Shown piece after piece: positions 1 to 64,000 of a stretch of DNA of 64,000 bases. Numbering within the stretch: the stretch's first letter is position 1; each line of letters starts with the position of its first letter. The notes beneath the pieces are model-generated. The model was not told the DNA's origin. It did not search any database and saw nothing but the letters and a program-made list of their open reading frames with translations. The stretch is from positions 36,582,001-36,646,000 of the forward strand of contig NC_086108.1 of NCBI RefSeq assembly GCF_963921235.1. Reading direction: 5' to 3'. A program made the translations under genes and the position numbers. The DNA is from Mobula hypostoma (taxonomy: Eukaryota).

Positions 1-706
1 ATAACAGTGCTCGGGTCAGAGAAGGCAAATATTCACCAAATGTGTTACTTTATCCTTTATCATTACTGTAGCAGTGTTCTTTCCATGTAAGTAATTGGTT
101 GTATTTGCAATGATCTTAAACAAAACTTCCTTTCCCTCTTGGGTATATATTTTTGAGACTCCCCTTTGTGCAGTATGGCTGCAAGGTGCCAGGAGTAATG
201 ATGATTTATGTTGTTTTGTAGCTGATACATGTTATTGAGGTCAAATTATACTTTGTCATATCCTCAGTCGTGTTCTGTTATGCTGCTGATGTGAAGCGTT
301 CAGTCAAAAGCAGTAGTTAAAATCAAAGCTGTTTAGGCCAACTTCAATTTTATAAACCTTCACTTATATTTAAACTGGGCCATGAAGAACAATCATTTAT
401 CATAGGCATTCACTTTGGCAAATACTTAAGTCAATGAAATAGCGCAGAGGCCCCTGGCAGTTCATAAAATTGAAGGGAAATGTAATTTTCGCTGTAAATG
501 ATTGGGGATGGGCATGGTGATGGTGAAGGTACAAAAAAGTCATCAAGCTCTTGGGTTGTTAACTTGAGGAAGAGAACCTCATCCTGCCCTAATTGCTTCT
601 GGTTTAATCACTGCAGTTCTGACTCCTTCAAATAATGGAAAGGTAGGATATTTTTATAATCTGTAAATATGTTTGCCCAAAGCTTGAGAAAACCCATCTG
701 GAGTTG

Positions 707-1645
707 GAATCATATAGTATGGAAATAGGTCCTTCAGTCCATTGAGTTTGTGCTGATCGTCAGCCACCCATTTACACTAATCCTATATTAAACCCATTTT
801 TTTATTTTCCCCATATTCTCATCAACAATTTCTATCATTTACCTATTACTTGGGAAATTTTACAGTCACCATTTAACCTACCAACCTGCACTTCTTTGGG
901 ATGTTGGGGAAACTGGATTTAATTTCAAGAGGAATAGAATATAAAAGCAAGGAGATAATGCTGAGCCTTTATAGGACACTAGTTTTGGGCCCCATATCTC
1001 AGGAAGGATGTGTTGTCATTAGAGAGAGTCCAGAGGAGGTTCATAAGGATGATTCTGGGAATGAAGGGGTTAACATATGAGACGTGCTTGGCAGCTTTGG
1101 GCCTGTACTCACTGGAATTTGGAAGAATGCTGGGGATCTCATTGAAACCTACCGAATGTCGAAATGACTGGATAGGGTGGATGTGGAGAGAATGTTTCCT
1201 ATGATGGGGGTATCCAGAACTAGAGGGCACAACCTCAAAATTGAGGGCGACCCTTTAGAACAGAGGTAAGGAGGATTTTTTTTTTTTAGCCTGAGAGTAG
1301 TGAATCTGTGGAATGCTCTGCCACAGACTGTGCTGGAGGCCAACTCTGTGGGTATACTTAAGGTGGAAGCTGATCGTTTCTGTCAAGGCATCAGTCAAGG
1401 CATCAAAGGATATGGCGAGAAGGCAGGTGTATGGGGTTGAGTGGGATCTGGGATCAGCCATGATGGAATGGCGGAGCAGACTTGGTGGGCTGAATGGCCG
1501 ATTCTGCTCCAATGTCTTATGGTCTTATGGTTGAAAGCAATTTGCCACAGGCAGGGTGTGCAAAGTCGACACCGACAGCGCTGGAGGTCAGGACTGAACC
1601 CAGGTTTCTGGCGCAGTGAGGCAGCAGCTACACTGGCAACCTGAA
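707..1645 (-). mobile_element. Degraded V-SINE (HE1-like), split by a CR1 fragment
   Basis: The reverse-complement V-domain (taacctaccaacctgcacttctttgggatg...aaactgga) stops at ~920 and resumes at ~1531, running into a tRNA-like head (gaacccaggtttctggcgcagtgaggcagcag). Confidence 0.6.
921..1530 (+). mobile_element. CR1-clade LINE, 3' fragment (decayed ORF2 C-terminus and 3' UTR)
   Basis: Translates to LERVQRRFIRMILGMKGLTYE..LGLYSLEFGRM. CR1 3' UTR (gggctgaatggcc..ctgctcc) with a TTATGGTC-type tail. Confidence 0.85.
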
Positions 1646-3114
1646 CTACCAAGAGGAAGTTGAAGCTCATGGTATTTGTACTCCTGAGTGCTACTTGCAG
1701 GCCAGGAGAGGCCCTGTCCCTCAGGCAGAACTTCTGCAGTTCTGGCCAACCTCCCTGCCTCCCCACTTCCGAGAGTCCTTACGAATCCTAATCCCTACAC
1801 CTTACTGATTGCCAATCCAAAATATCGCACTAATATGTATTGTTTGTCAGAGGCTTTCCAGCTGACCAGCCAGCCAGCCATCCCAGCAATCTGATAGCCT
1901 ACTGCACTGAAAAGAGGCTAAACAATCATAAAGGTTTTAACTTCTGGAATCTCACCCCAACCCCCACAACAGCCATGCTCCCTTACGTCCTGCTCCCTTG
2001 AGACAGCACAGGCAAGGCCATTTGTTCCATCATATCCATGCTGGCCCTGAACAAATTATTCACTTATCCTCATTCTCTTTCTCATTTCCTATAGTGGTCC
2101 TTTTTCAAGTTTATATCTTGACCCTTTATGAAAGTTGCTAATGAATCTGTTTCCACATCCCTCCAGGCAATGGAGTCTGATATGGAGGAACGTGCTTGAT
2201 GAAATAAGGTCTCTTAATCCCCTCTGGTTTCCTAAACCAATTATCTTGAATCACTGCCTTTTGGTTATAAACCCTCCTGCCATTAGAAACTTTCTTCTTA
2301 TTTACTCCGCGGAGTGCCCTTATAATGGTGAACACATTCCCTTAAATCTCCCGTAAACCTTTCTCTGCTCCAAGGAGAACAATGGTGTGGAAACCGTGGA
2401 AGCACTCATCTCTAACTGGCCATTTTTCTCTTCATTGTGCTCAGTGCATTTTTGTTATCCTGGTGTTCGAAGCAGAGTGTGGAACAGCTGAGCAGCCAAG
2501 GAAAACGGCTTTGATTGTAGGTTCTACTATGATTTCAAGCTGATCTTCACAGGTCATCAGATTTTTTTTAAAAAAGCAAAATATATTACAAATTTGCCCA
2601 TAAAAAGATGCAGAGTTATTTCAGCAACAGCTCTTATAATCTGGCATAGTGGGAGAAAAATAGTTTCCACCAAATTAGTGACAGTGCAGGCATGTACAAA
2701 CCCTATGCAAGATAGAAGACCCATTTCAATTTCTTCTGCAAAAAAAAGAGGAGTTTTTAAAAGGCTTACAGTTGTTTTAAACCCTGTGCTGCCCTGGAGA
2801 GATGCAGTTGGGTGCACTCGGCGGATAAGATGAATCAGTCAGATTTTCCACACTTCAAATTACTTTTTGATGGAACAACCAAATGCCTGATCTTATTTCA
2901 CACTCCTTCTAAAGTCTGTACTGATATAATAAGCTGATGTTTGTTAGTGCTGCAGTTGTATTGTTCCTCCTGCTCTGTTATTTCATTCAGACGTGGTCCA
3001 GCATCTTCTGTGCATCAGGACAATGTGAATTCGGCCCATCAAAATAAGACAAGCTCCACTTCATGATGTAGAACGCAATGTAGTAGATCATACCACAGAA
3101 GCAGAAATGCACAA

Positions 3115-3277
3115 AGCATGTCTCTGAGATGTGGAGGAAACTGGAGCACCAGGACAAAACCCATGGAGTCACAGAGGGAATGTGCAGACTGCATACAGAC
3201 AATGCCAGTTGTCAGTATTGAACCAGGGTGTCTGCTGCAGTGAGGCTGTGGCTGTACCTGCTGTGCCACTATTCCCT
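3115..3277 (-). mobile_element. V-SINE fragment
   Basis: Reverse complement of the V-domain core (gtggaggaaactggagcacc...aaaacccatg) followed by a tRNA-like head. Confidence 0.6.
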
Positions 3278-3853
3278 GGGCTTCAGAAGAGAGGACATTT
3301 CTGTCAGCTTTTGGGGCCACAGCATTAAGATATAGACTAAGACATTTACAGTCAGGTAGAAGAAGAGAATTTTCTTCATTGAGAAGGTGGTGAACTTGTG
3401 TGGAATTTTCTGCTGAAGGTGGTAGAGGTCAAATCACTGAATGCAGCCATCAGCCATCAAGTATCCATTTATACTAATCCCATTTTATTGTCTCCCTATC
3501 CCACTCATCTCCCCAGGTACTACCAAGTGATCAATCTATATGTCTGGAAACTGGAGCATCTGGGGGAAACCCATATGATCACAGGGAGAATGGACAAACC
3601 GTTACACAGACAATACTGGAGCCTAAGATTGAATCCAGAGACACAGGAGACTGCAAATGCTGGAATCTGGAGCAACAAAGCAACTCAGTGGGTCAAACAG
3701 CCTCTGCGGAAGGAAATAAATTATCGATGTTTCAGGTCGAAACCCTGCATTGGGAGTGAGAGTGGAGAGGTGATAGAGGAGAAGGGGAGCGGTGAGACAG
3801 GATTTTGAGTGATTGGTGGATTGAGGAAGGGTGTAAGATCACAGACAGGTAGT

Positions 3854-4201
3854 ACTTACTGTACTTACTGCCCATTAAGCTGTGGGTGTTAAGGGCAGCA
3901 ATGGAAGCCTTCCATTTTTGTTTGTCCATACAGTTGCATACAGATAGAGAAGGACTCTTCATTGCTGTTTCTAAAACACTTTTGTTTGACCAGTCAGCGT
4001 TGTTAGCCCTGAGCTGAACCTCTGAACCTGGAGGACTGGTGGACCAGTCTTAGAATGGTCTCCAGATGTTGACCTGTTTGGCATGGGTGATTCTACCAAG
4101 AGCCAAAGCACAGGCCCCTGACTCTAGCCAACACAGTTCTCCAGCTCACAGAGGCACACAAGCATTGAAATCCTATGACAATGTTGTGGTCTATTTGGAG
4201 G
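3854..4201 (-). mobile_element. Short bipartite RTE-derived non-autonomous retroelement (5' UTR-like part plus RTE 3' end)
   Basis: Perfect 13-bp TSD ACAGACAGGTAGT at 3841-3853 and 4202-4214. TAAG-type tail on the minus strand. Homologous to 47580-48533(+). Confidence 0.75.
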
Positions 4202-4331
4202 ACAGACAGGTAGTGTCAGGTAGGAAAGGTAATTGGAAATGGAGTGGGAAGTCTGTGGCCGGTGAATGGTTGATGGACGCAGACAAAGAGAGAGAAAAAA
4301 AATGATAAAAAGCAACAAATGGAGAAAGTCT

Positions 4332-4632
4332 GGGCTCCTCGGTAGCGTAACTGTTAGCAGGATGCTATCATGGCTCAGGGTGTTCCAGAATTCAGAGTTC
4401 AATTCCAGCACCATTCAGTAAGGAGTCTCTGTATGCCCTCCCCAGGGAATGTGCGGGTTTCCCCAGGTGCTCTGGTTTTCTCCCACAGTCCAAAGACATA
4501 CCAGGTGGGTGAATTGGTCATTGTAAATTGTCCCGTGATTAGGTCTGTGTGAATTGGGATTGTGGGGTTTCTGGGGCAACGTGGCTCGAACATCTGCAAG
4601 GACCTACTATGTATTACTAAATAAATAAATAA
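4332..4632 (+). mobile_element. V-SINE (HE1-like), near full length
   Basis: tRNA-like head (ggtagcgtaactgttagc...gagttcaattcc), V-domain (gggtttccccaggtgctctggttttctcccacagtccaaagac) and (TAAA)n tail. Confidence 0.8.
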
Positions 4633-4673
4633 TGTGGAGTGTGAACTGGGAGATATCTGCTGGAAGGAGATTA

Positions 4674-6088
4674 TTGAATTGAATTGACTTTATTTCTTAC
4701 ATCCTTCACATACATGAGGGGTAAAAATCTTTATGTTACGTCTCTGTCTAAATGTGCAATGTGCAATCATAGTAATTTATAATAAATAGAACAGTCAATG
4801 TAACATGGAAATACACTTATATTAACGTGAGTTAATCGGTGTGAAGGCCTGATGGAAGAAGCTGTCCTGGAGCCTGTTGGTCCTGGCTCTTATGCTGCGG
4901 TACTGTTTCCTGGATGGTAGCAGCTGGAATAGATGTGGTTGGGGTGACTCGGGTCCCCAATGATCTTTTGGCCCTTTTTACACACCTGTCCTTGTAAATA
5001 TCGTGAGTCATGGGAAATTCACAGCTACAGATGAACTGGTCTGTCTGCACCACTCTCTGCAGAATCCTGCGATTAAGTTCCCATACCAGGCAGAGATGCA
5101 GCCAGTCAGGATGCTCTCAATTGTGCCCTTGTACAAAGTTCTTAGGATCTGGGGGCCCATACCAAACTTCCTCAACCGTCAGAGGTGAAAGAGGCGCTGT
5201 TGTGTCTTTTTCACCACACAGTGTACAGACCATGTGAGGTCCTTGGTGATGTGGATGCCGAGGAACTGAAAGCTGTTTAACCTCTCAACCCCAGATCCAT
5301 CCATTGATGTCAATAGGGGTTAGCCCATCTTCATTCCTCCTGTAATCCATAATCCTTTGTTTTTGTGACATTGAGGGAGAGGTTGTTTTCTTGACACCAC
5401 TGTGTCAAAGAGATGACTTCTTCCCTGTGGACCACCTTGTTATTGTTTGAGATAAGGCCAATCAATGTAGAGTCACTGGCAAATTTATTAGCAGATTGGA
5501 GCTGTGAGTGACGATACAGTCATGGGTATACAGGGAGTAAAGGAGGGGACTTAGTACACAGCCCTGAGGGGCTCCTGTGTTGAGAGTCAGAGGGGTGGAG
5601 GTGAGGGAGCCCACTCTTATCACCTGCCAATGATCTGACAGGAAGTCCAGGTTCCAGGTGCATAAGGCAGGCTCAAGGCCGAGGTCTCTGAGCTTCCTGT
5701 TGAGCCTGGATGGAATTATGATGATGAATGCTGAACTGTAGTCCAAGAACAGCATTCTTACATAAGCATCCTTCTCCGGATGTGTAAGGACAGTATGTAG
5801 AGCAGTGACTATTGCATCGTCTGTTGATCGGTTGTGTCGGGAAGGTGAACTGTAGGGGGTCCAGTGTGGGTGGTAGCATGCTGCAGATGTAATCCTTGAC
5901 CAGCCTCTCAAAGCATTTGCTTATTATTGAGGTGATTGTGACAGGACACCAGTCGTTCAGGCATGTTACCTTGGTCTTTTTTGGTACAGGGGCAATGGTG
6001 GGTGATGTAAAGCAGAAGGGCACTCTCCACTGGGAGAGGGAGAGATTAAAAATGTCTGTGAATACACCTGCCAGTTGGGCTGTGCAGG
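4674..6088 (-). mobile_element. Rex1/Babar-clade LINE, 5'-truncated and decayed
   Basis: Minus-strand ORFs read [33 protein letters not shown] and [36 protein letters not shown]. (AATTC)n tail at ~4674-4685. Confidence 0.85.
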
Positions 6089-6509
6089 AATACAAGTGTT
6101 CGGAGAGGTGGATAAGGAAAAGTTAAGGAGGCAGGAATGGGAATCATTAAAGGAGAAGGGAAGAGATGAATGACAGGTGGAACCAGGTTGGGGGGGGTGG
6201 GATTTGTGCGTGAAGTGGGTAGATCGAAACAGAAAGGGGGCAAAGATGGGTGAAAAATGCTACAAAGCAGGGAGGGCTGGAGGATCAGAATGAGCGTGGG
6301 GGAGGGGAGGGGAGGATAAAAGTAAAAAGGGTGCAGGATTTACCTAAAATTGAAAAACTCGACTTCCGGGGTCGAGTATGGAGTGAGTTGGTGCGTGTGA
6401 GTGTGGCTCCCCATTTGTATTGAAAATCTACCTGTTTATCTTTGCCGTATGCTCGAGATAACTGGATACTTACCATTGTGAACAACGCGGGACATAGCTG
6501 GACATTGAA

Positions 6510-7410
6510 ATGGCAAGTAGAATGTACCTTCGAAGTAAAACTGGGGAAAAAGATAGTGAAGCCTCGAGCAAGAAGGCGGATGTTACAGTAATGTCGCCGT
6601 TGCACGCTGCTGGAGCTGGTCCTGGACCTGCGCTACCCGATGACTTGGAGAGGCTTCGTTTAGTACTTATTACTGACATGACGCAAGCGGTGCATTCTGC
6701 CCTAAAAAGAGAACTTGAAGATGCTTTATCACCAGTGAATGCTACCATGGAACAAATTATGTCTGCTTACGAGTCACACGACAAACGCATTCGTGGGGTT
6801 GAAGACGGCCTGAATGATTACAGTGACCGACTGGTGAGCGTCGAAGCCGCCATTGCAGAGCGAAAACGCAGTTCTGAAGGGAAAGCTAGATGACCTCGAA
6901 AATCGGTCACGGAGATCCAATTTGAGAGTGGCCGGCATTCCTGAAAATTTGGAAGGTTCGGACCCTGTTAAATTTATGACCGAGTTTTTTGACGAAGTGC
7001 TGGGGGCAGATTTTTTCCCAAGTCCTCTCGTACTTTCGCGTGCTCACCGAGTCGGACGTAAACCATCCGGTGTCTCTGGAGCCAAGCGAACGAGACCAAG
7101 AACGTTCCTGGTTTGCTTTCACTCCTTTCAAGATAAACAACGCATCATCAACAGACGGAAGCAGGAGCTGTATTTCCGCGGACACCGCGTGTTTTTTTAT
7201 GAAGATTTTAGTGCGGAGCTGGGTAAAAAACGAGCAGCTTTCAAGGAGGTGAAATCCCTGCTTTACGGGAAAGGGGTCAGGTTTGGCCTCTTGTATCCTG
7301 CCCAGTTCCGCGTCATGCATGAAGGTAAAAAGCATTATTTCCATACACCAGAGGCGGCCAAAGAGTTTCACCATTCGCGCTGGGGAGAAGAAGAACGAGA
7401 AGAGCAATGA
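6510..7410 (+). pseudogene. L1 ORF1p (coiled coil plus RRM/CTD), one frameshift near 6852
   Basis: Coiled-coil segment followed by LENRSRRSNLRVAGIPE...RAHRV...FYEDFS...LYPA, motifs typical of vertebrate L1 ORF1. Confidence 0.9.
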
Positions 7411-8014
7411 CTTTTTTTTAGGTTATTCGTGCAACATTGAAGGGGCCTCATGCCGAAGCAAACTGTTAATTTTCACAATCCACTTCTTTGTTCATTTTTT
7501 CCAGTTTAATTTGTGGAACGCGATCGGGTCGAACTGCTATGCTGCCGAAACTGATTAACAAAAACTTTCAACCAGCAAAATGTAAATATTTGGGATTTAT
7601 GTCTCGGGTGTTTAAGTTGCCCAGTGTGTTTTGTTTTGTTTTTAATGCTTAGCTTGACCTGTGTTATCTTTAGCCTATATGTTATATTAAAGGTAGTATA
7701 AGTGATAGGATAAATGTTGAGGGGAGCCACCCTGGATTAGATTGAAAGTTGGGTTGTATGGGGGACGCCTTGGAAGTTTTTTGTTGGGTACTGCCTGCGA
7801 TCATCCTCAATTGGGGAGGCAGATCTAGGCTTCGGGGGTTAATTGGGTTTTTTTGTTTGTGTAAAGAGGTGGGGGGAGTGTTTTGGGGGATTACCATGGC
7901 AGTTTATTCTTTTGTGTGTTACAGATTGATCAGACTTTCTTTTCATTGTGCGTTATTGTGTGCAATTTATACCCTCGCACTGTTTTGGATTGTAGGCCCT
8001 GTGTGTCTTTTGAT

Positions 8015-11000
8015 ATGGTTAACATGAGTGCAGCTGATGGAGGCCACCCTGTGAGGTTTATTTCTTGGAATGTAAAGGGGCTCAATGGTCCGGTTAAAAG
8101 AGCTAAAGTTTTCTCTCATCTGAAACAATTAAAAGCTGATATACTATTTCTACAAGAGACACATTTAAGAGTGGAGGACCATAATAGACTTCGTATAGCA
8201 TGGATTAGTCAGGTTTTTCATTCCAGATTTAATAGTAGGTCCAGGGGGGGTGGCAATATTAATCACCAAAAGAATGCAGTTCACACCATCTGATGTAATC
8301 AGTGACCCTAATGGTCGCTTTATTATAGTCTCTGGCTCTCTCTTTCAGATACCTGTTATTTTGGTAAATGTTTATGCTCCTAATTGGGACGATGTCCAAT
8401 TTGCAAATAGGGTTTTGTCATTAATACCTAACCTGAATACACATAAGCTAATCTTTTCCGGAGATTTGAACTGTGCTATTGACCCACTGCTTGATAGGTC
8501 TTGCCCTAGGGGAACATTTTCTGGTATGGCAAAGGCCTTCTCGATGTTTATGCGACAAAATGGTTATATGGATCCTTGGAGATTTTTGAATCCATCAGTT
8601 AGGCAATTCTCTTTCTTCTCTCATGTTCACCACTCCTATTCCAGGCTAGACTATTTCTTTATAGATAATTCCTTGATACCTATGATTAGACAAATTGAAT
8701 ACACTGCTATAGTTATATCTGATCACTCGCCTGTGAAACTGGACCTATGTTTTCCTTTAAACGTTAGAGAACGGCCTCTGTGGAGACTTAACCCCCTTTT
8801 GCTTTCTAATGAGAAATTTGTGGTTATATATCGGCTAACATTGACACATTCTTCGAGACTAACAAAACTGAGTCGGTATCCTACTGTTTACTTTGGGAAA
8901 CTTTAAAAGCTTACTTGAGGGGTCAAATAATATCTTGTACTTCACATGCCAATAAAGAGCGTAGGAAGGAAATGCAAGTGTTATTGAAATCTATTTGGGA
9001 CCTGGATAGAAAATACTCTGAGGCACCCACTGCGGAATTATATAAAAGCCGGGTTGATTTGCAAGCGAAGTTTAATCTTCCATCTACAAACCTATCAGAA
9101 CAATTAATTCTTAAGACACGTGGCCTCTATTATGAATATGGTGACAAGGCGAGCCGGCTTATGGCTCATCAGTTGAAACGTCAAGCTGCATCACGACTTA
9201 TTCCCCAGGTAAGAGACATGCACCAGAACTTGACAAGCAATCCAAAAGAGATTAATAACATCTTTGCAACTTTTTATTCCTCTCTGTATGCCTCAGAGTT
9301 CCCCTCAGATAAAACAAATATGGAATGTTTTTTAGATAATTTGGAAATACCAACTCTTGAACCAGAGGAAGTGGAGAACCTAGATCGGGCTCTTGGGCAG
9401 GAAGAGATTAATAATGCCATTATGGCTATGCAGAGTGGTAAGTCCCCAGGTCCTGATGGTTATCCAATAGAATTTTATAAGAAATTTAAGGATAAGCTCA
9501 CACCGGTCCTTCTAGAAGTGTTTCAGGAATCTTTGGAGAATGGCTCCTTACCCCCTTCTCTTTCACAGGCAGCTATTTCACTACTTCTTAAAAAGGACAA
9601 GGACCCGACTCAATGTGGATCATATCGCCTCATTTCACTTTTGAATGTAGATGTGAAAATTCTGGCTAAAGTGCTTGCATGTGGTTTAGAACATCCCCTT
9701 CCCAAGATAATTTCAGATGATCAAACAGGTTTTATTAAAAATCGCTATTCTTTTTTTAATATCCGTCGACTGGCTGATGTGGTTTATTCACTGAGTGATT
9801 CTCCAAGTCCAGAGGTTGTTATCGCCTTGGACGCGGAGAAGGCATTTGATAGAGTGGAATGGGTATACTTATTTAGTGTTTTGGAGAAATTTGTATTTGG
9901 CAGAATATTTATAGCTTGGGTTAAGCTATTATACCACTCGCCTTCAGCGTGTATACAGACAAAGTATTTTCGATCTGGCTATTTCCCATTAAAACGTGGC
10001 ACTCGCCAAGGCTGCCCACTGTCCCCTCTTCTTTTTGCAATTGCAATTGAGCCTCTTTCTATTGCAATTAAGTCAACTACATTATTTCAAGGTGTTATAA
10101 GAGGGGACATGGAACACCGTGTTTCCCTATATGCTGATGACCTCTTACTTTATGTTAGCGACCCTATAGGTAGTAGTCCTGCTATTGTGTCATTATTAGG
10201 TCAATTTGGAGCCTTCTCTGGCTATAAACTGAACTTTCAAAAAAGCAAATGCTTTCCCATTAATAACTTGGCCCTACAGATCCGACAGGAATCCTTGCCC
10301 TTTCCTTTATCTCAAGATGGTTTTGTATACCTAGGAATACATATTACTCGCTCTTTTACATCTCTGTTTGAAGCTAACTACAGACCTCAGGTTAGCCAAA
10401 TGAAGGCTGATTTCGAGAGATGGCGCAGTTTACCCCTTACTATAGCTGGGAGAATTCAGTCAGTGAAAATGACTATACTTCCTAGATTTCTCTATTTGTT
10501 TCAGTGTTTGCCAGTTTTCTTATCTAAGTTATTTTTTAAATCAGTTGATCAAGCTATAACCTCCTTTATTTGGGAAAATAAGGTCCCAAGGGTTAATAAG
10601 CGCATTCTTCAAAGAGGTCATGACATAGGTGGAATGGGTCTTCCCAGCTTTATTCATTATTACTGGGCATCGAACATTCAAAAAGTATTATTTTGGCTTC
10701 ACCGGCCAGATATAATCTGGTGCCTGCTTGAGTCACGATCTTGCCACTCCTCGTCTCTCCCAGCTTTGGTGTATTCTTCCTTACCATTGAAATCCTCTCA
10801 ATTCACATCTAACCCGGTCGTGCTCTCTACCCTCAAAATTTTTAATCAATTTCGCTGCCACTATAAGTTCATATCAGCTTCAGTTTTGGGCCCCATTCAT
10901 AAAAACCATTTATTTCCTCCCTCCACATTCGATTCAGCTTTTAGACAATGGGGTTTGAAAGGTCTTATGCGCATTAAGGATTTGTATACTGATAACATAT

Positions 11001-11818
11001 TTGATAGTTTTGATAACCTGTGCGGTAAGTATGGCCTTGCGCATAATCATTTTTTTAAATACCTGCAGATTCGCCACTTTGTCAAGGAAAAATTTCCCTC
11101 TTTTCCTGTTCTACCACCTGCTATGTTATGGGAAAAATTCACTCTTAGCTTTAACAATAAGGGGCTGATTTCTGAACTATACTCTCAGCTGATGTCTTTG
11201 GGAGTTCAAGATCTAAACAAAACTAAGAATAGGTGGGAGGATGACCTCGGTATGGACCTTGCGGAAGAATATTGGGCAAAAGTATTGAATAGGGTTCATT
11301 TCTCATCATCATGTGCTAGACTGGGGCTCATACAATTCAAAGTTTTACACAGGGTACATTTAAGTAAAGCCAGACTGGCAGACATATACCCTGGGACAGA
11401 CGCTGGCTGTGACAGGTGTTCCTTCTCTCCGGCTGGTTTAATACATGCATTTTGGTCATGCCCTCGGCTTGATGACTATTGGGCACTGGTTTTTAAAGTT
11501 ATCAGTGAGGTTTTGGGGGTGACACTGAGACCTTGCCCGCTTATAGCTGTATTTGGTGTGGCAGATGATGATTTGGGTTTAAATGCAAGCCAGTCGGATA
11601 TCATTGCATTTACATCGCTATTGGCCCGTAGGAGAATTTTGCTGGTTTGGAAATCTGCCACTCCCCCAACTGCTGCTGCTTGGTTAGAAGATGTAATGTT
11701 TTTTCTGAAATTAGAAAAGATTAAATTCACTTCCAGGGGGTCTGTGAAAAAGTTCTATTCGAAATGGGGACCTTTCTTATCATATTTTGGGAGTCTTAAG
11801 GAATTACCTACTAGTTGA
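8015..11818 (+). pseudogene. L1 ORF2p (APE endonuclease, RT, C-terminal CCHC), two frameshifts (~8244-8250 and ~8817)
   Basis: SWNVKGLN, LQETH, NVYAPN, GDLN, SRLDYF and SDH (endonuclease); [23 protein letters not shown] and LYADD (RT); CDRC-x8-H-x4-C. Confidence 0.95.
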
Positions 11819-12680
11819 GGGCATTTGATTGTACTTAGGAAGTTGCCTCCCATTTAACACACTTATAATTTACCTCACAGGGTGGTTGATGAATTGTAAA
11901 TATGAGTGTATTTTGGATCATCTGACATGTTGCAGATGTGTATGAGCTGTCGTATTGAAGTAGTGTGGGGGTACGGTTGTGAAATGTCCGTACTTGTATC
12001 TGTGAATTGTTGTGTTGTAGATATATTAGCTGCCATGATATGTTCGGGGAGGGTGGGTGGGGGGGAGGTTTGTTTTGGGGGTACGATACTAAAGCAAAAT
12101 GGAGGAAAATGTAATCCATTATATATTCTGTATTGTGTCATTCCTTCAATAAAAAAGAAATTTTTTTATAAAAAAGGAAAAAAAAAGGAAAGAAGAAAAA
12201 AAAAATTGAAAAACTCATTACTCATGCCATTGTGAGAAATATTGTTGCTCCTCCAATCTGTGTTGGGCTTCATTCTGTGTTGGGAAGGCCAAGGATGGAT
12301 GGGAATGGGTCAGCGTGAGAACGAGAGCTCAGAATGGTCAGTGCGGACTGAGCATAGGTGTTCTGCTAAGTGGTCAGCAAGTCTGCACTCGGTCTTGCCG
12401 GTGTTAAGGAAGATACATCGGGAGCGTCGAATGCAGTTAGCAAGGTTCCAGGAGATACGTGTGAACCTCTGCCTCACTTGGAAGGAGCATCTCGGTCTCT
12501 GGGTGGCGGTGAGGGAAGAGGTGCGAGGACGAGTGTTACATTTACTGCGAGGGCAGGGAAAGGTGCCAATGATAAGGAAAGGATGGGTATGGAGGGATGA
12601 GTCATGGAGGGAGTGATCCCTGTGTAAGGTAGAAAGTGGTGGGGAGGAGAAAACCAGACTAGTGGCAGGATTATGCTGCA

Positions 12681-12732
12681 TCCTCTCTTACTATTCCCCT
12701 TCTCCTCTCTTACTATTCCCCTTCTCCTCTCT
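12681..12732. repeat. 22-bp tandem duplication (about 2.4 copies)
   Basis: TCCTCTCTTACTATTCCCCTTC twice, then TCCTCTCT. Confidence 0.85.
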
Positions 12733-12993
12733 ATGCTGGTCATCTCACCTTCCAGCTTTAATCATGATACCAGAGTTCCTCCTTGGATAGAACGTGGGTG
12801 GCTGAAGTTGTGAGGCAACAGTTCGACTATTGTACCACCTACACTGAATGAAATGATTCCTTTCATCTCCTCCTACAGCCAGCCAAATATTTTCGAGGTG
12901 TATCCAGGTTGTGATGTGGAAAATCTGACAGTCTAGTGACTCAAGGCAAGATATAATGGCCGGGTAATCTATGAAATTTATTATGAAGTAAAT

Positions 12994-13247
12994 GTATTTA
13001 TTTATTTGTTGAGATACGGCCCATCGAGTTGCACTGCATAGCAAACCCAGATTTAACCCTAGCCTAATCACAGGACAATTCACAATGACCAATTAACCTA
13101 CCAACCAGTATGTCTTCGGAATGCGGGGGGAAATCCACTCGGTCACAAGGAGAATGTAAAAACTCCTTACAGACAGCGGCAGGAATTGAACCGGAGTCAC
13201 TTGTACTGTAAACCGTTGTGCTAACCACTACACTACTGTGTTGCCCC
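12994..13247 (-). mobile_element. V-SINE (HE1-like)
   Basis: (TTTA)n tail, the V-domain reverse complement shared with 4332-4632 (acaatgaccaatt..cc), and a tRNA head (ggaattgaaccgg...gctaaccactac). Confidence 0.8.
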
Positions 13248-13299
13248 TCGAGTTACCGAGAACATTACAAATAGCTCTCTTGCACCTCTTCTGGTGCAC

Positions 13300-13532
13300 C
13301 TGCACTGACGGAGATTGTGGAGGAAATGTTGTCGCCAATCGGATCTAGGGTCTGCATGTGAGGAAATCGAGGATCCAATTGCACAAGGATGTATTGAAGC
13401 CAGGGTCCTGAAGCCTATTGATTAGTTTTGAGGGGATGTTAGTATTGAATGCCGAGCTGTAGTCGATAAGCAGCATCCTGATGTATGCATCTTTGCTGTT
13501 CAGATGTTCCGGGGTTGGGTGAAGAGCCAGTG
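13300..13532 (-). mobile_element. Rex1/Babar RT fragment
   Basis: ORF 13345-13599(-) reads [32 protein letters not shown]. Confidence 0.75.
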
Positions 13533-14108
13533 AGGTAATTGGCTCATCACTCAAACCATCAGAAGTGCCTACTTCCCAAATCATTGTGTAGTGCCACATT
13601 ATTTAACAGAATGCTGCTCTTTAAAACTGGCTGACCACCCCTGTTGATAGGAAACACACGGCTTCTGAGGTGCACTCCATGTATGGATGTGCTTTAGACA
13701 CTGTAATGAAGTTATACTCTGCCAGTAAACTCAGAATACAATTGAGCTGGGTAATGCCAATGCTTATTTAAATGTAGAGTGGTATGTGATGATGGAACTC
13801 ATATAAATACATCAGCTGAATGAAGATAAATTATTTGATCTTGATGAGACAGCAACATAGCTGAGTTCCCCATGCAACCAATAGAAAAGCAATGAGGATA
13901 CATAACAATGTGAATGCCATCCATTCACTGCTCTGAAGTGTTTCTTTTAACAAATTATGTTTTTTGCTTAAAGAAGAAATTGGCTGATGCTCATGATGAT
14001 ACCGGAAAGTGTTTTGTTTGTCATTTTTTGTGGGATCTGAAAAGCTATGGAAGTACGTTGGGACCTTAAATGTCCAAGCTAAACCATGTCAATACTAGTG
14101 CTCCTTAG

Positions 14109-14159
14109 GAAAGCAAGACTGCAGAATTGAAGCAGGACTGCGAGGAGCTTATAAAGGAA
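14109..14159 (+). CDS. Candidate 51-nt host exon (phase 0-0), coiled-coil-like peptide ESKTAELKQDCEELIKE
   Basis: Acceptor TGCTCCTTAG, consensus donor GTAAGT, open frame, non-repetitive context. Confidence 0.35.
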
Positions 14160-15641
14160 GTAAGTGTGAGACATGGGAACTATTCTGGGAAAGAAAAATC
14201 AAAAACCTTATTCATATGGCCAAGGTTAGTGAGGTGACCTTTGAAAGTCTGGCTGGCAAATGGTCCTCAGCTTTCCTGCAGCACTGCTATGTTCTACCTG
14301 ACATATTGCTTGTAAAATAAGCATTAAATGATGGGGTACACATGATGTTTGCATATTCAGGCACTGCTCCATTGGATTTCTCTCAGTGATACTGCTACAT
14401 GTTCAAAGCCTGACTCCTCGCATTACCACCAGAGTACCCACCATTTGAGCATCTCTGGCCCCTCTGCACACATGGCTATTGCCCGTCCGCCACCAAGGAA
14501 CTGAAACTCACTTTGACTTGTTCCTTCTCATTCCAATGTTCCTTGGGTCAGATGCTCAACACACATGACCACTCGTCCTCACCCAGTGGCTCTCTCCTTC
14601 AACGAGGTGCAGATTAAGTTAAGTAATGCAGGCTACCTTTAACTGGAGCTCCCCACACACAAAAATGTGCGTCTCCTGACAGCATGGTTGGTGTTTGCTG
14701 CATGCTATAATTCCTGAAATGAACAAGCAACATAAAGCTAGCACACTGCCAGCACCACAGCCGTAAAATGTATTGTCATCTCCGCAGCCAGTTGTTGGGA
14801 GTTGTCCTCCAAGACCTTAAATCGGCTGATACATTTTGTTACCATTTAAAATGTGGAGGGGGTGGGGGATGATAAACAACACACCGCATTGATGGAAGCA
14901 TGTAATATTAAATCAAAAACCATTAAATGGTTATGAGAGAAGTTTACGGGCATGAGTTAGGAGCAGGTGTAAGCCACTCAGCCTCTATAGCTTGCTGCAG
15001 CGTTCATTAAAATCAGGTTACTCTGATTGCAACTTCAGCTCCTCATTTTCATCCAGCTACTGATAATTTGTTATCTCAGTAATCAGAATCTATCTTCCTC
15101 TGCCTTTAAAAAAAAGGAAGATTCTGCTTTCTCTGCCCTTTGAGGAAGTGTTGCAAGTCCCCAACATAAGAGTAATTTGCTTCAGTTATCTTAAATGGGC
15201 AATCCCTTATTTTGAAACAGTTTAGTTTGAGATTCTCCTACAAGAGGAAATGTCCTCTCCACTACCAGCCCGTCGAAACCCTGCAGAAACTTTGTGTTTC
15301 AACCAAGTCATTGCTCATTCTTCCAAACTCTGGTGAATACAAGCCCAGTAACCCAATCCCTTCTCACATGGCAAATAAAGAGGAGATCCCCATCCATAAC
15401 TGAAGATTTATAAGAGAAAAATAAATTTTACATGTAGAAAAATCAGTTAATGGGCTGGATGTGTAATCTTAGCATGATGTAGCAGGATTTACGTCTAGGC
15501 ATTAAAATAATTTTAAAATAAATTTGTTAGTCTTGTCAAGTGACATAGTTTCACAATGCATAATAGTAGAAATTGTCAGAAGGTTAGTAACCTGGCCAGG
15601 AAGTACCATTTGAATGGCTTGTATAGAAAATCATACTGGCC

Positions 15642-16072
15642 CATATAACCATATAACTATATAACAATTACAGCACGGAAACAGGCCATCTTGGCCCTTC
15701 TAGTCCATGCCGAACTCTTACTTTCACCTAGTCCCACCGACCTGCACTCAGCCCATGACCCTCCATTCCTTTCCTGTTCATATATCTATCCAATTTAACT
15801 TTAAACGATAACATCGAACCTGCCTCAACCACTTCTGCTGGAAGCTCGTTCCACACAGCTACCACTCTCTGAGTAAAGAAGTTCCCCCTCATGTTATCCC
15901 TAAACTTTTGCTCTTTAACTCTCAACTCATGTCCTCTTGTTTGAATCTCCCCCACTCTTAATGGAAAAAGCCTATCCACGTCACCTCTATCTATTCCCCT
16001 CATAATTTTAAATACCTCTATCAAGTCCCCCCTCAACCTTCTACGCTCCAAAGAATAAAGACCCAACTTGTC
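15642..16072 (-). mobile_element. CR1-clade LINE 3' fragment
   Basis: ORF reads LGLYSLERRRLRGDLIEVFKIMRG..FFTQRVVAVWNELP. (CCATATAA)n tail. Confidence 0.9.
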
Positions 16073-16389
16073 CACAAGGCCCAGTGTTAAATTCATTCAT
16101 CAATTAGGAAAACACTAAGTGAGAAGGCAATTCAATTATCAGGGATATAAGAGGAAGTTTTAAAAAAGCATAATTTTAATGTAAACTATGTTAATGTACA
16201 TTTGTAACAGGAAAAGATTAAAAAAGAAAATGCTTCTTCCATCACAGCAAAGGAACATTTTCAAAACAAAAGTATTTTGTTATCTATAAAGCCTTTGGGA
16301 CATGCTGAGATAATTACAACTGATGAATGAAGCTAATCTTTCTTTGAAGATGGGAAGAATGGGCAAACCAAATTTCTAATCCTCTTTGG

Positions 16390-17612
16390 GATTGTGCCAC
16401 AGGATGGAAGGATTGCTAGTGTTATCCCATTATTTGGGAAATAAGGGAGGGATAATCTGATTAATTACAGATTGCTTGGTGTAATTTTGGAGGTGGATAA
16501 ATTATTGGAATCCATCCTGGAAAACTGTATGAGCATTCATTTAGGTCCGGACTGAATAATCAGGGGCAGTGAGCATTAGTTTTTACGGTAAGGTCAGGCC
16601 TGACTAATGAATTTAATAAGGAGGGAACAAGGAATGTTATTGAGGGTAGTGTGCACATAGACTTTAACAAGTATAACAAGGTCTTGCATGCCAAATTGGA
16701 CACACCGATGTAATTCTGAATTCAAAGCAGAGTTGGCAACAAACCTGGCTATTTGCAGGAAGTAATAGGTCATATATTTTGTGACTAGAAGGCTGTTCCA
16801 GTGCTCAGTCCCTTCTTTCTGTTTTATGATTTCTCAAATGGTTTTGATAATGGATAAAGTAGTATGCAGGTATGCAAAAGTTGGCCATCCAGTTAACACT
16901 GAGGAAGGCTTCGGACTGCAGACAGATGCTAGTCTGTTCAACTGGGCAGCAACGTGACATTTGACAAATAGTGTTGAATCCACAGAAGTGAGATAATGCT
17001 CTGGGTCAGGTAAAACAAGGCGTAAATACACAATTAATAAAAGGCTATTGAGTAATGCAGAAACAAAGAAAGCTCAGCGTGTTTGTACCCAGATCTTTAA
17101 AGTGTGTATGGCAGATGAAGAGAATGGTTGAAAAGGCATACATTTCCATAAATGGACCACAGTTTGAGTGCTGCCTAAAGTTCTGCTCAGCACTTTGCAA
17201 GGAAGCTCTGACATGGTACCAGAAGGTTCAATGGAGAGTTGATGGCAAGCTGAGGAAAAATTGTACAATTGAGGATTTATTTCTTTGAATAGGGGAGGTT
17301 GAGGAAAGGCTTAACTGAAATGTATAACATTTTGAGCCAAAGCTAGCAGGAAGATCAAAAAGTGGGAAATGGGTTGAAAGTAATTGTTGGAGTGTTTGGA
17401 GAGGAAATGAATGATAAGACTTTGCAACTTGCTGCCAGAAAATAGGACAGAAACAGCTCCTCATCAAATTCAAAATGTGCTTGGATGTTTATGAAAATAA
17501 TTGTGACCCAGTGCTGTTGTACTAGAAGTTGGGCTTTGGTTGGTCACCTTATTCCAGCTATTCCAGATGCGATGGGTTTAATAACCTCTTTCCTGCATTG
17601 TACTTTTTCCAT
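16390..17612 (+). mobile_element. Old, highly decayed CR1 ORF2 and 3' UTR
   Basis: Scattered remnants of PEDWRIA.V.PLF, NYR, DF.K, ADD and RPQ.EYC..FW motif DNA, ending in a CR1-like 3' UTR. Confidence 0.55.
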
Positions 17613-17782
17613 GATATCTGTGCTACTATAGGTATATGATTGCAGTTTAAAATTACTTTCTATGAATGTTCACACTGGCACCTGTCATCTACTTTGCTGA
17701 ACAGGTAGTTTGTGTGCGGGGGAATAGTCCAGACTGTGGAGACAGGGGTATTATCAGTAAGATGGGCAATAAGAAAATTGTA

Positions 17783-19125
17783 AACACAAGTTTCTGCAGA
17801 TGCTGAAAATCCAGAGCAATGCACACAAAATGCTGGTGGAAATCAGCCCGTCTGGCAGCATCATTGGAGAAGAATAAACAGTTGACATATTGGGCCAAGA
17901 CCCTTCTTCAGGACTGGAAATGAAGGGGGAGGATGCCACAATAAAAGGCAAGGGGGGAGGGTGTGAAAGGAGGCTAGCTGGAAAGTTATACTGTAGGTGA
18001 AGCCAGGTAGTAGGAAGTGTAAAGGGCTGGGGAAGAAGGAATCTGATGGGAGAAGAGAATACTGACCATGGGAAAAAGGGAAGGAGGAGGGACACCAGGG
18101 GAGGTGATTAGCAGGTGAGGAAAAGAGGTAAGAGGCCATAGTGGAGATTAGAAGAAGAGGGAAGGAGGAGAGGAAAAGAAAAAAAAGAAAGGAAAAGAGA
18201 AGCAAAAGGTTACCGGAAGAAGAAATTGACGTTTATGCCTTCGGGCTAGAGGCTACCTATTTGGAATATGAGATGTTGCTCCTTCTCTTTAAGGGTGGCT
18301 TCATCATTGCAGAAGAAGAGGCCATGGAGTGACCTGGAATTAAAATGTTTGGCCAAGGGGAAACTCCATTTTTGGTGGATGGAGCTTGACAAAGCATTCC
18401 GCCAGTTTACGTCAGGTCTCACCAATTTAAAGAAGGCGATATTGGGAGCACCGCATACAATAGATGACCACAACAGAGTTACAGGTGAAGTGTTGCCTCA
18501 GCTGGAGGGACTGTTTGGGTCCCTGGATAGAGGTGAGGTGAGGGTGGAGGTAAGTGAGCAGGTGTAACATTTCTGTCACTTGCAGGGATACAGTACGTAC
18601 CAAGAGGGAGATTAGTGGCAAGGGATGAATGGACAATGGAATCAGAGAGAGAGCAACCCCTGAGGAAAGCGGAGAATGGGGAAGAAGTAAAGATGTGTTT
18701 GATGGTAGGATCCCATTGAAGATGACAGAAGTTGTGGATGATGAAGTGTTGGATGCAGAGACTCATGGGGTGGTAGATGAGGACAAGAGTAACTCTATCT
18801 TTGTTAAGGTGGTAGGAAGATGGGATGAGCGCAGATGTCTGGGAAATAGAAGAGATGCAGATGAGAGCAGCATCAAATGGTGGAGGATGGGAAACCTGTT
18901 TTGTGAAGAAGGACGACATCTCTGATGCCCTGGAAAGGAAAGCCTCATGCTGGGAACAGTTGCAGTGGAGAGGGAATAGCATTTTTATAAAAGATGTTAT
19001 TAGACAGCCTGTCTCCAGAGATGGAGACAGACAGTTTGAGAAAGTAGAGAGAGGTGTCAGAGATGGACCACATGAATTTAAAGACAGGGTGGAAATTTAA
19101 GGCAAAGGTGATGAAATTGAATAGA
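17783..19125 (-). mobile_element. Penelope-like element (RT C-terminal linker, GIY-YIG and terminal region), decayed
   Basis: ORFs read FLSRASEMSSFF..DRVTLVLIYHP..IIHNFCHLQWDP and QLRQHFTCNSVVVIYCMRCSQ. Terminal motif ctgcagatgctgaaaatcc. Confidence 0.8.
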
Positions 19126-19469
19126 GAATGAGTTTAATCTATTTGTACAATTTTTTAATGTCCGATCTGTGCATGAAAGTGATTTTGACCCAAATAGATT
19201 GCACTTGTAATAAATCTTCCAGTGGAAAATTGGCTGAGATGTTTCTATATATAATTTGTCTTAACGTGATAGATGTTCTCCTTGTGTCAGACACAACTCT
19301 AATAAGGTCACAAGTTGTATACGACACGTTTTCTCAATCCCTATGTTCACTTAATGTTCCTTCTCAAAAAATAGATCAGCACAGACATTGATTAAGGCAT
19401 CTATACTGTGGTATTGATGTCTCTGCCAGTCTTATTGTTTGTTGCTCATTTATCTACCCATTTATTTCC

Positions 19470-20265
19470 TTGCGGTATAGGAGTCCATTTGGCCCATCAA
19501 GTCTATACTGTCTCACAGAGCAACCCCACTCCTCCACTTTTCCCAGAATATTATTCTCCTCACAGCCCATTTGCTTTATCAAACCTTTATACTTTATACT
19601 TTATACTTTATTGTCATCAAACAATTGATACTAGAACGTACAATCATCACAGCGATATTTGATTCTGCGCTTCCTGCTCCCTGGAGTACAAATCGATAGT
19701 AAATATTAAAAATTTAAATGATAAAATATAAATAGAAAATAGAAAATGGAAAGTAAGGTAGTGCAAAAAAACCGAGAGGCAGGTCCGGATATTTGGAGGG
19801 TACGGCCCAGATCTGGGTCAGGATCTGTTCAGCAGTCTTATCACAGTTGGAAAGAAGCTGTTCCCAAATCTGGCCGTACGAGTCTTCAAGCTCCTGACCC
19901 TTCTTCCGGAGGGAAGAGGGACAAAAAGTCCGTTGGCTGGGTGGGTCATGTCCTTGATTATCCTGGCAGCACTGCTCTGACAGCGTGCAGTGTAAAGTGA
20001 GTCCAAGGACGGAAGATTGGTTTGTGTGATGTGCTGGGCCGTGTTCACAATCTTCTGCAGCTTCTTCCGGTCTTGGACGAGAATACCTCAATGCTAAGGT
20101 GAGATTATAGCAACAATTAACTATGTTTTTTGGAATGTGGGAGAAAATTGGAGCATCCATAGGAAATTATACAGTCACAGGGAGAACATAATAACTCCCC
20201 GCAGACAGCACTGGAGGTTATGATTGAACCTGGATTACTGGATTTGTGGGACCTGCACTGCAAAC
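19470..20265 (-). mobile_element. V-SINE remnant split by a Rex/Babar fragment
   Basis: Tail-like segment at 19470-19580. V-domain and tRNA-head reverse complement at 20105-20265. Confidence 0.5.
19585..20080 (-). mobile_element. Rex1/Babar 3' fragment, relatively young
   Basis: ORF reads AQHITQTNLPSLDSLY..IIKDMTHPANGLF.PLPSGRR.RS..RFGNSFFP. (CTTTATA)n tail. Confidence 0.85.
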
Positions 20266-21419
20266 CTTTACTGGTTTCCCATGGAAGTGATGTGACAGAT
20301 CCAAATTCAGCATACAGCTCCCAATTAAAACTGCATGCAACCTGTTTTAGTGATAAATGCCACAATACGGCTTTTAGCATTCTTTTGCCTTATTTCATGA
20401 TATTTACAGAGAATCCGATTTGCTGCTCTCTGTGAGACCTAAAGGAGGATGGAGCCCAGTTTCTGTGGTCCATACTTTAAGAAAGTGCCAAAGTCAGATG
20501 AATGCCTCACTGGTCAAAGAAATGTGTGATGACTCCTTAAAATATGACAGGAGTATGAATAATGCGTGCAGTGAAAGCTCTGTAATCTTCCACATGCAGG
20601 ACCTGACAAGTGCCAGTTAAACAAATATGCCAGCTAATTACAAGTTAATCTGGCTACTTTCTTAGTGCATCCCCTCTGATAGTGCATTTGCCAGTTAAAT
20701 GAGCATGATTTATTGTAGAATGTTTGAAAGGAAAACTTTTACCTAATGTGGGAAATGTGATGCTGGCTTTATAAAGAACAAGTTTAACTCCTATTGTGAG
20801 GAAATTCATTTTCATTTTGTTCCACTCCACTTTTTCATCTCACCTCCCGTTCCTTTTCCAATCAGTAATTTTAATAGATTAAGGAGAAAGATTATTGGTC
20901 CTCTTATTTGGTAATATTCTGGAAACTCTGTTAATTTGCTATCCTGCAATCCCTTCCATCCACCATGATAAATGCTTGGCAATTTTTATGTTGAAACATA
21001 CAGGAAAAAATCCAGAAACACAACATGATTTTCCATTTCAAAGACTAGCAGCTCATTCATTGGGAGAATTGATAATCTCATCTTCATCATCGAAATAGGA
21101 CTCAATGAGATAAATTTAGAAAATTCAAGGGAATGGTTGTCATCTCAAGAAACAACAAAGTGTAATTAAATGCTATTATGTATTTCAAAGAGCAAGGAGA
21201 GTGTTTTCAATAGATTTGTTAAATCTCCAATCCTGGTTGAGGTTTCCTTTATCTCCACTTGTGTGACCCAGAATTGGTGAGATACTGATACAACTGGATC
21301 CCAACAAGCACACCATTTTTGATATTCACCTGGCTGACAATAAATATATTGCCAATACTCTTGGTCAGTACCTCTCGCTTAATAAATGGAATAGGATTTT
21401 ATTGAAGGGAGTGACTGAA

Positions 21420-21552
21420 GACACATACAAGAGAAAATCTGCAGATGCTGGAAATCCGAGTAACACACTTGAAATCCTTCGGCCCAAAATGTCAACTGTA
21501 CTCTTCTCTTAGATGCTGCCTGGCCTGTTGAGTTCCTCCAACATTTTGTGTT
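21420..21552. mobile_element. Short Penelope-derived remnant joining oppositely oriented terminal segments
   Basis: ctgcagatgctggaaatcc followed by opposite-orientation terminal sequence (gatgctgcctggcctgttgagttcctccaacattttgtg). Confidence 0.55.
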
Positions 21553-22326
21553 TGACTGAAAACACATGATTTTTTTTGACAAATCTTGTGATTCAACTGG
21601 AAGCAAAGGGATGGGTTTGATGTGGGTACCATGTAGCTTACAGTATAATAAGGGACTACTTTACGTTTTAGTAACACGTCGTTGAGTGCACTATTAGGCA
21701 CGTATTGATCTGTACGTGTGTGTCGAGTTCGAATTCTGCTAGTAAAGAACCATGAAACTTAGCTCCCGTCTCCAGCGTTTTTATTAATAGCATTGTTGTG
21801 TAGCCAGGCCACATACACAACAAGGTGATTACAGGATTGAATATAAAATGCACTCAAATTTCAAAAATATAATGAACCTACTGCATTTATTTTTTTTGTC
21901 TCTGGCACCTTAGTCTTCTTGCTATAATCATAATGTAAACGGTTAGCTGCATTTAATGTAATACTGTACTGTATATCACTATTCGACAACAGAATCAAGG
22001 TGCTTATTACATAAACTGAATGGCATTTAGACATAGAAATCAAACAATACAAATTACTGGTCATTATAGTCTCCATAGTGTTAACTCCCATTCTGAGAAA
22101 ATTGAACAGTGAACAATAAAAGGTTTTCAACCAGCTGCATTCAGTTGGAACAAAAGAAGCTCATTCACAGCTGCAATCGTCTCTCAAAACTGCAGGAGCC
22201 TCACCCACCACAAGGATAAGAAGCAGAGCGATTCCTCAGGTTTCTTTTGCAATTTACGCCTTCAGAAACCAGCCTCACTGAAAGACTCCACATATTGAGG
22301 GCGATCTTTTGTTTGTATAATTTCAG

Positions 22327-22434
22327 GAAAAAATGAGCATAGACCAAAGAAAATGAGGACTGGAATCAATATGATTTTCACTTCCACTCAATACATTTGC
22401 CTTACGGAGTGGCAGGATCACAGAGGGACCCTGG
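22327..22434 (+). CDS. Candidate host exon (108 nt, phase 1-1)
   Basis: Acceptor TAATTTCAG and donor G/GTGAGG. One open frame, KNEHRPKKMRTGINMIFTSTQYICLTEWQDHRGTL. Confidence 0.25.
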
Positions 22435-22958
22435 GTGAGGATGGTTCTGCTGCTCATCCTGACATGCATTTATATCTCCATTCTACTCATTTTAGTTAAT
22501 CCATACAGAGCAGCATTCAACTTTTCCACCACTAATGCAGCAGGAAATGGGGATTTAAGTAGATCTCAGATCTCTTGACTGTTCTTAATCCATCTGAAAA
22601 CCCATTTACTGTACTGAATGTCGCATGTTCTTTTTACTAGCATGAATAGTGTCATCTTTAATTAAATTCATACTGTTGATGAATTTTTCCACTCTCTAGA
22701 CTTTCTTCCACTCTCTGTCCAAATCCTTGTCACATGTTTTAACTCCCAATATATATGGGATTGACGTCACGTTAGAAGCTTAACAAGAAACCTGAAGCAG
22801 GATTGCAGTCTCTTAAATGCTTTTCATTCTTACCAGACATGGGCAGAGGTTAATGATAAGCCAGGCAGCAGTAGATACCGTGATTATTTAAGTATGGTGA
22901 TAAAATTGAAAGCCTTTGTTGTGAAGTCATTCTACGTTTACCATTGACCAGGTACTCG

Positions 22959-23945
22959 GGCTACGTCCACACTACGCCGGATAATTTTGAAAACAAAGCT
23001 TTTTCTCTTCGTTTTGACCCTCCGTCCACGCTAAAACAGTGTTTTCATTCCCTGAAAACGGAGATTTTCAGAAACGGTCTCCAGAGTGAATAGGTCTGAA
23101 AACGCCTAATATCCGTCGCAGTGTGTGTGGGGTAACCGGAGCTTTTTAAAACCGCTATCATGACGTGCGGGAACAGATGGTGACAGCACAGCATTTCATT
23201 GTTTTCTTCTTCTTATTCTTATTATTGTTATTACTACTTTATTGTCGCCAAACAATTGATACTAGAGCGTACAATTATCACAGCGATATTTGATACTGCA
23301 CTTCGCAGAACCTAACAATTTCAGAACAGATGGCAACGAGACTGAAGCCAGAAGAGTTAGAAATGTATTCACCAAATACTTTGACCCATAGCTTACTGAA
23401 TAAATAAGTATTCTCACTTTTCCCTGTTTTCTGTCCTTGCTTGTATGAAGGTGGTTTACCTATTTATGCAAGTACTTCTCTGACAATAGATGTGTAACAG
23501 CCTAATGTAACATTGTATGGAAATACAAGATAACACTGATGCAGACATGTTTTATACGTTTAACAAGGTGCTTTATTAATGCAACAGAGTTAGTCAGTTT
23601 CTCGATGTTCATCGTCAGTTGGGTCATACTGTCCGTGAACTCCCTGTCGGTTGCCTCCATACGCTCCAGTATTTGTTTTTTTTAGTTTTAAGTCCTCCTG
23701 CGCGAGAGCCAAGAGTAATTCCTTTTAAGTTTTTCTACTCTGTAACTGGACAAACGTGCACCAAGTATATTGTTTCCTCTTCGTTTGTTTTCTGTGTGTT
23801 CTGCGCATGCCCAGTAGGAGGAGATTCGCCCAAATATCCGCTTAATGTGGACGGAGATGTTTTGAAAAACGCTTAGTGTGGACGCCTATCGTTTTTACTC
23901 GAAACCGGTGTTTTCAAAATTATCCAGTGTAGTGTGGACGTAGCC
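22959..23945. mobile_element. Non-autonomous DNA transposon (MITE), PIF/Harbinger-type
   Basis: TIRs of about 36 bp: GGCTACGTCCACACTACGCCGGATAATTTTGAAAAC and GTTTTCAAAATTATCCAGTGTAGTGTGGACGTAGCC. 3-bp flanks TCG/TCA. Subterminal GTCCAC repeats; no transposase ORF. Confidence 0.8.
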
Positions 23946-24344
23946 TCAGTAGGCCTAGAGATTTAATCTACTTCAGACTTCTGGTTGCAAATTGCTTCCA
24001 TCCTGTCACTTGAATTCCAGTGTTGGACCACACGGTCATTGAGGAAGGGTTTATTCCTGGGAGTTCTTCTCTTGTTGGCCATTTAATTATCCGCTACATT
24101 TCATGAGTAAATGTAGAGGTGAAACAGACATTCTGAAAGTAAGGACTGGGGATGCAGTTGGAAATGAATATTTGCTGCAGAATTTCAGAAGTAGACCCAT
24201 ATTTTAGAGGATGAAGTGATTTATCCATATTTACAAGACATTTGATAAAGTTTATTGGTATCTATGGTGGTGTATGAAATATAGCAATACTCTCCCAGGG
24301 CTCCTACAAGTGTAATGAACTATTTATGTATTCCCAAAGCATCA

Positions 24345-26754
24345 TAGAACCATAGAACCATAGAAACTACAGCACAGAAACAGGCCTTTTGGCCCTTCTT
24401 GGCTGTGCCGAACCATTTTCTGCCTAGTCCCACTGACCTGCACACGGACCATATACCTCCATACACCTCCCATCCATGTATCTGTCCAATTTATTCTTAA
24501 ATGTTAAAAAAGAACCCGCATTTACCACCTCGTCTGGCAGCTCATTCCATACTCCCACCACTCTCGGTGTGAAGAAGCCCCTCCTAATGTTCCCTTTAAA
24601 CTTTTCCCCCCTCACCCTTAACCCATGTCCTCTGGTATTTTTCTCCCCTTGCCTCAGTGGAAAAAGCCTGCTTGCATTCACTCTATCTATACCCATCATA
24701 ATTTTATATACCTCTATCAAATCTCCCCTCATTCTTCTACACTCCAGGGAATAAAATCCTAACCTATTCAACCTTTCTCTGTAACTGAGTTTCTCAAGTC
24801 CCGGCAACATCCTCGTAAACCTTCTCTGCACTCTTTCAACCTTATTTATATCCTTCCTGTAATTTGGTGACCAAAACTGAACACAATACTCCAGATTCGG
24901 CCTCACCAATGCCTTATACAACCTCATCATAACATTCCAGCTCTTATACTCAATACTTCGATTAATAAAGGCCAATGTACCAAAAGCTCTCTTTATGACC
25001 CTATCTACCTGTGACGCCACTTTTAGGGAATTTTGTATCTGTATTCCCAGATCCCTCTGTTCCACTGCACTCCTCAGTGCCTTACCATTAACCCTGTATG
25101 TTCTACGTTGGTTTGTCCTTCCAACGGGCAATACCTCACACTTGGCAGTATTAAACTACATCTGCCATTTTTCAGCCCATTTTTCCATCTGGTCCAAGTC
25201 CCTCTGCAGGCTCTGAAAACCTTCCTCACTGTCTACTACACCTCCAATCTTTGTATCATCAGCAAACTTGCTGATCCAACTTACCACATAATCATCCAGA
25301 TCATTGATATAGACGACAAATAACAATGGACCCAGCACTGATCCCTGTGGCACACCACTAGTCACAGGCCTCCACTCAGAGAAGCAATTCTCTACCACCA
25401 CTCTCTGGCTTCTTCCATCGAGCCAATGTCTAATCCAATTTACCACCTCTCCATGTATATCTAGCGAATAAATTTTCCTAACTAACCTCCCATGCGGGAC
25501 CTTGTCAAAAGCCTTACTGAAGTCCATGTAGACAATATCCATTGCCTTCCCTTCATCCACTTTCCTGGTAACCTCCTCGAAAAACTCCAACAGATTGGTC
25601 AAACATGACCTACCACGCACAAAGCCATGTTGACTCTCCCTAATAAGCCCCTGTATATCCAAATGCTTGTAGATTCTGTCTCTTAGTACTCCCTCCAATA
25701 ATTTACCTACTACTGATGTTAAACTCACCGGCCTATAATTTCCCGGATTACTTTTCAATTCTTTTTTAGACAACGGAACAACATGAGCCACTCTCCAATC
25801 CTCCGGCACTTCATCCGTAGACAGCGACATTTTAAATATTTCTGCCAGGGCCCCCGCAATTTCAACACTAGTCTCCTTCAAGGTCCGAGGGAACACTCTG
25901 TCAGGTCCCGGGGATTTATCCACTTTAATTTTCCTCAAGACAGCAAGCACCTCCTCCTTTTCAATCTGTACAGTTTCCATGGTCTCACTACTTGATTCCC
26001 TCAATTCCATAGATTTCATGCCAGCTTCCATAGTAAATACAGACGCAAAAAACCCATTTAAGATCTCCCCCATTTCCTTTGGTTCCGCACAAAGCCGACC
26101 ACTCTGATCTTTAAGAGGACCAATTTTATCCCTTACAATCTTTTTGCTCTTAATATACTTGTAAAAGCTCTTTGGATTATCCTTCACTTTGACTGCCAAG
26201 GCAACCTCATGTCTTCTTTTTGCCCTCCTGATTTCTTTCTTAAGTATTTTCTTGCACTTCTTATACTCCTCAAGCACCTTATTTACCCCCTGTTTCCTAT
26301 ACATTTCATACAACTCCCTCTTCTTCTTTATCAGAGTTGCAATATCCCTTGAGAACCAAGGTTCCTTATTCCTATTCAAATTGCCTTTAATCCTGACAGG
26401 AACATACAAACTCTGCACTCTCAAAATTTCCCTTTTGAAGACTTCCCACCTACCAATCACGTCTTTGCCAGAGAACAACCTGTCCCAATCCACGCTTTTT
26501 AGATCCTTTCTCATTTCTTCAAATTTGGCCTTCTTCCAGTTCAGAACCTCAACCCTAGGACCAGATCTATCCTTGTCCATGATCAAATTGAAACTAATGG
26601 TGTTATGATCACTGGAACCAAAGTGCTCCCCTACACAGACTTCTGTCACTTGCCCTAATTCGTTTCCTAACAGGAGATCCAATATTGCTTCCCCTCTAGT
26701 TGGTCCCTCTATATACTGATTTAGAAAACTTTCCTGAACACATTTTACAAACTC
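24345..26754 (-). mobile_element. CR1-clade LINE, 5'-truncated, young; ORF2 has one in-frame stop
   Basis: ORFs 25156-26775 and 24424-25131 are in the same frame, split by TAG. Motifs [30 protein letters not shown] and FADD. (CATAGAAC)n tail. Possible TSD CATCA at 24340-24344 and 26754-26758. Confidence 0.95.
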
Positions 26755-27939
26755 ATCAAGATAAGTAGATATCAAAAAATGTTAATGCACCATTGTTAAT
26801 CTAACAAATCCATGATTAATTATCATGTAACAGCAATCCCAGTTTACTGCAATAAAAATTAATGCAGGCCATTGCATGTGGGATATAAAGCAGTTCAGAG
26901 TCAAAGACATGAAGTGGTGTTGAAATAGGCAAATATACAGCCAAGGGAGACCTGAAACCTTTTATAGACTCTGAAAAAGCAACCAAAGCCAAAAACAATT
27001 TACTTAATGGTGTATACGTATTCAAAGAGATTAACCTTTGGCCAACTGCCTTCTGAGCTGTGTAGTTTAAATTTAGGGCATCTCAAGATTTCTTGCTCAT
27101 AGTCCATGAGATTACAGGTCTGTGGGTCAGAAGAGCTAATGTAAAACATGGCAGCAGATGAGCTGGTGAGTCTCTTTAAGGGCTGCAGGAGAAAGGTTAC
27201 TAAGGGGGAATGCGGGTTGAGGAACAAAAAGGGAAAGGCACTATCACAACGCACGTGGCCAGTACTATTACAGATGGAAAAAGGTGTAGAACTCAATAGG
27301 GTTGTGGGCGTCAACCTGATATGATGGAAGATGGTGTGCTGCTCCTCAGGCTAATGTTGGACCTTGTTATAACAAGGCAAGGAGAGGGATGGATTATTAA
27401 GGTGAGGGGCAAGAGGAAGCTCCGGGTTAGCCTGACAGACTGAACACACGTGCACCACGATTTCTGACTTTATTTCTCCACTGTTAGGGAATTTCCTTTT
27501 CCACTCAGACCCAGGTATTCATTAGGAGACTCTTTATTTATGTGACATGGGGAGCCGTCCCTCCAGAGAGCAACGTCTCCACTTAAAATCAGCACACACA
27601 CTCCCTTTATGGGTAATTCTAACAGATATAGTTTGTTCAACAGTTCCATATTTGGTATTGTTCTAAGCAAGCTGGAGGGTAAAACACTTAAGTCGGGTAG
27701 CCTCGTTGTGTACAACAGTAAGCTAGAGGGCACCACCATGTAATCTTCTGTCTACACAGTAGGGCAGAGGGCAGTTTTCTGTTGATCCAGGCATTTAACA
27801 ATACAGACACACATTTCTATAGTCTCGCAAAGGTATTTACCCAACCCAGTTGGCCAAAATCCTCCACCTCCACCCACGTAGAGATGAACGCATAATGAAC
27901 TCTGAATAAGCACACTAGTTGGAAAAGTGCGAGAGAATT

Positions 27940-29440
27940 ATTGCTACTTTACTAGCTTGGGCTGGATGATAGAAAGAGAGGAGGGGAAGTTGATGCGCCT
28001 CTCATGAGGTTGCATGGGAAAGTATTGTAAGTTTGAGAATACAAGGAGAGAGGAGTGGAAAAGATGGCCTCTTTGAAATGCTGACAGTAGAGGAGGGTAT
28101 GAGAATAAAATGTGGCTGCTGATAGAATCATGCGGAATGTGCAAAAACTGAGAATGCTGATCCCTTAATTGTGGAGAACAGTGGAGTGGAAGGCAAGGAT
28201 GAAGGAAACTATGGCTATGATTTGGGCAGCAGGAAGATATCTCAGAGGCAACTGTGTGAAATATCTTAACAGTGGAACAAATGAAATGGAACTGAAATCC
28301 TGACAGGAGGCAAGGTGGGAGGAAGTTTAGTCCAGATAGTTGTGAGGTCTGTGGGCTTGTAAGGGATGTTTATCATTGGTCTGTCTCCCAAGATCTAGAA
28401 AAGGGAAGTTAAGGAAATGAGAGTTCTGTAAGAATGAGGAAGCCACAAATATTGGACAAAATAGGAGATGGTAGAAGAGGCCCTGATTATAGCTGAAGCG
28501 AGGACAGTTCCATGTGAGTTCTACATGAGTTCCTACAGGAGCTCTCAGTCATACCCATGTGTGAGCGGATGGAGTTGAAGGAGAAGCTGCCCAACACAAG
28601 ATTGATTGTGTTGAGGGCACTCAGACCCTCTTGGTATAGTTTTGGGCATCCTTGGTAAAGATGCACAGGGTGGACTAGAAAATTAGAAAATAAAGTAGCA
28701 GAGGGTGACAGAGGTTTCAGAGATGGGAAAGCATAGGAGCAGGGGAGAAAGAAAGGATTTAAGGTAAGAAGATATGAGTTAGCTGAAGCAAGAACAGTTT
28801 AAAACAAGGCAGTGCAGGCTTCGGGGACTAGAGGATGGTAGGTCGAAAGGGAAGATCTCCTGAGGATATGGCTAATGACCACTAAGGAGACAATGATGGC
28901 TGGTGGGCCATGGTCCAGAGGTCCAGGATGTGTCTCAGAGCTGATGTTTGGCCTCAGAGACTAGTTCAACAAACCACAACAACCTAATCCTTGTCAGTGC
29001 AGTTGATGTTAATGTCTGGGCTGGTTCCCAGTGAGCCAAATGCTACAAGTTCAAAAGAGGGTAGAAAAAAAGAAAGCATCATCAACAGTTAGCAATGAAT
29101 AGATTGACAGAGGACAGGAGGCCAGAAGGAGAGGTCTAAGTGAATTGGGGACTCTGGAGTCTGGAGGAAGTCTGGAGTCTTGAGAAAAGACCCTGGGACA
29201 AAGGAATTGGCACAGAGACAAAGTATCACTCCAGCCTTAAACGTCTTTAAAATGTGAATGTGCGTGGGGGGGTTGGAGAGTGTCAAAAGTCAAGCTATGC
29301 TGAGGACTGTTCATCTGGGGTCAAAAAGAGGCCGATTAGGAGGGATGGTCAAAACACAGTTACAGGGTCAGACTGGAGGAGGGAGAAAGATAGGGTCAGA
29401 GGAAGGTAAAGGAGAAAGGTTGGGAGGGGTATTCTGGCAT
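27940..29440 (-). mobile_element. Old Penelope-like element body, heavily decayed
   Basis: Purine-rich + strand with remnants resembling the other Penelope copies (e.g. ggagttgaaggagaag and a GIY-YIG-adjacent segment near 27960-28030). No intact ORF. Confidence 0.4.
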
Positions 29441-29679
29441 CAAAAAAAAAATTGTGTCACCTAGACAACACCAATCTCCTTTAACATCCAATCCTTTCCC
29501 TTTGCAATTCAAAAGACATTTTTTCTCACTTACTCATCTGTGCACAGAATCATTGGTCAAAAAACAGAAACCCTGTATCATTCTCCACTGAAGCTGCCCG
29601 ATAGGCTGCATATTTCCAAAATTTCTGGTATTATATCACAGTTTAGATATTGATCAGAGTATCTGCTTCTATTGATGAG

Positions 29680-30900
29680 AAGGACAAATCCAATCCAAGT
29701 AATTAGCCTATCCATTGCCAAGCATCAGGAAATAATGGAGGCTGTTGTTTACAGGCACTTACTCTCCACTGAAGATCTGATCACCTCTGTCTCGTTTGGT
29801 GCCACTAGGAACTTTTCACTCTTAACATCATCACAGCCTCGGTTCAAGCAAAGATCAAAGAGTTGATTTCCAGAGCTATGTGAGAGTGCCTGCAACTAAC
29901 ATTGAAGCATTGAAAAGACTGAATGAAACTGAACCAATTGGCATCACAGGGAAACTCTCAAATGGTTGGAATTTACCTCACCTTACGTAGTGGTTGTAGA
30001 GGATGGTGAGTGCCATTTTCAATCACAGAGCCTCATGGCAGGAATTCCTTGGCTTTGCACCTTGGGTCGAATTGTCTTCTGTTACGGTACTTCATCAACC
30101 ACTGACTACCACCATAATGTTAGGGTTTACAGACGATTGTCCAATGTTGAATTCTATTCTCAAATCTTCAGCAAATGAAGCAGTCCATAAATATATGCAG
30201 CAAGACTACAAGACTACAACACCAGGTTCCCGTGTATAAATGTTAAAATGCAGTGAACACCCAGGGGATGAGGGTGATGGCATAGTGTTCAGAGGAGAGT
30301 GAAAAATATTTGTACTATGAAAGTGCCAGAAGTGAACATGTCCACCAAGAGTGTCTAACTACCTATCCTTGACGTTCAATGGTGTTCTTGTTGACTCTCC
30401 CACAATCAGCATTCTGGGGATCCCCAATGAATGAGCAACTTAAGTGGACTAGTTACACAAATATAGTGGTGACAGGGGGAAGTCAGTGTCTATGTATTCT
30501 ATGATAAGTAAATGAGTGACCTAATTTCTGACACACCCCCACGGCTGACGCAGAATGGCTTGTCATCTACAAAACACATTGCAATGTCTTCCTCAGGTAC
30601 TCTGATAGCTCCTCTCAACTCATGATCTCTATCACCAACTAGGCAAGGACAAACGTCACGTGGGAATACCAGTATTTGTATGTTCTCTTCAAGTTGCACA
30701 TAGTCCTGACTGAAATATATCAACATTCCTTCATTTTGATTGTTCAATATCCTAGAAATCTCTACCCAACAACGTTGTACAGTATCTTCACTAGAAGGAC
30801 TGCGATGATGTATGAAGTTGGTTTGCCATCAGCACCTCAAGGACAGTTGGGAATGGGTTAATATAGGCGGGATGCCACTGATACCCAGAATGTAAAATAA
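29680..30900 (+). mobile_element. Old LINE (CR1/L2 group) ORF2 and 3' end remnant
   Basis: Remnants of NP.NY..SL, .MEAV, LITA.VQ and LDI.A motif DNA. The 3' end ctcaaggacagttgggaatggg...ccactgatacccagaatgtaaaataa resembles a LINE tail. Confidence 0.5.
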
Positions 30901-31353
30901 GTGTGGGGAAACATAAAGGTTGTATCAGGAGAAAGAAATGCAGAAATATTTCTTTTATATCGTACAAAAGCAAATAATATGCCAATAAAACAATAAATCA
31001 GACAGGCCAAGAAATCAGAAAAGATTGTGGGGCCTGCAGAATCCTATTATGCGTTTAAGGTATGGTCAATATGTTACTGTTTGAGAAATTCCACGCCTAA
31101 GCTTATTTTCTGGGGGCATATTTGAATTCTACCATAGCAACTGAGGATGTTACATTTGGAAGGTAAATCAGGGACTGATGTCCGGATCCAGTGAAAAAAA
31201 TTAAGACTAAATATTATAACTTGCAAGCATCAGGTGTAACTTCTGGTGTTCTGTTTGAGCCTCGATTCTATATTTAAATTTTATTTTTCAAATTCACCAT
31301 AAAACAATTTGTGTGTTTTAAAATTACAGTGTGTGCTTTTGCTTGGGTTTCAG

Positions 31354-31433
31354 GCAGCTCAGCACCGTTGTGGATTTACCTCTGTTTGGTTTGCATTAGC
31401 ACAGCGAGAAGCGAGATCAATGATCACCTCCAG
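31354..31433 (+). CDS. Candidate host exon (80 nt), signal-peptide-like SSAPLWIYLCLVCISTARSEINDHLQ
   Basis: Acceptor CTTTTGCTTGGGTTTCAG and donor CAG/GTAGGA. Open frame, phase-compatible with 22327-22434. Confidence 0.3.
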
Positions 31434-31848
31434 GTAGGAGCATATCGTCAATAAAATTCATTAGCATTTTACTGTGGAATATTACATCCATCTGTGGTAG
31501 TCAATGTTTCAATAGCTTATGGCTCGCCCCAGAATTGTCAACAACTGGAGATTTAACTCAGTCCCCAGTGTGAATTAATTTAAAACAACAAAAGGTTTAT
31601 GAAGGAAGGTGGTCAGTTGCAGTACAAGGTAGAGCAACTGCACTGAATTCATCACAGCTGCTGCAGGTATTGACATATCTCTTATACTGAGCCAATTAAT
31701 TTATCTATTGAGGGTTTTCTGGTAATGCCTGGCATCAGCAGGATGTTCAGTGGTAGACACTGAGACTAATGACTATCTTCAAACGTCTCACTCATTTTAA
31801 TGAATGCTTTCCTTGATAAACTTAACATTCTAGTTCAGATTCAAGTTC

Positions 31849-32618
31849 TTTTTTCAAAAATTTTTTTATTTTTATTGAAGGAATGACACAATACAGAATA
31901 TATAATGGATTACATTTTCCTCCATTTTGCTTTAATATCGTACCCCCAAAACAAACCTCCCCCCACCCACCCTCCCCGAACACATCATGGCACCTAATAT
32001 ATTTACAACACAACAATTCATAAATAAAAGTATGGACATTTCACAACCATACCCCCTCTACTTCAAGATGACGGCTCACACACATCTGCAACATGTCAGA
32101 TGATCCAAAATACACTCATATTTACAATTCATCAACCACCCTGTGAGGTAAATTATAAGTGTGTTAAATGGGAGGCAACTTCCCAAGTACAATCAAATGC
32201 CCTCAACTAGTAGTTAATTCCTTAAGACTCCCAAAATATGATAAGAAAGGTCCCCATTTCAAATAGAACTTTTTCACAGACCCCCTCAAAGTGGATTTAA
32301 TCTTTTCTAATTTCAGAAAAAACATTACATCTTCTAACCAAGCAGCAGCAGTTGGGGGAGTGGCAGATTTCCAAAGCAGCAAAATTCTCCTATGGGCCAA
32401 TAGCGATGTAAAGGCAATGATATCCAACTGGCTTGCATTTAAACCCAAATCATCATCTGCCACACCAAATACAGCTATAAGCGGGCAAGGTTTCAGTGTC
32501 ACCCCCAAAACCTCACTGATAATTTTAAAAACCAGTGCCCAATAGTCATCAAGCCGAGGGCATGACCAAAATGCATGTACTAAACCAGCCGGAGAGAAGG
32601 AACACCTGTCACAGCCAG
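31849..32618 (-). mobile_element. 5'-truncated copy of the same L1 family as 6361-12201
   Basis: Reverse complement aligns with ~11404-12170: CDRCSFSPAGL.HAFWSC..ELTTS*, 3' UTR, AATAAA and an A-tail. Confidence 0.95.
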
Positions 32619-32706
32619 AATATATTGGCAAACAAAACAATGTTACTCCAGACCAAAGTGCAGAACACAGTGCACGTAACTCACACATAGCACACAAAAT
32701 GATATT

Positions 32707-32904
32707 GTCTATCTGTCTAGGTACCATATCCAATGCGGACTTTGGTGACCATGGTTTTCCATATAGATCTATCCTTCGTTTTTTGGATGACATCCATTTC
32801 CTCGATGTGTAGCCACCTGGCTATGCTTTTGATGTACAAAAGCCGAGGTCTTCCTCTAGGTTTGCTCCCCTCAATCTTTCCAGAGAATATGAGTTTTTCT
32901 AGTT
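32707..32904 (-). mobile_element. RTE-clade LINE 3' fragment
   Basis: Minus strand reads LEKLIFSGKIEGSKPRGRPRLLYIKSIARWLHIEEMDVIQKTKDRSIWKTMVTKVRIGYGT*, an RTE-type C-terminus, with a TAGA/CAGA tail. Confidence 0.8.
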
Positions 32905-33189
32905 ACCACAAATAAATTAACAGATAATAAAATGCATTTATGACACAAGTTAAAAAGTAAACAGTACAGTGCTTGTGGCACTTCATATGTGAAATGCATG
33001 AAACAAAATGCCAATACATTTTCAGTACAAAGGATCATTCCAATCTATTCACAATTTAGTGGAATACAGCTACTGAGTTATTATGTGTTTATAATTATCT
33101 TACAGTTAAATAGTTAAACGCATCATTATCACTGATGAGTCCTCCTACAGTGACTGGCTCCAAGTTTGTGAAATCTGCTCCCCTGCCTT

Positions 33190-33560
33190 ATGTTTGACTT
33201 ATCCTGAAGCATTCATACCTGGCCTTTCTCATTGCCTAAACGTGAGATCACCCAGAATCTGATTGATGCCTTTCCTATCAGTGCTTTCTGACTTAAGTTG
33301 ACTTGCAGTTAAGCAGCAGCTCAACTTAAAAATTCTCCCCATCATTTTCAAATTCCTTCATCTCCTCCATCTTCCCTATCTCTCTGAGCACCTCCAACCC
33401 TGCAACCCAATGAAGCATTAGTGCTTGCCTAAATCCAGTCTCTAAATCTTTCCCACTCCACCATAGTGACCATGCCATTGGCTGCCAGAAATCCCCTGCC
33501 TCCTTAGATCACTCCATTTAATTCCTTCATCTTTCTCCATCATGCTTCTGGAAATCTGCC
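33190..33560 (+). mobile_element. Old L2-like LINE 3' remnant
   Basis: ttaaaattctc...ttttcaaattcctt...ccctatctct...ctccaacc...ccatgcc resembles the L2 ORF2 C-terminal KIL..FK.L..P.YL region. Confidence 0.4.
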
Positions 33561-34690
33561 CAAATATAGTAAAGGATTTCCAGTGAAATAGATGTTGTCT
33601 GAAAACATTTGAACTTAATGATGCGAGTGGTTCTGCTAATAATGGTTAGTTATGAATCTACACAATAAATACAATAAATTGTTAAATATTTTATGCATGT
33701 TCATGGTACTTAATTACTTTTAAATAAGGCATGAAAATAACTTTTGAAAATTACATTGAATACACGGGTTCAAAATTGATTCATTATCTGTAACCTGAGC
33801 ATGGCTCAGATCTTTGTGATTTTTACTTGAGTTCTTCTTCTGTATTTTCTAATGTGGTCCAGCCCCATTTATTGCTTAATACTATGTTTAGCTGGTTGCT
33901 GCTTTAGTTGCATTTGCCATTGTGTAGGCATAACAGTTAACAATATGTTAGTTTGATACATTTAAAGTTGAAATTTCAAAGTAAAATTTATTATCAGAGT
34001 ACATATATGTCACCACATATAACCCTGAGATTCTTTTCCTGCAGGCATACTTAGCAAATCTATACAACGGTAATTGTAAACAGGATCAATGAACAACAAA
34101 CTGTGCAAATGCAGATATAAATAAATAGCAATAAATAACGAGAGCATGAAATAACAAGATAAAGAGTCCTCAAAGTGAGACCATTGGTTGTGGGAACACC
34201 AGAAGAAGAGTGAATGCAGTTATTGCTTTTGTTCAAGACCCTGACGGCTGAGGGTTAGTAACTGTTCTTGAACCTGGTGGTGTGGATTCCGAGGCACTTG
34301 TACCTTCTACCTGATGGCAGCAATGAGAAACAAGCAAGGCTTGGGTGGTGAGGATCTTTGACGATGGATGTTGCTTTTTTACGGTAACGTTTCATGTAGA
34401 TGTACTCAATGGTTGGGAGGATTTTACCTGTGATGTACTGGGCTGAATCCACTTCCTTTTGAAGGATTTTCCACTCAAAGGCATTGGTGTTTCCATACCA
34501 GGGCATAGTGCAGCCAGTCAGCACACTTTCCAACACACATCTATAGAAGATTGCTAAGGTTTTGATGACCATGCCGAATCTCGACAGAGTCCCGAGGAAG
34601 CAGTGGTGCTGTCGTGCTTTCTTTGTAATAATACTTATATGATGTGAGATAGTGACAACCAGGAATTTAAAATTACTGACCCTCTCCATC

Positions 34691-35162
34691 AGATAGGCGA
34701 TTCTGTGGACGCAGTCCAGAGACTCGGATGGTAGTTTGCCTCCCTGGTGCCAGGGTCCGGGATATTTCTGATCGTGTCCAAGATATCCTGAAGTGGGAGG
34801 GTGAAGAGCCAGAGGTCCTGGTACATATAGGTACCAATGACATAGGTAGGAAAAGGGATGAGGTCCTGAAAGAAGAATATAGGGAGCTAGGAAGGGAGTT
34901 GAGAAAAAGGACCGCAAAGGTAGTAATCTCGGGATTACTGCCTGTGCCACGCGACAGTGAGAGTAGGAATGCGATGAGGTGGAGGATAAATGCGTGGCTG
35001 AGGGATTGGAGCAGGGGGCAGGGATTCAAGTTTTTGGATCATTGGGACCTCTTTTGGCGCAGGTGTGACCTGTACAAAAAGGACGGGTTACACTTAAATC
35101 CTAGGGGGACCAATATCCTGGCAGGGAGATTAGCGGGGGCTACTGAGGTGACTTTAAACTAG
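34691..35162 (+). pseudogene. CR1 ORF1 C-terminal SGNH/GDSL esterase domain (5'-truncated)
   Basis: CLPGA (block II), VHIGTND (block III) and DGLHLN (block V) motifs. The block I GDS is cut off by the truncation. Confidence 0.85.
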
Positions 35163-35174
35163 AATGGTTGGGGG

Positions 35175-38174
35175 GTGGGAATCAAATTAAAGGGGCTAGG
35201 TGTGAGGAGGTTAGTTCACAACAGAGGGATGGGAACCAGTGCAGAGGAGACAGAGGGGTGTAAAGTGAGCGTAGAAGCAAAAAGTACAAAGGGGAAAAGT
35301 AAAAGTGGCAGGCCGACAAATCCAGGGCAAGCATTAAAAAGGGCTAAGAGAGTTGTAAAAGAGCGCCTGAAGGCTTTATGTGTCAATGCAAGGAGCATTC
35401 GTAATAAGGTGGATTAATTGAAAGTGCAGATTGTTATTAATGATTATGATATAGTTGGGATCACAGAGACATGGCTCCAGGGTGACCAGGGATGGGAGCT
35501 CAACGTTCAGGGATATTCAATATTCAGGAGGGATAGACACGAAGGAAGGGGAGGTGGGGTGGCGTTGCTGGTTAAAAAAGAGATTAACGCAATAGAAAGG
35601 AAGGACATAAGCCAGGAAGATGTGGAATCGATATGGGTAGAGCTGCGTAACACTAAGGGGCAGAAGACGCTGGTGGGAGTTGTGTACAGGCCACCTAACA
35701 GTAGTAGTGAGGTCGGAGATGGTATTAAACAGGAAATTAGATATGTGTGCAATAAAGGAACAGCAATTATAATGGGTGACTTCAATCTACATGTAGACTG
35801 GGTGAACCAAATTGGTAAAGGTGCTGAGGAAGAGGATTTCTTGGAATGTATGCGGGATGGTTTTTTGAACCAACATGTCGAGGAACCGACTAGAGAGCAG
35901 GCTATTCTGGACTGGGTTTTGAGCAATGAGGAAGGGTTAATTAGCGATCTTGTCGTGAGAGGCCCCTTGGGTAAGAGTGACCATAATATGGTGGAATTCT
36001 TCATTAACATGGAGAGTGACGTAGTTAATTCAGAAACAAAGGTTCTGAACTTAAAGAGGGGTAACTTTGAAGGTATGAGACATGAATTAGCTAAGATAGA
36101 CTGGCAAATGACACTTCAAGGATTGACGGTGGATATGCAATGGCAGGCATTTAAAGGTTGCATGGATGAACTACAACAATTGTTCATCCCAGTTTGGCAA
36201 AAGAATAAATCAAGGAAGGTAGTGCACCCGTGGCTGACAAGAGAAATTAGGGATAGTATCAATTCCAAAGAAGTAGCATACAAATTAGCCAGAGAAAGTG
36301 GCTCACCTGAGGACTGGGAGAAATTCAGAGTTCAGCAGAGGAGGACAAAGGGCTTAATTAGGAAGGGGAAAAAAGATTATGAGAGAAAACTGGCAGAGAA
36401 CATAAAAACGGACTGTAAAAGCTTTTATAGATATGTAAAAAGGAAAAGACTGATAAAGACAAATGTAGGTCCCCTGCAAACAGAAGCAGGTGAATTGATT
36501 ATGGGGAGCAAGGACATGGCAGACCAATTGAATAATTACTTTGGTTCTGTCTTCACTAAGGAGGACATAAATAATCTTCCAGAAATAGTAAGGGACAGAG
36601 GGTCCAGTGAGATGGAGGAACTGAGCGAAATACATGTTAGTAGGGAAGTGGTGTTAGGTAAATTGAAGGGATTGAAGGCAGATAAATCCCCAGGGCCAGA
36701 TGGTCTGCATCCCAGAGTGCTTAAGGAAGTGGCCCAAGAAATAGTGGATGCATTAGTGATAATTTTTCAAAACTCGTTAGATTCTGGACTAGTTCCTGAG
36801 GATTGGAGGGTGGCTAATGTAACCCCACTTTTTAAAAAAGGAGGGAGAGAGAAACCGGGGAATTATAGGCCGGTTAGCCTAACGTCGGTGGTGGGGAAAC
36901 TGCTGGAGTCAGTTATCAAGGATGTGATAACAGCACATTTGGAAAGCGGTGAAATGATCGGACAAAGTCAGCATGGATTTGTGAAAGGAAAATCATGTCT
37001 GACGAATCTCATAGAATTTTTTGAGGATGTAACTAGTAGAGTGGATAGGGGAGAACCAGTGGATGTGGTATATTTGGATTTTCAAAAGGCTTTTGACAAG
37101 GTCCCACACAGGAGATTAGTGTGCAAACTTAAAGCACACGGTATTGGGGGTAAGGTATTGGTGTGGGTGGAGAATTGGTTAGCAGACAGGAAGCAAAGAG
37201 TGGGAATAAACGGGACCTTTTCAGAATGGCAGGCGGTGACTAGTGGGGTACCGCAAGGCTCAGTGCTGGGACCCCAGTTGTTTACAATATATATTAATGA
37301 CTTGGATGAGGGAATTAAATGCAGCATCTCCAAGTTTGCGGATGACACGAAGCTGGGTGGCAGTGTTAGCAGTGAGGAGGATGCTAAGAGGATGCAGGGT
37401 GACTTGGATAGGTTGGGTGAGTGGGCAAACTCATGGCAGATGCAATTTAATGTGGATAAATGTGAAGTTATCCACTTTGGTGGCAAAAATAGGAAAACAG
37501 ATTATTATCTGAATGGTGGCCGATTAGGAAAAGGGGAGGTGCAACGAGACCTGGGTGTCATTATACACCAGTCATTGAAAGTGGGCATGCAGGTACAGCA
37601 GGCGGTGAAAAAGGCGAATGGTATGCTGGCATTTATAGCGAGAGGATTCGAGTACAGGAGCAGGGAGGTACTACTGCAGTTGTACAAGGCCTTGGTGAGA
37701 CCACACCTGGAGTATTGTGTGCAGTTTTGGTCCCCTAATCTGAGGAAAGACATCTTTGCCATAGAGGGAGTACAAAGAAGGTTCACCAGATTGATTCCTG
37801 GGATGGCAGGTCTTTCATATGAAGAAAGACTGGATGAACTGGGCTTGTACTCGTTGGAATTTAGAAGATTGAGGGGGGATCTGATTGAAACGTATAAGAT
37901 CCTAAAGGGATTGGACAGGCTAGATGCGGGAAGATTGTTCCCGATGTTGGGGAGGTCTAGAACGAGGGGTCACAGTTTGAGGATAGAGGGGAAGCCTTTT
38001 AGGACCGAGATTAGGAAAAACTTCTTCACACAGAGAGTGGTGAATCTGTGGAATTCTCTGCCACAGCAAACTGTTGAGGCCAGTTCATTAGCTATGTTTA
38101 AAAGGAAGTTAGATATGGCCCTTGTGGCTACAGGGGTCAGGGGGTATGGAGGGAAGGCTGGGGCGGGGTTCTGA
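35175..38174 (+). pseudogene. CR1 ORF2 (APE endonuclease plus RT), one in-frame TAA at 35415-35417
   Basis: NARSIRNKVD* continues in frame into GITETW, GGGVAL, YRPP, GDFN and SDH, then [26 protein letters not shown] and FADD. Confidence 0.95.
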
Positions 38175-39593
38175 GTTGGATGATCAGCCATGATCATAAT
38201 AAATGGCGGTGCAGGCTCGAAGGGCCGAATGGCCTACTCCTGCACCTATTTTCTATGTTTCTATGTTTCTATCTCTGATCCTCTGATGAGTACTGGCTCA
38301 TGGACTTCTGGTTTCCCTCTCCTGAAGTCAACAATCAGTTCCTTGGTCTTATTGACATTGAGTGAGAGCTTGTTTTCATGACAGCCAAATTTTCAATTTC
38401 CCTCTTGTATTCTGATTCATCACCATCTTTGATATGGCCCACAACAGTGGTGTCATCAGCAAACTTGTATATGGTGTTGGAACTGTACTTGGCCACACGG
38501 TCATAGGTGTAAAGTGAGTAGAGCAGGGGGCTAAGCACACATACCTGTGGTGATTCCCTTGTGCTGATGGAGATTGTGGAGGAGATGTTTTTGCCAATCC
38601 AAACTGATTGGGGTCTTCAAGTGAGGAAATCCAGGATCCAATTGTACAAGGGGGTAGTGAGGCCCAGGTCCTGGAGTTCACTGATTAGTTTTGAAGGAGT
38701 GACAGTATTAAATGCTGAGCTGTAATCAATAACGATCATCCTGATGTAGGCATCTTTGCTGTCCAGATGTTCCAGGGTGTGTGACGAGCCAGTGAGATTG
38801 CATCCACTTTGGACCTGTTGCTTCAGTAGCAAAATGGAGTGGATCAAAATCCCCACTCAGATAGGTGTTGATATGCTTCAATACCAGCCTCTCAAACACA
38901 TCATCACTGTGGATGTAAGTGCCATTGGGTGATAGTCATCGAGACAGATTACCAGGCTCTTTTTGGGGACTGGCATGATTGAAGCCTACTTGAATCAGGT
39001 GGGTACCACACTCTGCCAGAGTGAGATGTTGAAGATAACCGTGAACACACCAGCCAGTTGGTCAGCACAGGTCTTCAGTACTCCATTTGGACCAAGTGTT
39101 TTCCTGGACTCACTTTCTTGAAGGCAACCCTTCAAATGATGGTTGTATCATAAAAATATACAGTTTTTAAAATGCATGAATGCATTGGGTTAGAGAAACT
39201 TTTCTTGTATCAAAGATGTTATCTAAATGGGTATTGTGGTTGTAATTGAAATTCATATCATAGTACTATAACGTGTTTGAGCAGTAGTTTACAATGTTAT
39301 CCAGGTATGGGCTGACTTGAGTTATTTGGCATCATTATGAGGATGCTGTGAAATTGGGATCAATGAGTGAAGAATTATTAGTGTACAGACCTATATGACT
39401 GTAACATCTGGTGATCATTCTTTACAAAGTATAGGACTGTAGTAATGTGGATTGACAGAAAAGGACTGACACCATTATTTGGAAAGGATTTAACCTCTTC
39501 CTCATCTATGTGTCCTGGACATAAGTGGCTATGCATTGCATTCTCATTTTATTAGTTTTCTCGTGTGTAACCACACTTGACAATTTACAAATA

Positions 39594-40369
39594 AAGTGAA
39601 TTCCAGTTAATTGGACACATTGGTACCAATACATTTTGGCCTAATTAAGCAGCTGACCCAGTGAGCTGAAATTTCATGGAAATAGTTAAAAGATGTGAAA
39701 AAGACAAACTACCATTTAACTGAATAACAATTTATGTATTTAAATGAAATACAGAGCAAATTAGAACACTAATAATACCTCCACAGTACTATAAAACTGT
39801 ATATTAGTTCCTAATAGTTATTGACAGAGGAATTCATCTGCTGAATACTTTTGATTAATTGTAAATGAATAAAATTATCACAGACATCTATTGCAGATAA
39901 TGGGCTGCCTTTATACAATGCTTTAGACAGTTGGTTCTTCAAAATCTTCACTTTTGTTGTAACATTCAAGAAGATCATTTCATTTTCACTCAAGGCCGTT
40001 TCTGGCACCTCCAAGCCTGAATGCTTGAAACCGCAGTGAGCAAAATGGTTCTGAATTGTCTCGCTGCTTATTTCTCGCCAACTATGAGTGACAATAATCA
40101 CTGCTTTGTGGCCACAAACACACACAACAGATACTATTTAAAAACTAGGCGTTCTAAGCATGGTGTAGTGTCTAATGGCCACAACTATGCGACTGATGCA
40201 GGCTAAAAACTGTTTGGCAATAGTATCCTGCCCTAATTAAATGGCACATTGCCCCAAATAAACAAAGAGAATCCCAGCTATTTTCTGGATTAGTTTTTGT
40301 TTTTTAAGAGTTGTCCAAAATAAATGGTTCTCACAATTAACTGATGGCCCAATTAACCGGAATCCACTG
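39594..40369 (-). mobile_element. pogo/Tigger-like DNA transposon, internal-deletion derivative
   Basis: TA at both ends (39592-39593 and 40370-40371). Degenerate TIRs AAGTGAATTCCAGTTAATTGG and CCAATTAACCGGAATCCACTG. Minus ORF SWREISSETIQNHFAHCGF matches the pogo transposase C-terminal W..V...TI.N.F..CGF motif. Confidence 0.75.
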
Positions 40370-42074
40370 TATATCATGACCTCTGAAGTGCCAGCCCCTT
40401 GTTTGAACGTGTAAGCATTATGATATTTCCAGTGGAACACTTCAGTGTAAATACCTGGTACTAAACTGCAGTCGTGTTTCATCAGTGTAATTCAATGCTA
40501 ATGCTAACAGTTGTTTTAGGGAGATGTAATTAACAAGGATCTGCTTATGATATGGTGCAAGCAGGAAGTAATTATAGATTCTTATTGAAGAACATAAAAC
40601 CAGCATTTCTGTCTTAATTTGCATAAATATTTTATCTGTAATATGAAATTGATTCACTATTGTTATTTGCATATTAATTAATGTACAGCTTCAGTTCACA
40701 TTTCACCCTGTGGATTTATTAAGTGCACCCATTTTATAATAATTGTTTTAGTTGCATTTAGTATGAATTGGGGATATCAATACCATGCAGTTACTATCTT
40801 AATTACAATGCAGTTATGAAGATTGGACTCATGTGTCAGGCCTAACCAGGATGGTGGTTTGATTCACTGGACATGAATTACACCCTGAAATAAAACAACC
40901 AATCTTTTTTAGAATTACAGTTCAATTAAGACGGTGAATAAATTTGACAAAGACACTCAACTGTTCCCTCAGTGGTAATAAATGACTTAACTTTAAACTA
41001 AAGAACATTATAAATGATGGACTTCCAGTGAAATCCACTGTTCTTAAAATAGTAAATATTTCTCAAAAATGAATCATGCATTCATAGTTATATTCACTAA
41101 CTTTATTTGACGGACCCTGCCAATTATAAATCACCTGAACATCCTTGGAGTGGTAATGAGATTGGAAGACTTCAAAAACTTCAGAACTCTAGCTCAGTAA
41201 TTGATTGTAAAATAAACCTCAGTGAGTAGAAATAATCTCACTATTGTTTCCTTTTGAAATCCCTTTGCTGATTTTTTTTCTGCATGTGAAATTTTACTGA
41301 GATCCCAGATCAAAATGGCAATGCATTTGCCTCCTTTACAGTGCATTTCTCTGAAGATCCCTGATTTTTCTTATGTTTGTGCCGTTGAGTTAAGTAGCAT
41401 CTAAAAATATGCTATATGATTATGTTTAAAGGCTACAATTCCTTTTGATGGTTTCTATTTGACATAAAATGGAAAATTTGGAATGCACTTGGTCACTTTA
41501 TCCCATAACAGTGGCATCAGTGCCAAGTTGTTTGTTTCCAATCAGTAGAATGATACTGGCTGGGTAAGCTATCAGCAACATGGTTTTAGCTGCTAACGTT
41601 TCCAATAACTGCTTAATTGCACTTGGAGAATTCTAAGTCTTGAGTTGTCCAGTTTGGGCTGTTGGCTTCTGGACTCTGGTAAGTACGGTTCAGCATTGAT
41701 GGAATGTTAGGCAAATACTGTGGATTTCATAATGATCAGAGCAGACTCTGAGAAATTTGGCCTATTTTGATTTTTCCCAGATGGCCAGTTAACCAGATAA
41801 AAATAGAAAAAGTTTTTCATATTTATGTATAATTTTTAAATGCCTTTTAAAGGAAATGACAAAGTGTGCGGCAGGGGGAGGGGTGCGGTGTTGTTGACGA
41901 ACATCTGAACGTGACTGTTGTGAACAGCACTGTGCAAATATAATATCCTCCTTTCCTTCTTTGTAAGTATAACTTCTGAGAAATCATTCCTCAGTGGTGA
42001 ATATTTCAAAGAATCATTATTCCTTTGGTGGAATAGTGAGTTGGAACTGATAACATTTGACCAGTTGAGAACCA

Positions 42075-42560
42075 AAAGCAGAAGAACTCAGTAGGTCAGA
42101 CAGAATCTGTGAAGGTAAATTGTGTACGTCAACTTATGGATCAAGATTCTGCATCAGGACTGAGTTTTAAGTTGGTAGAGAGGATAGGACTGAGAATGGG
42201 ATGGATTGGGCAGAAGGAATATCCCTGTTAGAATGAGAGTGAGGTTGCCAAGATGATTCTTGTGTTTATAGAACTTGTGGATCTTAGTTTACAGATTAAT
42301 GAGGGCAGTTAGAGAGCTGTGAAATGTAGGTCAAACTGCTGCTGAACAATGAAATCAAAAGGAGAATGCTTCAAACTCCCAGCAGATCAGGCAGTGTCTG
42401 AGGAGAGAGGGAAAACTGAATTAATATTGCAAATACATAATGCAAAAAATTGGTGCGTTCTGATATAGACTTAGTAAGACAGTAACGTGGAATTGTCAAA
42501 TTTGACAGTAAATCCTGAAAATTTCAATGTGTCCATATAGAAGACAAGGTGTTGGACTGC
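42075..42560 (-). mobile_element. Penelope-like terminal remnant
   Basis: gaagaactcagtaggtcagacagaatctgtg ... ctgcatcaggactg, and a second terminal block (aactcccagcagatcaggcagtgtctg). Confidence 0.45.
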
Positions 42561-42649
42561 TCTCATAAATATATGTCATAGAATGCCAGGATACTGGGTG
42601 CTTATTTCAGCATCAATAACATTTAGAGGTTGGTAAAACAATACCTCTT

Positions 42650-43157
42650 TCACCTCAGATGGTTGAGGAAATTTGGTATGGGCCCTCAAATCCTAAGAAC
42701 TTTCTACAGGAAAACAATTGACAGCATCCTGACTGGCTGCATCGCTGCCTAGTAATAGAAATGTACTTCCATTTATCGCAGGATTACGCAGAGAGTGGTG
42801 CGGACAGCCCAGTGCATCTGTAGTTGTGAACTTCCCATGATTCAGGACATTTACAGGTGTGTAGAAAGGGCCCGAAGGATCATTGTGGGCCCAAGTCACC
42901 CCAGTCACAATCTATTCCAGCTGCTACCATTCAGGAAATGGTACTGCAGCATAAAAGCCAGGACCAGCAGGCTCTGGGACAGCTTCTACCACGAGGCCAT
43001 CAGACTGATTAACTCACGCTTTGACTTGAGTGTATTTCTATGTTACATTAACTGTTCTATTTATTATAAATTACCATGATTGCACATTGCACGTTTAGAT
43101 GGAGACATAACGTAAAGATTTTTACTCCTCATGTATGGGAAGGATGTAAGAAATAAA
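42650..43157 (+). mobile_element. Rex1/Babar 3' fragment, same family as 4674-6088
   Basis: Reverse-complement match to 4674-5190, with the same AATAAAGTC(AATTC)n tail. Confidence 0.85.
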
Positions 43158-43984
43158 GTCAATTCAATTCAATTCAAATGTGGTTTCTGCAAAATCTCTC
43201 ATAAATTACTTGATAGTGCTAGACTTGAAACCAAAACAAGGTAGTTTTGTTTCTCAGGCAAAAAACAGTCTGCTGGTGGATCTCACAGATGATGCCTGAC
43301 CTGCTGAGTACCTCCAGCAGATTGTTTTATTGCTCCAGATTCCAGCAGCTGCAGACTTCTGTGTCCCTAATTTTGTTTCTCAAGGCTCGCAGATGTGTCA
43401 GATTTCCCTGGGATGGCGAGAAAGAAGTAGACTGATGTTTGTAATGGGGACTTCGTGTTGGAACAATGTTCTAATAAATTGTTTGATCCTATCCTGAGTG
43501 CCCACCTTTTTACTTCACTTCGTCAGTTGCTTCATTAATCCCCATTGCTTCAACTATTCCCATAAATACAGAAATTGCAGTCAGCTTCATCAACTTAACC
43601 ATCATGTTTTGCGAATCAGGATGGTAGGTCCTATAAATGAATATGGAAGAGCAAGTCATAATTACTGCAGCATTAAGACACTGACCTTGTATCTCAGATG
43701 AAAGCTCTTCATTGTCTAACTGCTTAGACTGTCAAGTACTGTGATAATGGAAAATGAGTCTGAAGAAATACATCACCTTCTGAGTCATTTAGTTAATTGG
43801 GCAATCAATCATTGGTGAGCTTTAAAAGTTGAATTCAAAAGTAAAATGTAAGATGAGCTGGTCATCTGCACACAAAAAGAGGAAATACTCATGGGCAAGT
43901 TCCTTTTTTTTTGCTATTTTGATATTTTGCCTTAAGTTATCTTTAAGTAAATGCAATTCCCTCTCCAGGCTTGATGGCTACCTC

Positions 43985-44736
43985 TGCTAACAGCCACGTG
44001 ACTCAGCAGCAAGAAGGCCAGCTTTCACAAGCAATATACGTCTAGGGTCGGTATGATTTGGGGTTCAACCAAACAGGAAGTTTGGGATGATCCGATTAAC
44101 GGGACCACAATTGAATGAATGCTGTGGAAGTACTGCCCATACACAATTATTGGTGGCAAGAAATAACAAATCATACACCACATAAAATTATAAAGAAAGT
44201 ATATTTGCTAATTTCAGCTTTATCAAACAGTTATTAAGAGAAAGAAACGAAAGAAAAGGGAAAAAAATAAAAGAGCGCATTACAGTTAAGTCAGCCTAAA
44301 TGTGCACATGAGCTCATCTCTTCCAAAAGCTGGATAAAGCCATTAATCATGACGCTGAATTTTCATCACCAATCACTGGTAGAGCTTCTCATGTTGGACT
44401 CATTCATCTTGTGAAGCACTTCTTGAATTGTGTCTTCCCATCAGATTGAATCTCATAGGCGTCTCTCCCGATTTTCTCTTTACTGCATCTCCCTCCAAAA
44501 GACCACAGACCCCGCCAGTGTCTGTCACAAATCTCTCTCTGCTCAGCTTTTTCTCCAACCTTCTCCCAATTCCACCCTCCTGATTGGCTGACACCACATT
44601 CCTAAGTTGATCAACAAACCTCCTTATCTTTAGTTGAAACCAAAACATTCTACCAGCAGGACACAGTACTTTTACAGAAAACTACTAAATGAAATACCCC
44701 ACAGCATAGCAATAGAAATTTTAAACAGGGCATACA
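43985..44736 (-). mobile_element. Probable solo LTR (Gypsy-like)
   Basis: TG...CA ends, ~750 bp, non-coding, CCAATCAGG box on the minus strand. No TSD seen. Confidence 0.4.
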
Positions 44737-46654
44737 GAAGTTACCATCGAAACTTTGTTTTGAGTTGTCTATCTTTCTATGGTTTGAAAGCTCACTATAG
44801 GGAGAATTGAATAGGAATAAGCATTATTTTACCTATGTGCATCGGACTTGATTTTTTTTCTAGATTCTCAAATTATTTCCTCTATTATCTGAGACTGACA
44901 CTAGTTTTAACTTTAAAGATCTCCATGTAAAGTCATTAGTGATTGCTCTAATTCCTCAGCATGTGTTACTGTGATATTTTCTGTTTTCCTTTACTCTTAT
45001 TGTACAATTTTTAATTCTGTTCATTTGCAAGATATCAGTTCTGAGGAGAAAAATGTAATAGTTTCACTTACTGGTAGTGCAACCCTATATGTGTTGCGGG
45101 ATAGAATGTGGAGAGTCTTGAGTAGTCTTGGCCTATTTTTCTCAAATTTTAGAATGAGATGTGATCTTGTTAAACCCCTAAATCCTTGCAGTGCTTGACA
45201 AGGTGTGTACAGCGTGAGCATCTAGAAGCAATGGCCATGGACTCAGAATAAAATGTAGCCTATTTAGGATTCTGTTGAAGTGCAACGAGTGTCTGGCCAC
45301 AGAGAATAGCTCACTGCATATGTGCAGCATCCTTTTCACTGTAGAATCATGAGCTCACTGCTGGATATCATCTTGTGTCCATGGAGAGCAGACATCTGCT
45401 AATGAGTAGCATTTTACTGCTCTTTGAGGGTCTCAAGGTGTTCCTGAAGAGCTTCATGTTGCTCCTGTATGGTTAAAACTAGACCTCATGCTGTATCAGG
45501 GTAAGACTACACAGAAGCTGGAGGATGTTGTGTTGCCTTTGATTGTGGCTCCCCAGTGACTTCACATGCACCAGTGCGTGCTGTGTGATCGGATTATCAC
45601 CAACCACTTACAAGAAAAGTACATATAACCTTCAGAATGGATTCTTGGCTCAGCACGAGCCCTGTGAGAACACAGAGATTGATTCCTCTATGCTCCTTTC
45701 CATTTGCATTCAGCTAGGCAGGGATGACAAGGTACCCACCATCTTGATGTGTAAGCCTTGAGAGGACAGTATCACATGTGGTTCTCATATAAATCCTCTG
45801 GGAATGTATGAATTCCTGGGAAGCCTCCTGCCACCCCTGGCAAGAACCTAAGCTGGACTACACTGAAGGCCACCAGTACTTCCCTAATCTTCATGCCACA
45901 CATCTTGCCAGTCTTTGAGGAAGTTCCATGGGATGTCAATCATGCATTTTGGTCATCACTATCATTTCCGTTCATCTCCACTTCCATTCTTCCTTGGTGC
46001 TTCTCTTGCCCTGGCTCCTGATATTCTGGAGAAAGAACCAGGAGCATTTCCTCAAATACTGCAAAGGCAGGTATGCTCTCATACACTACTGGAGATACAG
46101 TGGCATACATGGTAATGGAGATATCAACAGTGGATCAATTTATACAAATGTGGTAATCATATCAGTAAACATAGAAAACAATGTCTCTCTATCTTAAATG
46201 GACCATTGCCTTCATATAAATGTGACCCTTAAGTCCAGATTCTTCATGAAAGGAAGCATTTCACTAATCAAGGTCTTTCAGGATTTTGTCCTTCATTCAA
46301 GTCCCCTTTCATTCTTCTAAACTCCAGTGTATACAAGCCCAGCCTAAGCACCATTTACTCATTGGCCAGCCTTCCCATTTCAGGTACTTACTTCAGATGC
46401 TTTCTCTGAACTGATGTCAATGCATTAGCATTCTTCCTTAAATATCTCTTTGCAAAGAAAGCATGCTTTATTCATCAACGCTGTGCAAACCGAATTATTG
46501 CGTGGTAGTCAGTGCCATTGCTTTGTAGCTCCATAAATGGGAAGTTCACATGTTCGCCTGGTCACCATATGTGTTTCCTCTGGGTGCTTTGGTTTCCTAC
46601 CACATCTAAAAGACATGGCGGTAAATTAACCCTTGGTGTGGATTGCTTCCCATA

Positions 46655-46990
46655 ATGGGAGAATCTGTTTCTAATAGTGGATGAGTCTAGGACTGGAAGT
46701 TACAGCTTTAGAATACAAGGAAGGGTCCTGAGAACAGAAGTGAGGGAAAATTTATTTAGGCAAAGGTTGGTGAATCTGTGGAACTTATTGCCACATATAG
46801 CTATGGAGGCAAAGTCATTGGGTAAATTTAAAGTGAAGGTTGATAGTTTCTTGCTTTGCAAGTGTATCAAAGGTAATGGGGAGAAGACAGGAGAATGGGG
46901 TTGAGAGGTATAATACTGCAAGTCAGCCATGATGGAATGGTGGAGCAGACTCGATGGGCCCTACTACTGCTCCTATGTCTTATGGTCCTA
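46655..46990 (+). mobile_element. CR1 3' fragment, same family as 921-1530
   Basis: SRTGSYSFRIQGR..RQRLVNLWNLLP, then a 3' UTR with a ttatggtc tail. Confidence 0.8.
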
Positions 46991-47579
46991 CAACAAAAAT
47001 GGAAGTTAATTGGCACACTGAGGGATAATGAAGTGAGGAGATATAAGGAATGGACGCAACAGGACTAATGGAATTGATACCCTGGGACTTCATGAGCCCA
47101 ATGGGCTGAATGGCCTCCCATTTTGTTACAAGATAGGAAATCTCCAGAAGCTACTTGGAAGAGCCAGGTGTGTGACAGCTTAATGCCACACCCACCCTTA
47201 CAGTCACAACGATATTATCTTTATGCTGCTTGGCAGATGGCAAATTTCAATGATGACCTCATTTATGAAGGCAGTCAATACAAGTGAGTCTGCTGCTAAA
47301 GTCATCCAAAAGAATTGCTCCCTGGAAATTCACTTTGTACTGAGAACCCTCTGTACTTCTCTACCAGTGATTTTTTTTCTGCATTGAATAATCTATTTTG
47401 GTTCTCCAAAGCCAACTGGAAGACACATTAGTAAACCCATGCCAAGGTCTTTACAGTGGCAGCACAAATGTACTTTGGTGCCTCTGAGACTTACTTCAAC
47501 CCAACTTAAAAACTAGCAACTTATCCATAAATATATCATGTTCAACTGTGTGGTTTAAGGAGGGCATAGGCCTGAGCAT

Positions 47580-48533
47580 CATTCAAGTGGCCTTAACCTT
47601 GTCATGGTTTGGAGACTTGCATGCCTCAAGGACTCAAAGAGCTATGCTAGGCCTTTGGCTCTTGGTAGGGTCACCCATGCCAAACAAGTCAAAAGGTAGA
47701 GGCCAGGCTAAGGGTGATCCACCAGTCCTCCAGGTTCAGGGATTCAGCTCAGGGCTAACAACCCTAAAACTTCTATAGGGGTACTGTGAAAAGCATTCTG
47801 GCAGGCTGAATCAATGTCTTGTATGGGGCGGGGGAGCTACTGCACAGGACTGAAAGAAGCTGCAGAAGGTCGTAAATTTAGTGGGATCCATCTTGGGTAC
47901 TAGCCTAAAAAGTATCCAGGGCATCCTCAAGGAACGGTGTCTCAGAAAGGCAGCGTCCATTATTAAGGACCTCCAGCACCCAGGGCATGCCCTTTTCTCA
48001 CTGTTACCATAGGGTAGGAGGTACAGAAGCCTGAAGGCACAAACTCAGAAATTCAGCATCAGCTTCTTCCTCTCTGCCACCTGATTCCTAAATAGACATT
48101 GAACCCATGAACACTACCTCATTTTTAAAATATATATTATCTCTGCTTTTGCACAATTTTTAATTTATTCAATATTTGTATACTGTAATTGATTGACTTC
48201 TCTTCTATATTATGTATTGCATTGAACTGCTGCTGCTAGGTTAACAAATTTCACGACACATGCCAGGGATAATAAACCTGATTCTGATTCTGACTGGTCA
48301 AAAAGGACTGTTACAGAAACAGAAATGAAGGATCCTTCGACTTCTGTATTCCCAAGGCTCCACTTGGACCTGCATAACTGGCAGTAGTGAAAACTGAGAG
48401 GAAGCCATTGGCAAATGAAGGAAACCTTGATCATTGCCAAGACCAAGACCAAAATTGGCCAAAGACAGACAAAGTTGGAGGAACATCACTGCTGCCCTAA
48501 ATGCCAGCAGGCATAGCAGGCTGTAAGTAAGTA
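47580..48533 (+). mobile_element. Second copy of the bipartite RTE-derived element, split by a Rex/Babar fragment
   Basis: 12-bp TSD with 2 mismatches, AGGCCTGAGCAT (47568-47579) and AGGCTAGAGCAT (48534-48545). 3' end reads AKDRQSWRNITAALNASRHSRL* then (TAAG)3. Homologous to 3854-4201. Confidence 0.75.
47766..48292 (+). mobile_element. Rex1/Babar 3' fragment
   Basis: DNA for FYRGTVKSIL..KAASIIKD..HPGHALFSLLP.GRRYRSL. AATAAAC(CTGATT)n tail. Confidence 0.8.
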
Positions 48534-50241
48534 AGGCTAGAGCATGCTTCAAAATATCATTCCTAGTCAAGTCAGTATTTATATACTGATTGGCGTCATG
48601 ATCCATCTGTTCTGCATACTGCTGGCAGTCCTAAGGTATGTGTGCTAACCCCTTTACAAATAAGCCATCTGGCAGACTTCCTGTTCGAAGTATGTGCTTG
48701 CTCCCAACTCTAACATAATTAGCAATGGAAAAGAAAAGTAAAACTGGGAAGCTGAACCTGCTCCATAAAGTACTGATGAAATATAGATTCAGTATTCTAT
48801 TCACAAATATATTCAAGCCCATATCCCTTTCCCTTCCCCATTCCACGTTGATCAGCCATACCACCCTTCCTCCTTCTGTCCTGCTCCAAACTAAATGGGA
48901 CTAAGTTCATGTATAGACCTAAATGTAGACCTTTTAAAATTTTAAAATAATTTATTTCATCCTTTCCTAATTAAAATTGGACAGTATATAGAATAAGGAA
49001 CTGGTAGGCGAGGCACCATGATGTTCCAATGGGCCATGCAGAATAGTTAATAACTGAAAACTGAAATTACAACTGTTATTTTTATTCCCACACCAGTGAG
49101 GTGGTCTGATTTTGCAACTCCACTGAACAGCAAATTAATGATTCCCTCTCTTTTGTGGACTTTTCCAGCACTGGATTGGAATCTGAGACTAAATAGTTGA
49201 TTGTGAGATGCAGACTGACTTGCCATGCCTTCTGAAACTCAAAGATAAGAAGGAAATTAGTGCATTTAATTACTCACCTACAAACTTTGGATGCATTTTT
49301 AGCAGCAGATCACTGGTGGTCTGAAAGAGGCACATGGCTCTTCTGCAGTTCACTGTCAAGGTAACACGTGGATATGTGATAATATTTCATAGTCCCTCAA
49401 TCTGCATGTGGCTTTGGTGGCAATACTGATTGTCCTGGACTCCAGTACATCACTATGGTTTGAAGCATAATGCAGCTGTTAAAAGATACTAATCTACAGA
49501 TTTGTGATCGAGGGTAATTAGCATGGTTACAGTGTCAAACCTGAATCAATCATTAATTTTCTACATTTATTCTGTAATTGTGAAGTAGCACAACAGGAAT
49601 TGTCTTCGGCAGTTCCTTAGGACTGAGGTCAATTTGCTTCCACTTCAATTCTGTTGGACCTGAGTTTGCTCAGTGTGAAAGGGAGAATAATTCTACAACT
49701 GTCTGAAACCCTGCAGCATCTGACAGTCTTGTGATTTCTATCTCAGAGGCCGACGTCAGAAAATCTTTCAAGAGGGGGAACCCTTGCAAGGCATCAGACC
49801 CTGCTGGCGTACCTGGCAGGGTGCTGAAAACCTGTGCCAGTGAATTGGCTGGAGTGTTCAAGGACATCTTGAACTTCTGATTGCTATAGATGGAGATTCC
49901 CACCTGCTTCAAAAGAGCATCCAATCATACCGGTGTCTAAGAAGAGCAGTGTGAGCTGCCTCAAGGACTATTGTCTGGTAGTACTCACACCTACCGTGAT
50001 GAAGTGCTTTGACAGGTTGGTCATGGCTAGAACTAACTCAGGCCTGAGCAATTTGCCTATCTGCACAACAGATCTACAGTGGGTACAGTCTCGCTGACTC
50101 TCCACTGAGCCTTGGACAACTTGGACAACAGCAATGCCTATGTCCGGCTACTGTTAACTGACTACAGCTCAGCATTCAACACCATCATTCCCTCAGTGCT
50201 TATCATCAAGTTTCAAAACCTGGGCCTCTGTACTTCCACCT

Positions 50242-50743
50242 TGTATGAAATCAGGTTCATGGGTTTGGTGAGCGGGGATAGAAACACCTACTGCTGGTAA
50301 GTAAGTTAAATATTTATTTACAGGACATGACAGACACTAAAATATTTAGTAAACAAATTAAGTTACACCCAGTTACAAATACTTAACTGAAGTATGTGCT
50401 AGGGCCCTCTCTCACTGCAGCACCCCTCCACTGTTCCCATGGCACTAGTCATGCCCAGTCCGTTGGTGACCCAAAGAGCAAAAGAGAGACTGGTTGCTTT
50501 CAACACGCTGGATGCCTACTCCACCAGCCATGACATCATCAGCTGGTGCCCTGATGCCAAATGGCAGCCAGTCTAAGGGATGCAGTGATCCTTAAATGGG
50601 CCATTCACTAGCTAATATGGGGAAGTGGCTTTCAATGAACAGGTAAGATTGATTCTTACTGCAACAACCTACCTCTCGAAAGACGCACCGCCGTGATACT
50701 CGGTCCACAGGCTGTATAACCCCTGCCGATGCCCCACTATACA
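50242..50743 (-). repeat. ERV 3' LTR (502 bp)
   Basis: Terminal inverted repeat TGTAT...ATACA. Minus-strand AATAAA at 50313-50318 and a TATA-like ATTTAA near 50595. Abuts the interrupted Rex element. Confidence 0.7.
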
Positions 50744-50978
50744 GTTGTGCATTTAGTACTTCAGTAGTATCTGAATAATATTGTAAATACATTGATTGAT
50801 TAAGCATTCTGTTTGTTTAAATAGTTCATTATGGGCTATATGTAAAAATAAGTGAATTGGATATGTCATAATGCTACCACATGATATGGGCATGCCTCGC
50901 TTAAAGTAAACACAAAGTTAGACTCGCATTTCAGACTCCCGAGTCTTTCTTCCAATTAGTTTTATGTTTTGGAGTTAC
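50744..50978 (+). mobile_element. Unrelated AT-rich LTR-like repeat inserted between env and the ERV LTR
   Basis: Abrupt switch to AT-rich sequence that cuts env inside its TM helix and occupies the expected polypurine-tract position. Confidence 0.5.
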
Positions 50979-51940
50979 CCAGAATTATCAGCCCACCTAT
51001 TGCTACCCAGTGCGCTACAGTAGTCCACCAACCTCCCAATGCCCCTACAGACCACCAACCTCCTCCAGGGTATAGTAGTTTTGGAGCTGGTCCCTTACTT
51101 TCCTGATCTTATCATCACCAGATGTGTAATGTTCGCAGACTTGCCAAGATGTGGGTGCAGCATCTCTGACCAATCATGGCACAGGCTCCACATTTCTCTG
51201 TGAGCAGGTAATCCAAGGCCATCCAGAAAGCCATCATCTCAGCTGACACTCTGGTCAGTACCTCTGTATGATAGTGAGCTGCGGTCATCTGGTTGGCCAG
51301 CACTTCCATCACGGAGCGCATGCATATCCGTTCACGGGATAGCCTGGCCTCACCATACAGGAAATGGCTATCATCCAGAAGCTTTCTGCCTCTGTGATAC
51401 ACTACTTCCTGCGCTGACTCTTAATGGGCAAGGTGCTCATCCAGGGAATGCCCACCTTCACAGCACCGTTTGGCGCCAACACGGGCATCCCAGGATATTG
51501 CTCACACTCACTGTGGCCCATTGACTGATTGAACCAGCGCTCATCATACCACCTGTATCAACACTGCTTCTCCTTCCCTATAGGTAGAGGGATTATGCTC
51601 AGACTCCGGACCTTGGGAAACCATAGGGGAAGTATCACCTACTGAGCCTCAAGTTCTTTAAGGCCATTCCTATACAACAGGACGAGATTGGCTTGAATGG
51701 ACTACTCCCTCATGGCCTCCCCCCCCGGAGAAGCTGGACAAGTTCCTCCAACCATTCTGTTCTTCTTTGTCAAAGGCGATCAGTATCAGCGGCACCCCTT
51801 CCCAGTGTGGGTTGGCAGATCCAAAAGTCCAAGGAGTAGGTGTGCTTCATATACTTGTACTCCATCCATGGGAATGTGCTGCAGGATCTCACATCGACCA
51901 CTATCATCACCACTGCCGTCAGCATGCGCCACTTTGTCAT
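50979..51940 (-). pseudogene. Retroviral env (gamma-type), decayed and internally deleted
   Basis: Signal-like MTKWRMLTAVVMIVVDVRSC; DFWIC (CWxC-like); QRRK* furin-site remnant; fusion-peptide-like ITEAESFWMIAI; ISD MALDYLLTEKCG; CAMIGQRCC (CX6CC); GWW..GGWW..WVAIGGLIIL TM. Confidence 0.85.
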
Positions 51941-51982
51941 TTTGTAATGTAGGGAGACGCACGCTCATTCCCTTCTGGTTAA

Positions 51983-54900
51983 TCACTGGGTATTTAGACA
52001 GACTATCCCCTGTCTCCCCAGTAACAGCACCCACTGCACATTCAAAGGTACAGGCACCATGATCTCTCCCTGCTCTGGTGGCTGCTGTGGGTGCTGCACC
52101 CAAACCTTCCCTGATTCCTCCTCCAACTTCACCTCTTCCACCTTTGGAGGGTCCGACACTGCCGAGCGCTGGGACATCGGGGACGCTCCCGGGCCGGCTG
52201 CCTGGGAACTCAGATTGTCCACTGCCTGCTGCAGCACACTCAGCCACCCCTGAAAGGAGTGGGGTGGGGGTCAATAACTTGCTGTTTTAACAGTACGTTC
52301 AAATGGTTGATCAACCCTGCCACCTGTAGATAATATGGCATCTGGAACACCCACAAAATGCTGGAATTCTCAGCCCATTCCTTGACTTTGGCCCCTGCAA
52401 AATGTGAGCCATTGTCTGACTGAATCCCCCAGGGGACCTCATGCATGGATGACGTGTGCCGCAAATCTCTCCTGGTCAGTATGGCTGCAGAGCACCACCA
52501 CCAGGACCTCGGAATATGTGTCCGTCATTGTCAGCCCTTATCGTTTATTGTTCTGTGGCAGCAGCAGCCCTACATGACCAAATTACCATACCTGCAAGCC
52601 CCCCGTGTCCCTTCGGATACATCCTGAGGGACCACTGGCCATGCCCTGGGCCTAACTGTTGGCCACCTCTTGGGATTAACCTGCTGGCAGGTAGGGCAGC
52701 CCATAGCCGTCGTACTGGCCTCATCTACATCAACGGAGCTGTAGTGGAGCATGTATCAAGCTTCAAATTCCTTGGTGTCCACATTTCCGAGGATCTCACT
52801 TCGTCCCTGAACTCCTCCATCCTGATCAAAAAGGTGCAACAGCGCCTTTATTTCCTGCGGAGCATCAAGAAAGCTCACCTCTGTCCCAGGATACTGACAG
52901 ACTTTTACCGCTGTACCATTGAGAGCATACTCACCAACTGCATCTCAGTGTGGTATGGCAATTGTCCCGTATCGGACTGCAAAGCACTCCAGCGTGTGGT
53001 GAAAACTGCCCAGCGGATTATCAGCACCCAATTGCCCACCATTGAGAACATCTACCATAAACGCTGCCTGGGCAGGGTGAAAAGCATTATCAGGGATGCA
53101 TCTCACCCTAACCATGGACTTTTTACTCTCCTCCCATCCGGTAGGCGATACAGGAGCCTCCGCTCCCACACCAGCAGGCACAGGAAGAGCTTCTTCCCTG
53201 AGGCTGTGACACTGCTCAACCTCACATCACAGTGCTAAGCAGTATTGCACCCATATTGTACTGTCTCAGTAGTTTTATCTTTGTGTGCTGTAGCACTTAC
53301 TTTTTATTCACAGTTATTTTGTAAATAAGACTATTCTTTGCATTTCTGGTCAGATACTAACAGCATTTCCTTGGCTTTGTATCTGTACTTGGCACAATGA
53401 CAATAAAGTTGAAGCTAATCTAATCTAATCTATTCAAATATCAACGTAACCCCTCGAGCTTCTGCCCATTTCCTTGCTCCTTGTCCCCAGATGTCTGCTC
53501 TTCTGACGTGCCCACACTGTCAGGCACTCATGGTCTTCCTCCTTGGAAAACACTATGGCAGTCATAATCTATGCTGCATGATCAACAGCAGTGCTGTGTA
53601 TGGCCTCCTCATTCCCCGGAGGGGTGTGGGGAACTACATGCTGGACTGTGCTTAGGTGTCGATGTGTATCTTCCCAATAGGGGGCGTCGCTCATGCACCT
53701 CCCAATTCTGTCCATGCCAATAATGCATGCACACCGCCATGCCGTTAGGCACTGTCCAAGAGTTGGTCTAGATCCTTACAGGCCACGTTGCCCCATGGAG
53801 GGGCAGGTTTGCAGCTACCCGCTCTGCCCATTGGCTAGATCCACCTGGGTAACCACCCTCCCTGTCGCAGAGTGGTGAGCAGCAGCCTTCCACTACTATT
53901 TACCACTCCGCCGAGGGCTGGAGCTGTCGGTAAGCCAGACTTGCTCTCCTGCTCAGCAGTCAGCTCAGCCTAGCGTTCACCCCACTGCATGGTGAGGGGT
54001 CAATGATGGGATTCTCATCGGGGGTCATTATCAGAGAGAGGCGTGACCTGCTGTGGAAGCGGCTCACCCCAGTGGGATCCTTCTCTGTCACTTCCACTTG
54101 ACAATGGAAGACAGCTTGGCATGGCTCTCTCTGTGGGTTACATGGTCAGACTTTACCAACTGCATGAAAGGGAATTGTGGTCACAGCATAAATGACCCAG
54201 AGGCAGTCTGATGTTATGTGGCTCAGTAGCAAGCCAACAGTTGCCTCTCAAAGGTGGTGTGTCATATTGCTACCTCTGGAAGGGATTTTAAGCAAAGTCT
54301 TTGCATCAGCTCCCACAGGCTCCACTCATCCACCCTGGGAGCAGCTGAGACCTGCAGCTCGGATGGCACCTCGCTCTGTCTAGGGCCCAAGGGGGAGGGA
54401 CTGAACTATCACCTGCCTGGCGGTTTCAAAGGCCGTCTGCTGCTCGGGACCCCATTGGAAGGTGGTCTTTTTCTGGGAGACCTGGTACAGGGGAAGCAGC
54501 ATCATCGTCAGCCAGTACCCCAGCAGCCCCACAAACTGCTGCATCTCCTCTTTGGTGTTGGGGGCTGCGGCACTTAAGATCTCGCGCTGCCCAGAATGCC
54601 ATCGTATGCTGTGGAATGTGACGTTGTGGCTGTATCTTATCAGGGTTGATGAACCAGCCCCGTTCCCTGCAGAGAGGTGACTATCTTATCCAGGGTCTAC
54701 CTCACTGCCTTCTGCGAGGGTCCTTGTAGCAGCAAGCTGTTGATGTAGTGGATACAGAGGCGGGTAGGGCCCCCTGCAGGTCTCAGGCAATCATGCCATA
54801 GCACGAGGAGGGACCGTGGTCGTATCCGTGCGGGGGGCAGCAAAATGTGCACTGTTTATCCTCCCAGGCAACAGTGAACTGGTCCTGTTACTCCAAACTC

Positions 54901-55560
54901 ATGGGGTAGAGAAGAAGACATTGGCCAGGTCTGCTGCTGCACGCCAATGCTTCCCCTCCCTACACTACATCCGGGACAGCTGCTGTGAAGGGCGGTGCAT
55001 CCCTGTTTGACGGTCAATAGTTGATGTTTATGTCCCAGCTGCCATCCTGCTTCCACACGGGCTAATCAGGTCTATTGCAGGAGAGGGATGCAGGATAGAT
55101 GACCCCCTCCCACACCAGGGCCTTCACAGCCTCCCTGACGTCTCTGGTGCCTCCTGGGATCTTGTTCGGCTTAATGTTAACAACCTTGGTTGGGGTGTGG
55201 GGGAGGATGCAGAATCATCAAAGTCTCCCACTTGGCCAAGCACTCTGGTACCTTGACCCATGCCACCCTGAGGGTAAAACACCCTCTCCTGTCTGCAGGG
55301 AGCTACCCCTTGCCACATTCATGCCCAGAATGCACTCAAGGGAGGCTGCCACCAAGACAGTCATGAGTCCAGAGGCTGGGGGGTGGGCGGGGAGCTGAGC
55401 CCCAGAACTCCTCTATAGTAGCCCTGGGATCCCGGCAGCTATTGAGGTCACCCAGAATGATGGTGTGCTTGGCATCGGTGTCCACCAGTGCCATCCATCT
55501 CTGCACAGTCTCATGGTACTGCAATAGGTACGTAAGGCCTTGGGTCCCCTGGCTAGGAAA
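51983..55560 (-). pseudogene. Retroviral pro-pol (protease, RT, RNase H, integrase), many stops and frameshifts
   Basis: LVDTDAKHTIILGD (~55480); DLANVFFS..QDQFTVAWEDKQCTF (~54850-54930); HYINSLLL (~54740); WLTDSS..WKAAAHH (~53900); CPTCQQ; IQSDNGSHF..VKEWA..WVFQMPYYLQVAGLINHLNVLLK; GKVWV..GEI. Confidence 0.85.
52714..53432 (+). mobile_element. Young Rex1/Babar 3' fragment inserted in the ERV integrase
   Basis: Open frame LIYINGAVVEHVSSFKFLGVHISEDL..LPSGRRYRS..SFFPEAVTLLN*. AATAAA and (CTAAT)n tail. Confidence 0.9.
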
Positions 55561-55790
55561 GGGTGCCAATCTTATTCACCGGGAGCACTGACCCCATCCC
55601 TACATGGGTGGGATGAGAGGGTGCCACCACTGCCCAACCCCTGCTACTGCTGAAGGTCCACCAGTGGCTTTTCCAGAACCTCCAGAGATGGATCTAGGGA
55701 ACCCTGAGAGAATGTGAGGAATCCTGTGGAGAACGGAAAGACCCTTTATTATGGTAGGGCTTGGAGAATGACCTTTCTCCTTAACAGTCT

Positions 55791-56735
55791 CCTTGCCTCT
55801 TTTCCCTCAGCACTGCTCCCTCCACATGGCATAGAGAGGCTTATCTACCTGGTCCCTGGTGCCCCCTGCTCTGAACAATGCCAAAAATATTTTCTTACAG
55901 GTCATATCTTGCATCGGCTCCACTGCTCAGGCAGTGGTTGATTGCTGAGTTGATGTCTGCTTTTGAGGAGAGAATGTTGTCAAGGTGTGGAAAGATGTCT
56001 ACGTTTTCAAGGGCAATATCATTAACTTTATGGAGGGCCCACTGCTCTACTCTCTGTACACTCATGATGGTGTGGCTAGGCACAACTCCAGTGCCATTTA
56101 TAAGTTCACCAATGACACAACTGTTGGCAATCTCAGAAGGTGACAAGGATGTACAGGAGTGAGATACTGTCGTTCGGCTGGTTGCGTGGCTTTGTGATAG
56201 CAACCTTGCACTCAAAGTAAGACCAAGGAATTGATTGTGGACTTCAGGAAGAGGAAATCTGGAGAACACACAGCCGACCTCGCCGAGGAGTCAGCAGTGG
56301 AAAGGATGAATGGCTTCAAGTTCCTGGATGTCACCATCTTAGAGGAACTATCCTGGTCCAACATATTGATGAAATCACGAAGGAAGTATGCAACCGCTGT
56401 ACTTCGTTAGGAGTTTGAGAAGATTTGGTATGTTATCAAAGACTCTAGAAAATTTCTATAGATGTATCGTAGAGGCCATTCTGGCATGAAGGCTCCAACA
56501 CCCTTGAAAATGTAGACACCTTTCCACATCTTGGCAACGTTCTCTCCTCAAAAGCAGACATCGACTCAGCGATCAACCACAGCCTGAGTAGTGGAGCCTA
56601 TGCAAGATATGACATGTAAGAAAATATTTTTGGCATTGCTCAGAGCAGGGGTTGCCAGGGAGCAGGTAGATAAGCTTCCCACTCCCACCCTCTATGTCAT
56701 GTGGAGGGGGCACTGCTGAGGGAAACGAGGCAAGG
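55791..56735. repeat. Inverted duplication: 55791-56013 versus 56501-56735
   Basis: The two ~230-bp segments are reverse complements with scattered mismatches and one ~11-nt indel. Confidence 0.9.
55915..56035 (-). mobile_element. RTE-clade RT fragment at the ERV deletion breakpoint
   Basis: Minus strand reads KVNDIALENVDIFPHLDNILSSKADINSAINHCL, matching RTE LENV..F.YLGS.LS..ADID.EI..R. Confidence 0.65.
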
Positions 56736-58150
56736 TTTGCAGACTCAGCCATCTCCATCATGTGCATCATCGAGGACATCTTCAAAAGGCGATGCCTCAG
56801 GAAAGTGGCGTTAATTATTCAGAATTCTCACCATCCAGGAGATGCCCTCTGGGAAGAGGTACAGGAGCCTGAACACACACTCTGCATTTTAGGAAAAGCT
56901 TCTTCCCCTATGCCAACAGCTTTCTGAACAGCCTAGGGATGTTACCTCACTGTTTTGCTCTCTGTTTGCACTATCTATTTATTTTATATTTCTTACCCTA
57001 ATTTATAGCAATTTTTTAATGCCTTGCACTATACCACTGCCAAAAAAACAACAGATTTCATGACATATGTCAGTGATAATTAACTTGATCCTGATTCTGA
57101 CAAGGTTAATGTAGAGTCAGCATGCTCTGCCACATGGCACAGGAGAAACCCTACATGGTCATCTGATGGGTGCTTGGGGAGATGGTGTATCTGTTCACCG
57201 TTTACATTATGATCTCATGTGCTTCGGCTGTGTAGGCTCAGGATTCTCAGCGCCACCCACAGCTCCTCAATCAACTTTAATGTTCACGGGCCAGGGGTTC
57301 TCAGGGGTCAGTGGGGATGGTGCATCTTTTCAAGTTGTTGAGAACATCTGTGGGGGGATATTTTCCTCTGTCCATTGGTAATGTCCAGTGGAAGGAATCG
57401 AGTACTTGTTTTGGAAACTAAAACGATGCAGCTTCCCCAAGAGAACGGTGTCAGTAGGGCCCCAATGCTGGTGATGTTGACCTGGAATGAGATGCTGATG
57501 TTGGTTCAATTATGTTTTGTGGTGGATTTGAAGCTTCATGAGCGCAGCATTTGCTATTTCTCTCCAGTGTCTTGAGCACCCTTAATATACAGAAAAGAAA
57601 AGGAATTTCATGAGCAAAGTGAAACACATCCACGTATGGAGATATTGATGCTTCAAACAAACGGGTCAAAGGGATAGTTTTCAAGGAGCATCCAGAAGCA
57701 GCAATAAGTTTGGAGAGGTTGAAGAGGAGGAATTCTGGGATCTAGCAGATGAATAGGAGGAGAGCAGATCTCTTGTTTATACAGTTGGAGGATGATAAAG
57801 AGTATCACTAGAACACAATGAGAATTTAAACATTTTTGATATTGCTTAAGTGGGAACAAGAGTTTGCTAGAAAGTACAGAATGACTGGGGAAAGTGACAT
57901 GGCACTATTGAGGTATATAGCAAAGTTTTGAATTATTTTTGGTACATCAGTGACGTTTGCCTCCCCCTTCTCCACTAGCAGCATACTTTGAAAATCAAGA
58001 AAGATTTTGGATGCTGGCAATCTTAAGTAATAACAAAAATTGCGTAAAATATTCAGTAGGTTCGTTTGCATTTGTGGCAAGAGAAGCAGGGTTAATGTCG
58101 GAGGTCAAAGGTCCTTTCTTTTTATTTTAGACATCCTGAGAAGTTTAGTT

Positions 58151-58443
58151 ATAGAAACATAGAAACATAGAAAATAGGTGCAGGAGTAGGCCATTCGGCC
58201 CTTCGAGCCTGCATCGCCATTTATTATGATCATGGCTGATCATCCAACTCAGAACCCCGCCCCAGCCTTCCCTCCATACCCCCTGACCCCCGTAGCCACA
58301 AGGGCCATATCTAACCCCCTCTTAAATATGGCCAATGAACTGGCCTCAACTGTTTCCTGTGGCAGAGAATTCCACAGATTCACCACTCTCTGTGTGAAGA
58401 AGTTTTTCCTAATCTCGGTCCTAAAAGGCTTCCCCTCTATCCT
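58151..58443 (-). mobile_element. Short 3' copy of the young CR1 family of 34691-38270
   Basis: Near-identical reverse complement of ~37980-38270, (CATAGAAA)n tail, possible TSD TTATA. Confidence 0.95.
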
Positions 58444-58524
58444 ATTATAAAACTCTCTAGGTATCTATCAAGACAATGGCAGCATGTATCATGGAAAAAT
58501 TGTCCAACTGTACTGAAGGTAGGA

Positions 58525-58775
58525 CAAATAAAAAGCTGCAGATGCTGAAAATTTACAATAAAAATTGAAAATGTGGCATATACTCAGCAAGTTGAACAGC
58601 ATCAGTGGAAAAAAAACAGCTATCATTCCAGTCAACGACCTTCCATCAGAACTAAGAAAAGCTGAAAAAAATCATTGAGTAGTGGTGCCAGTTGAAAGAG
58701 GGTTTTAGTTGATTTAAACATTATTTCCATTCACTCTCCATAAATCCTACCTGGCCTAATGAGCATTTCCAGTTT
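58525..58775. mobile_element. Penelope-like terminal remnant
   Basis: gctgcagatgctgaaaat..tactcagcaagttgaacagcatc..ccttccatcagaact, then an opposite-orientation block (cctggcctaatgagcatttccag). Confidence 0.5.
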
Positions 58776-60687
58776 GTTTAACAGCTCAACAGTTTTAATG
58801 CATTGTTTTCTGGTGAAATACTGTTTTCCGCAGGAACTGTTCTGGTAACCTATATATTCAGAGGGAGCTCACTTCTTAACTATGTTTTTGTGATTGACAG
58901 ACTGAGACTAGATCAATTACTTGCTAGTTTTGTGAATATAACATACCTTTTTTTTCATACATGGTGCCGAGGCGATTCCTACATTATGAATCTGATTATG
59001 CAACTAAGAATAGTTTACTGTTTGTAAAGTGATTTAGGATATTCTGTTGTTGTGACTGGTGTCCAGAAATCCAAAACCGTTTTTTTCTAACATTTGGTGC
59101 TTTAGCCTCACCTTGTCAGTTAAATTTGGAAATGTTTCAAAGAATCCTCATAATCAACAGAAGTATTTTTCAGTATCTCTTCAAATCAGAACTACAGATT
59201 GGAAGTATAACTTTTGCCATAACTTTTGTCTTGTTACCATACCTGGGAAAATATTACTTGATCTATGATGCCAACCACATGTTCCTATTTATTCTGAATT
59301 GTGACAATTAATTGGGTGTGTCAGAAACATCTGGAACTAAATCCAGGAATGAGAATGTAGAGAGGTAGGAGGTGAGAATTAAAATTACTTGGAACAAACA
59401 TTCAGTGAACATCATGATTTACAATCTAAATGAATAGACATAGTTCTAAGTTAAGGTTCTATTTGCTATGGTTGTTGAAAAAGAGTGAAATACTTTGTCA
59501 GTTGTAGACCTGATCTTACAATATAGAAGTGGGTGCAGTGAGGAGAGCTGTGTTAAATGACATCTGAATTCCTAGGTGACATTTTCCTACAGGATATGCA
59601 TTTTAATAATAAAAAAGTTAACAAGGCGACTCTTGAAAGTTTTTTTCTTGGATTTTAAATAATAGATGATCAGATTTAACTTCCGTAGCCAAAGTAAGAA
59701 TTGTTACATTGCTAAGGCAATTGCACAACTAATAATTTTGGACTATGAAGACTAACTAGAAATTTGTGGCTCTGAGCTGTTCCTGTGAACAGAGAACAGA
59801 CACCGAGGCAATTATTTCAGATTCAAGCCTCCAAACAGATGTAAAGTAGGTGCTGGGCTGATAAAATGTGCCTGGTTTAAAAGTTAGCTTTTTTTTAAAA
59901 AGGGGGAAGGTTGACATTAAAAATAAATCTCTCCTTACTCTGTACTGCAGAATGAGTGGTAATTATGCATAATTTAATTATAATTTTAGTTAAGGAATCT
60001 TGCTTCAGAACATAGCCATTTGTCGCTAATTGCTAATGATTTAAACATGCCTAAAGGTACCAACACAGGAAATTGTGTATGGTTCTCAGTTTTGATTAGG
60101 AGGAACTTTACTTTTGAAATTGTTAAATGATGTCTCCACCTGATGTAAAAGTGTGGAGTTCTGAATAAGTCACTCAAGATCGAATGGCAGAACAAATGCG
60201 ATGGGCCAATTGATCTAATTTTGCTCGTATGTCTTATGTCCCAGAATGCTACAGGATACCTTATGGATTGACGAAGAGAATGCACGGGTTCTTGGGAGTG
60301 ATGCTGGGTGTACTAAAGAGGGTTCATTCGTAATAGGGATTCAAGCACCAACAATGACTAATGCAGGAACTTGCCGACCAGGTTGTTGCTTGAAACCAGT
60401 CCATGGGACATGGTGTTGAGAATGATAAATTAATGAGCTACCTTAAGTGACCAAAATTAATATTGCATCTCAGATACACAAATCTCAATTACTGTACCAC
60501 CACCTCTTGCAATTGCAGGACTCTTTGTCCACTATTTAAACTAGCCCTACTCACACCTCAAAGACTGCACTTCAGTGCTGTGAGATATCATGCATGCACA
60601 TACACACTGATAAATATACTCATCTGCGACCACTGTTCTTTTCCTTTCAGCACACTATGGTGCGGAACAAATGGTACTAGGACTACA

Positions 60688-62756
60688 TGGCAAAAGAATA
60701 AATCAAGGAAGGTAGTGCACCCGTGGCTGACAAGAGAAATTAGGGATAGTATCAATTCCAAAGAAGTAGCATACAAATTAGCCAGAGAAAGTGGCTCACC
60801 TGAGGACTGGGAGAAATTCAGAGTTCAGCAGAGGAGGACAAAGGGCTTAATTAGGAAGGGGAAAAAAGATTATGAGAGAAAACTGGCAGAGAACATAAAA
60901 ACGGACTGTAAAAGCTTTTATAGATATGTAAAAAGGAAAAGACTGATAAAGACAAATGTAGGTCCCCTGCAAACAGAAACAGGTGAATTGATTATGGGGA
61001 GCAAGGACATGGCAGACCAATTGAATAATTACTTTGGTTCTGTCTTCACTAAGGAGGACATAAATAATCTTCCAGAAATAGTAAGGGACAGAGGGTCCAG
61101 TGAGATGGAGGAACTGAGCGAAATACATGTTAGTAGGGAAGTGGTGTTAGGTAAATTGAAGGGATTGAAGGCAGATAAATCCCCAGGGCCAGATGGTCTG
61201 CATCCCAGAGTGCTTAAGGAAGTGGCCCAAGAAATAGTGGATGCATTAGTGATAATTTTTCAAAACTCGTTAGATTCTGGACTAGTTCCTGAGGATTGGA
61301 GGGTGGCTAATGTAACCCCACTTTTTAAAAAAGGAGGGAGAGAGAAACCGGGGAATTATAGGCCGGTTAGCCTAACGTCGGTGGTGGGGAAACTGCTGGA
61401 GTCAGTTATCAAGGATGTGATAACAGCACATTTGGAAAGCGGTGAAATGATCGGACAAAGTCAGCATGGATTTGTGAAAGGAAAATCATGTCTGACGAAT
61501 CTCATAGAATTTTTTGAGGATGTAACTAGTAGAGTGGATAGGGGAGAACCAGTGGATGTGGTATATTTGGATTTTCAAAAGGCTTTTGACAAGGTCCCAC
61601 ACAGGAGATTAGTGTGCAAACTTAAAGCACACGGTATTGGGGGTAAGGTATTGGTGTGGGTGGAGAATTGGTTAGCAGACAGGAAGCAAAGAGTGGGAAT
61701 AAACGGGACCTTTTCAGAATGGCAGGCGGTGACTAGTGGGGTACCGCAAGGCTCAGTGCTGGGACCCCAGTTGTTTACAATATATATTAATGACTTGGAT
61801 GAGGGAATTAAATGCAGCATCTCCAAGTTTGCGGATGACACGAAGCTGGGTGGCAGTGTTAGCAGTGAGATGCTAAGAGGATGCAGGGTGACTTGGATAG
61901 GTTGGGTGAGTGGGCAAACTCATGGCAGATGCAATTTAATGTGGATAAATGTGAAGTTATCCACTTTGGTGGCAAAAATAGGAAAACAGATTATTATCTG
62001 AATGGTGGCCGATTAGGAAAAGGGGAGGTGCAACGAGACCTGGGTGTCATTATACACCAGTCATTGAAAGTGGGCATGCAGGTACAGCAGGCGGTGAAAA
62101 AGGCGAATGGTATGCTGGCATTTATAGCGAGAGGATTTGAGTACAGGAGCAGGGAGGTACTACTGCAGTTGTACAAGGCCTTGGTGAGACCACACCTGGA
62201 GTATTGTGTGCAGTTTTGGTCCCCTAATCTGAGGAAAGACATCTTTGCCATAGAGGGAGTACAAAGAAGGTTCACCAGATTGATTCCTGGGATGGCAGGT
62301 CTTTCATATGAAGAAAGACTGGATGAACTGGGCTTGTACTCGTTGGAATTTAGAAGATTGAGGGGGGATCTGATTGAAACGTATAAGATCCTAAAGGGTT
62401 TGGACAGGCTAGATGCGGGAAGATTGTTCCCGATGTTGGGGAGGTCTAGAACGAGGGGTCAAAGTTTGAGGATAGAGGGGAAGCCTTTTAGGACCGAGGT
62501 TAGGAAAAACTTCTTCACACAGAGAGTGGTGAATCTGTGGAATTCTCTGCCACAGCAAACTGTTGAGGCCAGTTCATTAGCTATGTTTAAAAGGAAGTTA
62601 GATATGGCCCTTGTGGCTACAGGGGTCAGGGGGTATGGAGGGAAGGCTGGGTTCTGAGTTGGATGATCAGCCATGATCATAATAAATGGCGGTGCAGGCT
62701 CGAAGGGCCGAATGGCCTACTCCTGCACCTATTTTCTATGTTTCTATGTTTCTATG
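60688..62756 (+). mobile_element. 5'-truncated, near-identical copy of the young CR1 (matches 36195-38270)
   Basis: Essentially identical over ~2.07 kb apart from a few substitutions, a 4-bp deletion at ~61869 (frameshift) and a 6-bp deletion near 62650. (TTTCTATG)3 tail. Confidence 0.95.
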
Positions 62757-63264
62757 ATACTGTTCCCACCAAGCTGGCAATGCTACCTTGAATGCAGGAG
62801 AGTGGCAGAGACTTGTGAATATATCCCTGAGAATGATGGGGACACATAATTTCCTTCATCTATTTACACCTACTTCTGTTCCCTAATTTGTCAAGTTTCT
62901 AGTACTCTCAGAGCACTCATTTTCCAATCAGACTCCTAGATCCTGCACTTTATTGCTCTGTGATTCTGAGAGTAAAGCTTGCCTCATTCTTTGGAACAGC
63001 TACTTTGCCACCTTAGAGCATAAGGTGGGTGATGAGGAGGAGGAGTGTAAGGAAAAAAGTACTGTGAAAATCACTACTGCTGAAGTTGACATCAGCTTAG
63101 AAGCTGGCACTGAATTATTTAGAGGGAATGCAAGAGTGAGAGGCTACACATTACTTTTACAGGACAATGGACAAACAAAAAATCCTGCAGCACGAAGTGC
63201 CAGAGGGAAGCTGCTTGGTTTAACAAATCAAATGTTTTGTGCCTTGTAGAACTTCCTTGAAAGG

Positions 63265-64000
63265 TTAGTTGTGGTTGAAACACTGGTTGCGCTCACCCCA
63301 CCTTCCCGCCACCTTAATAGTGATCGAGCTCCTCCTGTCCTCACCTACCAGCCCACCCACCTCAGCATCCACCACATCATCCTCCACAGCTTCTGCAAGG
63401 GATCCTACCACTAAATATATCTTTACCTCCCTCACTCTGTTTTCTACTGGGATTGCTGCCTCCATGATTCCCCTGCCCATTCGTCCCTCTCCATTAATCT
63501 TCCGCACGGCACATATCCCTGTAAGCAGCCTAAGAACTACACCTGCCCATGCATCTCCTTCCTCACCCCCATTCTTGGCCCCAAACACTTCTTCCAGGTG
63601 AGGCAAAACTTCATCTGCAAATCTGTTGGGGCCAACTATTGTGTCCAGTGCTCTCAGTGTGGCCTTCACTATACTGGTGAGACCGTCGTAAATTGGGGGA
63701 CCGCTTCAACGAGTACCTCCACACCATCCGCCACAAGCGAGATTTCCTGGTTGCCAAACATTTTAATTCCGATTCCCATTCCCATTGAGATGTGTTGGTC
63801 CATGGCCTCCTTTTGTGAAAAGATGAGGCCACCCTCAGATTGGAGGAGTAGCACCTTATATTCCAGTTGGGTACCTTCCAACCTGATGGTATGAATATCG
63901 ATTTCTCTTTCCAGTAAACAAATTCCACCGCCCCCACCTTCCTTTATTCAGCACTCTGACCTTCTCAGCTGCCTATTACTTCCCTTACATCCCCTCCTCC
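63265..64000 (+). mobile_element. Penelope-like element fragment (GIY-YIG)
   Basis: FQVRQNFICKSVGANYCVQCSQCGLHYTGET, preceded by linker DNA (RDPTTKYIF). Runs off the window end. Confidence 0.8.

Follow-up and report, generated by a model that had tools for sequence, protein, structure and literature searches.

The closest described systems are XtERV-S of Xenopus tropicalis and related African-frog ERVs, which combine an ERV-L-like gag-pol with an env encoding a class I-like TM (Yedavalli et al. 2021, PMC8278194). As described there, the XtERV-S env contains an immunosuppressive region and a CX6CC motif, with a CXXC motif near the SU N-terminus, and a dUTPase region after the integrase was found by modelling. 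Table 2 of that paper gives DYRxLN, YIDD, HX4HX28CX2C, an MHR and the lack of a Cys-His box as signatures of ERV-L and XtERV-S. From the elephant shark, ERVs that cluster with snakehead retrovirus have been reported, as have foamy-like ERVs that cluster with a frog element (PMC4422223, PMC5512871). Clade ‘Huo’, related to snakehead retrovirus, is described as containing class III ERVs and as being present across all major groups of vertebrates (PMC4422223, PMC6001957, PMC5512871). The novelty that an earlier note attached to the locus studied here was therefore overstated, the same architecture having been published for the frog element and ERVs having been reported from the elephant shark. 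Because an ERV-L-like pol with a gamma-type env has already been described in frogs, the present element adds cartilaginous fishes to the host range of a known kind and is not itself a new kind.

Within the window, by which we mean the whole 64,000-nucleotide stretch of DNA that was analysed, positions 50242-55904 very probably hold a dead, 5′-truncated provirus of an ERV-L-like (class III) clade shared with stingray, which has a gamma-type env, lacks a dUTPase, probably reached the germ line ~10^8 years ago and is predicted to be functionless today. Its parts lie on the minus strand in retroviral order from 55904 down to 50242 (gag end, protease, RT, RNase H, integrase, env and one LTR), with colinear one-strand matches from 55904 down to 50977 and gag reduced to its last ~40 codons. 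All the motifs listed in the earlier note were found on this strand at colinear positions, and both of its boundaries were correct, homology to other copies beginning at 55904 and the LTR ending at 50242. A chance match is excluded by tblastn with retroviral Pols (E 1e-33 to 1e-42 across PR-RT-RNase H-IN), by a Pol profile that aligns colinearly in seven pieces over three frames (E 1e-21 for the best of them), and by the match of an Env profile to the TM (E 6.5e-17).

The sequence comparisons support a class III, ERV-L-like assignment of the RT-RNase H. We aligned this region of the window as a row with gaps placed at the breaks (462 placed residues), which is 44.4% identical to the stingray Pol P0002, 42-45% to ORFs of its own genome, 34-42% to Pols bearing a post-integrase dUTPase and 35% to the X. 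tropicalis Pol P0023, as against 19% to class I Pols (with MLVIN_C) and 16-23% to Gypsy-like sequences. In an IQ-TREE analysis of 49 sequences and 552 columns, the row falls in a clade of stingray and own-genome sequences (WINDOW, L007, P0002, L013, L014 and L022; UFBoot 99), and the split that separates class I and Gypsy-like sequences has a UFBoot of 100; the pairing of the window row with L007 reaches only 62, both being long branches (~1 substitution per site). The class III call made earlier is borne out by this grouping with ERV-L-like Pols. Of the two groupings named beforehand as refuting it, neither was obtained: the row lies apart from Ty3/Gypsy (16-23% identity, UFBoot 100) and outside the class I Pols (19% identity, UFBoot 100), which are two sequences in a tree without WDSV. 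Because the tree has no named exogenous references (foamy virus, snakehead retrovirus, HERV-L/S and WDSV are absent, and no sequence is unambiguously class II), placement within class III depends on database proteins labelled by dUTPase and by species.

Database searches point the same way. An exhaustive search with the stop-as-X RT piece of the window gave 132 hits, headed by a caecilian Pol with a dUTPase after IN (P0007, E 1.3e-25) and then a stingray protein, and MLVIN_C was found in none of the 17 hits that were scanned. The X. tropicalis Pol matches the window by tblastn at E 1e-41. The relatives carry the ERV-L/XtERV-S signatures DYRxLN, YIDD and HX4HX28CX2C (P0002) and, in the own-genome gag L017, an MHR-like motif, the Cys-His box being absent. 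The nearest Pol and Env proteins come from stingray, sawfish and sharks, consistent with the probable cartilaginous fish that had been proposed as host from the letters of the DNA.

Individual genes survive as remnants, all on the minus strand. The gag end (55779..55904, with KKIFLALFRAG at 55864-55896 and running to QVDK), at which the element is cut off, matches the gag ends of P0002 and L017 (the latter at E 4e-5 on the arm of an inverted duplicate), and DNA homology to the C1 copy of the same genome begins at 55904. The protease (55204..55575) is matched by P0002 and P0023 in tblastn, its active site having decayed from DTG to DTD (LVDTDA, 55471-55488; IILGD, 55447-55461); in the relative L013, the protease matches Pfam RVP at 25.7 bits. 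Reverse transcriptase (54374..55196) is left as five pieces in three frames with profile E values down to 1e-21, and includes DLANVFFS (54908-54931), QDQFTVAWE (54861-54887), PPHGY (54822-54836) and HYINS (54736-54750), the last of which occupies the position of YIDD. The RT connection and RNase H (53681..54393; WLTDSSS and WKAAA, 53878-53937) are covered by profile pieces at hmm 308-507 (E 1e-15) and 511-566 (E 4e-9) and contain 15 in-frame stops. Between them and the integrase lies a decayed segment, the RNase H end and integrase start (53434..53680), of which 53434-53630 is homologous at the DNA level to the C1 copy. The integrase (52097..52698; tblastn E 1e-15 to 1e-18) retains the zinc-finger CPTC (52687-52698), core SDNGSHF (52399-52419), MPYYLQVAGLI (52309-52341) and C-terminal GKVWV (52097-52111).

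Decay extends throughout these genes. The RT-RNase H is interrupted by 22 in-frame stops and by six or more frame changes, its seven pieces using three frames; the ERV-L/XtERV-S signature motifs survive only in decayed form (YINS for YIDD, NINY.PSN, CPTC), and deletions and two later insertions have done further damage. In Pfam, rve matched one of 21 window fragments at 16.4 bits, below its cut-off, and the three stop-as-X frames gave nothing relevant; the window copy is below threshold for TLV_coat, RVT_1 and rve. All close copies of the provirus in the genome are decayed. No dUTPase was matched in the X-read frames of the window or by tblastn with the dUTPase parts of P0003, P0007, P0012 and P0016, in agreement with the earlier reading that none was obvious. 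The interval from GKVWV to the first env match, at 51904, measures only ~190 bp, and the stingray relative P0002 likewise lacks a dUTPase.

The envelope was called gamma-type from its motifs, and the CX6CC, the membrane anchor and the TLV_coat Env relatives in elasmobranchs all uphold this. The TM (50977..51357, minus strand) is matched by elasmobranch Env proteins in tblastn at E 1e-7 to 3e-12 and comprises an immunosuppressive remainder (MALDYLL, 51202-51222), the CX6CC (CAMIGQRCC, 51157-51183; CAVIGHECC in the C5 copy) and the anchor (50977-51030). Relative to the Env profile, seven residues covering the ALQN part are absent; LQNxMALDYLL is present in other genome copies. Upstream, the SU/TM junction (51363..51422, minus strand; weak profile match, E 0.068) contains a basic cluster, SQRRK (51405-51419), at the furin-site position of relatives. 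The SU remnant (51423..51904, minus strand) has a ~300-bp deletion and gives weak profile matches (E 0.023-1.1); its DNA is homologous to, and colinear with, that of the C5, C62 and C1 copies. Its CXXC is lost, reading FWIC (51815-51829) here and FWVC in the C5 copy where relatives have CWVC; CW.C is present in all six Env relatives examined. The TM ORF of the window matched no Pfam family at E<=1. That of a sister family (L043:8450-9106) scores 26.3 bits for TLV_coat against a cut-off of 22.5, and all eight Env database hits carry TLV_coat (PF00429), four of them named elasmobranch and one caecilian.

The element ends in a 3′ LTR of 425 bp (50242..50666, minus strand), TGTTGCAG...TTTCATACA, with TG..CA termini. 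Of the TGTAT..ATACA LTR that had been proposed, the end ...TTTCATACA at 50242 stands, and the start is most likely 50666 (TGTTGCAG...) instead of the TGTAT at 50742. A search of the genome gave 399 first-look candidates, 40 of which were scored (70-77% identity); 19 of 41 non-self matches begin at query 73-81, equivalent to 50662-50670, and 26 of 41 stop at query 495-497, or 50246-50248. The same unit flanks pol/env on both the 5′ and 3′ sides in the own-genome copies C62 and C12. A purine run, GAGAGGTAGG (50668..50677, minus strand), adjoins the LTR upstream and, by its position, likely served as the polypurine tract. A search of the whole window found no second LTR, and no gag was found in it beyond the gag end; the primer-binding-site region is deleted in this copy. 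Since C62 and C12 have both LTRs, the single LTR argues for a truncated copy and not for an element of another kind.

Two insertions and a rearrangement have altered the locus. A non-viral, high-copy interspersed repeat of 235 bp, absent from the earlier note, occupies 50744-50978: 38 of its 43 matches are to the repeat alone, at 80-85% identity (6346 first-look candidates in the genome), the C5 copy is continuous without it, and it has no match in Rfam. The integrase is split by the 3′ part of a non-LTR retrotransposon (LINE) on the plus strand (52714..53433, boundaries accurate to ~20 bp), which ends in an (AATCT)n-like tail; the plus-strand ORF 52453-53238 encodes a LINE-type C-terminus, and homology to the C1 copy jumps across the insert from 53434 to 52735. 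Beyond the 5′ break, the junction of gag end and flank is repeated as an inverted duplicate (56501..56735, plus strand), 55791-56013 and 56501-56735 being 89-91% complementary, and the gag-end DNA of the C1 and C62 copies also matches 56610-56735. The gag-end motif is present twice, at 55864-55896 and in this duplicate, the latter not mentioned in the earlier note.

A spuma-related, foamy-like ERV (FLERV) is the most serious competitor to the ERV-L/ERV-S-like reading, and we consider it improbable. The best solved-structure match of the fingers/palm piece of the window RT is the foamy PR-RT (E 0.013), the best solved integrase for stingray P0002 is that of PFV (83 bits), and the shark FLERVs reported to cluster with an X. 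tropicalis element may be the same lineage under another name (Aiewsakun and Katzourakis, PMC5512871). However, the relatives show YIDD, HX4HX28CX2C and a motif resembling the MHR, whereas foamy virus is listed with YVDD, HX3HX29CX2C and no MHR (PMC8278194 Table 2); in the comparison with solved PDB structures, the only direct one with foamy virus, MLV RT scores at least as well as foamy RT against the relatives (110 versus 92 bits for L014, 152 versus 147 for P0002), a near tie that also counts against the class III reading. The env, of TLV_coat/gamma type with CX6CC, and the post-integrase dUTPase typical of ERV-L in the nearest database Pols also argue against a foamy affinity. The same env would suggest a class I (epsilon- or gamma-like) ERV, and the RT thumb piece indeed matches MLV/XMRV RT in the PDB (E 7e-5), yet such an origin is very improbable given that the RT-RNase H is 19% identical to two class I Pols versus 34-44% to ERV-L-like ones and that the separating split has a UFBoot of 100. 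Among class I Pols, P0031 gave a single weak integrase match in tblastn (E 3e-5) and P0033 nothing, and P0031 has YVDD and DLRAVN where the relatives have YIDD and DYRRLN. Still less credible, and in our view the remotest of the alternatives, is an LTR retrotransposon of the Ty3/Gypsy group that carries an env-like gene: Ty3 RT can be detected as a relative of the family (64 bits), but the identity of 16-23%, the split at UFBoot 100, the retroviral RNase H (Pfam RNase_H) and RVP of the relatives and the gamma-type Env all speak for a retrovirus.

A class III pol beside a gamma-type env could also reflect two unrelated elements brought together by nested or adjacent insertion. Insertions of a LINE and a short repeat, together with an inverted duplication, make the region a mosaic, and at one locus (C5:8288xxxx) pol and TM lie on opposite strands. 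Other copies make such an accident highly unlikely, slightly more so than a class I origin. At nine other loci, pol and TM matches lie on the same strand in the correct order, 2-4 kb apart; the IN end-env-LTR order is colinear in the C5, C62, C1 and C12 copies, that of C5 being colinear with the window, and C62 has the order LTR-PR-RT-IN-env-LTR. A younger sister family (C100) likewise has gag-pol parts followed by env (gag-PR-RT-RNase H-IN end-env). The element thus shows env downstream of an ERV-L-like pol, the ERV-S/XtERV-S-type arrangement.

For the ERV-L-like provirus, age can be gauged from other copies. Divergence between 5′ and 3′ LTRs in two related proviruses is 0.31 and 0.30 (K2P), and the window LTR differs from three other LTRs by 0.30-0.36. 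With an assumed neutral rate, and with the LTRs of other copies standing in for the window copy and its one LTR, the element is probably ~10^8 years old, to an order of magnitude. We envisage that a replication-competent retrovirus with a gag-PR-RT-RNase H-IN-env set integrated and was then amplified into hundreds of copies. A rearrangement would next have removed the 5′ LTR and most of gag from the window copy and produced the inverted duplicate of the new junction, and the copy would later have taken up the LINE tail and the short interspersed repeat. The Env of the living virus, like other gamma-type Envs, was presumably furin-cleaved into SU and TM joined by a CXXC-CX6CC disulfide.

It is possible, though we hold it only tentatively and as the less likely case, that the combination of ERV-L-like gag-pol and a covalently linked gamma-type Env is an old state common to cartilaginous-fish and amphibian lineages and not a frog-specific recombinant, the env-less, dUTPase-bearing ERV-L of mammals being derived. 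If so, the ray family, whose copies number in the hundreds and whose LTR pairs have diverged by ~30%, would rank with the oldest examples of that state that can be dated. The likeness to XtERV-S lies in the ERV-L-like gag-pol with a gamma-type/class I-like TM, and in a lineage with YIDD, HX4HX28CX2C and an MHR-like motif and without a Cys-His box. It extends to the CXXC close to the N-terminus of SU, the elasmobranch Env relatives having CWVC at residues 46-51 (three of six) or 137-146 (three of six), and P0023 shows the XtERV-S motif spacing at a constant offset of 17 residues. Unlike XtERV-S, the present element belongs to a probable cartilaginous fish and has no dUTPase region in the short integrase-env interval; P0023 is only 35% identical in RT-RNase H and sits in a different sub-clade, and XtERV-S is intact and recent whereas the window copy is dead and old. 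ERV-S (HERV-S/HERV18), compared by description, is likewise class III with associated env sequences and, in the account of PMC8278194, no identifiable dUTPase, but has mammalian hosts. With ERV-L (HERV-L, MuERV-L), the relatives share DYRxLN, YIDD, HX4HX28CX2C, a gag MHR-like motif and the lack of a Cys-His box, and the nearest database Pols bear a post-integrase dUTPase, the tree containing no named ERV-L sequence; ERV-L itself has a dUTPase and no env, the reverse of the window element. CmiERV lineage I, the CmiFLERVs and Huo, again compared by description (Han 2015, PMC4422223; Xu et al. 2018, PMC6001957; PMC5512871), include chondrichthyan ERVs with pol then env, and shark FLERVs are reported to cluster with an X. 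tropicalis element, but the CmiERV and CmiFLERV host is a chimaera and the host here apparently a batoid. Finally, the Env resembles gammaretroviral Env (TLV_coat, e.g., MLV) in its CX6CC, immunosuppressive remainder, membrane anchor and basic SU/TM cluster, its relatives passing the TLV_coat cut-off, and differs in that the CXXC, FWIC in the window, is near the SU N-terminus in relatives and at residue 336 in MLV (PMC8278194 Table 2).

The minus-strand element at 50242-55904 has the gene set of a simple retrovirus, running from the gag end through protease (PR), reverse transcriptase (RT), RNase H and integrase (IN) to env and a long terminal repeat (LTR), all in decayed form. The window lies on contig C50 (36582001-36646000) of a 3.48-Gb genome, and its G+C content is 0.47-0.55 between 50 and 56 kb as against 0.36-0.44 on both flanks. 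All of the motifs listed by the earlier note were found, in short open frames on the minus strand, and the gag end that it reported is real, aligning with the C-terminal end of gag both in a stingray Gag-Pol and in a gag frame from the same genome. PR, RT, RNase H and IN were matched in order by whole retroviral Pols (tblastn, E 1e-33 to 1e-42), and a profile built from 44 database Pols placed RT-RNase H as seven colinear pieces that together use all three frames, extend between 55196 and 53681 and contain 22 in-frame stops. DTD stands at the protease active site and YINS at the catalytic box of RT. Because the copy is so broken, Pfam is nearly blind to it: among 21 single ORF fragments, only one gave a retroviral domain (rve, 16.4 bits, sub-threshold) beside chance matches such as TrbK, and three frames with stops read as X gave nothing relevant. 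The longest remaining viral open frame is about 100 codons at most, and thus no present-day function is predicted for the element.

The assignment of pol to class III, as originally proposed, is supported by RT-RNase H identities, by splits in a tree and by a search with the element's own RT. For the comparison, the seven pieces were set in the profile columns with gaps at each break and stop and with no letters added, and identities were counted over the 462 residues placed. The resulting row is 44.4% identical to a stingray Pol (P0002), 42-45% identical to three frames from its own genome (L013, L014 and L007) and 38% identical over 174 sites to a fourth (L022), with dUTPase-bearing Pols at 34-42% and a Xenopus tropicalis Pol (P0023) at 35%; identity is 19% to two class I Pols and 16-23% to 13 Ty3/Gypsy-like sequences. 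A Pol alignment run against a viral contig collection found no relative, and the tree (IQ-TREE, LG+G4, 1000 ultrafast bootstraps, 49 sequences, 552 columns) therefore contains no named viruses, its references being labelled by Pfam domains and species; 7 of 51 database proteins had been excluded for a region poorly covered or wrongly cut. The element, P0002 and the four own-genome frames separate from all other sequences (UFBoot 99), and the class I and Gypsy-like sequences split from the rest (UFBoot 100), while the pairing of the element with L007 has a UFBoot of only 62, on long branches. Searched against 1.84 billion representatives, the element's own RT piece with stops read as X gave 132 matches, led by a caecilian Pol in which a dUTPase follows integrase (E 1.3e-25), with a stingray protein second; MLVIN_C was present in none of the 17 matches scanned. 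Solved structures were also considered as a discriminator between class I and class III and were rejected, MLV and foamy RT scoring about alike.

The element belongs to a family with many members in this genome. A 1221-bp PR-RT probe gave 63 genome matches, the best non-self match being 68% identical, and every close copy inspected was decayed. A protein probe reached a younger sister family, whose frames are as long as 454 aa (RT-RNase H) and in which Pfam recognizes RVT_1, RT_RNaseH_2 and RVP. The database protein closest to the sister-family RT-RNase H frame is from Hemitrygon akajei (56% identity), followed by amphibian, lungfish, caecilian, killifish and bird Pols (44-53%), whereas the class I Pols that carry MLVIN_C are no more than 30% identical. 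Three sister-family copies on small contigs (L015, L016 and L019, on C123, C162 and C140) carry the same tandem array, in which a ~27-aa unit holding the RT catalytic box (PPNVGVHHYIDDVMLQGPDEEGVAEAL) is repeated 6-7 times within an open frame of 404-431 aa. Another sister-family copy, on C68 (L045/c68), has been entered by a young element with a 1000-aa open frame (6785-9784) and 857-bp terminal repeats (5877-6733 and 9960-10816) that are 99.8% identical. A separate observation concerns a 7586-bp Logan contig of another genome, which encodes a 1374-aa retroviral-type Pol (P0079); in this protein Pfam recognizes RVP, RVT_1, thymidylate kinase, RNase H, thymidine kinase and dUTPase domains, with no integrase domain found; a literature search judged by titles found no description of such a Pol, and it could be a faulty gene model.

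The envelope is of gamma type, as had been claimed. An Env profile made from eight database proteins matches 51357-51148 (E 6.5e-17), with weaker colinear matches at the SU N-terminus, a mid-SU piece and the SU/TM junction (SQRRK). The CX6CC motif occupies 51157-51183, and a hydrophobic anchor occupies 50977-51030; the immunosuppressive region lacks seven residues of its LQN part, and FWIC stands at the position of CWVC in relatives. The element's own TM frame falls below every Pfam threshold, and a 219-aa TM frame of the sister family scores 26.3 bits for TLV_coat against a cut-off of 22.5. PF00429 is found in all eight database Env relatives, among which are Env-like proteins from Hemitrygon akajei, Pristis pectinata, Heptranchias perlo and Scyliorhinus canicula. 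Six Env-like frames related to the family's env, annotated in a stingray, a sawfish and two sharks (P0053-P0058), are full length (421-531 aa) and carry CWVC, a furin-type site and CX6CC.

A class III pol beside a gamma-type env raises the question of whether the two belong together, and the other copies show that they do. The C5 copy is colinear with the element over the end of integrase, env and the LTR, the C62 copy holds LTR, gag end, PR, RT, IN, env and LTR within 6.6 kb, and a sister-family copy on C100 runs from gag through PR, RT, RNase H and the IN end to env. At nine other loci, judged by eye, pol and TM matches lie on the same strand, in order and 2-4 kb apart; the counter-cases are one locus with pol and TM on opposite strands and two with a spacing of 10-13 kb. 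The reported lack of a dUTPase also holds, in that no dUTPase match was found in the element, where the distance between GKVWV and the first env match is only about 190 bp. In three of the amphibian and fish Pols examined, a dUTPase lies 3′ of integrase, which is the ERV-L arrangement; Pfam finds no dUTPase in the stingray protein P0002 or in X. tropicalis P0023.

The 3′ LTR extends on the minus strand from 50666 to 50242 (425 bp, TGTTGCAG...TTTCATACA), as defined by genome matches of the unit. The earlier end at 50242 is confirmed, and the earlier start, a TGTAT at 50742, was probably set 76 bp too far out: among 41 scored non-self matches (from 399 first-look candidates), 19 begin at the equivalent of 50662-50670 and 26 stop at 50246-50248, the unit flanks pol/env on both sides in the C62 and C12 copies, and the purine run GAGAGGTAGG adjoins it in the element. 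This is the sole LTR of the window: no direct-repeat LTR pair was found in 47-60 kb, and when the LTR was compared by BLAST with the entire window, only a 21-bp chance match came up (55885-55905, E 1.2). The bases 3′ of the 5′ LTR were read in the C62, C12 and C1 copies, and no tRNA was assigned to the primer-binding site. Homology to other genome copies starts at 55904. A search for more gag upstream, with gag DNA from three copies and with two gag proteins, recovered nothing of gag beyond the known end and the inverted duplicate of it, the remaining matches being LINE sequence common to both loci. Apparent colinearity with the C5 locus had made 56037-56928 a candidate for further ERV sequence; it was rejected, the alignment being LINE against LINE.

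The inverted duplication has arms at 55791-56013 and 56501-56735 that are 89-91% complementary and 487 bp apart. Each arm consists of the last ~114 bp of ERV gag and ~109 bp of non-viral flank, and therefore what was duplicated in reverse orientation is the truncated junction. Compared with a copy of the LINE on C5, the second arm resembles an insertion that interrupts a LINE on the plus strand. Fragments of non-LTR retrotransposons lie around and within the ERV (47766-48293, 49707-50300, 52714-53433, 55967-56410 and 56738-57100), and a C-terminal region reading FKFLGV...QRLYFLR... is common to at least those at 52714-53433 and 55967-56928. The one at about 52714-53433 is a LINE 3′ part inserted in the element, with an (AATCT)n-like tail at its end. 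The second insertion (50744-50978) is a repeat of 235 bp that the C5 copy lacks and that accounts for 38 of the 43 matches of the genome probe. This repeat has 6346 first-look candidates in the genome, with 80-85% identity among 38 scored, and Rfam gave no match at E<=0.1 on 49000-57500, so that no link to tRNA or to any other RNA family was established for it.

Divergence between 5′ and 3′ LTRs in two related proviruses is K2P 0.31 (369 sites) and 0.30 (300 sites), and the element's LTR differs from three others by K2P 0.30-0.36. Taking t = d/2u and assuming a rate of 1e-9 per site per year, the LTR pairs of these other copies give an age of about 150 million years, to be read as an order of magnitude only. 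We propose that the virus entered the germ line by integration and then multiplied. A rearrangement would have removed the 5′ part of the element and given rise to the inverted duplicate, after which the element would have taken up two other mobile elements and decayed.

Taken alone, the locus is genomic debris, but it informs the early history of retroviruses: an ERV-L-like lineage of class III, equipped with a gamma-type envelope and lacking a dUTPase, reached hundreds of copies long ago in a host that is probably an elasmobranch, to judge by the nearest ERV proteins, with related Pol and Env frames still annotated in stingray, sawfish and shark genomes. Such a lineage bears on whether env was lost by ERV-L or gained by XtERV-S-like viruses, and on how often a dUTPase has been gained or lost. 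It also carries a warning for annotation, as a gamma-type env fragment in this genome does not imply a class I element.

The nearest published parallel is XtERV-S, described as having an ERV-L-like gag-pol, a gamma-like TM with CX6CC, a serine primer-binding site and an SU unlike that of known viruses, with CWIC near its N-terminus; ERV-S is described there as having env sequences and lacking a dUTPase (PMC8278194). DYRxLN, YIDD, HX4HX28CX2C, an MHR and no Cys-His box are listed for ERV-L and XtERV-S and not for foamy virus or MLV (PMC8278194, Table 2); relatives of the element match this set, with DYRRLN, YIDD and HX4HX28CX2C, a motif like the MHR and, again, no Cys-His box, and P0023 shares the published XtERV-S motif spacing at a constant offset of 17 residues (PMC8278194, Table 2). 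Among cartilaginous fishes, elephant-shark ERVs with env have been described, one lineage of which clusters with snakehead retrovirus (Han 2015, PMC4422223), and foamy-like ERVs of sharks have been reported to group with one from X. tropicalis (Aiewsakun and Katzourakis 2017, PMC5512871). A single clade spanning all major vertebrate groups has been proposed to contain class III ERVs together with snakehead retrovirus (Xu et al. 2018, PMC6001957), and a 2023 survey of 12 chondrichthyan genomes reports spuma-like and epsilon-like ERVs (PMC10699275). A literature search under the words of an ERV-L-like element with a gamma-type env in a ray or shark found no description. The safest statement, with published shark elements compared by description only, is that the element extends a known kind to what is probably a new host group.
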